64,000 nucleotides of DNA, taken from assembly GCA_007376385.1 (NCBI GenBank), contig VMGC01000003.1:37271-101270 (forward strand), read 5' to 3'. A program made the position numbers and the translations under genes. This DNA is from Parcubacteria group bacterium Gr01-1014_8. GTDB taxonomy: Bacteria; Patescibacteriota; Minisyncoccia; Phycocordibacterales; UBA2100. Positions 1 through 64,000 of this stretch are shown here, piece by piece; the stretch's first letter is position 1, and every line of letters begins with the position of its first letter. The notes below the pieces were generated by a model. It was given only the letters and a program-made list of their open reading frames with translations, had not been told where the DNA came from and ran no database searches.

Positions 1-83
1 GCGCTTAAGCTTACTTAAAGACGTTACCTCAGACCTCCTTTCGTTTCCGGACTTTCAACCAATGTGAGCCATTATACCCTGTC

Positions 84-968
84 CTAGCGGGCATCCAAGG
101 ACTTTTCTGCATCAATGAAGGATTGTATGTCCCCTCCGAGCACTTTTTCAACGTCCCTGCGTTCATGCTCCGTTCTGTGGTCCTTCACCAATTGATATGG
201 ATGGAGCGTGTATGAACGGATCTGACTTCCCCATTCTATCTTTGTCGAAGTGCCTGCCGAAAGTCCTCGCGCCTCCTTATCTTGTGCTTCTTGCCGCATT
301 TTAAACAGTTTCCCTCGAAGCATTTCAAGCGCTTTTTCTCGATTTTGGAGTTGACTCCTCTCGCTCGTGACATGCACGGAGATTCCAGTCGGTTTATGTG
401 TCATTCGCACCGCCGTGTCCCGCTTGTTCACATTTTGTCCGCCTGGACCACCTGAACGTGCAACGGTAATTTCAAGCTCTTGCTCAGGAATGTGCGATTC
501 GCCGACATCGGGTAATTTCGGCAATATCTCAACTAACGAAAAAGAAGTTTGCCTCTTACCTGCAGAATTAAACGGGGACATGCGGACGAGTCTATGAACG
601 CCTGCCTCTCTTTTTAAAGCTCCGAAAACACCGGAGCCCGCTATCTCAAACGAGACGCTTCGGTATCCTCCCATTGTATTTTGATTTGAATCAATAAGTC
701 CTGCCTGCCATCCTTTAGATGCCGCATACTTTCCATACATTTCAAAAAGAATGCGCGAGAAATCCTCCGCATCGTCTCCCCCAGCTCCAGAAACTATCGA
801 CACTATCGCATCCCCTTTGTCGTAGCCTTCACTCCCTGCAAGCTGTTGTTTCAAATGTTGATACTCCTTCAATATTTCCTGCGCTTTATCTTTATTGCTC
901 CAAAAGTCCGGCGCTCTCATCGCTGTCTCAATATCCCCAATTCTTTTTTCGATAAGTTCTTTTTGCAT
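84..968 (-). CDS. prfB: peptide chain release factor 2 (compact form, no programmed frameshift visible)
   Basis: Translation carries the SPF tripeptide ([15 protein letters not shown]) and the GGQ motif ([11 protein letters not shown]). The N-terminus is about 23 aa shorter than E. coli RF2, and the ATG sits 2 nt after a tRNA 3' end. Confidence 0.85.
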
Positions 969-969
969 A

Positions 970-1045
970 TGGAGCCACCTCCCGGGCTTGAACCGGGGAC
1001 CTACCCCTTACGAAGGGGTTGCTCTACCAACTGAGCTAAGGTGGC
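970..1045 (-). tRNA. tRNA-Thr (anticodon CGU), CCA encoded
   Basis: Hand-folded cloverleaf: acceptor GCCACCT/AGGTGGC, D-arm GCTCAGTTGGTAGAGC, anticodon loop TTCGTAA, T-arm CCCGG-TTCAAGC-CCGGG. Confidence 0.85.
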
Positions 1046-1053
1046 GCAGGCCA

Positions 1054-1082
1054 ATCCTACGGCAATATAGCCACATTTTCAA
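1054..1082 (-). promoter_or_regulatory. sigma70-like promoter for tRNA-Thr(CGU): TTGAAA-N17-TAGGAT
   Basis: The minus-strand sense reads TTGAAA, a 17-nt spacer, then TAGGAT about 8 nt before the tRNA +1. The same GCCGTAGGAT core recurs upstream of the tRNA-like fragment at 1536-1550. Confidence 0.45.
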
Positions 1083-1102
1083 CGCAAACACTTTATACAC
1101 CG

Positions 1103-1438
1103 TTGACACCGTATCCGATTGTACTCGGTTATACTTACTATATGACTGATCGTAGTCGTATTAGACCTCTCGAACAAAAACATGCATATAAGTTTGGTGA
1201 TCTGGTTCGCTTAAGCTCCACAATTCCAGGATCAGTGCTACCACTTGTAACAGATCGCTTCCAGCCTGGAAAACCATACCGCGTCGTAGCAGTAAAAGAG
1301 CCGATGATCTACCTTATGCACCCAAACATCGAATTGAACCGTGCTATCAATTTTAATCCTGATACTGATGTAGATAAGCCACGGTACGGATTTATCAGAA
1401 ACATCGGCATCAACCTTATTGAGCCGATGCCCAACTGA
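1103..1438 (+). CDS. hypothetical protein (ATG start likely at 1142)
   Basis: ORF track 111 aa. It has no recognisable motifs, and its coding quality looks better than the overlapping minus-strand ORFs. Confidence 0.35.
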   Translation: MTPYPIVLGYTYYMTDRSRIRPLEQKHAYKFGDLVRLSSTIPGSVLPLVTDRFQPGKPYRVVAVKEPMIYLMHPNIELNRAINFNPDTDVDKPRYGFIRNIGINLIEPMPN

Positions 1439-1504
1439 CAAAGCGGAGCACCTCCACCCTCAGTCACAGGATGAGTTTTAATACACCGTCTTTTCTTTCT
1501 CATG

Positions 1505-1550
1505 AGCCACCATCCCATAAGGACCGCCCGCTCAACTGAGCTAAGGCGGC
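1505..1550 (-). pseudogene. tRNA-Thr-like pseudogene (5' acceptor and D-arm intact, rest degenerate) with its own promoter
   Basis: The minus-strand sense reads GCCGCCTTAGCTCAGTTG, nearly identical to the tRNA-Thr 5' end and followed by a GGTGGCTC remnant. No anticodon or T-arm can be folded. Confidence 0.5.
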
Positions 1551-1559
1551 AACTTCGTT

Positions 1560-1588
1560 ATCCTACGGCAGATTGGACTAATTTCCAA
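1560..1588 (-). promoter_or_regulatory. sigma70-like promoter (TTGGAA-N17-TAGGAT) driving the tRNA-like fragment
   Basis: Same architecture and shared TGCCGTAGGAT core as the tRNA-Thr(CGU) promoter at 1054-1082. Confidence 0.4.
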
Positions 1589-1620
1589 TTTTCGGAACAG
1601 AGACTTTCAATTGGTCTTAT

Positions 1621-2568
1621 CTATTCAGAAAGAACCTTCATGACACGGTCGACCACCGTGGCCCTTGTACCAAGAGCATAGTGTCCTACGCCTTCGATTA
1701 CGAAATACGGGACTTTGTTTTCTTTCAACGCAGGCCCTAGGAGATCGCTCGGATATAAATGATCCTTGTCCCCAATCCCGGCAGAGACGCGAACTCCCTT
1801 TTCGATAAGCGCCCTTACCATCGGCGCGACGTAAGTTACTGCGACCTCGTCAATTTGTGCTTCAGCACCGAGATCTCCACGCATGGTCTGTTGCATTCCG
1901 AACATCTCGTAATCTATCTCGGCGCTCGGCAAAAAAGACTTGTCGTGCTCCCCGCCTGGCATCATCCCCAACTGCCGTAATTTACTCTTGAGAAGGACCC
2001 CGAAATTAATCGATGCCGTCTTAAGACGAAGTGGGTCGTCGCCCTCAATCATTCCAGCAGGAGCATAGAGAAAGATCTTTCGAAAGAGCTCCGGTCGGAG
2101 CGTGGCGGCCAGCACTGCAGACACGGCACCCGCAGAATGGGCTATGACATCTATGGGTTGTGGTATGGCCAGGTTTTCCAACATCTCTATCGAACCAATG
2201 GCTCGTTTCACTTGAGCATCAGAAAAGACGCACTTTTCTTTTTTCCACTTCGCTAATTCCTTTTTCGCATTTTGTAATTTTTCTTCTCCTTTGAGCTTAT
2301 TCTTCGATCCGAACTGGTCAATTTCTACATTTTCTGCAGCAAAAAAAGATTTTCCCTTATTGTAAAGGCTTTCTAGAAATCCCTTATAGGTGGTGTATGA
2401 CAATCCTAGGCCGGGCAAGAAATATACTGTGGGATCGCTGGAATTTTCTGCTTGCATTAAAGTGTATCTGATTTCTTGATCGCCCACTCGAACACTATGT
2501 GTGCACTTGTGAAAGAGATCTCTGAAAGGATCTCCTAATGATTGCGGTTGTTCAAGTAGTGTGTGCAT
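1621..2568 (-). CDS. alpha/beta-hydrolase fold esterase/lipase
   Basis: GxSxG nucleophile elbow (IAHSAGAVSA). Length and hydrophobic core are typical of alpha/beta hydrolases. Confidence 0.7.
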   Translation of the reverse strand: MHTLLEQPQSLGDPFRDLFHKCTHSVRVGDQEIRYTLMQAENSSDPTVYFLPGLGLSYTTYKGFLESLYNKGKSFFAAENVEIDQFGSKNKLKGEEKLQNAKKELAKWKKEKCVFSDAQVKRAIGSIEMLENLAIPQPIDVIAHSAGAVSAVLAATLRPELFRKIFLYAPAGMIEGDDPLRLKTASINFGVLLKSKLRQLGMMPGGEHDKSFLPSAEIDYEMFGMQQTMRGDLGAEAQIDEVAVTYVAPMVRALIEKGVRVSAGIGDKDHLYPSDLLGPALKENKVPYFVIEGVGHYALGTRATVVDRVMKVLSE

Positions 2569-2725
2569 ACATTGAAATATTTGAGTCTCAATTGTACTCC
2601 ACTCGAACCTATTTTGCCGAACACTGCTGATGTCGCGTGCTCCGCGCGCGGAAATCCCATTCCCCCCTACGCGGCGCTTCGCGCCGCGCGTATTTCGGCC
2701 TCTGAAAAGCCATTGAGTTTGATTC

Positions 2726-3010
2726 TGGAGCCGATGTCCGGGATTGAACCGGAGACCTCGTTCTTCGCTTACACCTCTCCTTTAGATATTCGAGAGGGCT
2801 AGACTGTATCTTCCCCCCACTTTTTTTGAATTCTTAAAGTGGGGGACCCTTGTCAGTCGTTCGGGCGAATCAAGCAAAATGCTCGTCGCCACGGTCTGAA
2901 CCTTTCGAGGCCTTTAACCGTAATTCGGGATTCATTCAGACGTTACCGCCCGAATGGGCAGGGGTCTGCGACCCACCAAGAACGTGCTCTACCAACTGAG
3001 CTACATCGGC
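2726..3010 (-). tRNA. tRNA-Thr (anticodon GGU) interrupted by a group I intron. Exons about 3010-2975 and 2765-2726, CCA encoded.
   Basis: The 5' exon GCCGATGTAGCTCAGTTGGTAGAGCACGTTCTTGGT and the 3' exon AAGAACGAGGTCTCCGGTTCAATCCCGGACATCGGCTCCA join into a perfect cloverleaf with anticodon loop UUGGUAA. Confidence 0.7.
2766..2974 (-). ncRNA. group I self-splicing intron (about 209 nt) inserted between tRNA positions 36 and 37
   Basis: The intron follows an exon-terminal U and ends in G (omega-G). It contains R-like (GGTTCAGACCG) and S-like (AAGATACAGTCTAG) conserved group I elements and an AATCCCGAATTACGG P/Q-like segment. No ORF is inside. Confidence 0.6.
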
Positions 3011-3138
3011 TAAAACATTTGCTCCGCAAATGTTCGCCCGAACATTCGGGATTGAATGTTTTAGGGCCTATTGCGCTTATATCAGCGCAAATCGATACTA
3101 GCACGCACCCTCTAATTTCTCCATGATAAAATTGCCAT

Positions 3139-3360
3139 ATGACGGAAATAGAGAAACATCCGCTCAAATATTTGAGCGAAAATATGGGCGTCGCGCTTGG
3201 GCTCGTCTTGATATGGCGTGGCCTGTGGTACGGGCTCGACGCGATAGATATGTGGGTGTTTGGAGGTACGCACATGTTCACTGCTATTTTCGGCGTGCTG
3301 CTCGGGGTCCTTATTTTGTATCTTCCGCATCGCGATCTGAGTGCTCTTGAACGGCTGTAA
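3139..3360 (+). CDS. small hydrophobic membrane protein (hypothetical)
   Basis: 73-aa ORF with two predicted TM helices. Weak support. Confidence 0.3.
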   Translation: MTEIEKHPLKYLSENMGVALGLVLIWRGLWYGLDAIDMWVFGGTHMFTAIFGVLLGVLILYLPHRDLSALERL

Positions 3361-3396
3361 TATCTCTTTTCACGAAGTTGTCGTAAGATACTCCGA

Positions 3397-4638
3397 ATGG
3401 CTGTCGTAAATCCGTTCACGTCATATATTGAACGCCTCGCACGCGCTGCGCGCGCCTTGGGACTCTCGGAAGTCGAAAAAAAACGATTGTCAGAGCCAAA
3501 CAACATTGTAGATACTCAGATAGAACTTACGCGTGATAATGGAACAGTAGAAAGACTCCGCACCTACCGCGTACAATTCAATAATGCACGCGGGCCGTAT
3601 AAAGGCGGGATCCGCTTTCACAAGGCGGCGGACTTAGACGAAGTAAAGGCGCTGGCTGCGGCCATGGCAATAAAGTGTGCGGTAGTTGATATTCCGATGG
3701 GAGGCGCTAAAGGAGGTGTCCAATTTGACCCAAAGCAATATTCAGAAGCGGAAATAGAGCGAGTCGCACGAGCATTCATCCGAGCTATGGGTGATGCAAT
3801 CGGCGCCGACAAAGATATTCCCGCGCCAGACGTATACACCAACAGCAACATAATGGGCATCATGCTGGATGAGTTTCAAAAAATGCACGGCCGAAATGAA
3901 CCCGCCATGATAACGGGAAAGCCGCAGGGACTCGGCGGAATAGTCGGTCGTGACACAGCTACAGCACAAGGCGGTGTGTATGTGCTCGATTACTTTGTGA
4001 GTGCTCTTGGTTTCAAGAAAAAAGGTCTGCGCGTCGCAATACAAGGGTTTGGGAATGCGGGGGCTACCGCTGCAAAGATCTTGAGCGGAGATGGACACAG
4101 TATCGTCGGCATTTCCGATAGCAGCGGAGCTCTCCTATTCGAAACTGGGCTGGACATAGACAAACTCCTTCTTGAAAAAAACAAAAGCGGCGAGTTAAAA
4201 GATACGCGTGCAAGAATCGCAACAAATCAGGAGCTATTAGAAACGGACTGTGATGTTTTGATACCTGCCGCACTCGACAATCAACTGACCGTTGAAAATG
4301 CGCCTCGGGTAAAAGCAAAAATAATACTGGAATTGGCCAACGGGCCAACTACTCCGGAGGCGGACGTGATTTTCGGGCAACGAGACATTACTGTCATCCC
4401 CGATGTACTAACTAACGCGGGGGGAGTTACCGTATCCTATTTTGAATGGCTGCAAAATCGGGAAGGAAGCATCTGGTCGGAAGAAAAAGTACGCGAGCAA
4501 TTGAAAGAAATAATGACAAAAGCATCCGGCGTTCTATGGAAAAAATCAAAGGAACTGAATGTCCCCCTCCGAGATGCGGCGTTCCTTCTTGGCGTTGAAC
4601 GAATTGTGAGTGCTATGAGGACCCGGAGGGCTGTCTAA
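3397..4638 (+). CDS. gdhA: glutamate dehydrogenase (Glu/Leu/Phe/Val dehydrogenase family)
   Basis: Catalytic lysine box DIPMGGAKGGVQFDP, Rossmann motif GFGNAGATAA, 413 aa. Confidence 0.9.
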   Translation: MAVVNPFTSYIERLARAARALGLSEVEKKRLSEPNNIVDTQIELTRDNGTVERLRTYRVQFNNARGPYKGGIRFHKAADLDEVKALAAAMAIKCAVVDIPMGGAKGGVQFDPKQYSEAEIERVARAFIRAMGDAIGADKDIPAPDVYTNSNIMGIMLDEFQKMHGRNEPAMITGKPQGLGGIVGRDTATAQGGVYVLDYFVSALGFKKKGLRVAIQGFGNAGATAAKILSGDGHSIVGISDSSGALLFETGLDIDKLLLEKNKSGELKDTRARIATNQELLETDCDVLIPAALDNQLTVENAPRVKAKIILELANGPTTPEADVIFGQRDITVIPDVLTNAGGVTVSYFEWLQNREGSIWSEEKVREQLKEIMTKASGVLWKKSKELNVPLRDAAFLLGVERIVSAMRTRRAV

Positions 4639-4639
4639 C

Positions 4640-4657
4640 GCGCGAGTGAAGGGACTT
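4640..4657. repeat. 18-bp copy of the tRNA-Asp 3' end (T-stem 3' strand plus acceptor 3' strand)
   Basis: GCGCGAGTGAAGGGACTT here versus GCGCGGAGTGAAGGGACTT at 4796-4815 inside the tRNA-Asp gene. Confidence 0.5.
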
Positions 4658-4760
4658 TTTCTCCCCCGCTTTGCATTTGCAAAGCTCCTCCGAAACCGGC
4701 CGCCCTCGCTCGAACCAGTGGCGCTCGGGTCGGCTTCAAGTCCCGTTTTGCATAGCAAAA

Positions 4761-4787
4761 CAAAAGAGTCCCATAGTGGGACTCTTT
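4761..4787. terminator. bidirectional intrinsic terminator hairpin (AAAAGAGTCCCA-TAG-TGGGACTCTTTT)
   Basis: Perfect 12-bp stem with A/T runs on both sides, immediately 3' of tRNA-Asp. Confidence 0.55.
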
Positions 4788-4796
4788 TGTCTCGCT

Positions 4797-4871
4797 GCGC
4801 GAGTGAAGGGACTTGAACCCTCGACCTTTCCCGTGACAGGGGAACGCTCTAACCAGCTGAGCTACACCCGC
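4797..4871 (-). tRNA. tRNA-Asp (anticodon GUC)
   Basis: Acceptor GCGGGTG, D-arm GCTCAGCTGGTTAGAGC, anticodon loop CTGTCAC, T-arm GAGGG-TTCAAGT-CCCTT. The acceptor 3' strand CACTCCGC has one extra C (a bulge) compared with the remnant copy at 4640-4657. Confidence 0.7.
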
Positions 4872-4959
4872 AAGTGAGGAACAAAGAGATGCGTGCACGC
4901 TCTTTTTCCGGACGCCGCGGGTGCATCCTAAACACATCCCGCAAGGCCCGTACAATATA

Positions 4960-5223
4960 TCACTTACGCCTCTTTTTCAAACCTTTATGACCTAAGAGAT
5001 ATTTAACGACATCGATACCCGAAACAGCGGCCCACACGCTATTTGTGAGCATGAACGGAACTACTCCTTGATCATACGCGTAGACGAAAAGACCTACCCC
5101 ACTCACAAAATTGATGAAGTCATACCAAAAACTTTCCGCCTTAAGTTTGCCGTACTCGTTGGCGATAAACGCGGAAAGAGTAAGGAGGGCAGATGCAATG
5201 CCCAGGATTTCTATGCTACTCAC
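4960..5223 (-). CDS. small integral membrane protein (hypothetical, GTG start with AAGG SD)
   Basis: 87 aa with two TM segments and a K/R-rich tail. It starts about 20 nt downstream of tRNA-Met. Confidence 0.5.
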   Translation of the reverse strand: MSSIEILGIASALLTLSAFIANEYGKLKAESFWYDFINFVSGVGLFVYAYDQGVVPFMLTNSVWAAVSGIDVVKYLLGHKGLKKRRK

Positions 5224-5242
5224 CTTAGTATTCTACTACAGG

Positions 5243-5316
5243 TGCTGGGGGACGGGATCGAACCGTCGACCTAGCGCTTATGAAACGCTCGCTCTAACCG
5301 ACTGAGCTACCCCAGC
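5243..5316 (-). tRNA. tRNA-Met elongator (anticodon CAU). Could be tRNA-Ile2 if lysidinylated.
   Basis: Acceptor GCTGGGG/CCCCAGC, anticodon loop TTCATAA, T-arm GACGG-TTCGATC-CCGTC. Confidence 0.8.
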
Positions 5317-5357
5317 GTTTCGCCAGAATAGCATTTTTGACAGGCGACTCAACTATT

Positions 5358-5373
5358 TTGTTGCGGGGGCGGG
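5358..5373. repeat. 16-bp copy of the initiator tRNA 3' end (TTGTTGCGGGGGCGGG)
   Basis: Identical to 5557-5572, the 3' end of the tRNA-fMet gene. Confidence 0.5.
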
Positions 5374-5520
5374 CTTGGTCAGGAATAATTCGCTTGCCGA
5401 CGCAAGCGAATTTTCACGACCCTGGCTCGCAGTCTCGCGCGCGCTCGACATCGCTCCGCCTTGCAAGTCCCGACGAGAAGTGCGAAGGCACTTCTCTCCC
5501 CCGCACAACCCGATCACAGC

Positions 5521-5548
5521 AAAAAATCCGCGCGAGGCGGATTTTTTG
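5521..5548. terminator. bidirectional intrinsic terminator (AAAAAATCCGC-GCGAG-GCGGATTTTTT)
   Basis: Perfect GC-rich stem flanked by A6 and T6, directly 3' of tRNA-fMet. Confidence 0.6.
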
Positions 5549-5556
5549 CTGTACTT

Positions 5557-5629
5557 GTTGCGGGGGCGGGACTTGCACCCGCGACCTTCAGGTTATGAGC
5601 CTGACGAGCTACTACTGCTCCACCCCGCT
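5557..5629 (-). tRNA. initiator tRNA-fMet (anticodon CAU)
   Basis: Near-identical architecture to E. coli tRNAfMet (AGCGGGGTGGAGCAG...CTCATAA...CCCCCGCAAC) with an unpaired 1:72 (A:A). Confidence 0.8.
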
Positions 5630-5826
5630 ACAGATGATGATACCGCGATTGAGACTCCGAACGCAAGCGAATTTTATTTGCGACGTAGAGCGAGTGAAAT
5701 GCAAAAGAGCACTTTTGCATTTCCGAGCCGAGGAGCAAACACAGGTTCAATACCTCGCAGCTTTGCTGCGAGACAGGGCGAGCGAAGCGAGCTCCATAAT
5801 ACCTCGGGGCTTGCTCCGAGGGACCT

Positions 5827-6516
5827 TTATTCAATATATTTGAATTCTCTAAAAACGCGCTCATACATTCGTATCACGCGTTTTGCTTCGCGCGCATCAA
5901 GCTGAACATTTGCACTATCGTGCACAACACGATTTCTTATTTTGTGAGCTTCCCACGCGAAATCGATCGAATTGAATGCCTCAATAGGAATTTGCTTCAT
6001 TTTATCTGCCATTGTTTCCCCTTTATATCCGAGCACATCCAAGAGGTCATTCAGCATGATATCCGCTTCAAGTATGGCAAGCCGCCATTTTTCCACATCT
6101 TCTGAATTCACCTGCTCCCAAATTCGACGCCAGCGAAGCTGTGTCCTAGACAGATCTTGGCTGACAATTGGTCGAGCACCGGCAGCCATAGCTGTTCGCT
6201 CAATGCGGCGTATCTGCAGGATGCGCACAACGCAATAGATGATGCCGGCGCCAAGGACAAGTGAAAGAAATGTTGCAAGGGGAAATATCGGCCCCCAGAA
6301 ATTTAGGATCGTATCGACTGACCAGCCGGTCGTCACCTCCTGCTGTATCGACTGCACGATTGGCGTTGGCTCCGGATAGACACTGGGATCATAGGTAAAG
6401 GGCGAGGGCGGCGGTGCGTCTCCGTAGCCCGCATCATAGAACCACGCCAAGGTAACGCTCTCAAAAAAATGAACTACTGCCCAGTAGGCATCTCCAAGTG
6501 AACTTCCTCCATTCAT
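5827..6516 (-). CDS. membrane-anchored protein with a C-terminal HEPN-like helical domain (hypothetical)
   Basis: One central TM helix (FWGPIFPLATFLSLVLGAGIIYCVV). The C-terminal 110 aa carry an Rx4H motif (HKIRNRVVHDS). No family assignment is possible by eye. Confidence 0.5.
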   Translation of the reverse strand: MNGGSSLGDAYWAVVHFFESVTLAWFYDAGYGDAPPPSPFTYDPSVYPEPTPIVQSIQQEVTTGWSVDTILNFWGPIFPLATFLSLVLGAGIIYCVVRILQIRRIERTAMAAGARPIVSQDLSRTQLRWRRIWEQVNSEDVEKWRLAILEADIMLNDLLDVLGYKGETMADKMKQIPIEAFNSIDFAWEAHKIRNRVVHDSANVQLDAREAKRVIRMYERVFREFKYIE

Positions 6517-6525
6517 TCGCCTATT

Positions 6526-7941
6526 CTACCGCGTTTGTTCAATATCCTTGCCGATTGTAAACAACATCTCTTCCCCACCATGCGAACCAATGGCTTGAAA
6601 GCCTACTGGGAGCTCTTTCCCATCGCGAGTGACAGTACCCGCGGGCACAGATATCGCAGGAACGCCTGCAAGATTTACAGGTACGGTGAAAATATCTGCC
6701 GCGTACATAGCGAGAGGATCGTCCGATTTTTCTCCGATCTTAAACGCGGGAATTGGCGATGTGGGTGTTGCAACAGCATCAACCGATTCAAATGCTTTTT
6801 TAAAATCCTCACGGACGAGGGAGCGAACAGCACGAGCCTTACGATAGTACGCGTCAGCGTAACCCGATGAGAGCACAAATGTTCCTACTAAGATCCGGCG
6901 CCTGGCTTCGGGACCGAATCCACGTCCTCGCGTTTTTGTGTATACATCTCCTATTGTTTCTGCGGGTTCAGAAAGACCATAACGTATACCGTCAAAGCGC
7001 GCCAGATTCGTAGACACTTCGGCCGGATTAATAATGTAGTACACAGCAAGAGAGTATGTGAGATTCGGCAATTCGATGTCTCGGATCTCATACCCTGCTT
7101 TCCGCAAATTATTGAGCACACTCTCGAACCGCAAAGATACATCTTTTTCCACTCCACTTGAGACGAACGCGCGAGGTACCCCTATCACCTTCGGCTTTTT
7201 TACGTACACAGCTGTATCCGGAAGCGACGTACTGTCGTTAGTATCGTGCCCTCGTATCGCGTTAAACACAGCCTCAACATCGCCGACTGTTTTGCCGATG
7301 GGGCCGATCTGATCAAGAGATGACGCAGCTGCCATTAATCCGAAGCGCGACACTGCACCGTACGTTGGTTTCAAACCGACAACACCGCAAAGAGCCGCGG
7401 GCTGGCGAATTGAGCCGCCAGTGTCACTTCCGAGACCGACCAGAGCCATATTCGCCGCAACCGCCGCCGCAGGTCCTCCCGACGTCCCGCCAGCAACACG
7501 CGATGTATCGTACGGATTCTTGGTTACGCCATACGCTGAATTTTCCGTCGAGGAGCCAAGAGCAAATTCATCCATATTTGCTCGTCCCAAAAATACCGCT
7601 CCCTCATTTTTTAGCTTTGTTGTTACGGTTGCATCATACGAAGCTACATAGCTCTCCAATATCTTGGAGGCAGCGCTCGCATGTCGCCCTTTTATTAAAA
7701 TATTGTCTTTTATCGCAACAGGAATTCCAGTAAGAGATAATGCATTGCCTTCTCGTATGCGTTCGTCCGCTTCTTGTGCTTCAGCGAGCGCTGTTTCCGC
7801 CCATACTTCTAAATACGCATGAATATCAGGGTCGCGCAGGGCTATCTCTTTTAAATAGGCTTCGGTTAGTTCTCTCGCTGAAAATTTCTTGGCATCGAGT
7901 GCGCGTCTGGCCTCCATAACCGTAAGTGCTGATAGTTCCAT
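6526..7941 (-). CDS. gatA: Glu-tRNA(Gln)/Asp-tRNA(Asn) amidotransferase subunit A
   Basis: Amidase signature GGTSGGPAAAVAA, 471 aa, followed by gatC. Confidence 0.9.
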   Translation of the reverse strand: MELSALTVMEARRALDAKKFSARELTEAYLKEIALRDPDIHAYLEVWAETALAEAQEADERIREGNALSLTGIPVAIKDNILIKGRHASAASKILESYVASYDATVTTKLKNEGAVFLGRANMDEFALGSSTENSAYGVTKNPYDTSRVAGGTSGGPAAAVAANMALVGLGSDTGGSIRQPAALCGVVGLKPTYGAVSRFGLMAAASSLDQIGPIGKTVGDVEAVFNAIRGHDTNDSTSLPDTAVYVKKPKVIGVPRAFVSSGVEKDVSLRFESVLNNLRKAGYEIRDIELPNLTYSLAVYYIINPAEVSTNLARFDGIRYGLSEPAETIGDVYTKTRGRGFGPEARRRILVGTFVLSSGYADAYYRKARAVRSLVREDFKKAFESVDAVATPTSPIPAFKIGEKSDDPLAMYAADIFTVPVNLAGVPAISVPAGTVTRDGKELPVGFQAIGSHGGEEMLFTIGKDIEQTR

Positions 7942-7943
7942 AC

Positions 7944-10264
<2,321 letters not shown>

Positions 10265-10316
10265 TTACAAGGTAGAGCCTGTCGATGCCAGTAGCCAATG
10301 TAGGGTCGAAAAACGC

Positions 10317-10727
10317 CTAGTACCGCAATTCGACGGAACGCTGAAGCGCACGAGCACTCGTCCCAATAGAAGCACAGCTAGTGCTGTATCCGTCCGAGTG
10401 AATAGTGGTCCGAGGATAAAAGTTTCGTTTCGTTACAACTACTCTCACGCAGCGCCCGTTTGGTTCGAATTCGTACGAGAACGTCACCGTCCACGGAGCA
10501 TACGATGCCTGGCTATAGTACGAGCCTTCGGCGTAGTAAGAAGACTGGCTGTAGTACGTGCTTTGCGAATAGTATGTTGATTGACTGTAGTATGTACCTT
10601 GAGAATAGTACGTCCCCTGCGAATAGTATCCGCCTTCACCATACGCAGCGTATGCAAAAAAGGGCACCGCGCTCAACAAAAAGACAAGAGCAAACAGAAA
10701 CTTCTTCTTTTGTTGCGATACGTTCAT
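10317..10727 (-). CDS. secreted protein with tandem YYSQ(G/S)T hexapeptide repeats
   Basis: N-terminal signal peptide (FLFALVFLLSAVPFFAYA) followed by about 9 YYSQxT repeats encoded by 18-nt DNA tandem repeats. Confidence 0.6.
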   Translation of the reverse strand: MNVSQQKKKFLFALVFLLSAVPFFAYAAYGEGGYYSQGTYYSQGTYYSQSTYYSQSTYYSQSSYYAEGSYYSQASYAPWTVTFSYEFEPNGRCVRVVVTKRNFYPRTTIHSDGYSTSCASIGTSARALQRSVELRY

Positions 10728-10732
10728 GTACT

Positions 10733-11044
10733 CTATTGAGCTTGGGTCGTTACGTTAACGGTTTGACCATCGCACGTTATTTGCTCAGGCGGAGATGACG
10801 TTGAAAATAGCTCATGACGAATATCCCAATAGAGCGCACATTCTGCCCCAGTGTCTGCAGCGTAAAATGCGAATTGCGAATCTCTTCCTATGGAAGAAAG
10901 AATGACGCTTTTACGCGCGATGGTTACGATAGCCAGTCCCAGCGCGAGTGAAAGCGAGGCGATAAGAGCCGAAAGAAGGAGTGTAAAACCGCGGCTTTTT
11001 TCCTTTGGAAATTTCATATCAATATCATTACAACGCGCTGCCAT
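10733..11044 (-). CDS. pseudopilin / minor pilin-like protein
   Basis: Prepilin-like N-terminus KSRG|FTLLLSALIASLSLALGLAIV. Confidence 0.5.
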   Translation of the reverse strand: MAARCNDIDMKFPKEKSRGFTLLLSALIASLSLALGLAIVTIARKSVILSSIGRDSQFAFYAADTGAECALYWDIRHELFSTSSPPEQITCDGQTVNVTTQAQ

Positions 11045-11798
11045 CTTCTACCCAGCGGTATAAGTTCTCGGAGATGGTGAACGAACGCGGTTGAAACGAA
11101 CCGCTACGCCACTGTACAGTCACGCTGACCCTTATTTCGTCTGGTGCATTTATGAACTTGACATGCGCGGTACGCGTAAAGCGCGTTGCAGTCCATCCCG
11201 ACAGGCCTCGGCCATACCCATACAAATTACCATCTGTCTCTAGCGGTGGACATGTGCCGGATGTACATACGCTTGCGTCCATGTAATTGTCGCGTGTATC
11301 TATAACGAACGGGGCATCATTCGGGATGCCTTCAAGCAAGTCTACAGCTGTGCCCAAAGCGTTCTCTAGTATGTGCCCGTCACGTACGGATCGAACTGAT
11401 TCAATCGCCTCTTGTGCCAGATGGAACGCCGTTATCTGATCTCTCGCATAGAAAGCAGTGGCCAGACTTTGCGCGACGAGTCCCATCGGAACCACGATAG
11501 CTATTGTGAGGAGCGAGATCGCTACCAACGTCTCAATGAGCGAGAACCCCGAACTGTCAGATGCTCTTTGCGGATCACGCAATAAAAAAGCCCGCCCCGC
11601 CGTTCCTCGCCTCATAGAGGCGAGGTATTCCGCGGGACGGGACCAGGCTTTTGTTTTGGAATAGGAATCGACCACCGTCGATTCGAGTTTAGTGTGCATC
11701 CCCGCAGCAAGCTGCGGGATATTGCACGCCAATAAAAGACCGGACATCGGTTTTCCTTGACTTGAAGCGCGTGAACCTGGACGCAGATGCTTTATCAT
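11028..11798 (-). CDS. type IV pilin-like protein (prepilin N-terminal domain). An alternative start near 11615 gives a 23-aa leader.
   Basis: SG|FSLIETLVAISLLTIAIV is the class III signal and hydrophobic N-terminal helix. The start overlaps the upstream gene as ATGA. Confidence 0.6.
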   Translation of the reverse strand: MIKHLRPGSRASSQGKPMSGLLLACNIPQLAAGMHTKLESTVVDSYSKTKAWSRPAEYLASMRRGTAGRAFLLRDPQRASDSSGFSLIETLVAISLLTIAIVVPMGLVAQSLATAFYARDQITAFHLAQEAIESVRSVRDGHILENALGTAVDLLEGIPNDAPFVIDTRDNYMDASVCTSGTCPPLETDGNLYGYGRGLSGWTATRFTRTAHVKFINAPDEIRVSVTVQWRSGSFQPRSFTISENLYRWVEDGSAL

Positions 11799-12433
11799 AG
11801 GTCTAGTATTCGCTGCGCCGCCGTCGCTTGTATGGAATAGGTAGTCTTTGTTTTTACTTTTGCTGCACCAGCAATGCCTTTCACGACAATAACGACTTTA
11901 GGCTGAACAGTATCACCCGGCGTAGTGCCCACTACGTAAAACGCCATCTCTTCAATACTGACCTCTTCTGCCGTTATGGGAAATTCTGTTCCCCCTCCAT
12001 TTTCAGATTTATATATTCGTTTCGTTTCTGCATCATATCGGTACCTCCACTGGTCATTAACATCACTTGAACTTCCGCCGAAAGGCTCGAACGCGAAGGA
12101 CGTACCGGGAGTATCCGCGCAATCCTGCGGGATTGTCTGCGTCCCGCTGCCGCAATGATAGGTACTGCCCATGCGGATAGCGCGCACCATGCCATCAAGG
12201 GCTATGTTCAAATTATTCATCACTGATTCGAGCGCCCGAGCTTTTCTGTTGGCATCAATGAGAGAAACGAGCGCCCCGAGACCAACGAGCATAACGATCG
12301 CAAAGAGCCCCACTGAGACGACCATTTCGACAAGCGAAAATCCGGGGGAGTGTCCTCCATGGAATACAGAACGCGAGGAATGAGGGTGAATCCCCTTTTT
12401 TTCCGTACTCCTTGCCGTTGATCTTGGTTCCAT
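11795..12433 (-). CDS. type IV pilin-like protein
   Basis: SPG|FSLVEMVVSVGLFAIVMLVGL prepilin N-terminus. Confidence 0.6.
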   Translation of the reverse strand: MEPRSTARSTEKKGIHPHSSRSVFHGGHSPGFSLVEMVVSVGLFAIVMLVGLGALVSLIDANRKARALESVMNNLNIALDGMVRAIRMGSTYHCGSGTQTIPQDCADTPGTSFAFEPFGGSSSDVNDQWRYRYDAETKRIYKSENGGGTEFPITAEEVSIEEMAFYVVGTTPGDTVQPKVVIVVKGIAGAAKVKTKTTYSIQATAAQRILDL

Positions 12434-12434
12434 A

Positions 12435-13136
12435 CTATCGTACTGAGATCTGCCCTGTCGCTTCGACGATGATCGACTTCGTATCTCCTCGAGGTGAACG
12501 AACGACTATCCGCGCGTTCTGCTGACAATTCGCGAGTGAGAGAAGACACGAGAGATCATTCGCACTTATAAGCGCATCCGGTTCCGGTCGTCTAAAGAGA
12601 ATATCCAACTTCGAGACCGCCGTACATGTGCTTGCGTCCGCACCTGCGGGTACGCAAAGCCTGCCGACCGAAAATCCACCTGCAAGCGTCGATGCTTGCT
12701 GCAGCTCGCACGTCGCTGAAGAACTGGAATCAGGACAATCATACAAACCATTCTCGATGACCGCGTCCGCAAAGATCTGGTAGGACGTAGGGTCAGAACT
12801 CGCGAAATGCATTCCATAGGATGCCCCGAAATTACCGGCGCCGAAGCGCTGCACGGCGATGCCATAGACTTGCGTCTGGCTTACGGAGAGGGCGACATCA
12901 TACGTCAAATTTTCCAACGTTATTGCCGCCCCGAATTTTGAATAATTTGCCAGGAGAATTGATGAAATGATCACAAAGATTGCCGTAACAACCATGAGCT
13001 CGATCAGCGTGTATCCTCCATCAGAAGATGCTTCCGCCGCGTCAGAACCTTTTTTTGAACGCGTTCGTTCACTTCCCCGCACAACGCTTCCTACGGAAGA
13101 AAAGGAATGGATATGCCGTATACGTTCAATTGCCAT
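12435..13136 (-). CDS. type IV pilin-like protein. The ORF track extends to 13532, but the extra 132 aa are Cys/Arg-rich junk that overlaps pilD.
   Basis: GG|YTLIELMVVTAIFVIISSILLA prepilin N-terminus. A Met at 13136 gives a 41-aa leader. Confidence 0.5.
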   Translation of the reverse strand: MAIERIRHIHSFSSVGSVVRGSERTRSKKGSDAAEASSDGGYTLIELMVVTAIFVIISSILLANYSKFGAAITLENLTYDVALSVSQTQVYGIAVQRFGAGNFGASYGMHFASSDPTSYQIFADAVIENGLYDCPDSSSSATCELQQASTLAGGFSVGRLCVPAGADASTCTAVSKLDILFRRPEPDALISANDLSCLLSLANCQQNARIVVRSPRGDTKSIIVEATGQISVR

Positions 13137-13900
13137 ACTAGTATGCAGCTTGCGATGAGAAAGGGACCAAAGGGAACCTCGCTCTCCATTGTAAAGCGCG
13201 GAGCGCCCCTGCTCAATGGAGTTATCCCAATCTTCTCCGCATACGCAAGAAGCACAGGAAGCGGGAGTAAGATACAGACACTTACGACGGCACCGATAAT
13301 GAACGCACATAGTATGGCAAAAGGACCCGCGATGGGTCCTAAAAGAAAACCAATAGTAAATGCAAGTTTTACGTCGCCGAGTCCCATCCATTTGCCTCTC
13401 GACACAAGCCACAGCGAAAAAAGCGGCGTTGCAGTGGCAAGAGCGCCAAGAACTACGTATGTAATTTGGGACGCCTCTTCCATCGCAAGGAGGCCATACA
13501 CAAATGCGACTACGCCCGCTGCATAGCTCCACACATCAGGAATAACTGTGTGGTATATATCGTACACAGTGATCGCTACAAAGAGTGCCATGATGAGCAC
13601 TCCTAAGATCTTTAATTCGATAGGAAGCGGGGAAAGACCCACCAGAACAAAAAGTAGCGCCGTTCCTATTTCAACCAGTGGATATTGCAAAGATATGCGA
13701 TTCTTGCAATAGCGACATGCGCCCCCTAAGTAGACAAAAGAAAACACGGGTACGAGATCGACAACCTTGAGTACCGTCCGACACGAAGGACATGCGCTTC
13801 TTCCCATCAAATCCCGCTTCCCTTCTCGCAGGATAAGCACATTCACAAAACTCCCAATGATCAACCCAGATGCGCCAAAGAGGAATGCTTCGAGGACCAC
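13091..13900 (-). CDS. pilD: prepilin peptidase (A24 family)
   Basis: Zn-binding CPSC...CRYC tetracysteine, 8 TM helices, conserved catalytic Asp region. 269 aa. Confidence 0.85.
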   Translation of the reverse strand: MVLEAFLFGASGLIIGSFVNVLILREGKRDLMGRSACPSCRTVLKVVDLVPVFSFVYLGGACRYCKNRISLQYPLVEIGTALLFVLVGLSPLPIELKILGVLIMALFVAITVYDIYHTVIPDVWSYAAGVVAFVYGLLAMEEASQITYVVLGALATATPLFSLWLVSRGKWMGLGDVKLAFTIGFLLGPIAGPFAILCAFIIGAVVSVCILLPLPVLLAYAEKIGITPLSRGAPRFTMESEVPFGPFLIASCILVWQLNVYGISIPFLP

Positions 13901-13976
13901 AGGGAAAAGAATAGCACAACGCCCCCTCCTTGGGGGCGTTGTGTATCCGCTCTTTTAGGCGGTAGAAGACTTTCCC

Positions 13977-14486
13977 CTACGGCTTCACGCAATACGACGG
14001 ATCATCACATGTGGTAGCGCCACCTGCGAGCCCCGCCCAAAGTCCGTCAACGTCACCGAGTGGAACCGCGCTAGCGCCTCCTTCGATAACTGATTTAATG
14101 ACGTAGCTAGAGCACGGCACTGCCGTACATGCTGCACCTGCCCCGTCGGCAGAAGCATACGAGTACACGTACGAACCACTGTTCGTCGGGTCACTTGATA
14201 TCTGTGAGATGAACTGCTCTGTGACAAGAGCCCCAAGTCCGCTGGCAGCACCCATGTCTGTTGTGCCAGACACACCACCCGCAACAACTGCTGGGTATGA
14301 TTGGTGCGCATCGTAGTACAACTCAAGCGCTAACTGCATTTGCTTCATGTCCGCGATGCGGCGTGCATCACGTCCCTTCTTTCGCGCGCTGTTCAAGGAC
14401 GCAAGAACGACGGACGAAAGAATACCGATGATGGCGATAACCACCAATAGTTCAATGAGAGTGAAGCCTCTCGATGTTCGATTCAT
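13977..14486 (-). CDS. type IV major pilin (ORF track start 14531, likely true start 14486)
   Basis: Leader MNRTSRG|FTLIELLVVIAIIGILSSVVLASL is the canonical type IVa pilin N-terminus. The C-terminal region has Cys pairs. Confidence 0.8.
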   Translation of the reverse strand: MNRTSRGFTLIELLVVIAIIGILSSVVLASLNSARKKGRDARRIADMKQMQLALELYYDAHQSYPAVVAGGVSGTTDMGAASGLGALVTEQFISQISSDPTNSGSYVYSYASADGAGAACTAVPCSSYVIKSVIEGGASAVPLGDVDGLWAGLAGGATTCDDPSYCVKP

Positions 14487-14521
14487 AAAATAAGATTTAT
14501 TACTAATGTTACTAATAATGG

Positions 14522-14995
14522 CTAATTGCAACCGGATCGAACGCTTCCGTTTGCATCAACGTATACCATTCCAGGGGTCGTCCGGGGCCCCGTTCCGACT
14601 TCCAGATATGCACACGCTTGCCAATTCTGGGTAGTCGCCCCCCCTGTTGAGAGATCCGCCTGCGTACCGATGGCATAATCGCATGCACTGCCCGATCCTT
14701 CAGTGCAGGCGGTGGTGGAGCCGGAGGGATCTTTATATGCCGACAGATCTGGCGTCGTACACGTGCTGACTCGAGCTGCCCCTGATGTGCAACCTACAAA
14801 GGTCGTAGCAGCTCCACCCGTATCAGCAATGGCAACTGCGTTGCCTATTTGGCGAAGATCCTCTACGCGGCGCGTATCGCGGCCTTTTTTACGAGCATTA
14901 TTCAAGGACGCCAAAATGACCGAGGACAAGAGCCCAATAACCGCAATAACCACCAATAGTTCAATGAGAGTGAAGCCTCTGTTTTTTTCTTGCAT
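14522..14995 (-). CDS. type IV major pilin (tandem paralog)
   Basis: Leader MQEKNRG|FTLIELLVVIAVIGLLSSVILASL. A TATAAT -10 box lies about 55 nt upstream. Confidence 0.8.
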   Translation of the reverse strand: MQEKNRGFTLIELLVVIAVIGLLSSVILASLNNARKKGRDTRRVEDLRQIGNAVAIADTGGAATTFVGCTSGAARVSTCTTPDLSAYKDPSGSTTACTEGSGSACDYAIGTQADLSTGGATTQNWQACAYLEVGTGPRTTPGMVYVDANGSVRSGCN

Positions 14996-15095
14996 AGCGG
15001 ATCATTAACACAGCGTCTCCCCACTTTTCACAGGGCGGCCGCCTAATTATACGGAATTATTGACGTCATTGGCGTCTGCCTGTGGATAGCTTCAT

Positions 15096-16304
15096 CTAGA
15101 GACCCGACGCAATGTTGTAGATAGGAACAAGAACAGCCGCGAGCAGTATTGCAACCCCAAGGGCGAGCCCTACGATCATCACCGGCTCGATAAGAGAAAC
15201 AAGAGTATCTATTGCATTATTGACTTCCCGCCGATAGTAACGCGACATCGTGTCCAGAATATTGCCCATATTGCCGGTCTCCTCTCCTATCTTCATCATC
15301 GCGACGATGATACCCGGAACTTCCGGATGTTTGCGGAATGCTTCGGATACGGGGAGTCCCGCCTTCACATCGGTAGCAACTTCTGTTAATACTTTTTCAT
15401 AGGTGACATCGCCCACAACGCTTGCAGTGATCTCAAGCCCGCGCAGCATTTGAATGCCACTTTTTAACATTGTTGCGAGGTTGTCGGACATGCGGGAGAG
15501 GTAAAGCTTTCGATAAATGACGCCAATGATCGGCATCTGCAATCTTGCTCGCGAGAGAAAAAGCATGCCGTTCTCGCTCTTGCCATATCGGAATATGAAA
15601 ACGCCGCTAATAACAAGAAGGACCCCCAAGAGTAATATGTAGTTTGATAGAAATGTGCTTATGCCTATGACTATTCTTGTGTAAATAGGCACGGCCTGTC
15701 CTACCTCCTCAAGCATCAGCGCGAGACGCGGTATGACAAGAGTGAGCATAAGGATCATAACAACCACGAACGTAAGCAGAATGAACGCTGGATAGACGAG
15801 CGCATTTTTCGCTTTTTGCGTGATCTCATAGTTTCTGTCGAGGTACTCCGCAAGAAATGCGAACGTCTCGTCTAATTTACCCGTTTCCTCGCCGGCGCGA
15901 ACCATGTTCACATAGAACGGCGAGAACACATCTGGCTGACGCGAAAGAGCAGCCGCTATAGAGCTTCCACTTTGAATGTCATTCGCGACTTCAGTGAGTT
16001 TTTCGGCAAGCTTCGGTGTTCTCGCCTCAGCTGCTAGCAATCTGAATGCGCGAAGCGCAGATACCTGTGCTTCGAAAAGCGTGGTTATCTGGCGCGACAC
16101 CATCACAAGATCGGAACTCTTTATCCTGTCAAATATCGCAACACGCGAAGTGAACGATTGCTTGATCTCAACCGGTTCTATGGAAGAGATGATCAAGCCT
16201 CTTCTCTGTATTGCGGTGATCGCAAGGTCTATGTTCACCGCATCAATGGTGCCAGTGCGCTCTGTCCCGGTTTGATCAAGTGCTTTGTAAGAAAAAATTG
16301 CCAT
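15096..16304 (-). CDS. pilC: type IV pilus platform protein PilC/GspF family
   Basis: Two GspF repeats, three TM segments, 402 aa. Confidence 0.9.
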   Translation of the reverse strand: MAIFSYKALDQTGTERTGTIDAVNIDLAITAIQRRGLIISSIEPVEIKQSFTSRVAIFDRIKSSDLVMVSRQITTLFEAQVSALRAFRLLAAEARTPKLAEKLTEVANDIQSGSSIAAALSRQPDVFSPFYVNMVRAGEETGKLDETFAFLAEYLDRNYEITQKAKNALVYPAFILLTFVVVMILMLTLVIPRLALMLEEVGQAVPIYTRIVIGISTFLSNYILLLGVLLVISGVFIFRYGKSENGMLFLSRARLQMPIIGVIYRKLYLSRMSDNLATMLKSGIQMLRGLEITASVVGDVTYEKVLTEVATDVKAGLPVSEAFRKHPEVPGIIVAMMKIGEETGNMGNILDTMSRYYRREVNNAIDTLVSLIEPVMIVGLALGVAILLAAVLVPIYNIASGL

Positions 16305-16325
16305 GAAAACAGAATATCGAGCTGT

Positions 16326-17387
16326 CTACAACAACTTTTGCAACACATTCGGGTTTAGAGAATACTGGTACGCGCTTTCCACCGATATCTCCCCCTTCCC
16401 TACAAGTTCAGCGAGGGAACGGTTCATGTCTATCATTCCTTCAGTCGAGGATGTTTCAATGACCGTATTTATCTCATGAGTTCTCTTTTCGCGAATGAGG
16501 TTCGCGACCGCTTTATTATTTATAAGAAGTTCGTATGCCGGGATCAATCCGCCTGATATGCGCGGGATGAGACGTTGTGAGAAGATCCCGGCGAGAGACG
16601 CCGCAAGCTGAAGGCGTATTTGGTCTTGCTGGTTCGCAGGGAAAGTGTCAATGATACGGTCGATGGTCTGCGCGGCATTGTTCGTATGAAGCGTCGAAAA
16701 GACCAGATGACCGGTTTCAGCCGCTGTAACAGCAGCGGCCATCGTCTCTGGTCCTCGCATTTCCCCTACCAAGAGAACGTCAACGTCCTCTCGGAACGCA
16801 GATAGAAGCGCGGAAGCGAAGTCTTTTGTGTCAATGCCAACCTCTCTCTGATCTATCAATGATTGTTTCGGAGTGTGCACATATTCTATCGGGTCTTCCA
16901 CCGTGACGATATGTTCCATACGCTCCGTATTGATGAGTTCGATCAAAGACGCAAGCGTCGTCGTCTTTCCTTGCCCCACCGGGCCTACCACCAAAAAGAA
17001 TCCTTGTGATTTTCGCGCGAACGACTCCAACACGTCGGGGAGATTCAATTCTTGCACGGAACGTATCGTCTTAGGGATAAGCCTCAGAGCGATGCCGACG
17101 GCACCGCGCTGAAAGAACGCATTACCTCTGAAACGGGTACCGTCCTCAGTCTGATACGCAAAATCTACTTCCTTGGTATCAAAGAATCGTTTCTGTTGTT
17201 CCGGTGTCAGGAGCGCTTTCGCGAACCCAAGCGTATCTTCCGGAGTTAGAACTGGTTCTTTCAACATTGGCGAGAGCGAGCCCGCTACGCGTATGGTGGG
17301 ATGTGCTTCTGTTGAAAAATGAAGGTCAGATGCACCTTCATGTATGACCACATTAATATACTTTGCCAGTGTTTGAGGATAATCCAT
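16326..17387 (-). CDS. pilT: twitching-motility / pilus retraction ATPase
   Basis: Walker A GPVGQGKTTT, Asp box, His box. 353 aa is typical PilT length. Confidence 0.85.
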   Translation of the reverse strand: MDYPQTLAKYINVVIHEGASDLHFSTEAHPTIRVAGSLSPMLKEPVLTPEDTLGFAKALLTPEQQKRFFDTKEVDFAYQTEDGTRFRGNAFFQRGAVGIALRLIPKTIRSVQELNLPDVLESFARKSQGFFLVVGPVGQGKTTTLASLIELINTERMEHIVTVEDPIEYVHTPKQSLIDQREVGIDTKDFASALLSAFREDVDVLLVGEMRGPETMAAAVTAAETGHLVFSTLHTNNAAQTIDRIIDTFPANQQDQIRLQLAASLAGIFSQRLIPRISGGLIPAYELLINNKAVANLIREKRTHEINTVIETSSTEGMIDMNRSLAELVGKGEISVESAYQYSLNPNVLQKLL

Positions 17388-17643
17388 ATGAAATCCCTAA
17401 GAGGAAAGCGAGTGTGTTGCTCCCTTCTCCCGACTCATGCACGCTACACACGACATTGTAACCTATTTTTTGTACGCACATGAGGAACTGTGTGAAGAAG
17501 TGGGATTTCTGTTTATACCTCTAGCGAGTCCGGGTGCCGGATGCGGTTTGTAGGGACCCCGCAGCCGACAGACGAGGACTCGAGGATTTTTCTAGAAAGA
17601 AAAATCCGTGCCCGGAAAACCGCATCCGGCACCCTGCGAGCGT

Positions 17644-18090
17644 CTATTTCTTTCCTATGGCCTCCATCGTCATCGTGACCACCTCCGAAGGTATCATGCT
17701 TGCCTTAACGACATACTTATCGACACCAAGCTTTTCCGCCTGCACTTTGTCACCATCATTGCTCTGATTCGTGAGGGCTATTGTTTTTGCACCCTCCGCT
17801 AATTTCTCTTCTTTGACTCTACTCAAGAAACTAAATCCATCGTCCCCTGGCATGACAATATCGAAAAGAATAGCCGCAGGCTTAAGACCTCCTCGAAGCA
17901 CCGTGAGAGCGTCCGCTGTAGACTGGCATGCCTCAACCGCAAATCCCTTCTGCATGAACTTCATACTGTACATATCAAGAAGGAAGTGGTCGTCATCGAC
18001 TAGCAGGATGGTTCCATTCTGCCCCGGGGAGGACGCGGGCATAGATGGCTTTTGCGGCCCACTCGCGCTATTTTGTTTTTCTTCAGCCAT
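17644..18090 (-). CDS. single-domain response regulator (CheY-like receiver)
   Basis: ILLVDDD...FDIVMPGDDG...K receiver signature. It sits between pilB and pilT, like PilG/PilH. Confidence 0.8.
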   Translation of the reverse strand: MAEEKQNSASGPQKPSMPASSPGQNGTILLVDDDHFLLDMYSMKFMQKGFAVEACQSTADALTVLRGGLKPAAILFDIVMPGDDGFSFLSRVKEEKLAEGAKTIALTNQSNDGDKVQAEKLGVDKYVVKASMIPSEVVTMTMEAIGKK

Positions 18091-18107
18091 ACAGGATCAT
18101 TTCTCTT

Positions 18108-19853
18108 TTAAACATCTGTAGTCTCTGTTTCAGTTTTTGCTGCAACCTCCTTCTCGGTTTCATCTGCCAAAAGCAAGGTACTCAAGGAATCAATCTCAGA
18201 ATAAGGAACCATTTTTGCGAACGACTTCAGCATAGCATCCTCTCTCATCGTGAGCATTCCCTGCGCGCGAGACACCCGCCACAATTCCGACTCGACGGGA
18301 TTCTTTAGGACAATATGCTCGATGTCCGACCCCATTTCCATGACCTCAAAGACTGCCATTCTTCCCTTTAATCCTGTCATGCAGCCGGGTGATTTCTCCG
18401 GTTCAAATATTGTGTCCGGTACCTTGAATCGGTATTTTTCCGGAAGACTTGAAAGCTGCTCTTCGATGTTCTTTCTGATAGATGGCGTCATGGGGACTTC
18501 CTTCCCTGTCCCTGCACAGAGTGTGCGCACAAGCCGCTGGGCAACCGAAGCGATGAGAACAGGCGGAATAAGGTAGGGTTCCACGCCCATATCGATGAGC
18601 CTCGGAATCGTCCCAACTGCATCGTTCGTGTGGATGGTCGAGAGCACCAAGTGACCCGTAAGCGCCGCCTGCACGGCAAGTTTTGCCGTTTCTGCATCGC
18701 GGATCTCACCCACCATGATGATATCGGGGTCTTGTCGGAGTGTCGTACGAAGGCCAGTCGCGAAGGTGTATCCTATCTCAGGCCTGACTTGTGATTGCGT
18801 AATACCTTCCACGTAATACTCGATCGGATCTTCGAGTGAAAGCACGTTCTTATGTTCCCTGTCCAGCTCTGATAGCATTGAATACAACGTCGTCGATTTA
18901 CCGCTTCCCGTGGGACCCGAGATGAGTACCAAGCCGTGCGGCTGTTTTATCGCGTTGCGTAACAATTTCAGATTTCTCTCCGAGAGTCCGATTGAATCGA
19001 GGGGAATAAATCCCTTATCACGGTCAAGGATCCGAACAACAACCTTCTCACCATTGGATGAAGGAAATGTGGAAACACGAAAGTCTATCTGCCTTTGCTC
19101 AATAGAAGCAGAAAAACGTCCATCCTGTGGTTTTCGTTGTTCATCGAGCCGTATTGAGGCCAAAACCTTGATACGTGCGACAAGCGCTCGATGAGTATTT
19201 GCCGGCAGAATAACACTCGTATGAAGATCTCCATCCACTCGGTAACGAACGCGAACTCCCGTCGGTGTCGGTTCGATGTGGATGTCGGACGCATTACCAT
19301 CAATGGCATACCTAAGGATAGTGGACACTATCTTTATCGTCGGCGCATCCTCCTGAATGACTTGTGTCGGCCCCTCTTTCGGCTTTGCGTTCCCAAGGTC
19401 CAATAGCGCTTGATCCAATTCATCCGTCGGCGGCCGCGTGTCTGATTCAGTTTGCAAGTCAGACACCGCTTGGTCCACGTCACCACCGAGAACGCGATAC
19501 ATTGCAATGACCTTCTTGAGATCCTCTTCTGATATTCGGAACACTTTGAAAGGAACGCCGGTCTTTCGTGCGATGAAGTTCAACGCGTCGATGCCTTCGA
19601 TATCATCCGGATCAACCATGCCGACTTCCAAGACTCCTTCTTCAAGAGAAACGGGGGCAAAACGATAGTGCTCCGCCGCTTCTTGCGGAATGAACTTCAA
19701 CACTTCGTACGGGATTTTGGTGTCTCCGAGAGCCTTTGAAGGAATATCAACAGATATATCCCCCGCGGCTCCTGGGGAAAAGTTGCTCGGTACCGGATTT
19801 GTTACTATCGGCTGGATTATGGTCATACTACGTTCATCAACGTCACGCTGCAC
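18108..19853 (-). CDS. pilB: type IV pilus assembly ATPase PilB/GspE
   Basis: N-terminal GspII_E domain, Walker A LISGPTGSGKSTT, tetracysteine-less hexameric ATPase core. 581 aa. Confidence 0.9.
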   Translation of the reverse strand: MQRDVDERSMTIIQPIVTNPVPSNFSPGAAGDISVDIPSKALGDTKIPYEVLKFIPQEAAEHYRFAPVSLEEGVLEVGMVDPDDIEGIDALNFIARKTGVPFKVFRISEEDLKKVIAMYRVLGGDVDQAVSDLQTESDTRPPTDELDQALLDLGNAKPKEGPTQVIQEDAPTIKIVSTILRYAIDGNASDIHIEPTPTGVRVRYRVDGDLHTSVILPANTHRALVARIKVLASIRLDEQRKPQDGRFSASIEQRQIDFRVSTFPSSNGEKVVVRILDRDKGFIPLDSIGLSERNLKLLRNAIKQPHGLVLISGPTGSGKSTTLYSMLSELDREHKNVLSLEDPIEYYVEGITQSQVRPEIGYTFATGLRTTLRQDPDIIMVGEIRDAETAKLAVQAALTGHLVLSTIHTNDAVGTIPRLIDMGVEPYLIPPVLIASVAQRLVRTLCAGTGKEVPMTPSIRKNIEEQLSSLPEKYRFKVPDTIFEPEKSPGCMTGLKGRMAVFEVMEMGSDIEHIVLKNPVESELWRVSRAQGMLTMREDAMLKSFAKMVPYSEIDSLSTLLLADETEKEVAAKTETETTDV

Positions 19854-19952
19854 GCAAAAAACATGTATATCAGTGCTTCCCAGTATACCGCGCTTCGCTC
19901 GCTGTCACATTTCAACACTCAAGAACATCGAGACGGTCCCCTTCAAAAGCGG

Positions 19953-20315
19953 CTATCGGCGAGGCGACGTGCTTGTGGCCTGCTTTCCCTGTCCTGCATT
20001 GAGAGGAGCGAACGGATTCAAGCGTCCGACTGGTTCAGGTATGATTTGACTCCCAAAATCCTGCAGCGTTTGGAAGGCAGGGTCTGAAAAAATGCTTCCC
20101 TCCAGAGCAACTGCACGTAGTTGAAGGAGTGTGGCAACGAGGTCTTTGTCAGACGCGGTGCCGGCCGTTGTAAAGTCTTCTGTTACCAACAGATCCGGCG
20201 AGCTCGAATCACCGCTGAGTCCAAACCACGCTCCCACGCCCACTATTATGGCGAGGCCGCCGATGACAATTTTGTTTCTAACTATCATTTCAAACATATT
20301 CATTATTTTAGCCAA
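19953..20315 (-). CDS. PilP-like small membrane-anchored protein (hypothetical)
   Basis: One N-terminal TM helix plus a short periplasmic domain. The position between pilO and pilB is the only evidence. Confidence 0.3.
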   Translation of the reverse strand: MAKIMNMFEMIVRNKIVIGGLAIIVGVGAWFGLSGDSSSPDLLVTEDFTTAGTASDKDLVATLLQLRAVALEGSIFSDPAFQTLQDFGSQIIPEPVGRLNPFAPLNAGQGKQATSTSPRR

Positions 20316-20866
20316 TACGTCCTCACCGTTACGTCGTAGCGATACGTCGGATTGACCTGGGTCTGCTGCCCCTCAGCATTCATCGAGAGTGACACGAGAT
20401 CAACGATGCGCAAACTTTTCTCCAATTCTTCCATGAATTGCACAAAGCTTTCGTACGAGCCGGAAGTCGTGAATTTGAATGTTAGGGAGTCAAAGGCGCG
20501 ATTGCCGCCGCCTATCACGCCGCTCACGGTTTTTGTAGCTTCTGCTGGCGTGCCAATGACGACATTCTGGAGTCCGAGCCCGAATCTGCTTGCGATATTG
20601 TCGAGGTCCAGAACGAGTCGCACATTGTCAACGTGATCCGGCAGCAATTTATGCAAGCGTTCTATGTCTTGCGGATCAAACGCATTGTAACGGGAGAGGA
20701 GAGATTGTTTTAATCGCTGCAATTCTCCCGCCTTGTCCAAGGCCTGGTTATATTCAGTTATTTGCGCTTGCAGGACACGGGTTTGATCGTACGTCGGTTT
20801 CGTATAAAAAAAGAAGATCGCAACGGACATTGCAAGTCCCGCAATAGCTATAATGGTACGTGACAT
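20303..20866 (-). CDS. pilO: pilus assembly protein PilO-like
   Basis: N-terminal TM helix, coiled-coil and ferredoxin-like C-terminal domain. Synteny pilM-N-O. Confidence 0.55.
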   Translation of the reverse strand: MSRTIIAIAGLAMSVAIFFFYTKPTYDQTRVLQAQITEYNQALDKAGELQRLKQSLLSRYNAFDPQDIERLHKLLPDHVDNVRLVLDLDNIASRFGLGLQNVVIGTPAEATKTVSGVIGGGNRAFDSLTFKFTTSGSYESFVQFMEELEKSLRIVDLVSLSMNAEGQQTQVNPTYRYDVTVRTYWLK

Positions 20867-20871
20867 ATATC

Positions 20872-21549
20872 TTATTGCGCGTCGGTACTCTCCGGTAGTC
20901 CTTCAGGAGGAAGCGGGAGAGCGCCGGTTGGTTGTTGTTGCTCTTGCACCTCCGGAGCTGCTACTGCGCCAAATTGGCCATACCGCAAGGCTGAAGGGTT
21001 TACGAGTGCCCCAAGGTCAAAGTGTACGCCGTCTATTTGCCTATTGATGTTAGAAAATATGGGACTTGCGATGGCGCCGCTTTTGCTGAGGTAATCCGCC
21101 TGCAAGGCTATCGAGTTTACACTCATGGCGATACCTCGCATTTTTACGTTCATGTTATGCGCATCGACTGCTTGAAAATCAAGATTGGTGAACGCAACTG
21201 TCTGAAGCGTCAGTTGCTCAAGCAAATGGAAAAAGATGGAAGGTGCGATGTGTTCAGAGAGCACCTGGTCGGCTGCACTCATGCGGTCGTCCAAACGCGT
21301 TAATTCCTGGATGAGCGCCGGTTCAAACGCAGCCTTTGCTCTCTCGAGTTGTTCAAGCTTGCTTGAAGTGGAGGTCTTCAAAAATTGTTCATAGAGAAAC
21401 ACTCCGACCGCCAAAGCGACAGACGCCACGAGCAGTACTATCGCGATGAGGACAAAAAGGTCGGAGAGACCAGGGCCGCGACTATACGATGGCGCAGCCG
21501 GAATGGTCGCGTCCCGAGGAATGAATGAAGATTTAATGCCGGTTTCCAT
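20872..21549 (-). CDS. pilN: pilus assembly protein PilN-like
   Basis: TM helix plus coiled coil. Immediately downstream of pilM. Confidence 0.5.
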   Translation of the reverse strand: METGIKSSFIPRDATIPAAPSYSRGPGLSDLFVLIAIVLLVASVALAVGVFLYEQFLKTSTSSKLEQLERAKAAFEPALIQELTRLDDRMSAADQVLSEHIAPSIFFHLLEQLTLQTVAFTNLDFQAVDAHNMNVKMRGIAMSVNSIALQADYLSKSGAIASPIFSNINRQIDGVHFDLGALVNPSALRYGQFGAVAAPEVQEQQQPTGALPLPPEGLPESTDAQ

Positions 21550-21558
21550 AAAAACTGT

Positions 21559-22710
21559 TCAGCGGTGCTGCAACTCACGAAGCGCTAACCCCACCGCAAC
21601 TGCAAACCCTGGACCGATCTCGCGAAGAACCTTGTCGAGAAACGCAGGCGTCTCAGTTCTCGCGAACGGATTCGCTATCTCGACTTCTGTTTGCAATAGT
21701 TCGTTCGCGTGAGCGGCAAGGCCGGGAAGAGAAGCTCCGCCACCAGTAAGTATCGCGCGCGATACATTTTTGTTGTATCGCTTCCCGTAGCTCAATAGTA
21801 CCCGATTCGCTTCCGAAAACACTCGTTCAAGTGTTGATAACAGAGCAACCTTTATTTTGTCGTTCTCATCAGCTGAAAATGCCGAGGCTTCCACAAGGCC
21901 ATGTTCCCTTTTTATCCTCTCCGCCTTTTCGAAATCCCAGTTCAAGGAACGCGCAAGGTTCTCCGTCATATGCTGCCCCCCGTGTGTTACGAGATGTGTT
22001 ACCCGCACGATGCCTTTCTCCACCACATACATCTTCGTTGTCGCAGCGCCTAGGTCTATGACAAGAACCGGAGCCATTCCATGGCCAAGAGATGAGCGTA
22101 TCGCACTGAAGATCTCTATTTCATAGAATTTTATGGAGAGCCCCGTTTCAGATGCTATGGTCTGATATGCACGTACGGTCTCATTGTGTATCGCAACCAA
22201 GAGCACCTCCTGGCCCTTTGATTGCATCGGTGTTTTTTCGGTTATGCGATCAAATGCGGCTTCCTCAGCCTCATCTTGCGGTATAACGAACCAATCGAGC
22301 ATAACTTCTGAAGCCGGCAACGGAATATATTTGCGAGCCTCGATAGGGATCATTCGTTTTAACTGGTCCGAATCAACTTTTGGCATATCAAGCACCGAGA
22401 CAAGGCTTGACGAGAATGGAATTGAAAGGCCCCCAGCGCGTGCTGTCACGTTGGCTTCGCGAATAAGATCGAGAATGGCTTCGGCGGTCTTTTCTGGCGT
22501 TAATTTGACGGCCTTCCCAATAGAAACGTCCCCATACGGTCCGAGGGCTATCTCGCCATATGTCTCAAGGATCGCAGCGCCATGGGCAGGCCGAAGTTGT
22601 ACTATTTTTGCCGATGAGGCGCCAATATCAATACCAAGTACACTTCCTGTTCCCGACTTGAATCCGAGTGAGGCACCTAGTTGCGAGAAGGATGGAAGTG
22701 AAAAAGCCAT
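21559..22710 (-). CDS. pilM: type IV pilus assembly protein PilM (actin-like ATPase fold)
   Basis: VLGIDIGASSAKIV phosphate-1 motif and FtsA-like domain order. 383 aa. Confidence 0.8.
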   Translation of the reverse strand: MAFSLPSFSQLGASLGFKSGTGSVLGIDIGASSAKIVQLRPAHGAAILETYGEIALGPYGDVSIGKAVKLTPEKTAEAILDLIREANVTARAGGLSIPFSSSLVSVLDMPKVDSDQLKRMIPIEARKYIPLPASEVMLDWFVIPQDEAEEAAFDRITEKTPMQSKGQEVLLVAIHNETVRAYQTIASETGLSIKFYEIEIFSAIRSSLGHGMAPVLVIDLGAATTKMYVVEKGIVRVTHLVTHGGQHMTENLARSLNWDFEKAERIKREHGLVEASAFSADENDKIKVALLSTLERVFSEANRVLLSYGKRYNKNVSRAILTGGGASLPGLAAHANELLQTEVEIANPFARTETPAFLDKVLREIGPGFAVAVGLALRELQHR

Positions 22711-22816
22711 ATACTTGCTAAAGAGTCCAGACGTTAACAGTTATACAAAGAAGCATACGGCAACGGAAAAAAGCCGAATGGCACGTGAGCGAATTGTACC
22801 ATGGCTAAAGCTGGCC

Positions 22817-23143
22817 CTATTCAATACCATCTATCTTAGCAGCAAGAATGAAGTCGTTTTCTGATAGTCCATGCATCGAATGTGTCGAGAGTTCCACCCC
22901 AACCCCACCCCACTTCAAGACAATGTCCGGATGATGACCTTCGGCTTCTGCAATTTCGCCAATTTTGTTCACAAACGCGAGTGCTTCCTTAAAATCCTTC
23001 AGCTTAAAGGAGCGGGACATCTTTTTTGCGTCATCCGACAGCCGCCACTCTGGAGTTTGTTTCCTCAGTGTCTCTGCCTCATCTCGCGTCAGCGGTACAG
23101 CGCCCACCTCGCATGGTATGCATTTTTTCTGCAGCAACGTCAT
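22817..23143 (-). CDS. phhB: pterin-4a-carbinolamine dehydratase (ORF track runs to 23236)
   Basis: EGHHPD catalytic motif and about 100-aa PCD fold. Confidence 0.8.
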   Translation of the reverse strand: MTLLQKKCIPCEVGAVPLTRDEAETLRKQTPEWRLSDDAKKMSRSFKLKDFKEALAFVNKIGEIAEAEGHHPDIVLKWGGVGVELSTHSMHGLSENDFILAAKIDGIE

Positions 23144-23157
23144 GACACAATAGTAGC

Positions 23158-23802
23158 ATGATGCGTTTTTTTCGAGCCATATTTGATGCGATTCTCCCGC
23201 AAAAAGCACGGGTCGCACGAACACAGACCTACACATTGAAAGATTTGGAGCTTTCGCCTACGACTCACGAAGCATACGGAGTACAGATAACAACGCTGAT
23301 GTCATATCGAACGAAAGCAGTTGAAGATCTCATCCGCGCTTTGAAATATGACGGGGCAAAACACGCATCACATGCCCTCGCAGAAGCACTTGGAGAATAT
23401 CTGCAAGAAGAGATCGCCCACATCAAGCTGTTTTCCTCAAAATCAGTGCTTCTCGTTCCTATATCCCTTCACAGTGAACGTCTTCGAGAACGCGGATTTA
23501 ATCAGATAGAAGTTGTGCTCAATGCATTGCCAGAAGAATTCAAGAACGGGAAGCTCACAACTCTCTCGCCTCGTACGCTCACGCGCATTCGCAACACCCC
23601 ACAACAAACAAGGCTTTCAAGAAATGAACGTCTGAAGAACGTAGAAGGTGCGTTCGCCGTTTCGGACGAAAAGACGCTTCAAGATACGCATGTCATTCTC
23701 ATTGATGATGTAACAACTACCGGAGCAACGCTTTCGAGTGCGGCACAAACACTCAAGAAAACAGGAGTATCATTTTCAATGATTGCTCTCGCACGAGCAT
23801 AA
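23158..23802 (+). CDS. comFC: ComF family protein (phosphoribosyltransferase domain)
   Basis: C-terminal PRTase motif VILIDDVTTTGATL. The length of 214 aa is typical of ComFC. Confidence 0.75.
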   Translation: MMRFFRAIFDAILPQKARVARTQTYTLKDLELSPTTHEAYGVQITTLMSYRTKAVEDLIRALKYDGAKHASHALAEALGEYLQEEIAHIKLFSSKSVLLVPISLHSERLRERGFNQIEVVLNALPEEFKNGKLTTLSPRTLTRIRNTPQQTRLSRNERLKNVEGAFAVSDEKTLQDTHVILIDDVTTTGATLSSAAQTLKKTGVSFSMIALARA

Positions 23803-23913
23803 ACTGCGGGCTTGGCGGGATTCAGACTTTGTAAGCGAGGCATCACAAGGGTATCTTAGCGAGTTTCTTGAGAGGTTATTGAGGTGTCTGGATCGCCCCA
23901 ACTGTACGGCGTG

Positions 23914-24504
23914 TTATTCGAGTGACACACCTATATCGCCATCAAACTGGCCCTGCTTTACGTTGATACTGTTTGCCTTGATGAAATTTCTGTAGACAAG
24001 TTTGCCAGCAATATCTAACTTATGGAATATCTCCATATAATTCCAGAATATGCCTTTGCTATATTTCGAATACTGTTTTTGATGAAGAGTCTCATTTGCT
24101 GCTTTATCTTTTTTAATGTCGCCCCATAAAGTCGTAATCGCATTTTGAACATCGCTTGCAAAAGATGGCACGTAGATAAGAAGTCCCTGATTAAAGAAAC
24201 CTAAATGTTCGCTCTGTGCAGACGGGTCCGCAGTAGGAACAACTGCGCCCTTTGCGACATAGCTATGCGATACTCCGTTTCGAAACAACTCATAAATCAA
24301 TTCTGCAATTGGATGATATTGAGGCGGCATGTACACACTCTTGCAAAAGGCAACAAAGTTATTCTTGGTAGTACCGGGCCCGGTTTTTCCTGTTATGAAA
24401 CTCCCACACATTTCCATGGCGGTAAATACCGCACTTGCCCACAGGAGGGTGCCTTTTTCATTTGGGCCGATAGAGTTTACTAAGTCCTCGAAAAAGATTG
24501 CCAT
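23914..24504 (-). CDS. hypothetical protein with HEPN-type Rx4HxY motif
   Basis: LFRNGVSHSY matches the Rx4HxY motif of HepT/Abi-type HEPN RNases. No other recognisable domain. 196 aa. Confidence 0.4.
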   Translation of the reverse strand: MAIFFEDLVNSIGPNEKGTLLWASAVFTAMEMCGSFITGKTGPGTTKNNFVAFCKSVYMPPQYHPIAELIYELFRNGVSHSYVAKGAVVPTADPSAQSEHLGFFNQGLLIYVPSFASDVQNAITTLWGDIKKDKAANETLHQKQYSKYSKGIFWNYMEIFHKLDIAGKLVYRNFIKANSINVKQGQFDGDIGVSLE

Positions 24505-24722
24505 ATTGAAAATTGTAGCTCCGACTGTGCTCTTCGGGTACTCGGGTCAGTCCGATAAAAAAGTCTTCGGGCGGTGAGATATTAGTCTTTGCTCGAACCC
24601 ACTTCGCACGCGCGGAGCGCGTGGTGGCTTGAAACTGAAGCGTACGCCCCGATTCCGCTGACTCTCGCCTCTGCCGCGCCGCTTTGCGGCGCGGCTCTGT
24701 CCGAACTCGAAGTTTCTATCTG

Positions 24723-24811
24723 CGGAGAGGGAGGGATTCGAACCCTCGAGACAGTTTTACCCGCCTAACACGTTAGCACCGTGCCGCCTTCGACCACTCG
24801 GCCACCTCTCC
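24723..24811 (-). tRNA. tRNA-Ser (anticodon GCU), long variable arm
   Basis: Acceptor GGAGAGG/CCTCTCC, anticodon loop with GCT, a roughly 17-nt variable arm, T-arm GAGGG-TTCGAAT-CCCTC. Confidence 0.85.
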
Positions 24812-25000
24812 CTCGATTCGCTTACGCGAATCATATCGGAAGGAGGCCTCGCCCTTCGGGCTCCCTAAAGCCTGCTCGGCACTTGCCTCGCATTGGCTTT
24901 TTCCGCATTCGCGGAATCGGATGAAATAGACGCCAGGTCATATTTCATGGCCACCTCTCCAACCGCACTACCCTATCATAGAACAATAGGGTTTTCTAAA

Positions 25001-25354
25001 TCACAAAACTTTGTGTATCAACCAAGAGAGAAGCGACAGAACGATGGCACCCAATACCGCACTCCAGAAACCTGCGATAGAAAATCCTGGCACTATCCAC
25101 GTCATTGCATAAAAAAGAAATGCGTTCAAAACAAAAGCAAACAGTCCGAATGTGATGAGAGTGATCGGGAATGTAAGGATCTGCAGAACGGGACGAATAA
25201 CGGTTACAATGACTGACCATACGAGTGCGACTAAAAGAACTGTCGTCCATCCGCCTGCAATTGTTATGCCTGGGACAATGTTGACGGTTAATAGCACCGC
25301 CGCGACGTTCCCTGCATATTTCAAGAGAAAGTGCATGCGTTCATGATACGACAT
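25001..25354 (-). CDS. DUF360 / phage-holin-4-2 family membrane protein
   Basis: 117 aa with four TM helices. The pattern VPG..I.G.W.A.L.A.V...L...IRP...L..P resembles the YvlD/holin superfamily IV. Confidence 0.55.
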   Translation of the reverse strand: MSYHERMHFLLKYAGNVAAVLLTVNIVPGITIAGGWTTVLLVALVWSVIVTVIRPVLQILTFPITLITFGLFAFVLNAFLFYAMTWIVPGFSIAGFWSAVLGAIVLSLLSWLIHKVL

Positions 25355-25715
25355 AAAGCACTCCCAGGCAAAACACCCGCCAGCTTTCGGCTGATGGGTG
25401 TCTTTTAGTTCCGAATTTCAGCGCTACTCCTGTTCTTCCTCTGCCATGCCTTCCAACAGGTCTTCATCCAGCTCTTCACTTTCCTCGGCTGGTTCATTCC
25501 CCTCATCATCGTTAGACATCATCATAGATATGCAACGCTATCCTGATAACGAGCATTCGCTCGATATCGTGTCTTCGCGGGGATGACAATGAAAGCAAGC
25601 TTTCGCTTCGCATCCTCGCTAGCCACGATAACACCGCTATCGTACCGATACCTACCCCGCGTGCAAGCGATAGGGGTGTGAATAACTTTTGGGGAGCATA
25701 TAATTCCTCTACCTC

Positions 25716-27884
25716 ATGAACGCCTCCGATACCATCACCGCGCATTTTCGCCTCACTAAGCCACAAATTGCGGCTCTCCGACGACTTGGACTAATAACTA
25801 TTGCTGATATCTTGCGCCATTTTCCTGCACGCTATGAGAGAGCCGGCGAATCATCAGACATCTCCCATTTGGTAGCGGGACAAAAAGTAACCCTCTATGG
25901 AGAGTTATCGAAACTTGAAGCAAAGCGATTATGGAAAAGTCGCCGCACAGCAACAGAAGGTATCTTCGAAGACGCGACCGGAAAAGTGAAAGTGCTCTGG
26001 TTCAATCAACCTTACATCGCAAAAATGGCGCCGCAAATGCAGCTTGTTAAATTAACAGGTTCCGTTGCCGGCAAAAACAAACCATATATCACTAATCCTG
26101 AAATTGAGACGTTGCCACCAGGCTTCATACCTCCGGTGCAAAGTGAAAAATTGTTCAACGTGGCACGATCTGAACCAACACCAACCTCCATTTTCCCCGT
26201 CTATCCGGAAACGCGCGGTATTACGTCTCGTTGGTTCTTTCACGCCTTGGAACGCATTTTTGGATCGAACACACATATCACGCTCGAAGATCCTCTCCCA
26301 AGTAATGTACGAGAAAGATACCACCTACCCGATCTTTCTACATCGCTTATGTGGGCGCATAAGCCGGAAAAGGAATCGCATGCAGAAGTCGCGCGAAAAC
26401 GTTTTGCGTTCGAAGAAATTTTTGTGCTCAACGTCATGCGTGCGAAAGAACGCGCAGAAAATGACGCACTGCCTTCATTTCAAATAGATAATGCAAAAGA
26501 ACATGCAGTGCATTTTCTCGAAAGCGTGTCGTTCAAAGCGACGCGCGCGCAGCATGTAGCGATAGAAGACATCCTCGCTGATCTTAAGAAAAATCACCCG
26601 ATGGCACGGCTCCTCGAAGGTGATGTTGGAAGCGGCAAAACCCTTGTCGCCGCAGCGACTGCATATGCGATCGTAAATTCAAGACCTCGAGGACAGACCT
26701 TCGGCACGCTCCAGGTCGGTTATATGGCGCCGACCGAGATCTTGGCAACGCAGCATTTCCAATCGTTCATCGAATATTTCCGACATCTGCCGATTAATAT
26801 TGCCCTCATCACTGGTAGTGGATGTAAAAAATTCCCGTCAAGATCCCACCCCGAAAAAGCAACAGATATCTCACGCTCGCAATTGTTGAAATGGGTAGCG
26901 AGCGGCGAAATAGCGATGCTCGTCGGGACTCATACGCTCATCCAAAAGGCGGTTCAATTCAAACACCTCGCATATGCCATCGTAGACGAACAGCATCGGT
27001 TTGGCACAAAGCAAAGGCGTGAGCTCGCACGAAAGGGCGACAAAACGCCACATTTCCTCAGTATGACCGCAACCCCCATACCGCGCACGCTGGCCCTCAC
27101 GATGTACGGCGACCTGGATCTATCCATTCTGGATGAGCTACCGCCTGGACGCGCAAAAATAACTACCCGTATCATCAAACCGAACGAACGCAGCCTTGCA
27201 TACGAGGCGGTAAGAACAGAACTTGCAAAGGGAAGGCAGGCGTTCATCATTTGTCCTCGCATCGAAGAGCCTGACCCGACAAAACTGAACGCACTGCAGG
27301 CAAAGTCCGCAAAAGCAGAGGCAAAACGATTGAAAGCAGAGATATTCCCCGAGTACCGCATAGGCCTGCTTCATGGCAGCGTGAAAACAAAAGAAAAAGA
27401 CGAGGTCATGCGAAAATTCGCCGCACACGAAATAGATATCTTGGTTGCAACATCCGTCGTAGAAGTCGGCATTAACGTCCCGAACGCAACCGTCATGCTC
27501 ATTGAAGGAGCTGAGCGGTTCGGACTTGCTCAGTTGCACCAATTACGCGGACGCATCATGCGTTCCTCGCATCCGCCGCTGTGTTTTCTCTTGCCTGAGA
27601 AAAAGGGCGAAATGGCAATGAAGAGGTTAAAGGCGTTAGAAAAAAGCGATAACGGATTTGAGCTCGCAGAATCAGATCTCGAGACGCGGGGCGCAGGCGA
27701 TCTCATAGGACGAAAACAATGGGGCATGACAGACCTCGGTATGGAAGCGCTGAAGAACATCAAACTCATCCGCGCTGCGCGCATCGAGGCTGCTGCGCTC
27801 ATCAAAGAGGACCCCGGCCTTTCAAAGCATTCTGCACTCAAAAACCGTGTAGCGTCCACGTCTGCGACATCACATCAAGAATAA
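25716..27884 (+). CDS. recG: ATP-dependent DNA helicase RecG
   Basis: N-terminal wedge domain, Walker A DVGSGKTLVA, DEQH box (VDEQHRFG), 722 aa. Confidence 0.9.
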   Translation: MNASDTITAHFRLTKPQIAALRRLGLITIADILRHFPARYERAGESSDISHLVAGQKVTLYGELSKLEAKRLWKSRRTATEGIFEDATGKVKVLWFNQPYIAKMAPQMQLVKLTGSVAGKNKPYITNPEIETLPPGFIPPVQSEKLFNVARSEPTPTSIFPVYPETRGITSRWFFHALERIFGSNTHITLEDPLPSNVRERYHLPDLSTSLMWAHKPEKESHAEVARKRFAFEEIFVLNVMRAKERAENDALPSFQIDNAKEHAVHFLESVSFKATRAQHVAIEDILADLKKNHPMARLLEGDVGSGKTLVAAATAYAIVNSRPRGQTFGTLQVGYMAPTEILATQHFQSFIEYFRHLPINIALITGSGCKKFPSRSHPEKATDISRSQLLKWVASGEIAMLVGTHTLIQKAVQFKHLAYAIVDEQHRFGTKQRRELARKGDKTPHFLSMTATPIPRTLALTMYGDLDLSILDELPPGRAKITTRIIKPNERSLAYEAVRTELAKGRQAFIICPRIEEPDPTKLNALQAKSAKAEAKRLKAEIFPEYRIGLLHGSVKTKEKDEVMRKFAAHEIDILVATSVVEVGINVPNATVMLIEGAERFGLAQLHQLRGRIMRSSHPPLCFLLPEKKGEMAMKRLKALEKSDNGFELAESDLETRGAGDLIGRKQWGMTDLGMEALKNIKLIRAARIEAAALIKEDPGLSKHSALKNRVASTSATSHQE

Positions 27885-27969
27885 AGGGAGGTCCCCTTTG
27901 TTGTCTCCTCGGCTCGGAAATACGAGAAGTTCTGCTCTCACATTCCTCTCGCAACGCTCGCCAATGGTC

Positions 27970-29295
27970 TTAGTAGACAATGCTCACGCCGACTGTGTCT
28001 GTTGACGAAAGATTAGAACCGCGCTTAAGAGTTATCGTATAGTTGCCAGCATCGGTATACGTATGCGAGAGCTGCTTGGTGACGGAACCGCTGCTACAGC
28101 TGCCTTGAGATTGACTCGCGTGCGTTGAACCATCTCCCCAGTCCAGATCATACCTGGTACAACTGCTCGAGAGTTCAAAATCCGCCCGAACGCTGAACTC
28201 ATCGCCACTACCTGACGGACTTACTGAGAAATATCCTCCTCCCTGGCCAGTGCCTCCCCCAACAGCAATCGAGACATTCCGCAGCTCCGACGAACCAAGT
28301 TTCAACCGAGCAAGATAATTACTCGAGGAATTATAGACATGATTTATTGAGAACGAGTTTGAACTGCAGTTATTTATGTTGATGTTCGTCGATTGTCCGT
28401 CGCCAAAATCGACGGAATACACACCGGGATTGCAGGCACCCGCAGAATTGACGAGCCCAGAGAACATTACCGAAAGAGGTGCGTCCCCTGACGTTGGCGA
28501 AGCAGACAGTGAATCGCCAGACGGATTCGGGTTCGAGGAACCTGTTACGGCCACCGTGGCATTTATCTGCTGCGTCCCGGAGCGAAGCGTAACTACGAAC
28601 GTCCCGCCGCTGCTGTATGTATGATTTATCAGCTGCCGGATCTCTGCGCACGCGTTCGCAGGCACGTTGATAGGCACGCGAGGAGCGCTATCGCCAAAGT
28701 CGAGCTCGTACGACACCGCGGCACATGATTTCGTCGTGTTGACAGTCACATCAACCGAAACAGGAAGCGGCGCTGGTCCTGATATCGGAGAAACGCGCAT
28801 AAAGCCGCCTGCATTTGCGGTCGCATCAGGGCACTGCAGTGCAAGGAGCGCAGCGGTACGTGGTCCAGTAACACCGAATCCCGTCTCCCCCGGGGAGCCA
28901 TCGCACACGATCTTATTTTTGCATTGGAATCGTTTGATGGCCGCCTCTGTGAGAGGACCATAGTAGCCGCTCACCTGCGCTTCTGGGTATACGGAAGGAT
29001 CAAGCGCAAGGAATCTCTGTAGGCGCGCCACATCATCGCCGGAGCTGCCAAGTTTGAGCGAACGCGAAATATAAGGACACTGAACATTACCCGATTGGAT
29101 CGGGGCGCCGCCCGTTGGCTGTGCCTGCGGATTGACGCCAAGCTGAGTTTGGAGTGCTTCTATCTGTCTAAGAAGCGCTTCGATCTGGACGCGAAGTTCA
29201 TCTGCCGTGAGCGCATACGAAACTAGAGGCAAAGACACGAGGAACAGGAACGCGAGCGCCATCTTCTTCATCCCCCTCATTGTCGCATGCCACAA
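27970..29295 (-). CDS. secreted protein: signal peptide, coiled coil, peptidoglycan-binding domain and three PKD-like repeats
   Basis: A PG_binding_1-like segment (DDVARLQRFLALD...YYGPLTEAAIKRFQ) and three repeats carrying DFGDG/DWGDG ... H(T/V)Y PKD hallmarks. Confidence 0.65.
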   Translation of the reverse strand: MWHATMRGMKKMALAFLFLVSLPLVSYALTADELRVQIEALLRQIEALQTQLGVNPQAQPTGGAPIQSGNVQCPYISRSLKLGSSGDDVARLQRFLALDPSVYPEAQVSGYYGPLTEAAIKRFQCKNKIVCDGSPGETGFGVTGPRTAALLALQCPDATANAGGFMRVSPISGPAPLPVSVDVTVNTTKSCAAVSYELDFGDSAPRVPINVPANACAEIRQLINHTYSSGGTFVVTLRSGTQQINATVAVTGSSNPNPSGDSLSASPTSGDAPLSVMFSGLVNSAGACNPGVYSVDFGDGQSTNININNCSSNSFSINHVYNSSSNYLARLKLGSSELRNVSIAVGGGTGQGGGYFSVSPSGSGDEFSVRADFELSSSCTRYDLDWGDGSTHASQSQGSCSSGSVTKQLSHTYTDAGNYTITLKRGSNLSSTDTVGVSIVY

Positions 29296-29327
29296 CCGAC
29301 GCGCAATAAGAAATACACACTATAACC

Positions 29328-29666
29328 TTAAAGCTTAAAATACTTTTTAACCGCCGCAACATCCCCCGCTATCGCGGCTTTCAGGCTTTCTTCTGTATCA
29401 AATTGCGTTGTCTCCCGAATTTTTTCGCGTAGTTCGACGGAAATCTCTTTACCGTATAGATCACCGCTGAAATCAGGCAAATATGCTTCGAGCACTTTCC
29501 TTTCCTTATTCGCAAAGACGGCCGCAACATACGTCCTTCCATCTACGCGTACCTGAGCAGCGTAAACGCCGGAGAAATCGCCCTCAAGCGGAATATTGGC
29601 CGTAGGGAATCCAAGGGTGGCACCATACCCCTTTCCTTTTTGTACGATGCCGGAGAATTTTTTCAT
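29328..29666 (-). CDS. riboflavin kinase (monofunctional, ORF track start 29702)
   Basis: GFPTAN flavokinase motif and E...VEL...R signature, about 112 aa. Confidence 0.6.
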   Translation of the reverse strand: MKKFSGIVQKGKGYGATLGFPTANIPLEGDFSGVYAAQVRVDGRTYVAAVFANKERKVLEAYLPDFSGDLYGKEISVELREKIRETTQFDTEESLKAAIAGDVAAVKKYFKL

Positions 29667-29912
29667 AACAATCCGCCCACAAGGACACTTTGGAAACACC
29701 ACAAGAGTACTTCAGAAAATATACTCGTGCCACTCGTTATTTTCTTGGTCACACCTCAAGGGTACTTCCATTTTTCTAAGCCGGAGTACCGGCAAGAAAA
29801 ATTGGTCGCCCACGGTTTTCCAACGGGCTTCGCCCTGCCTTCCTCCACGGGAAACAAAGTGTTTCCCCGACCCCCTTCCTGTCCAAGCGGGCGTCCATTC
29901 ATTTCATTCATG

Positions 29913-29986
29913 TCCGCCCGCTTGGACTCGAACCAAGGACCCTCGAGGTATAAGCTCGATGCTCTAACCAACTGAGCTACGGGCGG
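29913..29986 (-). tRNA. tRNA-Ile (anticodon UAU, reads AUA)
   Basis: Acceptor CCGCCCG/CGGGCGG, anticodon stem ATCGA/TCGAG, loop CTTATAC (anticodon TAT), T-arm CTTGG-TTCGAGT-CCAAG. Confidence 0.65.
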
Positions 29987-30104
29987 AAGTGAGGAGCAAT
30001 GTGCCAGCTCTTGAGCTCGCATATTGTCCGAACGCCCCGTCCGTATGGATTTCGTATACGGGCGGAGTGAACTCACGGATTATAGTCAGCCTGCGCCACT
30101 CGCG

Positions 30105-31073
30105 CTAGCGTATCAACTCCGAAAGCGACTTGCCTTCGTGCAACCGTTCGATCCCCTGCGCAACGAGTTCCGCAAGAGGAAGCACCGTAATTTTCACGCG
30201 TTTTGATTTTAGAAGTTCCGGGTCATGAGGAATCGAATCGGTAACGATAACTTCATCGACGGCAGAATCGTCAAAAGCTTCAATGACCTTCCTTGGATTC
30301 GACGCGAACACGGCATGCGTTGCGTAGCAGAAGATCTTTTTTGCGCCCGCTTCTTTTGCCGCCTCTGCATCGGCAATCATCGTGCCGCCCGAATCGATTA
30401 TGTCATCTACAAATAGCACGTCTTTCCCCTCAACAGAGCCGATTATTTTTATAGACTCACGCTTTACCTGTCCGGGAGCAGAACGGCTTTTAGAAAAGAC
30501 CACGAAATCTTCATGCCCGAGCCTTCTGGCGTACGCTTCTGCGCGCACCGCGTTTTTATCAGGAGACGCCACGATTGAAGACTCCGAGAGAATATTTTTC
30601 AAATATGGAACCGTCACTGACGACGAATAGAGATGATCAACCATCAGAGGATGAAAAAAACCAGCGGTCGGTTCCGAATGAACGTCAAAAAGAAGTGCTC
30701 TATCGGCGCCTGAATGCGCGAGGAAATCGATGATGACCCTTGCGCTCGTCGCGACACGCGGCCTGTCTTTGCGGTCTTGCCGATTATAGCCAAGGTAGGT
30801 GGGAACAAGCGTGATCCTTCCGGCTGACGAATCGTGCGCGGCTTCCGCAAGAAGCACCATCTCAAGGATGTTTTCTGCAGGCGGGTTAGTCGGGTTAATG
30901 ATGAATACATCCGTGTCTCGCACGTTCTCCAGTATCTGCACGCGCACCTCGCCGTCATTGAACCTCGCGACCTGTGCTTCGCCGAGCTTAATACCAAGGC
31001 GCTTACACACTGCCTCTCCCATCGCTTGCCCGGCAACTCCGGTAAATATTTTGATGGGCCTGTCGTGGTTCAT
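30105..31073 (-). CDS. prs: ribose-phosphate pyrophosphokinase (coordinates ±1-2 nt)
   Basis: PRPP-binding loop VDDIIDSGGTM and the Prs N-terminal domain. The ORF track gives a TTG start at 31112, and the ATG start is about 13 codons in. Confidence 0.9.
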   Translation of the reverse strand: MNHDRPIKIFTGVAGQAMGEAVCKRLGIKLGEAQVARFNDGEVRVQILENVRDTDVFIINPTNPPAENILEMVLLAEAAHDSSAGRITLVPTYLGYNRQDRKDRPRVATSARVIIDFLAHSGADRALLFDVHSEPTAGFFHPLMVDHLYSSSVTVPYLKNILSESSIVASPDKNAVRAEAYARRLGHEDFVVFSKSRSAPGQVKRESIKIIGSVEGKDVLFVDDIIDSGGTMIADAEAAKEAGAKKIFCYATHAVFASNPRKVIEAFDDSAVDEVIVTDSIPHDPELLKSKRVKITVLPLAELVAQGIERLHEGKSLSELIR

Positions 31074-31080
31074 GTACCCC

Positions 31081-32229
31081 TTAGCGTACCGCCTTTGCCA
31101 CCTGCTTTGCAACCCGTTTATCGAACATATCGGGGAGAATTTTTTGCGTTCCTGGTTTTTTTATGAGACCTGCAATGGCCTTCGCCGCTTTTATTTTCAT
31201 CTCGTCGGTGATCCGTCTCACACGGTTGTCGAGAGCCCCGCGAAAGACTCCTGGAAACGCGAGTGAATTATTGACCTGGTTCGGGAAATCAGAGCGACCT
31301 GTTGCGATCACCTTTGCTCCTCCCTTTTTCGCTTCATCAGGCATTATCTCAGGCAACGGGTTTGCCATCGCAAAGATGATCGGGTCTCGCGCCATTTTCT
31401 TTATCATTGCTGCGTTGATAACGCCCGGTCTCGAAAGTCCCAGAAACACATCCGAATTTATGAGAGCTTTAGAAAGATCTCCTCCGCTCTCCGCAAAAAT
31501 AGTCTTGTTTCTTATGAGCTCTTTCTTCGTGGAATTGAGGTCATCTCGCCCGCTCCAAACGATACCCGTACTGTCGACAGCGAGTATCTTCACTTTTGGC
31601 GCATATCGCTTCAACAGCCGCATCGTCGCAACTCCTGCCGCACCAACGCCGCTTACCGTCAACGTGCATTTGTTCATATCTTTTTTCACGACTTTCATCG
31701 AATTGATGAGCCCTGCTAGTACGACTATTGCCGTTCCATGCTGGTCGTCATGCATGACCGGTATGTCAAGCGCGTCGATGACCCTCTGTTCGATCTCAAA
31801 ACATTTCGGCGCCGCAATGTCTTCCAAGTTGATACCGCCGAATGCCGGAGCGATGCGGATCACCGTATCCACGATGGCATCCGCGTCTTGGGTATCGAGA
31901 ACTATAGGTACAGCGTCGACATCTGCGAACGTCTTAAAAAGCGCGCATTTCCCCTCCATCACAGGGAGCGCGCCCAGCGCGCCAATATTTCCCAGCCCTA
32001 GTACCGCCGATCCGTCTGATATAACGGCGACCATGCGGCCTTTCATTGTATAGATGCGGGCATCCTGCTTATGCTTTGCTACGTGGCTGGATACCGCAGC
32101 AACACCCGGCGTATACACAAGGGATAGGTCGGCTCGATTCCTCACGGGAGCGGCCGGCAGTATTCGTATCTTTCCGCCAAGTTTCTTGTGAAGTGCGAGA
32201 GCCTTTTTGGCGTTGTCATTTTTTTTCAT
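31081..32229 (-). CDS. NAD(P)-dependent malic enzyme (ORF track start 32298)
   Basis: Malic-enzyme N-terminal domain (YTPGVA...GLGNIG) and an NAD-binding domain, about 380 aa. Confidence 0.85.
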   Translation of the reverse strand: MKKNDNAKKALALHKKLGGKIRILPAAPVRNRADLSLVYTPGVAAVSSHVAKHKQDARIYTMKGRMVAVISDGSAVLGLGNIGALGALPVMEGKCALFKTFADVDAVPIVLDTQDADAIVDTVIRIAPAFGGINLEDIAAPKCFEIEQRVIDALDIPVMHDDQHGTAIVVLAGLINSMKVVKKDMNKCTLTVSGVGAAGVATMRLLKRYAPKVKILAVDSTGIVWSGRDDLNSTKKELIRNKTIFAESGGDLSKALINSDVFLGLSRPGVINAAMIKKMARDPIIFAMANPLPEIMPDEAKKGGAKVIATGRSDFPNQVNNSLAFPGVFRGALDNRVRRITDEMKIKAAKAIAGLIKKPGTQKILPDMFDKRVAKQVAKAVR

Positions 32230-32236
32230 ACCGAGA

Positions 32237-33631
32237 CTATATACGTTTTCCGCGAAAAAATACAGCCTCCACGCTTCCTGGCATTTCTCTGCCTTCAAGC
32301 GCTGACCATTTCACTTTTGTTTTGAGGTCCTCGCGCCGCACCTTTGTTTTTCTCTTTAGGTTCAACACAGTAAGGGAGCCGACAAAACCTTTTTTAACTT
32401 CACCGAACCCCTTCCCAAAATTTTGCTTTGGAAATTGTCTTTTTAGGAAAGGACTGACAAATTTCCCCGGATAGTATGCGGCTACCCGTGCGATATCTTG
32501 TGAAGTGAATCCACATTCGTTCATAAGCCACGCGCAAACCAGTCCATACGTATCAAGCCACGGCGCTCCGCTGTGATTATTCTCGCAGCACGTGGCGAAA
32601 AACAATTCTTTGTCTTTCTTTTTTATGTTTTCTGCTATTTCTTTGTTGTTTTTTCCCGGATACTCATTTGTGAATTTAGTGAATGCAGAAAATTTCTCCT
32701 CTTCGGTGTGGGGCGCATGGTCTGTGGCAAGAAATTGGATAAACCCATCTTTCAGCCCTTTGATCAAGGCCTTCCGGTGCCCCGGCGCCTGTATAGCAGG
32801 GTTCATCTGAATTTTCGTCCATAACGACGGATCAGCGTCGGTCATTGATGTATCGAACAGAAGGTGCAGCGGAGAAACTTCAAGCACAATGTCTGCTCCG
32901 CGCTTTCTTGCGGCTGTTATCATTTTGAAACTTATCCCCCCGATGGACCAATGACACAGTTTCGCTCGAATGTTGTATTTTTCGATGAGCGGAAGCAGTA
33001 TTTTTAACCCTTCGTTCACGCACTCAAGCGGACGCCGTTCAGTATGTGTCTTCCCTGCTACATGCGCCTGAACTATCGGTTCATACTCGACATGGAACGA
33101 CACATAATGGTGTTTATACTTGGCAAGAATTGCATCAAGCTCATCTCCATACGTTACCGTGAGGTCGCCTACTGATTTTCCAAAATATAATTTGTAGAAA
33201 TTCTCCCCGGGCTTGCCGAGCGGCTTCGTTTTCGGATCGATGCCAAGATAATTCAGGATAGAAACGGGGTGCGCGAGCTGCTTAACCCTGGCTCTGTGCC
33301 ATGTCCATTGTTCTTTGCCTACAACGGGATTTGGGGTATTAGGCATCGCACTCACATGCACGACTCCTCCACTCAGCGCAGCATCCGCCGCTGTTTTGTA
33401 GTCTTCTTTATAGACCTGCTTTCCCGTGTCGTCCTCGCGGGCGTGTATGTGCACGTCTCCGAAACCAGCAAATAGTAAACAATCATCGTTGAAAATATAG
33501 GTCGCCTTTAAACCCTTTCCTCGCTTAGAGACATTTAGTATGAGACCCGTCTTGCTATCAATTTCTACAACTCCCCGGTAAGGCTTTTTATCATGCCCTG
33601 CGATCATCCCCTCGATGGTGACCGTCTTCAT
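32237..33631 (-). CDS. pyrC: dihydroorotase-like cyclic amidohydrolase (ORF track start 33751)
   Basis: Metal-binding motif DVHIHAR at the N-terminus and ATDHAPH near the C-terminus. A Lys-rich C-terminal tail follows. Confidence 0.7.
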   Translation of the reverse strand: MKTVTIEGMIAGHDKKPYRGVVEIDSKTGLILNVSKRGKGLKATYIFNDDCLLFAGFGDVHIHAREDDTGKQVYKEDYKTAADAALSGGVVHVSAMPNTPNPVVGKEQWTWHRARVKQLAHPVSILNYLGIDPKTKPLGKPGENFYKLYFGKSVGDLTVTYGDELDAILAKYKHHYVSFHVEYEPIVQAHVAGKTHTERRPLECVNEGLKILLPLIEKYNIRAKLCHWSIGGISFKMITAARKRGADIVLEVSPLHLLFDTSMTDADPSLWTKIQMNPAIQAPGHRKALIKGLKDGFIQFLATDHAPHTEEEKFSAFTKFTNEYPGKNNKEIAENIKKKDKELFFATCCENNHSGAPWLDTYGLVCAWLMNECGFTSQDIARVAAYYPGKFVSPFLKRQFPKQNFGKGFGEVKKGFVGSLTVLNLKRKTKVRREDLKTKVKWSALEGREMPGSVEAVFFRGKRI

Positions 33632-33680
33632 TAGTCGCCATTTAAGCACAGCGCCGCAGCAAGTGCCACACGTGAAATTA

Positions 33681-33956
33681 TTACCCCCACCACGCTTCCC
33701 CTTTTTTAGGCTTGAACCCAACTTCAAGGGCGCGGTTATTTGCGATAGCACGCAACTCTTCTTTCGCCTGAAAATTAGTCATCAAATCTGATCTTAAAAT
33801 GTCTCTCTTCAGAGCATCAAGCGCATGCAGCGTATGCGCCAGTTTCAATTTACCCGTGAAATCCTTTATATGACTCTGCACAGACTTTGAGTAGTTGTTA
33901 TGGACAGCGCTGGCGAGAAACTCATCGGAAGGTTCGGGCATCGAACGATCAACCAT
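33681..33956 (-). CDS. hypothetical small protein
   Basis: ORF only. No motif. Confidence 0.25.
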   Translation of the reverse strand: MVDRSMPEPSDEFLASAVHNNYSKSVQSHIKDFTGKLKLAHTLHALDALKRDILRSDLMTNFQAKEELRAIANNRALEVGFKPKKGEAWWG

Positions 33957-34106
33957 GCTCAGAGTATACCCCGTGAGATAGAGATATAGCGATTGCAATG
34001 AGCAGACGAGCTATTTCTGAAATAATTACTGGTGAAATATGACGAGCCGTTATCTCATGGGGTATACGCCCTATCGGAACCGGCTCACGCAGGGAAGTGG
34101 ACAGTT

Positions 34107-36098
34107 TTAAACAAGCGGCTGATGCTCGATGTCTTCCTTCTTTTTTGGAACAATTCCGTGCGCGATGAGGATCTTTTCGAATTCTTCTCGTTCGATGGTC
34201 TCGACTTCAATGAGTTGCTTTGCGATAGCGTCCAAAACCTTGCGATATTTCTTCATGACGTCTTCTGCCCGCTTGTATGCGCCCTCGACTATCTTTTTCA
34301 CTTCCGAATCTATCGCGGCTGATACTTCCTCCGATAACTCTCCGGGTTCGATACCAGCACCAAAAAGTGTCCGGCCAGGCGCAGCTTCGAGCGCGACGGG
34401 CCCCATCTTGTCCGACATACCATACTTGGTGACCATGTCGCGCGCCAGCGCTGAGAGAACCTGCAGGTCATTTGATGCTCCTGTCGTGATGTCGTTGAAG
34501 ATCATCTTTTCTGCGATGTACCCGCCAAGAGAAACAGCGATATCATCCAAAAATTCCAGTTTCGATTGCATGCGTCGGTCTTCAAGCGGAAGTTTGAGCG
34601 TGTATCCTGCAGCGCGCCCGCGCGAAATGATAGAAACTTTGTGTACGGGGTCCGCATACGTCAAGACCGACGCAATGAGCGCATGTCCCGCCTCGTGATA
34701 CGCCGTTATCTCCTTCTCTTTCTTGTTAAGCACGTGGCTCCGCCTCTCTGGTCCAAGCATCACCTTCTCTATCGAACGAATGAGGTCGTATTGTGTCACT
34801 TCCTTTCTGTCCTCGCGCGCAGCAAGGATTGCAGCCTCATTCATAAGATTCGCCAAGTCCGCGCCTGAAAACCCCGGGGTTCTCTCTGCAATGACCATAA
34901 GATTCGTATCCGGCCCCATCGGTTTCTGCCTCGCGTGTATCTTGAGGATCGCTTCGCGATCCGACCTGTCCGGCAGATCGATAGTTACCCGCCTGTCGAA
35001 TCGCCCGGGACGAAGCAGAGCGGGATCAAGCACGTCCGGACGGTTCGATGCCGCCATGACGATAACTTTTTCATTCGGTTCAAATCCATCCATCTCGACG
35101 AGTATTTGGTTCAACGTCTGTTCGCGCTCATCATTTCCCCCTCCCACTCCAGAACCACGAACTCGCCCGACAGCGTCTATCTCATCCATGAACACAATGG
35201 CCGGTGCGGCTTTTTTCGCGGTTTGAAATAAGTCACGTACGCGCGAAGCGCCGACACCCACGAACATCTCCACAAATTCAGAACCGGATATTGAAAAGAA
35301 AGGAACACCTGCTTCACCCGCAACCGCTCGTGCTAAGAGCGTCTTTCCTGTTCCAGGCGCGCCCATCAAGAGAACACCCTTGGGGATACGCGCGCCTATC
35401 TGAATGAACTTTTTTGGATTCTTCAAAAAGTCGACTATCTCTGCAAGTTCCGCTTTTGCTTCTTTTGCACCGGCAACATCTGCGAACGTAACTTTTTGAA
35501 CCGTATCTTCCGGAGAAATAAGACGAGCCATCGAGCGACCAAAAGTGAATGCTTGCATGCCGGCACCCCTCACCTGCCTTGAAAGGAACCACATGATGCC
35601 AAGAAGAAGCAAAACCGGGATTAAAAGCGGCGCGAGCGTGAGAAACCAAAAGCGCGCGCCGCCCTGGTCCTGTATCTCTATCTTTATTGCCGCAATCTCC
35701 TCCGGTGAAAGTCCGTAACGCGCTAAGGTCTCGGTAAGCGGCGCCTCTCCTTCCTTCTGCGAAGTTTTTTCACTTTCATCTTTGTATGTTGCCTTGATAG
35801 TGTCACCTTCAACGGTGAGAGACACTACTTTGTCATCGCGAATGTCATTGGCAAGCTGCGATATTGCTATCTCATCCGCCCCGCTCTCAATATATTTGCG
35901 AACTGCCGAATAGCCCGCTGAAAGTACGAGAAAAACTGCGAACGCAACTGCTAGCTGCATCCAAATACCCGGTCCTTCCGACGGAGGAACGGCGGGTTTT
36001 TTCCCTTTTTTTCCGTGCAGATCGCCCGGAGTCATTTCTTCGGACATAGACAGCGCATTATACATAAATAGCTTGTCGCAGCTAGTTTGCGGCGACAA
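34107..36098 (-). CDS. ftsH: ATP-dependent zinc metalloprotease FtsH
   Basis: Two N-terminal TM helices, AAA Walker [20 protein letters not shown] zinc motif. 663 aa. Confidence 0.95.
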
Positions 36099-36154
36099 GA
36101 AAAGATAAAGAAAATGGTAAAGAAATTACCTGTAGTTCAGGTTATAGTGTCGTC

Positions 36155-36598
36155 ATGTCGCTGATAGATAACAAGCGCGGGCTCTTCGATTACTCGGTTC
36201 TTGAAGAACTCGAGGCTGGTATCGAGTTGTTTGGCTGCGAAGTGAAATCTCTTAGAAACAAACAAGGCTCCTTGAAAGGCGCTCGCGTCGTTGCGCGCGG
36301 CGGCGAAGCATATCTTGTTGGCGCTACCATACCTGCATGGCAAATGGCGAACGCCCCCAAGAGCTATGATCCGGAGCGACCGCGCCGATTGCTCTTAAAT
36401 CAGAAGGAAATCGCCCATATTGCCTCCGCAGAGGGGGAAAAGGGATTGACAGCAGTGCCGATTTCAGTGTATAATAGAGGGCAACGATTGAAGCTCGGCA
36501 TTGCTATCGCGCGCGGGAGGAAAAAAGAAGATAAACGTCATACAATACGTGCGCGCGAGGAGGAAAGAAGGATCGAGAGAACGAAAAAGCGGAAATAG
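36155..36598 (+). CDS. smpB: SsrA-binding protein
   Basis: SmpB fold with a K/R-rich C-terminal tail. The tmRNA gene lies 290 nt downstream. Confidence 0.9.
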   Translation: MSLIDNKRGLFDYSVLEELEAGIELFGCEVKSLRNKQGSLKGARVVARGGEAYLVGATIPAWQMANAPKSYDPERPRRLLLNQKEIAHIASAEGEKGLTAVPISVYNRGQRLKLGIAIARGRKKEDKRHTIRAREEERRIERTKKRK

Positions 36599-36634
36599 TT
36601 TGCGGATTTGGATGGACACTGAGGGAGACTGAAG

Positions 36635-36775
36635 ATGGACGACGAACTGCTGTTTATACTCATCGTTATCGTAGGAATCCTACTCTGTGTGGCATCTCCT
36701 TGGTGTATAGAGATATACACCTGGGTTAAGGGGAAGAGCGAATCTCTTTTCCGGGTCTTGCGACTAAAAGAGTAG
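36635..36775 (+). CDS. 46-aa hydrophobic small protein (hypothetical)
   Basis: GAGGGAG Shine-Dalgarno 8 nt before the ATG. One TM helix. Not in the ORF track (<60 aa). Confidence 0.3.
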   Translation: MDDELLFILIVIVGILLCVASPWCIEIYTWVKGKSESLFRVLRLKE

Positions 36776-36889
36776 CCCGTGCGGACGATCGAGGGCCACC
36801 CGGTCGTCTGCCTGTCCAAATTCGGAAACAGTTCTTTGAAAATTAAACAGCCAGTCCCCACCTCTGAACCTGAATCAGGTTCAGAGGTG

Positions 36890-37277
36890 GGGGGTGACTG
36901 GTTTCGACAGGAAATTCAATGTGCTTGTGTGCAAGACGGAAGTGAGAACCTTCCTAAAAAATCTCAAACTCTAAGTGCAAACAAAACTGCACGGGGGGTT
37001 CTTTCGCCGATTCAGGCGAAAGACCTCGGCCTCGTTTTCGCTTAATCGCCCAAACGACCGTTCGTTCAGCGGGTACTCGATACCGTTGACGCGAGCGTCA
37101 TAACCATCGAGTCCGGTTTCTATTTCACTCCGAGTAGAGACTTAAAGAAAGAGAGTTAGCCGACGTATGCTTTCGTTCATCTTCTACATACATCGGCGAA
37201 TCTTCAAGATGAACTACGTCTTGTAGACGCGCCTGTGCATCATTTCTTGGACTCGAGTTCAATTCTCGACACCTCCA
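36890..37277 (+). ncRNA. ssrA: tmRNA (one-piece SsrA); tag ORF 36977-37045 encodes ANKTARGVLSPIQAKDLGLVFA
   Basis: 5' end GGGGGTGACTGGTTTCGACAGG, tRNA-like T-arm TCGAG-TTCAATT-CTCGA, 3' acceptor CACCTCCA pairing with the 5' end including the G3:U70 Ala identity pair. Resume codon GCA in an AAAAAATCTCAAACTCTAAGT|GCAAAC context like E. coli. Confidence 0.8.
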
Positions 37278-37335
37278 CTCGATTCGCCTCTCGCTAACGC
37301 TTGAGGCTCGCTCGTGGCAAGCCACCAGTCAATAC

Positions 37336-37362
37336 AAAAACCGCCAAAGATGGCGGTTTTTG
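37336..37362. terminator. bidirectional intrinsic terminator (AAAAACCGCC-AAAGAT-GGCGGTTTTT)
   Basis: Perfect stem with A5/T5 flanks. It terminates tmRNA on the plus strand and the Cys-rich ORF on the minus strand. Confidence 0.6.
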
Positions 37363-37380
37363 TATGTGAACACGTTAATT

Positions 37381-37494
37381 TCACTCCTCGATCTTCGAGC
37401 GATTTGTGGGGCACGACTTACCGCATCCAGAACACGAGCCATCTCCCGGCTTGCACGTGCTGTGTTCTCCGCAATCACATTCGTCTGGATTCAT
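37381..37494 (-). CDS. 37-aa cysteine-rich peptide, possibly metallothionein-like (hypothetical)
   Basis: MNPDECDCGEHSTCKPGDGSCSGCGKSCPTNRSKIEE has 8 Cys and 1 His in 37 aa. The intrinsic terminator follows immediately. Not in the ORF track. Confidence 0.35.
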   Translation of the reverse strand: MNPDECDCGEHSTCKPGDGSCSGCGKSCPTNRSKIEE

Positions 37495-37560
37495 ACTAGT
37501 TAACGACTGTTATGAATAAACTACTGCAATCGTATACCCGTATATTTCTCTGTAAAGATG

Positions 37561-38115
37561 CTACAACTCTATTCCCACGGTCACGCTCACCGTTCCATCT
37601 CCCGCATCCTGAATGTATGCAGCAAACGTCCGAGTATCTTTCTTAGCGGCAATAACGTTCGTGCCTGCCATGTTCGCAGAGGCGTCGATTGTCCAACCCT
37701 CTGCTTTCAAGCGCGAATTGTAATAGTCGAGGATGCTCTGCGCCGATGCTTTCGTCGTGTAAACAACCGCAGAGCCAGCCGCACCGGTCGCTGGATTCGT
37801 CGAACCGGAATACATAATCGTTGCTCCCGAATATACAGGAGGTGCATCTGATGGCCAATTGCTAGGCATGCCTGCACCGCTTCCGACTGTCACGCTTCCT
37901 TCACCCGTATTATACGTAACTGTGCCATCAGAGTTTCTGTCAACATCGGCACCATTCACTCCAGGAAGATAAGCCGAACCAATAGAACCGCCTCGACCTC
38001 CCACACCTCCGAAGATGGCTACGAGCAATAAGACAACTGCTACCCCGCCGACTATCCAGAGTATTTTCTTGTTTTTGCCAGCCGGGGCCGGCGTTGCGCT
38101 TGTTCCTTCATCCAT
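37561..38115 (-). CDS. membrane-anchored extracytoplasmic protein (hypothetical, ORF track start 38280)
   Basis: Start at MDEGTSATPAPAGKNKK, then a TM helix (ILWIVGGVAVVLLLVAIF), then a Gly/Ser/Thr-rich domain. Confidence 0.45.
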   Translation of the reverse strand: MDEGTSATPAPAGKNKKILWIVGGVAVVLLLVAIFGGVGGRGGSIGSAYLPGVNGADVDRNSDGTVTYNTGEGSVTVGSGAGMPSNWPSDAPPVYSGATIMYSGSTNPATGAAGSAVVYTTKASAQSILDYYNSRLKAEGWTIDASANMAGTNVIAAKKDTRTFAAYIQDAGDGTVSVTVGIEL

Positions 38116-38220
38116 AATATATATGTGTCTATAAATAAGTACCCGCAGTCTCTCATCGGTCGCATTCCTGTGCAAGGCTGCATGGGGTAATGTTCCCCAC
38201 TGCTTGCCGTCCTCAATGAT

Positions 38221-39525
38221 ATGAGACAATTGCCGGACAATACAAACCCGCATATGCAACGAGCGAATTGGTGGAAACACGCGAAAATTTACGAACTCTA
38301 TATCGATAAATTCGCAGGCACTATCAGCGGTCTTACGTCAAAGTTGGACTACTTTACGCATTTGGGAATAAACACTCTGCACGTTCTTCCGCACTATCCT
38401 TCCCCGATGGTCGACGATGGGTATGACGTGACAGATTATCAGAATGTACGTCCGGAATTAGGCACGCTCGATGATTTCAAGAAATTCCTCAACGAGGCAC
38501 ATAGCCGGGATATATATGTCATCGTCGATTTTGTTCTAAACCACGTCTCGAGTGAACACCCCTGGTTTGTCGAAGCGCGCGCGACCAGAGAAAACCCCAA
38601 ACGCAATTTCTTTCTGTGGAGTAACACCGGTCAAGAATTCAAGAACGCGCGGAATGCGTTCGTGGATATTAAGCCATCGAATTGGATAAAGAACGAGTTA
38701 ACGGAAGATTATTACTACGCAACATTCTATCCGGAACAACCTGATCTGAATTGGGACAACCCGCTCGTTTTTGAAGAGATGCTCCAATATGCGAAATTTT
38801 GGGTGGATCTGGGTGTCGACGGCTTTCGTTTGGACGCCGTGCCGTTCCTCATTAAACGTGAAAACTCACCTTCTCTTGGTCTACCAGAGACGCATGCGAT
38901 CTTGAAAAAGATACGCGCGCAGCTCGATGAAAAATATAGCGGCCGGATCGCGCTCCTTGGAGAGGCACATCAGGAACTGAGAGACATGATGCAGTACTTT
39001 GGCGATGGCGACGAATGCCACATGCTGTATCATTTCCCCATGATGGAACAAATGCTTCTTGCACTGATGCGAAATGATGATTCTGCGGTTCGCACAATGG
39101 TTCAAGCATCGTCCGACATTCCCCCTTCATGTGAGTGGGCAGTGTTTGTGAGAAATCACGACGACATCTCTCTCACAACGCTTCCAGATGCCGACCGTAT
39201 GGAACTCGTTGATTTTCTTGACCCTCAACATCGCTATCCATTCAGCAATCACACGACGACTTCGATGCGCTTGGGAAGCATTTTTGAGAATCATTCTTCT
39301 CGCGTTCTTGAGGCGCTTGAATTGCTGTATTCAGTGCCGGGAGTCAAAGTTCTTTACTACGGCGACGAGATCGGGATGAAGAATCTCCCTCTTCAGGAAG
39401 GCGTGCGCGATTCGCGCGTGTATGTTCGCGGGGAATTCGATTGGAACAGCGCAAATACGATGCTTGCAGACCCCGATTCGCTTTTAAACAAGGTCGCGAG
39501 ATGTATCAAGCGCAGTGCTGCCTGA
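38221..39525 (+). CDS. glycoside hydrolase family 13 enzyme (alpha-amylase superfamily). Specificity not assignable.
   Basis: GH13 conserved regions I DFVLNHVS, II GFRLDAVPF, III EAHQ and IV FVRNHDD. Confidence 0.8.
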   Translation: MRQLPDNTNPHMQRANWWKHAKIYELYIDKFAGTISGLTSKLDYFTHLGINTLHVLPHYPSPMVDDGYDVTDYQNVRPELGTLDDFKKFLNEAHSRDIYVIVDFVLNHVSSEHPWFVEARATRENPKRNFFLWSNTGQEFKNARNAFVDIKPSNWIKNELTEDYYYATFYPEQPDLNWDNPLVFEEMLQYAKFWVDLGVDGFRLDAVPFLIKRENSPSLGLPETHAILKKIRAQLDEKYSGRIALLGEAHQELRDMMQYFGDGDECHMLYHFPMMEQMLLALMRNDDSAVRTMVQASSDIPPSCEWAVFVRNHDDISLTTLPDADRMELVDFLDPQHRYPFSNHTTTSMRLGSIFENHSSRVLEALELLYSVPGVKVLYYGDEIGMKNLPLQEGVRDSRVYVRGEFDWNSANTMLADPDSLLNKVARCIKRSAA

Positions 39526-39596
39526 TCTGCGATCCTCTCTTTCCTGCCGGCGAACTGTTTCGTGTACACAAGCCCTTCTTGATATACTTGCCGCAC

Positions 39597-40763
39597 ATGA
39601 AGTTGGCAGTAGTAGCAAGCATCGATAAGACAACGACGCCAAGCAGCAAAGGCGGGATGGAAGTTTGGACCTCCAATTTTGTCTTGGAAAGTTCGAAGCG
39701 AGGCCACCACATAGATCTGTACGCGACGGAGGGTTCGATACACGGTGAACGCGTCCGTCTCATCCCATCCCTGGATCGCCCGCTAAACGATTACTTTTCC
39801 GACGAATATTTCACTGAAAATCCAGGAGATTTCGACAAGCGCAAGGAGAAATTCATGTCGACCGTCTACGCATCATTGCTCAAAAAAGTCCGCGATCAGG
39901 AAGATGGCTACGACATAATAGTCGATAGCGTCGCGTATCCTTCATTCTCTTTCAATACAAATACATTTCATAAGCCGGTTCTGACGATCGGACATTTTCC
40001 TGTTGAGTTCATGCTGAAATTTTATGTCAAAACACTTGGCTGGCCGGAAAATAATACCGTAGTCTTTCCTTCTCGGTTCCAGAATGACCACGCCACCTTC
40101 TTACCTGAATCAAAAAGGCACGTCATTCCTCACGGCATCGATGAGGCATCGCTGACCTTCAGTCCGGAAGGGGGGAGTGGCATGCTCTGGATGGCGCGAG
40201 TACACCATAAATTCATGAACAAGGGTCTCGACGACGCGTTGACGGTCGCGAACACTCTTAAAAGACCGATATATGCCACGGGGTTCATTGAACGCTCTTC
40301 TCGAGCGTATTTTGATGAGATCATACGCCCGCTCCTCTCAGAGTATGCAACATTCGATGAACAAGGTATGGCAACTCCAATCGATAAAAGCCACGTGTTC
40401 GGAAACGCAAAACTTTTTCTTTTCCCTCTCAAATGGGAAGAAGCATTCGGTTTGGTCATGTTGGAATCGCTTGCCTGCGGGACACCCGTCGTGGCGTACG
40501 CGCGCGGCGCTGTTCCCGAGATAATCGAAGATGGCACCACGGGATTCATCGTAAATTCCAGCGCGGATGATATTCGAGGCGCATTCACCATACAAAAAAC
40601 TGGCCAGGAAGGTCTTTGCGAAGCAGTTGAGCGTATATATGCCATGAGCAAAGCAGACTACGCCGAAATGAGACGAGCTTGCCGTGCCCGCATCGAGAAA
40701 TCGTTCACACGTAGAAGAATGTTCGATGGCTACGAACAGCTTTTCACGACGATCACAACTTAA
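39597..40763 (+). CDS. GT4-family glycosyltransferase (ORF track start 39441)
   Basis: EX7E motif region EAFGLVMLESLACGTPVVAYARGAVPEII and the start MKLAVVAS typical of GT-B enzymes. Confidence 0.8.
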   Translation: MKLAVVASIDKTTTPSSKGGMEVWTSNFVLESSKRGHHIDLYATEGSIHGERVRLIPSLDRPLNDYFSDEYFTENPGDFDKRKEKFMSTVYASLLKKVRDQEDGYDIIVDSVAYPSFSFNTNTFHKPVLTIGHFPVEFMLKFYVKTLGWPENNTVVFPSRFQNDHATFLPESKRHVIPHGIDEASLTFSPEGGSGMLWMARVHHKFMNKGLDDALTVANTLKRPIYATGFIERSSRAYFDEIIRPLLSEYATFDEQGMATPIDKSHVFGNAKLFLFPLKWEEAFGLVMLESLACGTPVVAYARGAVPEIIEDGTTGFIVNSSADDIRGAFTIQKTGQEGLCEAVERIYAMSKADYAEMRRACRARIEKSFTRRRMFDGYEQLFTTITT

Positions 40764-42067
40764 CGTACTTCACCAAGACTGGGGATCGCAAGACGGCGGC
40801 GGGCAGTCCCTCCTTTGAAGAGTTGCGTTGCGCGTTCTGGCAGGTCACCTCGTTCACCAAGATGAGCGCCAAATTTCATTGCCTCGAAACTTGAGCCCAA
40901 AAACACGACATGCTTCCCGTATTTCTCTGAAAGTTCATCTACGCTTTCGAACACCTGCTTCAAACCCTCCTTTGCATGAACAGCCCCAAAAAGATCGAGC
41001 TGAACCGGAGCGTGTTTCTTTAATTTCATGAGCGTGATGCCGGTTGCACGATAGAACTCTCCTTTTTTGAACACGTTCGGAAAGTATTCTGCGACTGTTC
41101 GCACAATATCCTGCGGCAGATTTGTGTGGTGTGAGAGCTTAATTTCGCATCCATGATATTTGAAATCCTGTGTTTTAAGAAAAAAGAAGATCTCAAGCGT
41201 GGAGAGATCCCATTTGCGCACCTTTATACATGCATTTTCTATATTTTTTGAGAGTTGAGAAAACACGAATTTTTGGTCGCGGGAAGGAGGCGTAAAAGTT
41301 TTCGTCTTGCTGATGGATCGGTATGATTCCTTGCGTTCGGTTGTTATCTCATATGTCATTTCACCTCGCAGCTCGTGCCAGATCTCAACATATGGTTTAG
41401 AAAGCATCGCTGTTACCCACGTCTCTTCTTTGTTCACGAGATCTTGTATGCTTCTGACCCCGTATTTATTGAGATACTGGGCAGTGTTCGGTCCAATGCC
41501 CCATACAGAGCAAATGGGAAGCTTCTCTAAAAATTTATGTGCATCTCTAAGCGGGATCGCGGTGCATCCGTCCGGCTTCTTCCATTTCGAGCCGATCTTT
41601 GCGAGCACTTTCGTCGCCGAAAGTCCGATCGAGAATGTCATGCCGAGTTCTGTATCAAGTTCGCGTTTTATCTGCAATGCCGTTTCAGGATAATTCATCT
41701 TATTCACGCGGCGCATGCCGGTAATATCAGCAAAGCACTCATCGATTGAATACTCTTCAACTGCCGGCGTATAACGGCGCACGATCTCATACATGCGCTC
41801 TGAGAAAAGCGAGTACGTTTCGTAATCGGATGGCAAAATGACTGCCTCGGGGCACAATTTTCTTGCTTCTCCTAATTTCATCCCGCGCTTTACGCCCCGC
41901 GCCTTCACGTCGTACGTGCATGCTGAGACGATGCCGCGTTCTTTTCCCGTAATGACTGGTTTCCCTCTCAGACGCGGATCTTTTGCCACCTCACATGCTG
42001 CGAAAAAAGAATCTCCGTCAATATGAAGAATGGCATGAGGAAAAGAAGCTGAGATCCCCCATGTCAT
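40760..42067 (-). CDS. Y-family translesion DNA polymerase (UmuC/DinB-like)
   Basis: N-terminal palm with ILHIDGDSFFAA and SIDECFAD catalytic motifs. 435 aa. Immediately downstream of the lexA-like gene. Confidence 0.85.
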   Translation of the reverse strand: MTWGISASFPHAILHIDGDSFFAACEVAKDPRLRGKPVITGKERGIVSACTYDVKARGVKRGMKLGEARKLCPEAVILPSDYETYSLFSERMYEIVRRYTPAVEEYSIDECFADITGMRRVNKMNYPETALQIKRELDTELGMTFSIGLSATKVLAKIGSKWKKPDGCTAIPLRDAHKFLEKLPICSVWGIGPNTAQYLNKYGVRSIQDLVNKEETWVTAMLSKPYVEIWHELRGEMTYEITTERKESYRSISKTKTFTPPSRDQKFVFSQLSKNIENACIKVRKWDLSTLEIFFFLKTQDFKYHGCEIKLSHHTNLPQDIVRTVAEYFPNVFKKGEFYRATGITLMKLKKHAPVQLDLFGAVHAKEGLKQVFESVDELSEKYGKHVVFLGSSFEAMKFGAHLGERGDLPERATQLFKGGTARRRLAIPSLGEVR

Positions 42068-42074
42068 ACGCGTA

Positions 42075-42677
42075 TTAATATTTGCGCACTACTGCAGTGA
42101 CCACGGCTTCGATGCGAAACGATTCTTTTGGATAAAGCGCTCGGTAACGCTTATTCGCCGGCTCAAGATAGTATTGTTCTCCTGCCTGCGCCGCGAAGCC
42201 TCGCGTCGCGGCAGGCAGGCCCCGCTTCCGAAGATATTTCATCGTGTACTCGCTATCTATGCACGCAATAACTATTTGCCCCGGCTTGTAAGCACTCCTG
42301 CGCTCGACAATGACCATGTCGCCCGGTTGTATCCCCGCTTCTATCATGGAATCTCCTTTTACTTTCAGAATGTAGCTCATCTCTTTATTCGGCGTGAGAT
42401 ATTCATCGAAATTCATCACGTCGAGAAGCTCTTCCTCTGCAGCTGAAGGAAAGCCAGCCTCTACCAACCCGAGCATCTTTACGCCTTCTTCTAGGTTCTG
42501 TGGCAGAAGTTTCCCCGAGCCGTCCTTTGAGATAACACCCTCTTCTATGAGCGCTTCGATGCGGTAGTTGACCGCGCTCTTTGTTTTGTACCCCCACAAC
42601 TTCATCAATTCAGAGAATGTGGGCATCCTTTGCCGCGAACGATAAAACCCTGCCAGCTTTTCCTTGAATTTTTCCAT
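42075..42677 (-). CDS. lexA: LexA-family repressor (HTH plus S24 peptidase)
   Basis: Winged HTH N-terminus, cleavage-site/Ser-Lys dyad region (KGDSM...K), 200 aa. Confidence 0.8.
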   Translation of the reverse strand: MEKFKEKLAGFYRSRQRMPTFSELMKLWGYKTKSAVNYRIEALIEEGVISKDGSGKLLPQNLEEGVKMLGLVEAGFPSAAEEELLDVMNFDEYLTPNKEMSYILKVKGDSMIEAGIQPGDMVIVERRSAYKPGQIVIACIDSEYTMKYLRKRGLPAATRGFAAQAGEQYYLEPANKRYRALYPKESFRIEAVVTAVVRKY

Positions 42678-42732
42678 TCCCCCAGTCTATAGAACGTTCG
42701 TTCTGTAGTCAAGCGGGGCTAGCGGAAAAAAT

Positions 42733-43920
42733 CTAGTTGATCACACCAAATTGTTTGCCTACTTTTGCGAATTTTTCGACTGCGGTCTTGATGTCTTTCG
42801 TCGTATGTGCAGCTGAGACCTGTACGCGGATACGCGCTTTACCTTTAGGAACAACGGGAAACGCGAATCCAATAACATAAATCCCCTCCTTGAAAAGCGC
42901 GGCAGCCATCTCAACTGCCTTCTTTTCGTCGCCGAGCATGATAGGCGTGATGGGGTGCTGCGCATCTGGTACTCGAAAGCCCTTTTCTTTCATGAGCTTT
43001 CTAAAGAGGTTGGTGTTTTCCCAGAGTTTTTCGCGATGTTCCGGATGTTTTTTAAGATATTTAATGACATCGAGTGACGTACCGGTAACGGCGGTATCGA
43101 GGGCATTGGAGAAGAGGTATGTTCGCGAGCGATTGCGTAGATATTCGACGATCTCTTTTTTTCCAGCCGTGAACGCACCGCCAGCGCCTCCGAGCGCCTT
43201 TCCGAACGTGCCGGTCAAAAAGTCGACGCGGTTCTCGACGCCGAAATGTTGCGGAGTTCCTCCGCCCTTTTTACCCATGACACCGTTCGCGTGCGCATCA
43301 TCCACCATCACAAGCGCGTCGTATTTGTCGGCAAGATCGCAGATCTTGTCCAGGGGCGCAATGTCCCCGTCCATACTGTATACGCCGTCTGTCGCAATAA
43401 CGCGAAGCCTTTTTTCTTTAGTCGCTTTCAATTTTTCTTCGAGGTCCGCCATGTCCATGTGCTTGAATACGTGCCGCTCGGATTTCGCGAGGCGCACCGC
43501 ATCAATAATGGAGGCGTGATTCAATTCGTCACTTATTATTGCATCTTGGTCAGTAAAAAATGTCTGGAACAACCCCACATTCGCCATGAAGCACGACGAA
43601 TATGTTATCGCATCCTCCATGCCAACGTAATCTGCCACCGCTTTTTCCAGTTCTTTGTGGATAGTCTGCGTGCCGCAAATAAAACGGACTGACGCGAGGC
43701 CGTATCCCCATTTTTTTACGGCTTTTTCGGATGATTTTTCTACAAACTTCGTCCCCGCAAGACCGAGGTAATTGTTCGAGCAGAAATTCAGATACTTTTT
43801 TCCTCCGACCTTGATCTCCCTATCCTGTTTCGATCGTATAACGCGCTCCGTTTTATACGTTCCATTCTCCCGCATTTGAGCAAGTTCTTCCGCCAACATT
43901 TCCTTGAATTTTCCGTACAT
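42733..43920 (-). CDS. kbl: 2-amino-3-ketobutyrate CoA ligase (glycine C-acetyltransferase)
   Basis: Class II PLP aminotransferase fold with PLP-lysine region GTFGKALGGAGG, adjacent to tdh. Confidence 0.8.
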   Translation of the reverse strand: MYGKFKEMLAEELAQMRENGTYKTERVIRSKQDREIKVGGKKYLNFCSNNYLGLAGTKFVEKSSEKAVKKWGYGLASVRFICGTQTIHKELEKAVADYVGMEDAITYSSCFMANVGLFQTFFTDQDAIISDELNHASIIDAVRLAKSERHVFKHMDMADLEEKLKATKEKRLRVIATDGVYSMDGDIAPLDKICDLADKYDALVMVDDAHANGVMGKKGGGTPQHFGVENRVDFLTGTFGKALGGAGGAFTAGKKEIVEYLRNRSRTYLFSNALDTAVTGTSLDVIKYLKKHPEHREKLWENTNLFRKLMKEKGFRVPDAQHPITPIMLGDEKKAVEMAAALFKEGIYVIGFAFPVVPKGKARIRVQVSAAHTTKDIKTAVEKFAKVGKQFGVIN

Positions 43921-43922
43921 AT

Positions 43923-45146
43923 CTATCCGCTTATCTTGAAAATGATCTTTGGGTGCTCGTTCATAGCTTTCTCAAAACTTTCGGGGGTAAATTTATGGAA
44001 ATCCAGTAGTGTTCCCTTGCCGCTTTTCAAAATGACGTTCCACATATCATCTTGTATACCGTTCGACTTATCCGAAAGCATTCTCTGTGCTATCTGCCAC
44101 GTCGCAAATATGCGCCTGCCAATAATGCCATGTAGTGTGAGGCCGCGTACCACTACTTTCGGGGAGAAATTCGGGATGGTCATCGCGCCGTCTTTAATGC
44201 CGAATGCGATGACGTGACCGCCCCGGCGGGTCGAGAGAATGCAGTTATTCAATGAAGCCGCGGGGCCCGCCATTTCCATTGAAACATCGACGCCTTTGCC
44301 ATAGGTTAACTCCATTATCCTGTCGATGACTTCTGCATCGTGCTCCCATTCGTGTTCTTTCTTCTTCTTTCTGACGAGAATCGTCTCGTGAGCGCCCAAG
44401 CTCTTCGCCATTTTTAAATTCGCGGGATTCACGTCCACTGCAATTATCTTCACCGCACCGAAACTACGCAAAAGCAATATCGCGAACATGCCGATGGGGC
44501 CGGCACCCATGACCGCAACTCTCTGACCGCGAAAATCAACAACCGTCGTCGAATGTACGGCATTGCCTATCGGATCAAGGATAGAGGCTATTTCCGGCCG
44601 AATGCGGCTTTGATCGATTGCCCATAGATTCTTGGCGGGGATCTTCACGTACTCCGCGAAAATACCATCGATTGAAATACCAAGGATGGCCTCATTCATA
44701 CACACATGATCCTCGCCAATACGACACTGAAAGCAACGACCGCAGGTTACATGCGAGTCTCCCGACACAAGCGCGCCGACCTCGATCTTTACAGGGTTAT
44801 TCGGGTCTAGGTCGTTGTACAAACGCTCGACCATTGAACCCATCTCAACAACCTCGCCGACAAATTCATGGCCCATGATGCGCATCGTCTTTTTTTCCCG
44901 TTTCAGTGAGTCGTGCACAAGGTCGCGGAAGGCAGCGCGATTCCACATCCCTCTATCGGTACCACACACACCCGCGTATTTTATTTTCAAGATCACGGAG
45001 AGTGCGTCCTCAGGGTTTTTCCTTTCGTCCAGAACCGGCATCGGCACTTCCCGCATCACAAAGCCCCTGCTTTTCTGCCATCCGTCCTTGTTCGTATCGA
45101 ACGTTAGAGCGCGAATAGTGTTCTTTTTAGCCATGGTACTGAACAC
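43923..45146 (-). CDS. tdh: L-threonine 3-dehydrogenase (Zn-dependent MDR family). A start further in is possible.
   Basis: GHEFVGEVVEMG zinc motif, GVCGTD and the GxGxxG NAD motif (GAGPIGM). Confidence 0.8.
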   Translation of the reverse strand: MFSTMAKKNTIRALTFDTNKDGWQKSRGFVMREVPMPVLDERKNPEDALSVILKIKYAGVCGTDRGMWNRAAFRDLVHDSLKREKKTMRIMGHEFVGEVVEMGSMVERLYNDLDPNNPVKIEVGALVSGDSHVTCGRCFQCRIGEDHVCMNEAILGISIDGIFAEYVKIPAKNLWAIDQSRIRPEIASILDPIGNAVHSTTVVDFRGQRVAVMGAGPIGMFAILLLRSFGAVKIIAVDVNPANLKMAKSLGAHETILVRKKKKEHEWEHDAEVIDRIMELTYGKGVDVSMEMAGPAASLNNCILSTRRGGHVIAFGIKDGAMTIPNFSPKVVVRGLTLHGIIGRRIFATWQIAQRMLSDKSNGIQDDMWNVILKSGKGTLLDFHKFTPESFEKAMNEHPKIIFKISG

Positions 45147-45205
45147 TGTAGCTCAAACACCGAGGCAATGGAAGCGCTCAACATCTAAAATATTCCTGAG
45201 AAAAC

Positions 45206-47857
45206 CTACCGAGGCCGCGTTCCGGACTCCTTGGCTATGTACGAGGCAAGGCCGCCAGGTCTCGAGTAAGCGTACACGTCTTTTATTCCCATATCGTGGG
45301 CGAGCATCAAAACCATCTCTATCAATTGACTCGAAACCGGTGCATCCGGCGTTATCACGATATCGTCCGAAGGAGTCGGATATTTGAGAAGCATGTTGTA
45401 TCCAAGAGAGCTTTCGTCTTCCGGTCTGCTATTAGGAATAACATCAACAAGTGACGCGCCCTCCCTCTGTCCGCCTTTTGGTTTCTTGTGGAATCGCATG
45501 ACCGGATCATGCCCGGCATGAAGGTACTTTCGAACCTCCTCGGCATTTAGGGTACGCGTTACTTTTGGGATCGGCTTTTGCTGATAATCGGACGAGCAGA
45601 TAGATATGCAGACGAGAGCATTGCCATGAGGATCGAGAACGGCAGGCGTCAATAATGCATCATAGGTCGTATGCAAGAGTGCGTTGGCTGAAAGGCTTGT
45701 GCGTGCGATCGCTATCTGCCCAAGAAGGTTATCCTTTTCATCAGCGGCAAGAATGACAAGATGCTTCTGTATGTTCTTTTCATACTCGCTCTTCTCCGGC
45801 GAAAGATTGTCCCAGCACTGTCGGTACAACTCATACGAGGGAGCCATCCATCGTGAATATCGGTGAAGAATGGTAAACCGGATTATCGGTTTCTGGACTC
45901 CTCGGCTCGGAGATGTGGAAACTGTGTTTTCCCACCTCCCTCGCTCTACGTCGCCGGTAAAACGACGTGCCGGCATTTTGAGAAGTCCGAATATTGATTC
46001 AAAACGCTCGTAGGGCAATGTCTTCTTCAAAACGCTCCGCTGCACTTTGCCCGTCGACGTCATCGGCAATTCGTCAGCGGAAAAAGAGGTGAGATACTTC
46101 GGCGTCTCATATGCGCTTAAGTACGCCGTGCCGAATAGAAGCGACAACTTGAGCCGACGTTTGGCCTTCTTCTCATCTGTACCCGCTTTCCAGCAAATGA
46201 CCGCGCCCGCCTCTTCTCCGTAGCGCTCATCGGGAACAGCAACAACGTACACCTGGTCGATCTCAGGAGATATCTTTTTCAAGGCATTCTCAAGAGCAAC
46301 GGGCGAGATGTTAACCCCGCCCTTGATGATGATCTCCCGCTTGCGGCCCTTCAGATAGAAGAATTTCTGCTCGCCAACGACCTTAAAATATCCGATGTCG
46401 CCCGAGAGAAAATATCCGCCTGCCTGCCGCGTCCGACCAGCGCTATATTCACGTCTTAACCATTTTCGACCAAACCCTGTTTTTAAGTTTTTCTCCCGCT
46501 GTACCGCTTCTTTCAACGATGGAAATTCTTCGTGGTGAATAATTCCTATCGGTTTATGCTTTTTGGTGTGCTCGGCGGCTATACCGTTATAATGTTGTCG
46601 CCATCGTTCATGTATATCTTGAGTTTGACCGATATAAAATGAACCATCATCACACTTGATGACATAAACATAGAACATTTCTGGTCGCGGCGCAGGCAGG
46701 TCACGGATGGCCGGCTCATTCGTAACATACCCCTCCATAACGGCAGGCCCGCGTATCACCAGTTCACCTTCTTCTCCTTCACCGAGAAAGTTTCCTTTCT
46801 CATCCGATATCTGCACGTCGGCCCATGACATTGCCGAGCCAATAGAATTTTCCTCTATCAGTTTCTCGTATAGACCAGGGGGCAGTCCCATAGGTACCCC
46901 GGTAACGCGAAGCGCTGTTTCAGTCTGCCCATATCCTTGGTAGAGCGGAATATCGAATTTCGTCATGAACTCTTGCATCGTATGCACGACCACAGGAGCC
47001 GAGCCTATTTGGATGCGATTGAGCCGCAATCCTTTTTTAACGAGCGCGTAACTCTCGGAGCGTCCTACTTGATCGAACAGGATGGATTGCACTATTGATG
47101 TGCAGGTTGCCTGACTTTTCGCAGCCTGCTGCCAGAAATGTGAGTTTGAGTAATTCGGCGTGATCGCAATGCTGCCGCCTGCGAGAAGCGCCGACAGGCA
47201 AAATGTGGTGGAATTTATGTGGTGCAACGGGAGGTTTACCAGAAACCTGTCTTCTTCTGTCATGTGAAGCCATTCCTTGATGCCTTCTGCGTTCACAACA
47301 AGGTTATTGAGAGTCAGTTTTGCTCCTTTTGGATACCCTGTAGTCCCTGATGTAAATAAAATAAGGGCACAATGTGAAAGACCGGATTCCCAGGCTACCG
47401 GTCTATCTGTAATATCGGCAAATCCCGCAAATTCCTGGACTTTGACTTCTTTCAAAAAAATACTCTCAATATTTTTAAGCGCCTCCTTTTCTGCTATCAA
47501 TAATGTTGCGTTGTTTATTTTTAATTTGTATTGATACAACTCGCCGGTATCTCGCTTAGTATCGAGTGGAACAGTTACGACTCCGATACTCCACGCAGCC
47601 CAGCTTATTATGAGGAGTTCGGGCGAATTCTTAAATGCGAGAGCTACTCTATCGCCTCGTTTGATATCAAGCGCGTATAAATAGAGCGCAGCCTGTTTGA
47701 TTTTCTGCAGCAATTCTTTGTACGTGATCTCCCCCGAGATCGTTCCTTCGTGATCACACGAGAGGAGCGCGACTTTTCCCGGATTCTTTTGCGAGAGAGC
47801 AGAAATGTGCGAGTAGAGGCTTTGTATGGAAGCATGCTGCATAACAATCATCCTCAA
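45206..47857 (-). CDS. AMP-dependent synthetase/ligase (ANL superfamily) with an in-frame GIY-YIG nuclease domain insertion and a roughly 280-aa C-terminal domain of unknown function
   Basis: AMP-binding motif LFTSGTTGYPKGA, core GYGQTE, and the C-subdomain motif GGYFLSGDIGYF...GRKREIIIKGGVNISPVALE. Between them, about aa 388-478 are a complete GIY-YIG module (FYVYVIKCDDGSFYIGQT...R...E...N). The ORF is continuous, 883 aa. Confidence 0.7.
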   Translation of the reverse strand: MRMIVMQHASIQSLYSHISALSQKNPGKVALLSCDHEGTISGEITYKELLQKIKQAALYLYALDIKRGDRVALAFKNSPELLIISWAAWSIGVVTVPLDTKRDTGELYQYKLKINNATLLIAEKEALKNIESIFLKEVKVQEFAGFADITDRPVAWESGLSHCALILFTSGTTGYPKGAKLTLNNLVVNAEGIKEWLHMTEEDRFLVNLPLHHINSTTFCLSALLAGGSIAITPNYSNSHFWQQAAKSQATCTSIVQSILFDQVGRSESYALVKKGLRLNRIQIGSAPVVVHTMQEFMTKFDIPLYQGYGQTETALRVTGVPMGLPPGLYEKLIEENSIGSAMSWADVQISDEKGNFLGEGEEGELVIRGPAVMEGYVTNEPAIRDLPAPRPEMFYVYVIKCDDGSFYIGQTQDIHERWRQHYNGIAAEHTKKHKPIGIIHHEEFPSLKEAVQREKNLKTGFGRKWLRREYSAGRTRQAGGYFLSGDIGYFKVVGEQKFFYLKGRKREIIIKGGVNISPVALENALKKISPEIDQVYVVAVPDERYGEEAGAVICWKAGTDEKKAKRRLKLSLLFGTAYLSAYETPKYLTSFSADELPMTSTGKVQRSVLKKTLPYERFESIFGLLKMPARRFTGDVERGRWENTVSTSPSRGVQKPIIRFTILHRYSRWMAPSYELYRQCWDNLSPEKSEYEKNIQKHLVILAADEKDNLLGQIAIARTSLSANALLHTTYDALLTPAVLDPHGNALVCISICSSDYQQKPIPKVTRTLNAEEVRKYLHAGHDPVMRFHKKPKGGQREGASLVDVIPNSRPEDESSLGYNMLLKYPTPSDDIVITPDAPVSSQLIEMVLMLAHDMGIKDVYAYSRPGGLASYIAKESGTRPR

Positions 47858-47860
47858 GCA

Positions 47861-48547
47861 CTATTTCCTCCGCTGGAACGAGACTTCCTGTGGCCCAACA
47901 GCGTATGGACCAACCTGATACTCTTGGAAAATAAATATCACAGAATCTGCGTTCACGATAAAGGTCGCATAATTTTCCCTTTTTTCCTCAGTGCCCTCCG
48001 GAAAAAACGACCCTTCAAGCATTTTACTCAACTCGCTTCGTGCCTTTTTCGCTACATCATTCAGCGAGAGATCAATGAGCTTCAGCGCGTCGTCCAGTGT
48101 GAGCTCCCGACCGCTTTCGCGTTCAAAATTTAATCCTCTGATATCCGTGAGCGGATGCATGCCGCCCATATATGTGGAGATTGCAAGCCGAGCACTTACG
48201 ATGTCAGGGCCAATGTACGTTGAATCGTAGACAGACGAAAGATCATACGGAACATCTGTATCAGTATTATCCAAACCGTATGGCCTGAATCCCAGTATGA
48301 CCTCATCTATTTTTGCCGTAATGGCAGTATCGATGGCTGCGAGCCCAAAATTCGGATATTTCATGGTTATCGTAAATCCTTTTGCATCTTCCTTGACGAG
48401 TTTTGCTATCAGATGGGCTGTTTCCCGATTGCTATCATTCTCTTCTGCGGGCGTATCTATAGAAGTTCTCTGGTACCGTGAGATCCCATAGCCGCCGAGA
48501 GCGGCTACAAGTAGTACAACCACTATGAGAATTGCGCGTGAGTTCAT
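47861..48547 (-). CDS. membrane-anchored DUF3298/DUF4163-like protein (ORF track start 48610)
   Basis: N-terminal TM anchor and RsiV-like periplasmic domain pattern (…YMGGMHPLTDIRGLNFERESG..LTLDD). Confidence 0.4.
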   Translation of the reverse strand: MNSRAILIVVVLLVAALGGYGISRYQRTSIDTPAEENDSNRETAHLIAKLVKEDAKGFTITMKYPNFGLAAIDTAITAKIDEVILGFRPYGLDNTDTDVPYDLSSVYDSTYIGPDIVSARLAISTYMGGMHPLTDIRGLNFERESGRELTLDDALKLIDLSLNDVAKKARSELSKMLEGSFFPEGTEEKRENYATFIVNADSVIFIFQEYQVGPYAVGPQEVSFQRRK

Positions 48548-48560
48548 ACGGTAAATAGTA

Positions 48561-49967
48561 CTACACGTGCGCCTGTATATATTTCTTAATTTCCTCCGCA
48601 TCCGGTTCAAGAACGTCGAAACGCTCCATCAAGCCCTCCAGCTTTGCAAAGGAAGCAGGCCTATCTGGCTCTATACCTATTGCTTCTCGTATAGTCTCCG
48701 AGAATTTAGCAGGCTTGGCGGTTTCAAGACAAATAAGAGGAATTCCTTTCTCCCACATTTGCATGCCAACCTGTACTCCATCCGCAGTATGCGGATCAAT
48801 AATGACATTGTATGCCTTATGTATAGCTCTGATCGTCTGCAATCTATTTTGATGAGTGCTTGAGCCAGCGACAATACCTGTCTCCTGTATCTGTTCGAAA
48901 TCGCGCGTACCGCTTATGTCGAAAGCACCATTCTGCTCCAAATTTTCCCATAGTTCCTGCATGCGGACCGCATCGCGATGCACTAGATCGAATATGTATC
49001 GCTCGAAATTAGATGCCTTCGAGATATCCATGGATGGACTCGAGGTGACAGAAACTTCCTTGCTCTTGCGAGGTCTATAGACACCTGTCTGAAAGAATTC
49101 TTGGAGTACGTTATTCTCATTCGTCGCCAGAATAAGTCGTTTGATAGGAACACCCATTTGACGCGCGACGAATCCTGCAAGAATGTCGCCGAAATTGCCC
49201 GTTGGTACTGCGTAGCTTACAAATTCGCTGTTTGTTGACGTAGCTTTAAAATATCCATACGCATAATAGACAACTTGGGCGGCAATACGCGCCCAATTTA
49301 TTGAATTAACGGCACCGAGCGAGAATCTGCTTTTAAAGACGCCATCTTCGTTCACTTTCTTAACGACATCTTGGCAGTCATCGAACACGCCTTTTATCGC
49401 GATGTTGAAAATGTTTGTATCCTGCAGAGTATACATTTGTTTCCTTTGGAATTCGCTCATGCGACCCAGAGGAGAAAGCATGAATACACGAATGCCCTTT
49501 AGTCCACGCAGGGCATATTCTGCTGCGGAACCGGTATCTCCTGAGGTTGCCCCAAGAATATTGAGGGTGCCCCCGCTTTGAGAGAGTGCATACTCAAATA
49601 ACCGCCCGAGAAGCTGAAGCGCAAGGTCTTTGAAAGCAAGCGTCGGACCTTCTGATAGCCCGAGAAGGTAGAGCCCGTCGTCGAGTCTTTTAAGAGGAGT
49701 GATGTGCTCGCTTCCAAATAATTCCGCAGTGTATGTTGCAACAATCAATTGTCTCAATTCCTCCGACGGAATGTCATCGATGAACTTCTCAAGAATGAAA
49801 TGAGCAAGTTGCGCATAACTCATCGAACGCATCGCATCCAGGTTTGCATCGGTGAACTTCGGGTATCCGACTGGCACATATAGCCCACCGTCAGGCGCAA
49901 GACCTTCAAGAAGGATGTTCATGAACGACCGAGGTTCCGAGAGGCCGCGAGTCGAGATATAGTGCAT
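48561..49967 (-). CDS. thrC: threonine synthase (long form)
   Basis: N-terminal MHYISTRG signature, PLP-lysine region, 468 aa. Confidence 0.9.
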   Translation of the reverse strand: MHYISTRGLSEPRSFMNILLEGLAPDGGLYVPVGYPKFTDANLDAMRSMSYAQLAHFILEKFIDDIPSEELRQLIVATYTAELFGSEHITPLKRLDDGLYLLGLSEGPTLAFKDLALQLLGRLFEYALSQSGGTLNILGATSGDTGSAAEYALRGLKGIRVFMLSPLGRMSEFQRKQMYTLQDTNIFNIAIKGVFDDCQDVVKKVNEDGVFKSRFSLGAVNSINWARIAAQVVYYAYGYFKATSTNSEFVSYAVPTGNFGDILAGFVARQMGVPIKRLILATNENNVLQEFFQTGVYRPRKSKEVSVTSSPSMDISKASNFERYIFDLVHRDAVRMQELWENLEQNGAFDISGTRDFEQIQETGIVAGSSTHQNRLQTIRAIHKAYNVIIDPHTADGVQVGMQMWEKGIPLICLETAKPAKFSETIREAIGIEPDRPASFAKLEGLMERFDVLEPDAEEIKKYIQAHV

Positions 49968-49970
49968 ACG

Positions 49971-50396
49971 CTACAGTTCGATGCTATATACGTTCGTCTC
50001 TTTCCTTTGGAAACCTAATTTTTGATAGAGCTTATTTGCCGCGATGCGGGCCGGCCTTGTCGTGAGATACACTTTTTTTATATGTTTCTTTCGCGCAACA
50101 TCCAAAAGAAATTGCATGAGCTTTTCGCCTAAACCTTGTCCCCTATATGCATCGTCGACGACAACATCTTCCACATGTCCGGATCGTTTGCTTATTTTCT
50201 GTATCGTGTACAGAGTCCCGATGCCAACGATGCGCTCTCCATCCTTCGCAACGATGAGTGCGGTGTTGTCATTGTTCACAACGGCTTCCAGCTCTGAAAG
50301 CACCCCGTTGCCTCCCTCATCCCTCAGCTGCTTCAGCAATTTGTTTATATCAGAAAGCGCTTCACCCGTTGCACTCCTCAACTGTTCAATGATCAT
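49971..50396 (-). CDS. GNAT family N-acetyltransferase
   Basis: Acetyl-CoA binding motif A RGQGLGEKLM. 141 aa. Confidence 0.8.
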   Translation of the reverse strand: MIIEQLRSATGEALSDINKLLKQLRDEGGNGVLSELEAVVNNDNTALIVAKDGERIVGIGTLYTIQKISKRSGHVEDVVVDDAYRGQGLGEKLMQFLLDVARKKHIKKVYLTTRPARIAANKLYQKLGFQRKETNVYSIEL

Positions 50397-50455
50397 AGAG
50401 ATGGACGCATCATACGCGCATCTTCTGTTTCGCTCAACACGCTACAATATCTAGC

Positions 50456-51274
50456 ATGCATGCGTTCTATATTGCGCTTCTCGCTCTCGTCATTCTCGCC
50501 CTGACCGTGGCGACAACATGGTACCCGCCCTCATCGTCGAATAGCCAGCTCGCATCGCCATCTCTAGAAACTGTCGCGCCGGAGACAGAAATGTCGGAAG
50601 CGACGGAAGGAGAGAAAAAAGAGACATATCGGGTGGTAAAGGTTGTCGACGGCGATACGCTCGCTCTCGAAATGGGCGGAAACAGCGTCACGGTGAGACT
50701 TATTGGTCTTGATACGCCTGAAACACTCGACCCCCGTAAACCCGTGCAATGCTTTGGAAAAGAGGCGACGGAACATGCGAAAAAATTACTAGAAGGAAGG
50801 CGTGTGTCTATCGAAAAGGACCCGACACAAGGAGAATTGGACAAATACGGCCGCCTGCTGGTCTATGTGTATTTACCCGACCTGCCTGCCGAAGCCTCGG
50901 CGCAGGCAGGTGGCTTGATGTTCAACGAACAAATGATATCGGAAGGTTACGGGCATGAGTACACATATAATATTCCTTACAAATATCAAACGGAATTTAA
51001 AGCCGCGGAAAATAAAGCGCGAGAGAGGAAACGAGGTCTCTGGGCTGATAATGCGTGCGCCGAGGAATCAATGCGTGCACCAACCACTGCTGAAAAACCT
51101 ATCGTGGTTGTGCCGTCGGGAAATTATGACTGCACTCGCAATACATATAATTGCTCAAGTTTTAGAACGCAGACCGATGCGCAAGCCGCCTTTGGATCGT
51201 GCGGCGGGTCGGAGAACGATATACACAAACTTGATAGTGATAAAGACGGGACTGTGTGCGAGAGCCTTCCGTAA
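50456..51274 (+). CDS. secreted thermonuclease (SNase-like) with a C-terminal Excalibur Ca-binding domain
   Basis: N-terminal TM/signal, SNase core (VVDGDT...RLIGLDTPE...YGRLL.YVY), C-terminal DxDxDGxxCE loop (DSDKDGTVCE). Confidence 0.75.
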   Translation: MHAFYIALLALVILALTVATTWYPPSSSNSQLASPSLETVAPETEMSEATEGEKKETYRVVKVVDGDTLALEMGGNSVTVRLIGLDTPETLDPRKPVQCFGKEATEHAKKLLEGRRVSIEKDPTQGELDKYGRLLVYVYLPDLPAEASAQAGGLMFNEQMISEGYGHEYTYNIPYKYQTEFKAAENKARERKRGLWADNACAEESMRAPTTAEKPIVVVPSGNYDCTRNTYNCSSFRTQTDAQAAFGSCGGSENDIHKLDSDKDGTVCESLP

Positions 51275-51333
51275 CTTCCACAAAGTGCGAAACCTTGGCA
51301 CGATACCGACATTTGACTGCTATACTTTTGACA

Positions 51334-52551
51334 ATGTACAAGGCGTTCAGCCGTGTCCTTGGGATCTTGATCGTTGTCATTCTCACGTCGGGAACATGGG
51401 CGTTTGCCACTCTGCCAAAGACAGTGGAGTTCGGCGGAGTAAAAATAAGCGAGGATACTGCAAAACATTTGAAAGGGGGGTGCGAGTACGACCCGTATGC
51501 AAAATTATATGAGCTGAAAGCCGTCTCGAGTGGGGCGAAAGTCACGCCCACGCTCATCGATGGAGCGTTGAAAGACGGCCTCGATCCAGCGCTCGTCTGC
51601 CGGCTCACAAAACTAATTGAATGGGCACAGGGTCGTGGCTGTGTCCCTATGATAATCTCCGGTTTTCGTACATACGCTCAACAGGCTTCGATAGTGGCAA
51701 GAGGCAGATCAAAGGCGGGGCCAGGAGGTTCCTGCCATAATTTCGGACTGGCAGTAGACATGTCGAACCGTTGCCAAGGGGCGATGCAGGAGGCGGCACC
51801 GCAATTTGGACTGAAAAGCGGATTCCCCGGATATCCAAATCCGATCCACTTTCAATGCATCGAGCACAGCGCAGGTGCCGGACGATCTTCAGGGTGCAGA
51901 GGGTCGTGCAACGGAGGTATGGAAATCGCGCCAGACCCTACGATACTTTCCAATATCCCAAATAGCTCAGCTCCATTGGGCCTCGGAGATGCGTTTAGAC
52001 AGAACACGGGATTGGGTCAGCAGGATCCGCCGTCACCTGCTATTCCCCCGCAGTATGCAACCGCACAACCTCAGCAATTTTTTCAGCCAACCCAGACGGG
52101 ACAGCCCGGTCAGACCGGACAGCCGACGACCATAGGAACACCGACGGGAGGAAGTACTATACCGACCACTGGAGAGCCTCCGCCGTCAGTAGGAGATAAA
52201 TTGTTGAATCTAGCCTACGGAACTTCAACGATAGGCGGCCCAGTCAACATTGCAACGACAGTTCCTATTATCGTTACAAGCAAAGATGCAACAGGTCTGC
52301 CCGCAAAATCCACGAGCACACGATCAAAAGGATTCTACGGCACAACAACATCGCCGCTACACTTTGAGGAGACGTTCGGGACGAGTGAATATGAAGACAA
52401 CGGAACGTCCTCCGAGGTCGCAAGCAGAAATTGGATGGTACGGATACTCGCAGAATTGCGGGCCACACTTCTTATGATACTTGAGATACTCCGACCCTTT
52501 GGCATTCGTACGATCATTGACGCCGAGACATACGAGATCCACGATGAATGA
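51334..52551 (+). CDS. secreted peptidase M15 (VanY / D-Ala-D-Ala carboxypeptidase-like) with a Pro/Gln-rich linker (ORF track start 51256)
   Basis: SGFRTYAQQ...GGSCHNFGLAVD zinc-binding HxxxxxxD/H motifs after an N-terminal TM helix. Low-complexity QPGQTGQPT region. Confidence 0.6.
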   Translation: MYKAFSRVLGILIVVILTSGTWAFATLPKTVEFGGVKISEDTAKHLKGGCEYDPYAKLYELKAVSSGAKVTPTLIDGALKDGLDPALVCRLTKLIEWAQGRGCVPMIISGFRTYAQQASIVARGRSKAGPGGSCHNFGLAVDMSNRCQGAMQEAAPQFGLKSGFPGYPNPIHFQCIEHSAGAGRSSGCRGSCNGGMEIAPDPTILSNIPNSSAPLGLGDAFRQNTGLGQQDPPSPAIPPQYATAQPQQFFQPTQTGQPGQTGQPTTIGTPTGGSTIPTTGEPPPSVGDKLLNLAYGTSTIGGPVNIATTVPIIVTSKDATGLPAKSTSTRSKGFYGTTTSPLHFEETFGTSEYEDNGTSSEVASRNWMVRILAELRATLLMILEILRPFGIRTIIDAETYEIHDE

Positions 52552-52602
52552 TGATTAGCAGGCTGATTCAGCGCATGCTATACTCGCGAAACTAAATAGG
52601 AT

Positions 52603-53226
52603 TTGTCCAAAATGGGATTCACTAAATACACCTCTCAAAAGGAACAAGTGCGCGTGCGCATGAATGAAAGCATACGCGCGCCACAGGTACGAACTCTTGG
52701 CCCAAATGGCGAAAACTATGGTGTTCTCTCTCTCAAGGAAGCGCTCGGTAAGGCACAGGAAGCGGGACTCGACCTTATAGAGATCTCTCCAAATGCGACC
52801 CCGCCCGTCGCTAAAATTACTGACTACGGGAAATTCAAGTACGAGCAGAAGAAGAAGGATAAAGAGGTAAAGTCCAAGGCTCGCGTCACCGAAACCAAAG
52901 AAGCACAGGTAAAAATAGGCACTAGCTCGAATGATATGAACATCAAGGCCTCTAAGATAGCGGGGTGGCTCAAGGAGGGTCACCGGGTCAAAATAGACCT
53001 CTTTTTATGGGGTCGGTACAAGTATATGGAGTTCAACTTCCTTAAGGAGAGGCTTGAGCGTTTCCTTGCAATCATCCCAGAATCGTATAAAATCGCCGAC
53101 GAGATCAAGAAGAGCCCGAAAGGCCTCTCGGTCGCCATAGAGGGGACGACCTCGAAGAAGCCTGCATCCAAGCCAAAAATGGCCACTCCGGCTTCCGAAT
53201 CTCAAACTCCCGAAGGATCCATATGA
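52603..53226 (+). CDS. infC: translation initiation factor IF-3 (TTG at 52603 or ATG at 52612)
   Basis: N domain (IRAPQVRTLGPNGENYGVLSLKEAL) and C domain. It lies in the conserved infC-rpmI-rplT operon. Confidence 0.85.
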   Translation: MSKMGFTKYTSQKEQVRVRMNESIRAPQVRTLGPNGENYGVLSLKEALGKAQEAGLDLIEISPNATPPVAKITDYGKFKYEQKKKDKEVKSKARVTETKEAQVKIGTSSNDMNIKASKIAGWLKEGHRVKIDLFLWGRYKYMEFNFLKERLERFLAIIPESYKIADEIKKSPKGLSVAIEGTTSKKPASKPKMATPASESQTPEGSI

Positions 53227-53402
53227 AATCAAACAAATCATATTCAAAGCGTCTTCGCGTCACGAAGAAGGGCAAGGTTGTCGCGCGTACGCCAGGGCAT
53301 AACCATTTCAATGCAAAAAGAAGCGGTGGCGAGAGACAGCGCCGCAAGCGTGCAGACTCTTTGAACATGACCTCGCAGGACAGAAGCCGCTTTCTAAATT
53401 AG
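53223..53402 (+). CDS. rpmI: 50S ribosomal protein L35
   Basis: 59-aa K/R-rich ORF (MKSNKSYSKRLRVTKKGKVVARTPGHNHFNAKRSG...), overlapping the infC stop as ATGA. Below the ORF-track size cut-off. Confidence 0.8.
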   Translation: MKSNKSYSKRLRVTKKGKVVARTPGHNHFNAKRSGGERQRRKRADSLNMTSQDRSRFLN

Positions 53403-53403
53403 T

Positions 53404-53751
53404 ATGGCAAGGGTAAAGAGAGGAACACTGAAAAATAAGCGACGCAAGAATATCCTTGCGCAGACCAAGGGCTACCGATTCGATCGTTCGTCAAAGGAAC
53501 GCGTCGCAAAAGAAGCCATTCTTCATGCCGGCTCTCACGCATTCCGCCACCGTCGCACGAAAAAGCGTGAATTCAGACAACTGTGGACCATTCGGCTGAA
53601 CGCAGCTCTTCGACAGGGTGGGTTTGCTTCGTATAGCAAATTCATCGGCTCTCTAAAGAAAAAAAATATTTCGCTCGACCGCAAATCTCTCGCAACGCTC
53701 GCGAAAGATCATCCAGAAACATTCGCGCGACTCGCGAAACAGCTCGCTTAA
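53404..53751 (+). CDS. rplT: 50S ribosomal protein L20
   Basis: MARVKRG...RRRTKKREFRQLWIxRLNAA signature, 115 aa. Confidence 0.9.
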   Translation: MARVKRGTLKNKRRKNILAQTKGYRFDRSSKERVAKEAILHAGSHAFRHRRTKKREFRQLWTIRLNAALRQGGFASYSKFIGSLKKKNISLDRKSLATLAKDHPETFARLAKQLA

Positions 53752-53843
53752 GTTGCGAACCGCGATATATCGGCGGTTCTCCTTTTTCACCTCCTCCTTT
53801 CAATATCCTGTTTCTAGATCTTGGGGGCGAGCATATACGTGCC

Positions 53844-54536
53844 TTACAAGATTATTTCCGCCTTCTTCCCTGTTGCGCTCCACCCATCATGATTGTTGAA
53901 GACCGGGCTGTGTTCCGCTCTATCTTTCATAACGCGCTCTATCAATTTTTCGACAAGCGCTTTCGGATCAGAGTCAAAATAGATGGCATCATTCGGCCTG
54001 TGGGCTAGATTGATGATGTAACGAAGCTCCTCATCGGTTTTCCACGTGCCTTCCAGAATGCCTATCGGACGTCTATCTTCAAACGAGACGGCAAATTCAT
54101 TGATGGTCCCGATGCGCCCGCAGCCTATGATCATCGCATCGCACGAGCGCACCAACAGAAGGTCTCGCCCTGCGTATCCAAATCCGGTATACACAATGAC
54201 GTCAAGATATTCGAGGGGAAGCTTATATACATCAACATGCTCTCGCTCTGTGGACGCTGGAGAAAAACCTATTGAAAAACCGCATTCATCCTTCGCGCCC
54301 ATCGCTGCATACATCGGAAAGCCTGTGGTCGCTCCGGTGACGATAATACCGCCTTGAACGGCGATCTCGCGGCCAACTTCTTTTGCTTTCTCGAACGCGT
54401 CCAGACCGCAGTGCCCAGTTTCCGCTGCACCCGACACGCCGATCTTTACGACACCGTATCCGCTCGGGAGACGACAGAAATTTTTCGGCACCGCTGTGTG
54501 GTTTGGATGTATCGTTCGCATCCTTTTATCGGTCAT
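53844..54536 (-). CDS. TIGR00725/LOG-like Rossmann-fold protein (SLOG family)
   Basis: IGVSGAA...GGIIVTGATTG...GRIGTINEF pattern typical of the LOG/YgdH-like nucleotide-binding family. Confidence 0.55.
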   Translation of the reverse strand: MTDKRMRTIHPNHTAVPKNFCRLPSGYGVVKIGVSGAAETGHCGLDAFEKAKEVGREIAVQGGIIVTGATTGFPMYAAMGAKDECGFSIGFSPASTEREHVDVYKLPLEYLDVIVYTGFGYAGRDLLLVRSCDAMIIGCGRIGTINEFAVSFEDRRPIGILEGTWKTDEELRYIINLAHRPNDAIYFDSDPKALVEKLIERVMKDRAEHSPVFNNHDGWSATGKKAEIIL

Positions 54537-54556
54537 ACCTCGCTGATTTTACCATG

Positions 54557-54955
54557 CTATTCGTGTACATCCACATTGGCGGCTGAAAACAGAGCAGTTT
54601 TTCGACGTACAAAATACATCGCAGCGAAACTGCCCGCAACATCCATCAACAGATCAAGCGATGTATCAGGCCGATAATTTGATTCACGGGGCGCGCCAAT
54701 AACAAATTCAAATATCTCCCACAAAACGCCGATAATGATCACCAAAGAGATCACGTGAGCCCATCGCGGCGGTATTTTGTACATCGCAAAAGACCACATC
54801 ACCGCGAGCGCTGCCCATGCACCTCCTAAAAAATGCAGCACGATGTCATACCACCAGAACACCCAGTGAAGATAGAGAAAGAAACCGAGAAAATAAAGAA
54901 AGGCTGTTATGAGAAGAATGATGCTTTGGGCAAACAATAACTGCCGAACACTCAT
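54557..54955 (-). CDS. integral membrane protein (hypothetical, 4 TM, Trp-rich)
   Basis: ORF with four hydrophobic helices. No motif recognised. Confidence 0.4.
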   Translation of the reverse strand: MSVRQLLFAQSIILLITAFLYFLGFFLYLHWVFWWYDIVLHFLGGAWAALAVMWSFAMYKIPPRWAHVISLVIIIGVLWEIFEFVIGAPRESNYRPDTSLDLLMDVAGSFAAMYFVRRKTALFSAANVDVHE

Positions 54956-55202
54956 ATGAAAATTTTAACATCGCCAGCAGCTCCAACGCTGGCGCGAAAC
55001 AGCCCCGTCAGAGAGCGCATTGGCGCAATCTCGCGGGGCAACTTCGGCGCGGCAAGTACGGCAAGCCTGGGGTTGATGCCAGGTGGGTCTCCGCATCGTC
55101 GCGCCAAGGCGCGAAGAAATGTAGGAATCCCTTTCTTGTACCAAGCAGGTTTAAGTACCAGCCGCTGCCCGCAAGTATAGCACTACAGTCTTTGGCACAC
55201 TA

Positions 55203-55814
55203 CTATTCAAGAATCCCGTCCAGGTTCACATCGTACAAAATTTCTTCATGAATGATGCGATAGTTCGTCAATTCCTCCGGTTTGAACCAATGAGCTATCT
55301 CCACGTTCGCCTCCTCAACCGAGCCAGAAGCGTGGGCAAGGTTTCGGACGGCACGCCCGTCTTCATCCGCCATCTGGTATGAATCCAGGACGAAATCGCC
55401 TCGAATCGAGCCAACGTCTGATGTCAGCGGCTCTGTGCCTCCCGTCAGCTTCCGTACTATCTTAACGGCGTGAGCTCCTTGCAAGACCATCGCAACAACA
55501 GGTCCCGAGGAAAGATACTTCTTTAAGTTTGTAAGAATTTTCGCGGTAATTTCAAGTGGGTCCTGTGAAGGAGGTGTCATCCCCTTGTCCAAATACCCCT
55601 TGATGGTCTTTTCTCCCGTGACCTTTCTCCAGTTTGGATCGAGCGTGTAGTGCGTTTCGACATGCTCTGGTGTTGGCACCATCATTTTCATGCCGACGAG
55701 CTTTAAGCCCGAAGACTCGTAGCGATTGATTATCTCTCCTATCAAAGAGCGTTGAACCGCATCTGGCTTAATAACAACGAGCGTGCGTTCTTTGCTGTGA
55801 TGGTCTTGCGGCAT
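55203..55814 (-). CDS. ndk: nucleoside diphosphate kinase (long form with insertion)
   Basis: Active-site His context NLAHASGS and the N-terminal ERTLVVIKPDAV. 203 aa, so it carries insertions relative to the 140-aa canonical Ndk. Confidence 0.8.
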   Translation of the reverse strand: MPQDHHSKERTLVVIKPDAVQRSLIGEIINRYESSGLKLVGMKMMVPTPEHVETHYTLDPNWRKVTGEKTIKGYLDKGMTPPSQDPLEITAKILTNLKKYLSSGPVVAMVLQGAHAVKIVRKLTGGTEPLTSDVGSIRGDFVLDSYQMADEDGRAVRNLAHASGSVEEANVEIAHWFKPEELTNYRIIHEEILYDVNLDGILE

Positions 55815-55833
55815 GTATGTACGAAATTAATTA

Positions 55834-58659
55834 TTAGTAGGACGGCATCAAAGGATCTGCATACGGACTGCTCTGCGCTGCTTGATCACCTGCATATTTC
55901 TTTTTTATCTCGTCTTCAACTTCCTTGCGATCCCTGCCGTACGTACGATACGAAAGTTCTTTCAGCGCGTCAACTGGAGTGTAATCTAAAGATGGCATCT
56001 TCACTGTCTTGATAGTAAATGGTCTCGCGGGCACCCCGTTCACAAGAAGTGCGACGCTTGCGTGGTAGTTCTGTTGATTCTCGAGGTCATGCCGCGTAAA
56101 CACAGGATGGAATTGTTTTTCAAGGAATTCCGCGTCGGTCGTACCGATGCGAAAGACCATTTTTGTACCGACGTTACCGATAACAGCATCTCGTATTTTC
56201 TCTTCGAGCTGTGCAATGAATTGGTGCGCAATTGTCAGCGAGAGTTTGTATTTACGAGCTTCGGAAAGGATGGTCCCTATGGACGGCGTCGCGAAGTTTT
56301 GGAATTCGTCGATATAAAGATAGAAAACCGGAAGGTCTGCAGATTTCGCATCAACGCGTGAAAATGCCGCTTGCAGGAACTTTGATACGAGAACAAGACC
56401 AAGAAGCGACGTATTCCTATCGCCAAGCCTGCCTTTCGAGAGGTTCGCGAGAAATATTTTCTTTCCATCAAGGATCTCCCGGAAATCGAACGCAGATTTT
56501 TCTTGCGCTACGATCGGACGCATGATGTCGTTGGCGAGGAAAACGTCGAATTTGCTGGTAATGTACGGTGCGACGTTCTCAAGCGATGGATCTCCTCCCG
56601 CTTTTTCCGCGATGCCTCTCCAGAATTGGACGATAACGGGGTTGGGACACCGTGAAAGTTTCAAATTCCGGAATCCTGGATCTGCAAAGATGCGTGGGAT
56701 CTCGAGGAATGTTGAGCCGGAATCCGGGTCTTCGACAACGAGCTGCACCGCATTTCGGTAGTACTGCTCGAACATTGGACCGAATGCTTCAGGCACATCG
56801 GCGTACAGCTTTCGGAAGATTCCGTACACCTCGTCCACGACAAATGTTTTCATTTCCGGCTTGTTGCGGTCATATTCAAGCATATTTAGTCCCATCGGCC
56901 GTGCCGTATGCGCAGGATCGAAATAGATGACATCTTTCGCCCGCTCTGGCGGAACCGATGCAAGAATATCCTCAATATCGGTGCCATGCGGGTCTATGTA
57001 GGCAACGCCGTCGCCATTTTTCATGTCCTGCATGATCATATTCTTCAGAAGCGACGTTTTGCCCGTACCTGTTTGCCCTATGACGTAACAATGACGCAGC
57101 CGATCCGCAGTGCCGTATTTCACCTCCCTCTCTTCTGCGCCGTAATGGTTGATACCAACGACTATGCCATCTTCCGGCATCTCAACAGGGGAAGGCGCTT
57201 GTTTTGCGTATGATTTCTTCAACTCGCGCGACGTCGTGACACGTTGTGCTGTGAAGTGGAACATTGATGTAATTTCCGATAACGAGAGAGGTATCGCGTA
57301 CGAATCGTTATGAACACGATATGTAAAATCGCGCAGGAACCCGGACAAGTTCCAGCGCGATATGCGATTGAATATCAAGTGATTGCCCCGCGGGTCATCA
57401 AGTTGATTGAAAGGCGCTTCGAGATTCTTGAGAAGATCCGTCGCTCTCTCTTCCGTAGGGGCAGACGCAACAATACGAACGACTGTAGGAGCGATGCGGC
57501 TTTTTATCTTGCGCCCGAATTCTTCATTCGCAACTTGGTCTGGATTTCGTCTGAATGTGCGGTCTTTTTCTTCTTTTATGTAGTTCTCCGATTTAAAAGA
57601 AACCTCTGCTATTTCTTTAATGGTATCTAGAAAGTAACTCTCCGGGGTCTTCAGAGCTTTGTGCAAGATCTTCCCTCTCTCCAGCTTCCGGATTATCCGC
57701 TTATAGTGCTCGTTGTAGCGGTCGCCGTCATTTCCAACGACTATTTGAACCGCAGCACCTTCACCGTGCTTCGCAATCTTCGCGAATGCCGCAAGCATGA
57801 CGTTCATTGGGTCATGTTCGAACATTTCGGGCGTTTTAAGCGGATACGCCGGGTGCTGCATCTGCGTGGCATATGCCGCAGCATGATAGCCTTCATAATT
57901 AAAAATGTTGTAATCTCCGCGGCATTCGCTGATGAGCGCATTGGGAAAGACAGAAGAAAGAAGACGCTCGGCAAGGGCCTGCCGCGCACGCGGTACGGCA
58001 AGGTAGAGTGTCGCTTCTTCCGTACCCTCACCGACGGCTATCTCAAGAGAAAATCCTTCATTTTTGCCAAGCAAGGGAAGAAGCCCCGCATACAACTGTT
58101 CCGACGATGAAAGCACTTGTTCCAATTTTTGCTGCTGCTCACTTTCCTTCGTGCCCTCGCTATGCGCCTGAGGATGTATCTCAAAGAGTACGAGGTGCAA
58201 CGCTTTGATTATCTTCTCTGGCGGTTTTGCGCCCTTTTGCGGAAGTCCCTGCGCAATGTACCGTATCAGTGCGCGATGAAGGTCATCCTCCAGATGCACA
58301 TTTTTCATTTTAGCGACGATGGTGAGTGCATTTCTGACGCCGTGCTGCTCAACTATCTTCAGGAGTTCATCTATCTGGGTGTCGTGGGTTTCCGGTTCGA
58401 GTTGGAGTGCCTTTCGCATTGCTTCGTACTCGGGCATGACAACTGCCTCGTGTAGCACTGATGCGGCGGGAGTTGCCGCATACTCCGCGACTTCACGTTT
58501 TGCGATGCGTTCTTGTTCTGCAATGTTACCGGCTGTTTCGAGTTCTTGCTCTTTTTCTTTCACTTTACCCCGCAAATAAGCAAGCTCCTCTTCTGGAGTA
58601 TGGAATTTTTTTGGAGCGGCCACACGCAACCGCTCTCCTACCGCAGAGTGAGGAGACAT
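55834..58659 (-). CDS. large P-loop NTPase, VirD4/TraG/TraD-like (type IV coupling protein / DUF87-like) with about 470-aa N-terminal extension
   Basis: Walker A YVIGQTGTGKTSLL, Walker B LYIDEFQNFAT, C-terminal LTIAHQ...VGTKMVFR typical of TraG/VirD4-like ATPases. 941 aa. Confidence 0.5.
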   Translation of the reverse strand: MSPHSAVGERLRVAAPKKFHTPEEELAYLRGKVKEKEQELETAGNIAEQERIAKREVAEYAATPAASVLHEAVVMPEYEAMRKALQLEPETHDTQIDELLKIVEQHGVRNALTIVAKMKNVHLEDDLHRALIRYIAQGLPQKGAKPPEKIIKALHLVLFEIHPQAHSEGTKESEQQQKLEQVLSSSEQLYAGLLPLLGKNEGFSLEIAVGEGTEEATLYLAVPRARQALAERLLSSVFPNALISECRGDYNIFNYEGYHAAAYATQMQHPAYPLKTPEMFEHDPMNVMLAAFAKIAKHGEGAAVQIVVGNDGDRYNEHYKRIIRKLERGKILHKALKTPESYFLDTIKEIAEVSFKSENYIKEEKDRTFRRNPDQVANEEFGRKIKSRIAPTVVRIVASAPTEERATDLLKNLEAPFNQLDDPRGNHLIFNRISRWNLSGFLRDFTYRVHNDSYAIPLSLSEITSMFHFTAQRVTTSRELKKSYAKQAPSPVEMPEDGIVVGINHYGAEEREVKYGTADRLRHCYVIGQTGTGKTSLLKNMIMQDMKNGDGVAYIDPHGTDIEDILASVPPERAKDVIYFDPAHTARPMGLNMLEYDRNKPEMKTFVVDEVYGIFRKLYADVPEAFGPMFEQYYRNAVQLVVEDPDSGSTFLEIPRIFADPGFRNLKLSRCPNPVIVQFWRGIAEKAGGDPSLENVAPYITSKFDVFLANDIMRPIVAQEKSAFDFREILDGKKIFLANLSKGRLGDRNTSLLGLVLVSKFLQAAFSRVDAKSADLPVFYLYIDEFQNFATPSIGTILSEARKYKLSLTIAHQFIAQLEEKIRDAVIGNVGTKMVFRIGTTDAEFLEKQFHPVFTRHDLENQQNYHASVALLVNGVPARPFTIKTVKMPSLDYTPVDALKELSYRTYGRDRKEVEDEIKKKYAGDQAAQSSPYADPLMPSY

Positions 58660-58747
58660 AGGCTAATTATAGCCTAACGAAGCGAGTGAAGTGGGAACCT
58701 GTTCACACTTCCGAGCGAGTGACGGCTAGACGAGCGAAGTGAGTATA

Positions 58748-60031
58748 TCATCCAGTTCTTAGTGCTTTCGCCCCTATGTCGCGCCGGAAATATTTCCCTT
58801 CGAATTGAATACGCTCGCACGCTTGATACGCCGCATTAAGTGCTTCCTTCAGAGTTCCGCCCACTGCCGAAACGCTTAAGACACGTCCTCCACTTGTGAG
58901 AGTCTGTCCATTCTCGTACCTGGTCCCCGCGTGAAATACGACCACTCCCTCAATTTTTTCTGCTTCTTCTATGCCGGCGATGGGAAGATCTCTCTTATAC
59001 GCGTCCGGATACCCGCCCGAAGCCATGATGACCGTAACGGCAAATCCAGGTTGCCACTCGATATTCTTTTTTGAAATTGTTCCGTCAACACTCGCTTCAA
59101 GCAGGTCTAGAAGATCCGTTTTGAGAAGACGCATATACACTTCTGCTTCGGGACATCCGAACCTTGAATTGAATTCAATGACTTTCGGCCCCTGTTTCGT
59201 CATCATCAAGCCCGGATAGAGGAGCCCCTGGAACGGCGTGTCCCGTTTTGCCATGGTTGCAATGGCTGGAGCAACTATATGTTTCCTGATATCCAATAAC
59301 TGTTCATCGGTAACCCACGGCACGGGTGCGATGGCGCCCATTCCTCCAGTATTCTTGCCCGTATCGTTTTCTCCGATAGTTTTGTGGTCTTGCGACGTAG
59401 GAAACATAATAAAATCTTTTCCATCAGAAAGTGCGTGAATTGAAATTTCTGGTCCCTCAAGAAATTCTTCGATAACAACCTCGTTTCCGGAATCTTTGAA
59501 GATCTTTTTAACCATGACTTCGTTCAAGAAATTCTCCGCTTCCGCAACCGTCCTGCACACCATAACTCCTTTTCCGAGTGCAAGACCGCTTGCTTTTACA
59601 ACGATTGGCGCACCTTTTTCGTGCACGTATCGGAGGGCGTCAACATGAGCCGTGAATACTCTGAATTCTGCTGTTGGAATATTCGCTTGACGCATTAATT
59701 CCTTCGCGAACGCTTTCGAACCTTCGAGCTTTGCAGCAACTTTTGAGGGACTCCAAATTCTAAGTCCGTGAGCCCTAAAAGCATCACCAATGCCCCCCAC
59801 GATCGGGTCATCTGAGCCAGCAACGGTTAAGCCCACCTTCTTTTCTTCCGCAAACGCAACGAGTTTATCGAATTCCATCACGCCGATAGAAATCGGCTCG
59901 CCAACTGCATGTGTTCCTCCGTTTCCTGGTGCAATGTAAATCTTCCCAACGCGAGATAATTGTTTCAACTTCCATGCGATAGCGTGTTCCCTCGAATATG
60001 CCCCGACGACGAGAATATCGATGCTCATCAA
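58748..60031 (-). CDS. purD: phosphoribosylamine--glycine ligase
   Basis: ATP-grasp fold, N-terminal ILVVGAYSREHAIAWKL, 427 aa. Confidence 0.9.
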   Translation of the reverse strand: MMSIDILVVGAYSREHAIAWKLKQLSRVGKIYIAPGNGGTHAVGEPISIGVMEFDKLVAFAEEKKVGLTVAGSDDPIVGGIGDAFRAHGLRIWSPSKVAAKLEGSKAFAKELMRQANIPTAEFRVFTAHVDALRYVHEKGAPIVVKASGLALGKGVMVCRTVAEAENFLNEVMVKKIFKDSGNEVVIEEFLEGPEISIHALSDGKDFIMFPTSQDHKTIGENDTGKNTGGMGAIAPVPWVTDEQLLDIRKHIVAPAIATMAKRDTPFQGLLYPGLMMTKQGPKVIEFNSRFGCPEAEVYMRLLKTDLLDLLEASVDGTISKKNIEWQPGFAVTVIMASGGYPDAYKRDLPIAGIEEAEKIEGVVVFHAGTRYENGQTLTSGGRVLSVSAVGGTLKEALNAAYQACERIQFEGKYFRRDIGAKALRTG

Positions 60032-60062
60032 TCCAGTGTATTACACTTTCGTTTACCGAGCA

Positions 60063-60320
60063 CTAAGTTTGGTCTTGGCGACTTTCGGAAAGACGTTGCC
60101 TAAGCTTCGATTTAGCATATCCGCGATATTTTAACTGATGTTCGCGCCGACGTGCATCACCTTCAGCACGATAGGCTTCGTAATATATCAAGGTCCACTT
60201 ATGTTTTCGCGTAAATTTTGACTTTCCCTTAATATGCTCAGAAAGTCGCCGCCTCAGATCGTTTGTCGAACCTACGTACAGCAAACCGTCCTGATTTTCC
60301 AGAACATATACGTAATGCAT
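60063..60320 (-). CDS. GIY-YIG nuclease superfamily small protein
   Basis: YVYVLENQDGLLYVGSTNDLRRRLSEH...E...N is the canonical GIY-YIG core in an 85-aa standalone protein. It is paralogous to the insertion in the 45206-47857 gene. Confidence 0.75.
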   Translation of the reverse strand: MHYVYVLENQDGLLYVGSTNDLRRRLSEHIKGKSKFTRKHKWTLIYYEAYRAEGDARRREHQLKYRGYAKSKLRQRLSESRQDQT

Positions 60321-60335
60321 AAGAACAGACCAAAC

Positions 60336-61112
60336 TTATAGCTCGGTTAAAATTTCTGCTCCGCTTTTTGTGACAAGCACTGTGTGTTCGGCATGCACTG
60401 TCCGGGAACCGTCTTTCGTGCGATAGGCGTGGCCGTCTTTGCCCGAATCGACACGCAAATCGCCAGAACCTCTTGCGAACATCGGCTCAATTGCGATGAC
60501 ATGACCCTCAACAAGTTTGTCTCCTTCCCCGGGAATTCCGTAGTTCGGCACATGCGGCTCTTCATGCACCGTCCGTCCTACTCCGTGCCCGCTTAGATTG
60601 CGCGGAAACCCAAGGTTGTATTTTTTCGCTATGCGCTCCACAGCATGTCCGATGTCGCCGGTCGTGTTCCCCACTTTCGCTTGTGCTATTCCTGCGTCGA
60701 GCGCCTCATAGGCGGCATGAACTAATTTTTCATCCTCCGGGTCTCGCGCCTCTCCTGCAATACGTGTGATGGCATGGTCGGTAAAGAATCCTCCGTGGAT
60801 GATGCCAAAATCCAACGACACAATGTCGCCATCGTGAATGACATCATCGCTCTGTCCGGCTGGATTATGAACGATGGCACTGTTTATGGAAACACTGAGA
60901 GCTGACGGCATCGGATTTTTATCGCTCGCGTACTTATAGTTAAGGAACGCAGGCTCGTCGCCATCCTCTTCAACCATTCTGCGGGCCTCCATTTCGAGCT
61001 GCCGCGCTGTAATTCCTGGTCGTATCATGCCTGCAAGCGCTTGCAGATGGCGCGCAAGACGCCTGCCGCCCTCTCTCAGGACGGCAATTTCTTCAGGGGT
61101 TCTTGCTATCAT
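60336..61112 (-). CDS. map: methionine aminopeptidase type I
   Basis: Metal ligands in DIVSLDFG...HGVGR...HEEP...E context (pita-bread fold), 258 aa. Confidence 0.9.
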   Translation of the reverse strand: MIARTPEEIAVLREGGRRLARHLQALAGMIRPGITARQLEMEARRMVEEDGDEPAFLNYKYASDKNPMPSALSVSINSAIVHNPAGQSDDVIHDGDIVSLDFGIIHGGFFTDHAITRIAGEARDPEDEKLVHAAYEALDAGIAQAKVGNTTGDIGHAVERIAKKYNLGFPRNLSGHGVGRTVHEEPHVPNYGIPGEGDKLVEGHVIAIEPMFARGSGDLRVDSGKDGHAYRTKDGSRTVHAEHTVLVTKSGAEILTEL

Positions 61113-61732
61113 AACGTTAATCCTAAACGCGTGAGTATGTCCTTGTGAATTGTTTGAATATCAGGTTCACCGTTAACACGATGAATTTTCCAGCCAAGTT
61201 CTTCAAGACGCTTTATAGCAGGCACGACATGCTGTTCATACCACGCAAACCTGCTCGTCATAGCCGCTTCGCTCGCGTCATCGACACGGCCTCGTGCCGA
61301 GAGTCGTGCACGCGCCGCGGCGGGAGAGAGTTCCAGCACAATGGCCTGCAGATTGTCTCCTTCATAAAATCGGACGATCTCATCTACCAATTCCGACTGT
61401 GCAGGCCTGCGGCATACTCCGTCGAGGATCAAATGTTCAGTCCCATGAAATATAGGATTTAAGTGTTCTGCGAGCATGAAAATCGGCATAAACGAGGGCA
61501 GAAGTCCGCCTGCTTCCACTATTTTTCGCGCCCTTTTTGCAAGTGGCGTGTCTGTCTTGAAGAATTCCCTGAGAAGTCCGCCCATTTCTGCTCGGTTCAC
61601 TCCTCTCCCGGAATCTTTACCAGTCAGAAATCGTTCCAATAGATCCGCTTGCGTTCCTTTGCCGGAACCGGAAATACCGAAAAAGACCACCGTGACTGGC
61701 TTTTCTATTGTTTCTTGTGATTGTGCATTCAT
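61109..61732 (-). CDS. adk: adenylate kinase
   Basis: P-loop GISGSGKGTQA and a LID region. It sits in the secY-adk-map neighbourhood. Confidence 0.8.
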   Translation of the reverse strand: MNAQSQETIEKPVTVVFFGISGSGKGTQADLLERFLTGKDSGRGVNRAEMGGLLREFFKTDTPLAKRARKIVEAGGLLPSFMPIFMLAEHLNPIFHGTEHLILDGVCRRPAQSELVDEIVRFYEGDNLQAIVLELSPAAARARLSARGRVDDASEAAMTSRFAWYEQHVVPAIKRLEELGWKIHRVNGEPDIQTIHKDILTRLGLTL

Positions 61733-62316
61733 ACGACGCCGAGATTGTACCCTTCTTTTTTAAGAATTGCCATTGTTTCATTCACCGAATCGAGCAATTT
61801 TCCGGTCGCATTTATCACACGATAGTCATACAGCGGCGCATGATCCGTTATTTCCTCCCCTGCTATCCTCATTCTCTCTCCGAGTTCTTCAGGAGTCATT
61901 GAGGGATTGCGGCTGCGAATGCGTTCGAACAATTCTTCGTGTGATAGCGGAAGAATAAATATTGTCGTTGCGTTGTATTTTTCTTTCAAGAATTTCGCAC
62001 CAATGATATCGAGATGCGCGAGAACTATGTGCCCCTTTTGCAACCGAGCCTCGAGGTCTGGCTTGTATACGCCATAGTGAGTACCCAGTTTCTCGATGTA
62101 TCTATGCTCAAGAATATTTCCTTTCGCAAGTTCAAGTTGGAATTTTCGCTCTGAAAAAAAGTAGTAATCAACGCCATCAACTTCACCTGGCCGCGGCAAA
62201 CGCGTGGTCGCAGTTACTAGCAGCGTGCAATTGGGACATTGCCGCATGATCTCCTGAATTATTGTGTTCTTTCCGCCACCGGAGGGCCCGGCTATGACGA
62301 CGATCTGCTTTTCCAT
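61729..62316 (-). CDS. gmk: guanylate kinase
   Basis: P-loop GPSGGGKNT, TTRLPRPGEVDGVDYYF guanylate-binding signature. Confidence 0.8.
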   Translation of the reverse strand: MEKQIVVIAGPSGGGKNTIIQEIMRQCPNCTLLVTATTRLPRPGEVDGVDYYFFSERKFQLELAKGNILEHRYIEKLGTHYGVYKPDLEARLQKGHIVLAHLDIIGAKFLKEKYNATTIFILPLSHEELFERIRSRNPSMTPEELGERMRIAGEEITDHAPLYDYRVINATGKLLDSVNETMAILKKEGYNLGVV

Positions 62317-62351
62317 GCGACATCATAGCACATGGCATAGGGTAAACACGC

Positions 62352-63626
62352 TTAGTATTCTCGTATTGATGTCTGCGCGTCTATTTTTTTTACGAGATCG
62401 AGAACAACAGAAACAACGATGAGAAGCGCAGTTCCACCAATAGTGACCGCCGTAAGCCCCGTTGCTCCTTGAAGCGCGATGGGAAGAACAGCTATGGCGC
62501 CCAGGAACAGCGCGCCCACAAGCGTAATTCGCGTGATGATGTTGCCGAGATAGTCGGCCGTCATCAAGCCCGGCCGAACGCCGGGAATGAATGCCCCATT
62601 CTTTTGCAAGTTCTTTGCGATTTGATGCGGCTCAAACGTAATAGCAGTGTAGAAGTACGTAAAGAGAAAGACGAGAAGGAAGTACAAAATGCCATACACC
62701 CATTGATTATTAAGGAACGTGACTGTCGCGGTAGCGCCATTCGCCAGCCATGGTAATGGAGAACGAGTGAGGAATGTAGCGATCATTTGCGGAAAAAGGA
62801 TCAATGAGAGGGCAAAAATTATCGGAATAACGCCGGCTTGATTCACGCGAAGCGGGAGATACGTTGAGATGCCACCGAGAACTTTCGTCCCTCGTACCCG
62901 TCTGGCGTAGGTAACAGGAACTGGCCGCTCCGCTTCCGTAATGAACACAACGCCTGCCGTGATAGCGACCGCAGCCGCAGCGAATGCAATGTATGCAGGA
63001 AGTTGAGAGATGTCGAATGAAAATATAGCTTGCGCAAGTGCCGCTGGAATTCCTGAAACGATGCCGGCAAAGATGAGCAAAGAAACTCCGTTCCCGACAC
63101 CATATTCGGTGATAAGTTCGCCAAGCCACATTAAAAGCAGCGAACCTGCCGCAACAACGAACACATTCGTCACCGTTCCCAACATATCGAGCTTCGGCAC
63201 TATGCCGTTTTGCTCAAGAAGCAGAAGAAAGGCAAACGCCTGAAAAAATGCCATCGGCACGCAGAGATACCGAGAATATTGCATGAATCGCTGACGCCCT
63301 GCATCGCCTTCCTCTTGATAGAGCGCTTTCAATTTTGGCGAGAGGATGGTCATCAGCTGCATGATGATGGACGCAGTAATATACGGACCTACCCCGAGCA
63401 TCACGATTGAGAGGTTTGAAAATCCTCCTCCAGAAAAGATATTCAAGAGGCCGAAAAACTGGTTATTGCTTAAGAAGGCTTCGAGTGCGCTCACATTGAT
63501 GCCGGGGGTCGGGATAGCAGCGAGAAGTCGGAATACCATAAGTGCACCAAGAACAAATAAAACTCTCTTCCGCAGCGTCTCGTCTTCTATGACGAGCCAA
63601 ACTTTCCTCATGAATGTATCGAACAT
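62352..63626 (-). CDS. secY: preprotein translocase subunit SecY
   Basis: 10 TM helices, conserved SecY motifs (GxGPYITASIIMQL, plug and hinge regions), 424 aa. Confidence 0.95.
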   Translation of the reverse strand: MFDTFMRKVWLVIEDETLRKRVLFVLGALMVFRLLAAIPTPGINVSALEAFLSNNQFFGLLNIFSGGGFSNLSIVMLGVGPYITASIIMQLMTILSPKLKALYQEEGDAGRQRFMQYSRYLCVPMAFFQAFAFLLLLEQNGIVPKLDMLGTVTNVFVVAAGSLLLMWLGELITEYGVGNGVSLLIFAGIVSGIPAALAQAIFSFDISQLPAYIAFAAAAVAITAGVVFITEAERPVPVTYARRVRGTKVLGGISTYLPLRVNQAGVIPIIFALSLILFPQMIATFLTRSPLPWLANGATATVTFLNNQWVYGILYFLLVFLFTYFYTAITFEPHQIAKNLQKNGAFIPGVRPGLMTADYLGNIITRITLVGALFLGAIAVLPIALQGATGLTAVTIGGTALLIVVSVVLDLVKKIDAQTSIREY

Positions 63627-63633
63627 ACGTATC

Positions 63634-64000
63634 TTAGGCGACTGTACCGCCGGCTTTTTCTATCGCAACCTTCGCGCTAGCGGTGACCGCGCAATCTTTG
63701 AAACTTAGTTTTTTTGAGAGCGTGCCGCCCCCAACGATCTTCACAAATGGAAATTTCACACTCCTTTCGCTCAAAAGGTCATGTGTTTTCAGCGTCTTTG
63801 GAGTTACCTCGGCGCCCGCATCAAAAGCGCGCTCAAGCTGTTCAAGGGATATTATCACCGCGCGTTGCCTATCGCTTACAACTGTGCGCCCGCGGTTCTT
63901 GCCGTACCCTCGGCGCTTAGGGAGTTTCTTTATGATATCGCGCCATTCTGGCCTCTTCTTGCGGCCTGAGCGTGCATTTTGGCCTTTGGTGCCGCGCCCA
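63634..64000 (-). CDS. rplO: 50S ribosomal protein L15 (5' end beyond window)
   Basis: GRGTKGQNARSGRKKRPEW...LPKRRGYGK L15 signature. The reading frame runs open to the window edge. Confidence 0.8.
   Translation of the reverse strand, partial: GRGTKGQNARSGRKKRPEWRDIIKKLPKRRGYGKNRGRTVVSDRQRAVIISLEQLERAFDAGAEVTPKTLKTHDLLSERSVKFPFVKIVGGGTLSKKLSFKDCAVTASAKVAIEKAGGTVA

Follow-up and report, generated by a model that had tools for sequence, protein, structure and literature searches.

A 282-nt GIY-YIG nuclease cassette with terminal inverted repeats, inserted in frame in an ANL-family acyl-CoA synthetase gene

Introduction

Inteins with a homing endonuclease are selfish, lie in frame, are translated within the host protein and carry a nuclease that serves the element, traits that would also apply to the insert (here called the cassette) in an acyl-CoA synthetase gene described in this work. 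The gene is located in a stretch of DNA of 64,000 nucleotides from a Parcubacteria bacterium, referred to as the window. The cassette differs from inteins as it has no Hint or splicing domain (Pfam, NCBIfam) and lacks the Cys/Ser/Thr and His-Asn splice residues. Moreover, its nuclease consists of a GIY-YIG domain alone instead of LAGLIDADG or HNH, and the cassette possesses DNA inverted repeats and miniature derivatives and presumably stays in the protein. Group I and group II introns with an endonuclease ORF differ as well, since 60 of 60 cassettes are divisible by three, stop-free and continuous with the downstream frame.

Palindromic repeats that lie in frame in coding genes and are translated are also found among the Rickettsia palindromic elements (RPEs), which are about 100-150 bp long and occur in Rickettsia only. 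To our knowledge, RPEs have no protein-coding autonomous partner. They were reportedly described by Ogata et al. in 2000. RPEs are named in PMC1779305 and PMC10969869. A further likeness is that the inserts are tolerated at protein surfaces, and RPE-like behavior was found here for short derivatives of the cassette (miniature elements), which are located in a LexA-like and an SNase-like gene of the window and keep the frame in 124 of 127 metagenome copies. However, with 18-39 nt, many host phyla and ends common to a nuclease-encoding cassette, these miniatures are set apart from RPEs by size and hosts.

In REP/REPIN systems with a RAYT, as in the cassette, a nuclease-type gene is flanked by an inverted short palindromic repeat with dispersed short derivatives. 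RAYTs belong to the HUH/Y1 enzymes and have expression signals of their own, and REPs lie outside genes. The cassette, in contrast, encodes a GIY-YIG enzyme and lies inside genes, in frame, and the enzyme gene is found at many different sites. With DNA transposons of the IS/MITE type the cassette shares terminal inverted repeats, conserved with covariation in 60 unique copies, but it has neither a target-site duplication nor a DDE, HUH or Ser/Tyr recombinase transposase.

The GIY-YIG homing endonucleases (I-TevI, Seg proteins) have the same type of catalytic domain and a selfish lifestyle, and some cassette sites recur in conserved genes (HsdS, HsdM, MsrB) in a homing-like manner. These enzymes have long specific targets, DNA-binding modules at the C-terminus and start and stop codons of their own, and some reside in introns, whereas the cassette is a 94-aa core of the Slx1/UPF0213 branch with no intron, and conservation at its 50 distinct junctions is limited to GAC|G. 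An Slx1-like GIY-YIG domain inserted in the HsdR protein MCA0838 of Methylococcus capsulatus has been reported as a single curious case (Dunin-Horkawicz et al., 2006; PMC1564403); terminal repeats, an in-frame rule, a host range and miniatures are not described there. This insert is probably a member of the cassette family. A search of the full-text literature yielded no description of the cassette, the HsdR case being the sole related item, and the widespread family of in-frame GIY-YIG cassettes is apparently undescribed.

Results

The host gene

The cassette resides in a gene with the following parts:

45206..47851, minus strand: host gene, ANL-family acyl-CoA synthetase with a C-terminal GNAT-like domain (ORF, Pfam, alignment)
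46727..47791, minus strand: ANL N-terminal (AMP-binding) domain, aa 23-377 (PF00501, E 6e-61)
46046..46291, minus strand: ANL C-terminal subdomain (AMP-binding_C), aa 523-604 (PF13193)
45881..45967, minus strand: second private in-frame insert, 87 nt, 28-29 aa, flanks CGTTTTACC/CGGTTTACC, predicted to be disordered
45209..45880, minus strand: conserved C-terminal GNAT-like (decarboxylase-type) domain, aa 660-883

The ORF at 45206-47857 (minus strand) comprises 883 aa when counted from a TTG, the TTG at 47857 also being open, while the public gene call begins at the ATG at 47851 and has 881 aa. An exact-product look-up retrieved the 881-aa product, identical, on three contigs; look-ups from the TTG start or the third Met gave no match. 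Assignment to the ANL family is based on the core motifs A3, A5, A7, A8 and A10 (TSGTTGYPKG, GYGQTE, FLSGD, GRKREIIIKGG, TSTGKVQR) and on the two-domain profile. Both ANL domains align to 5ie0, an oxalate-CoA ligase. Because all ANL motifs are intact, the ANL-GNAT enzyme, as judged from its sequence, is probably a passive host that is still active. Pfam and the homolog alignment thus bear out what the earlier note had proposed, an ANL acyl-CoA synthetase with an in-frame GIY-YIG module.

A fold search with the full-length host model returned ANL enzymes only, and therefore the C-terminal domain was modelled on its own. Residues 660-883 form a GNAT fold, nearest to the decarboxylase subgroup (CurA GNAT_L / malonyl-CoA decarboxylase type). 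In this domain H790 is invariant and Ser/Cys residues are also conserved, and a Pfam scan of it gave no match even at E ≤ 10. The earlier note had listed a C-terminal domain of 280 aa with unknown function; the domain exists, but it measures about 224 aa, is GNAT-like of the decarboxylase type, is found in all homologs aligned and is separate from the insertion event. The 87-nt insert, positioned between the ANL C-subdomain and the C-terminal domain, is unrelated to the cassette.

Boundaries and nuclease core of the cassette

The limits of the cassette were set by alignment with 13 homologs, which delimited 94 residues:

46418..46699, minus strand: in-frame cassette, 282 nt, aa 387-480 (LPAPRPEM...GRTRQAG), absent from 120 of 120 best homologs
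46680..46700, minus strand: left terminal inverted repeat, (C)CTGCCTGCGCCGCGACCAG, read as LPAPRP
46418..46440, minus strand: right terminal inverted repeat, CTGGTCGGACGCGGCAGGCAGGC, read as GRTRQAG
46472..46678, minus strand: GIY-YIG catalytic core, UPF0213/Slx1 type, aa 394-462 (PF01541, E 5e-15)

The insert had previously been placed at 46424-46696, which was correct in location and is corrected by the alignment to 46418-46699. It had also been thought to sit exactly at the inter-domain hinge, which the alignment to 5ie0 contradicts: the insertion point is equivalent to a position between residues 380 and 387 of 5ie0, directly before motif A7 (FLSGD) and approximately 24 residues upstream of the A8 hinge (GRKRE). 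Motifs A7 and A8 follow directly past the cassette at aa 483-514.

On the cassette only the Pfam families GIY-YIG and the related T5orf172 were detected. In profile comparisons it matched the UPF0213 proteins 1ZG2 and 1YWL (E 1e-14), which are the nearest solved relatives of its nuclease, then SLX1 (E about 3e-3), and I-TevI only at 0.14. The catalytic Tyr of GIY, the Tyr and Gly of YIG, the Arg and the Glu are all present in the window copy (FYVYV, FYIGQT, ERWRQH, REKNLK), and across 149 family members conservation at the catalytic positions is 90% or higher. Likewise, the nearly invariant family residues Y, Y, G, R, H and E are all kept. Within the full-length AlphaFold2 model the cassette has a low pLDDT of 52-70, the region being single-sequence, without alignment depth.

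The GIY-YIG core fills the 94 aa. The absence of intein splicing motifs noted earlier was confirmed, as the cassette starts with Leu, ends with Ala-Gly and has no Hint domain. Over the window, the Rfam matches at gathering score were tRNAs and tmRNA only, with no ribozyme core at the cassette.

Absence from orthologs

PF01541 was found in none of the 120 best host homologs, and the insert is exactly delimited in the alignment. This alignment to homologous acyl-CoA synthetases, which had been suggested as a check, speaks against an ordinary domain carried by all homologs. The insert is also absent from orthologs in the same gene neighbourhood, and at the empty sites of orthologs that share the neighbouring genes the sequence is CGAGAT|GGGTAT or CAGAAC|GGATAT. 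Compared to these sites no target-site duplication is visible, no host codon is duplicated and the boundary ambiguity is at most 1 nt. The closest ANL orthologs are only 69% identical; therefore this gene has no recent filled/empty pair.

The cassette family

Six close relatives of the cassette all carry [D/N]LPAPR...ARQAG, with unrelated flanks. A profile search gave 138 cluster representatives at E ≤ 1e-30 and 3321 matches at E ≤ 1e-10, almost all of them internal to proteins of 100-1100 aa. When 123 of the 138 representatives were scanned with Pfam, GIY-YIG was detected in every one (123/123), and HsdS, the specificity subunit of type I restriction systems, was the most frequent host protein (59). 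Further hosts include DUF1156, MsrB, HsdR, HsdM, trigger factor, ArgRS, TrmD, QueC, TatD and others. Another 164 genomic matches were distributed over Patescibacteria, Desulfobacterota, Nitrospira, Verrucomicrobia, Planctomycetes, Bacteroidota, Acidobacteria and one archaeon. Carriers among complete genomes include OY771548.1, OZ000552.1 and CAXXCO010000002.1.

At the DNA level the ends of the family, CCTGCCTGCGCCGCG...CGCGGCAGGCAGG, read as LPAPRP...RQAG, are near-invariant. Sixty unique genomic cassettes were defined by these DNA ends alone. All 60 have a length divisible by three, are stop-free and have a host frame that is open on both sides, with a median open frame of 293 codons upstream and 120 downstream versus 9-16 in shifted frames. 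The nuclease ORF itself has no conserved start codon and no stop codon.

The terminal inverted repeats are imperfect and about 18-20 bp long, and in the minimum-energy fold the two cassette ends are paired. A compensatory pair at the synonymous third positions of an Arg and a Gly codon is Watson-Crick in 27 of 34 cases, comprising all four pair types, and was equalled in 0 of 20000 permutations. The covariation score of the ends is 0.093 versus 0.047 in shuffles (reached in 0/500) and ≤ 0.03 in slid controls. The Leu codon of the left end varies synonymously (CTG, TTA, TTG, CTA), which points to an extra protein-level constraint on LPAP...QAG that lies outside the model proposed below.

At 50 distinct sites, the three bases preceding the cassette are GAC (G in 43, A in 38, C in 44) and the first base following it is G in 34, giving a junction preference of GAC|G. 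The residue after the insert is Gly in the window copy, and G, E, Y, K, D or H elsewhere. Cassettes are more alike than their host genes: two in one MAG are 94% identical while their flanks share 72% and 62%, and cassettes of 82% and 80% identity are placed in unrelated genes. No cassette match was obtained in PLSDB plasmids. A search of GenBank phages turned up no more than generic GIY-YIG matches of 37% in two Staphylococcus records, IMG/VR gave one weak partial match and no cassette carrier, and the PADLOC defence models gave marginal matches only (E ≥ 5e-3).

Miniature elements and a free-standing GIY-YIG gene

A search for the cassette elsewhere, likewise suggested beforehand, yielded two elements in the window that consist of cassette ends only, as well as a more distant nuclease gene:

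42181..42219, minus strand: miniature element, 39 nt, cassette ends only, in frame in the LexA-like gene 42075-42677, read as LPAATRGFAAQAG
50881..50910, plus strand: miniature element, 30 nt, in frame in the SNase-like gene 50456-51274, read as LPAEASAQAG
60063..60320, minus strand: free-standing GIY-YIG gene, 85 aa (PF01541, E 9e-16), not part of the element

The two miniatures compare with approximately 0.03 expected in the window by chance. The 30-nt element is absent from about 20 of 22 aligned orthologs of the SNase-like gene, and one orthologous SNase gene has a bare 18-nt palindrome at the same site. Miniatures of 18-39 nt are common in metagenomes and far more numerous than full cassettes, and one 30-nt miniature recurs, identical, across phyla. 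Lengths divisible by three were found in 124 of 127 metagenome copies (70 of 73 distinct sequences), and 109 of the 127 lie inside ORFs that run without a stop for 100 aa or more. The 'byp' elements found in yeast mitochondria are a case of programmed translational bypassing. For the miniatures this process was rejected, as their lengths are divisible by three and they contain neither stops nor matching codons for take-off and landing.

The 85-aa gene had been assigned to the same family as the insert. Both do belong to PF01541, but the relationship is distant: the gene shares 36% identity with the insert and has no cassette-type inverted repeats nearby, and for these reasons it was rejected as a donor copy.

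Discussion

We consider it probable, with good confidence, that the insert of 282 nt represents one copy of a selfish cassette that resides in reading frames and is made up of a UPF0213/Slx1-type nuclease ORF and terminal inverted repeats. The earlier note had spoken of a new kind of selfish in-frame insertion or mobile cassette. This proposal is strongly supported by the absence of the insert from same-neighbourhood orthologs, and further by the inverted repeats, the dozens of unrelated hosts in many phyla and the miniatures in the window.

The cassette lies between an Asp codon (GAC) and a codon beginning with G; given this in-frame placement, the host ribosome would read through and the nuclease would be produced as an extra lobe of the host protein. 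Short derivatives consisting of the ends only are dispersed in frame among other genes, two of them in the window. The mode of movement is inferred as follows. Expressed via the host gene only, the nuclease may cut DNA either at short sites resembling GAC|G or at a hairpin or cruciform into which the repeats fold, after which host repair would copy or re-insert the element. Spread would be homing-like between paralogous sites (HsdS, HsdM) and ectopic elsewhere, and insertions would survive only where the host frame is preserved and the site is a tolerant surface turn (Asp-Gly).

The pairing of the ends, which juxtaposes the junctions and is accompanied by compensatory changes, could also serve to remove the insert after transcription or translation, by a new intron-like element acting through the end stem or by an unusual intein, so that the mature ANL enzyme would be free of it. 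The synonymous variation of the left Leu codon, which suggests a protein-level role of the termini, fits this as well. We nevertheless regard removal as quite unlikely. No Rfam match at E ≤ 1 was found across 45700-46900 and none at gathering score in the gene, and a Hint or intein domain is missing. With Leu at its start, Ala-Gly at its end and a variable residue after it, the insert offers no Cys/Ser/Thr nucleophiles and no His-Asn. Furthermore, the constraint on frame and length in 60/60 cassettes and 124/127 miniatures, all divisible by three and stop-free, argues for read-through, because it is expected only if the sequence is translated through. The abundance of the miniatures raises another question, namely whether the palindromic ends are the true mobile unit, spread by a host process or an outside factor, with the GIY-YIG ORF as cargo or as a later loop insertion, or with a nuclease that only disseminates miniatures as RAYT does for REP. 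The identical 30-nt miniature across phyla, the bare 18-nt palindrome in the orthologous SNase gene and a nuclease without a DNA-binding domain are in line with it. Against it, the same nuclease lineage always occurs with the same ends, in 60/60 unique genomic copies and in more than 100 cluster representatives, and it has retained its catalytic residues. Cassettes occupy 50 or more different host sites, and therefore the ORF travels with the ends. This makes ends moving as the true unit an improbable account of the data.

The intact frame and the conserved catalytic residues would equally be expected of a functional nuclease-ligase fusion, in which the GIY-YIG domain was recruited for the function of the host enzyme, an option that the earlier note had offered. 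It is very improbable and lacks support, as the module occurs sporadically and independently of the host protein: it is missing in all 120 closest homologs and in the same-neighbourhood orthologs, the same cassette is present in functionally unrelated hosts, and inverted repeats and miniature derivatives are hallmarks of mobile elements. The window being part of a metagenome-assembled genome, an assembly chimera or a sequencing artefact was weighed too, and the earlier note had named the joining of two genes by mis-assembly. The chance of this is negligible. It was not borne out by the identical 881-aa product on three contigs; moreover, the junctions are exact and preserve the frame, and hundreds of independent assemblies show the same architecture.

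With the selfish cassette as the preferred reading, its relatives may constitute a new class of prokaryotic mobile element, which we hold to be slightly better than an even bet. Such an element would be an inverted-repeat cassette whose sole gene is an Slx1/UPF0213-type GIY-YIG nuclease without translation signals of its own, active only in frame as a domain of the host protein. It would target GAC|G (an Asp-Gly turn) and spawn in-frame hairpins of 18-39 nt across many bacterial phyla.

If this is true, the cassette represents a third way for selfish DNA to inhabit genes without destroying them: introns leave the RNA and inteins leave the protein, whereas the cassette would stay as a tolerated extra lobe or loop. 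Among DNA elements of the transposon or homing type it would be the first to rely on an Slx1-like GIY-YIG nuclease, and the large orphan UPF0213/YhbQ family would thereby acquire a concrete role in biology. Hundreds to thousands of metagenomic 'domain fusions' or odd loops would then be parasitic insertions and not functional architectures, expected especially in type I restriction subunits and in genomes of Patescibacteria (candidate phyla radiation), and the LPA...QAG signature would help annotators to recognize them. The cassette would also flag naturally permissive insertion sites in many protein folds, and it may supply a compact nuclease module able to function as an embedded part of another protein.

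A GIY-YIG module in frame within an ANL enzyme

The host gene, an ORF of 883 aa counted from TTG (45206-47857, minus strand), begins at the ATG at 47851 in public gene calls, and its exact 881-aa product is recorded on three contigs. A one-off mis-assembly, the chimera that the earlier note had wanted excluded, is therefore disfavoured. Pfam placed the nuclease module between the two parts of the adenylate-forming enzyme, as had been read from the sequence:

aa 23-377, minus strand: AMP-binding (Pfam, E 6e-61)
aa 394-462, minus strand: GIY-YIG (Pfam, E 5e-15)
aa 523-604, minus strand: AMP-binding_C (Pfam)

No GIY-YIG domain was found in the best 120 of 1113 host homologs (630-810 aa, mostly named as Kaiserbacteria, Parcubacteria or Patescibacteria). 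In an alignment with 13 homologs two blocks were private to the window's protein, and the claim that homologs lack the insert was thus borne out:

46418-46699, minus strand: block 1, the cassette (aa 387-480), between ...EPAIRD and GYFLSGD...
45881-45967, minus strand: block 2, about 28 aa, between ...GLLKMPA and RFTILH...

Orthologs that share the gene neighbourhood (DUF3298 - ANL - alcohol dehydrogenase) have the empty sites CGA GAT/GGG TAT and CAG AAC/GGA TAT; the corresponding sequence of the window is CGT GAC/(282 nt)/GGA TAT. A target-site duplication, for which the earlier note had proposed to look, was not seen on comparison with these empty sites. Aligned to the oxalate-CoA ligase 5ie0, the cassette falls between residues 380 and 387; it directly precedes motif A7 (FLSGD), and the A8 hinge (GRKRE) follows about 24 residues further on. 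It therefore lies near the hinge, not inside it as first described. The 85-aa gene at 60063-60320, described as the same family, does encode a GIY-YIG protein (Pfam E 9e-16), but the implied closeness did not hold, as identity is only 36% (tblastn).

All ANL core motifs are intact in the host enzyme. In a full-length AlphaFold2 model (mean pLDDT 84.7) the N-domain, C-subdomain and C-terminal domain were mostly above 85, the cassette scored 52-70 with the expected beta-beta-alpha-beta-alpha-alpha pattern, and block 2 scored below 50. NCBIfam matches (long-chain-fatty-acid, o-succinylbenzoate and malonyl-CoA ligase models) were all under cut-off. Since the ANL part closely resembles malonyl- and oxalyl-CoA synthetases, this enzyme, conserved in Parcubacteria, may reasonably be guessed to join a dicarboxylate-CoA ligase to an acyl-CoA decarboxylase; its function is a matter separate from the cassette.

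Block 2 (87 nt, in frame, predicted disordered) is flanked by an imperfect 9-bp direct repeat, CGTTTTACC and CGGTTTACC. Its repeat family, unlike that of the cassette, has a variable hairpin between the arms GCGACGTAGAGCGAG and CCGAGCCGAGGAG; the ANL gene therefore holds two unrelated in-frame insertions. Relatives of block 2 lie elsewhere in the window:

5680-5735, plus strand: intergenic, beside tRNA-Met (5557-5629)
about 27890-27960, minus strand: intergenic, between convergent genes

The window also holds a tRNA cluster (4797-5629), a tRNA-Ile with anticodon TAT (UAU; 29912-29986, minus strand) and a tmRNA (36890-37278).

Inverted-repeat ends of the cassette

On the coding strand the cassette reads CTGCCTGCGCCGCGACCAG AA ATG TTC ... 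GCG CTGGTCGGACGCGGCAGGCAG GC. Its two ends are imperfect inverted repeats and are paired in the predicted single-strand fold (-40.1 kcal/mol, z -2.2). Across copies, the left end CTGCCTGCGCCGCG(N)CC and the right end GG(N)CGG(R)CGCGGCAGGCAGG are near-invariant, four-fold degenerate codon positions included, and the ends are thus constrained as nucleic acid. In 27/34 copies the left Arg codon and the right Gly codon have complementary third positions, with all four Watson-Crick types represented (A-T 7, G-C 15, C-G 3, T-A 2), a level reached by 0/20,000 permutations when kinship is ignored. In alignment A10 of cassette copies the proposed three-segment stem was 93% paired, with a covariation score, kinship again ignored, of 0.093 as compared with 0.047 when shuffled (0/500) and at most 0.03 with partners slid. 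The Leu codon of LPAP varies synonymously (CTG, TTA, TTG, CTA), which suggests that a protein-level constraint acts there as well.

Hosts and taxonomic spread

A word-based search with the 94-aa peptide returned six metagenomic proteins (55-60% identity), all with [D/N]-LPAPR...GIY-YIG...ARQAG embedded in unrelated flanks; one also carried LPAPPSEATRQAG, a tandem mini, as we call short derivatives consisting of the cassette ends only. A Met at the nuclease start is not conserved. A profile built from the seven sequences was searched against 1.84 billion cluster representatives and matched 20,643 at E<=1e-3, 3,321 at E<=1e-10 and 138 at E<=1e-30. Among the top 150 matches the cassette was nearly always internal, at varied positions in proteins of 100-1100 aa. 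GIY-YIG was detected in 123/123 top matches scanned with Pfam, the commonest host domain being Methylase_S (HsdS, 59). Further hosts were DUF1156, SelR/MsrB, HSDR_N, pseudouridine synthase, trigger factor, type III methylase, HsdM_N, NOV_C, TatD, QueC, hexose dehydratase, N6_Mtase, cobalamin adenosyltransferase, SWI2/SNF2, TrmD, DUF559, ArgRS, MGMT and TfoX. The enrichment of DNA-binding hosts (HsdS, HsdM, HsdR, methyltransferases) might mean that the host delivers the nuclease to DNA; an equally good explanation would be that restriction-modification genes are dispensable and horizontally mobile.

One genome per GTDB species yielded 164 copies, of which 80 loci were kept, from many Patescibacteria lineages, Desulfobacterota, Nitrospira, Verrucomicrobia, Planctomycetes, Bacteroidota, Acidobacteria, Gammaproteobacteria and one archaeon. 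The search for the cassette elsewhere, which the earlier note had suggested for the genome, uncovered a family in many unrelated hosts, with ends-only copies in the same window. PLSDB plasmids and GenBank phages yielded no copies, and IMG/VR gave one weak match only.

In a marine metagenome contig (L001, 1-760) the cassette lies within the last ~60 codons of an HsdM gene. The upstream part of this gene has given way, as read from the sequence, to the end of a transposase gene of IS30-like type; cassette and HsdM tail are still called as a 143-aa gene. Six loci of Bacteroidales and relatives (L052, L058, L064, L071, L081, L084) encode ~1200-aa proteins with a GIY-YIG core at one fixed site and without the LPAPRP/RQAG ends. 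WPVCVQRTGRK, which looks like a decayed mini in the PAC..GR frame, precedes this core, and in L060 the position is occupied by a canonical cassette. The end-less core probably represents an insertion that is old, fixed or in decay.

The cassette is read through with its host

Cassettes were identified from the DNA ends alone, at a spacing of 200-420 nt, and each of the 60 unique copies had a length divisible by three and no internal stop. Upstream, the host frame ran on without a stop over a median of 293 codons, and downstream over 120, as compared with 9-16 codons in the other two frames, and 54/60 had at least 50 codons upstream and 20 downstream (shifted frames: 4 and 2). A sequence excised from RNA would not need frame continuity, which disfavours removal at the RNA level. 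The cassette region matched no Rfam family, and neither a Hint domain nor a splice-residue pattern was found by Pfam, NCBIfam or inspection of junction residues, in agreement with the earlier reading that intein splicing motifs are missing. Taken together, the frame rule and these two results speak against both an intron and an intein.

Target sites and movement

At 50 distinct host sites the three bases preceding the element were G43 A38 C44 (GAC, Asp) and the first base following it was G in 34/50; positions further from the junction carried little information. Several sites recurred:

HsdS: LVPQDPND/EPASVLLE
HsdS, second site: RQEGRx/YEPAS
HsdM C-terminus: EDD/G(I/V)PFEEKM
MsrB: HLGHVFDD/GP..TGKR
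large-protein family without an assigned name: LKKEKAPD/GSKDENVF

Among profile hits P0127-P0275 and loci L012, L018, L022, L025-L027, L031, L055, L070 and others, about half of the best copies are in HsdS, at its two sites listed here, and others are at the HsdM site; one HsdS protein (P0127, 655 aa) holds two cassettes. Two cassettes of one Bacteroidota MAG (L072, L073) are 94% identical, but identity falls to 72% and 62% in the 300-nt flanks, and cassettes in unrelated host genes share 82% (L028, L042) and 80% (L014, L033). As cassettes are more alike than their flanks or hosts, we infer that the cassette moves, both between paralogous sites and into new genes.

Minis

A relaxed scan of the window detected two minis only, as compared with 0.03 expected; dinucleotide shuffles gave an expectation of 0 cassette-end matches.

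42181-42219: mini in a LexA-like gene, CCTGCCTGCGCCGCGAAGCCTCGCGTCGCGGCAGGCAGG
50881-50910: mini in an SNase-like gene (50456-51274), CCTGCCTGCCGAAGCCTCGGCGCAGGCAGG

Both are in frame and are predicted to form hairpins (-18.7 kcal/mol, z -4.3, and -13.8 kcal/mol, z -3.8, respectively). The first is read KRG-LPAATRGFAAQAG-EQYYLEPAN and is the exact point at which alignment with E. coli LexA is interrupted. The second, read YLPD-LPAEASAQAG-GLMFNE, is an 11-column gap against staphylococcal nuclease at its Asp-Gly turn; Asp-Gly is a classic turn. The SNase-like protein matches one from Parcubacteria group bacterium Gr01-1014_8 at 100% identity. About 20 of 22 aligned SNase orthologs lack any such insert, and ortholog P0289 (locus L211) has an 18-nt perfect palindrome at the same D/G site, CCTGCCTGC/GCAGGCAGG (CCTGCCTGCGCAGGCAGG, LPAQAG), which could be an excision footprint, the internal decay of an older copy or the mark of an insertion hot spot. 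A solitary half-site, CTGCCTGC, preceded by C and with no partner arm nearby, lies at 701-708 (plus strand) and could be chance or a mini relic.

In metagenomes the exact pattern CTGCCTGCGCCG N2-16 CGGCAGGCAG matched at least 120 stretches; full lengths include the C and G that flank the matched core. Among the matches listed, 124/127 minis (70/73 distinct sequences) were 27, 30, 33, 36 or 39 nt long, 109/127 lay within stop-free ORFs of at least 100 aa, and all three frames were used (LPA..QAG 61, PAC..GR 29, xCL..RQ 18); the commonest (37/127) has a 28-nt core identical to that of the window's SNase mini. Minis also adjoin full cassettes in species-genome loci. The step-of-three lengths are as selection for frame preservation would predict, and speak against splicing or ribosomal bypass.

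The nuclease

The profile matched the bacterial UPF0213 proteins BH0048 (1ZG2) and EF2693 (1YWL) at E ~1e-14, eukaryotic SLX1 at ~3e-3 and I-TevI at only 0.14, which assigns the predicted nuclease to the Slx1/UPF0213 branch. This branch is defined by an absent C-terminal Asn (Dunin-Horkawicz et al., PMC1564403). The window copy retains every residue that is at least 90% conserved in 149 members (Y, C, S, Y, G, R, H, G, T, P, E, A, R, E, LKTG.GR.W). Slx1 itself is structure-specific, with flaps and Holliday junctions as its substrates. By analogy, such substrates would fit a nuclease acting on the inverted-repeat hairpin or cruciform.

A candidate mode of spread

As judged from the sequences compared, the cassette is bounded by inverted repeats, lacks both a start and a stop codon of its own and is read through with its host gene; it appears at many independent sites with a GAC/G preference, and has ends predicted to base-pair, short and apparently non-autonomous derivatives, and conserved putative catalytic residues. 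It resembles inteins in that it is expressed within a host protein, Rickettsia palindromic elements in that palindromic DNA is translated, and REP/RAYT in that a nuclease gene lies between repeats on which the nuclease may act. However, it falls outside the definition of all three, and likewise outside those of introns, of classical homing endonucleases and of the known transposon classes. No published description of the repeats, in-frame rule, host range or minis was found in the literature covered, most subscription journals lying outside it. We rate the cassette as a new kind of element with an unproven mechanism, of which a prior description is possible.

The nuclease would be made solely as part of the host protein, so that only in-frame copies would be active. 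It may nick or cut short GAC/G-like sites or the extruded repeat structure, whereupon recombinational repair would copy the element into paralogous sites, such as conserved regions of HsdS and HsdM. Rarer ectopic events would seed new genes, for example the window's ANL gene, and purifying selection on the hosts would spare only insertions in tolerant turns.
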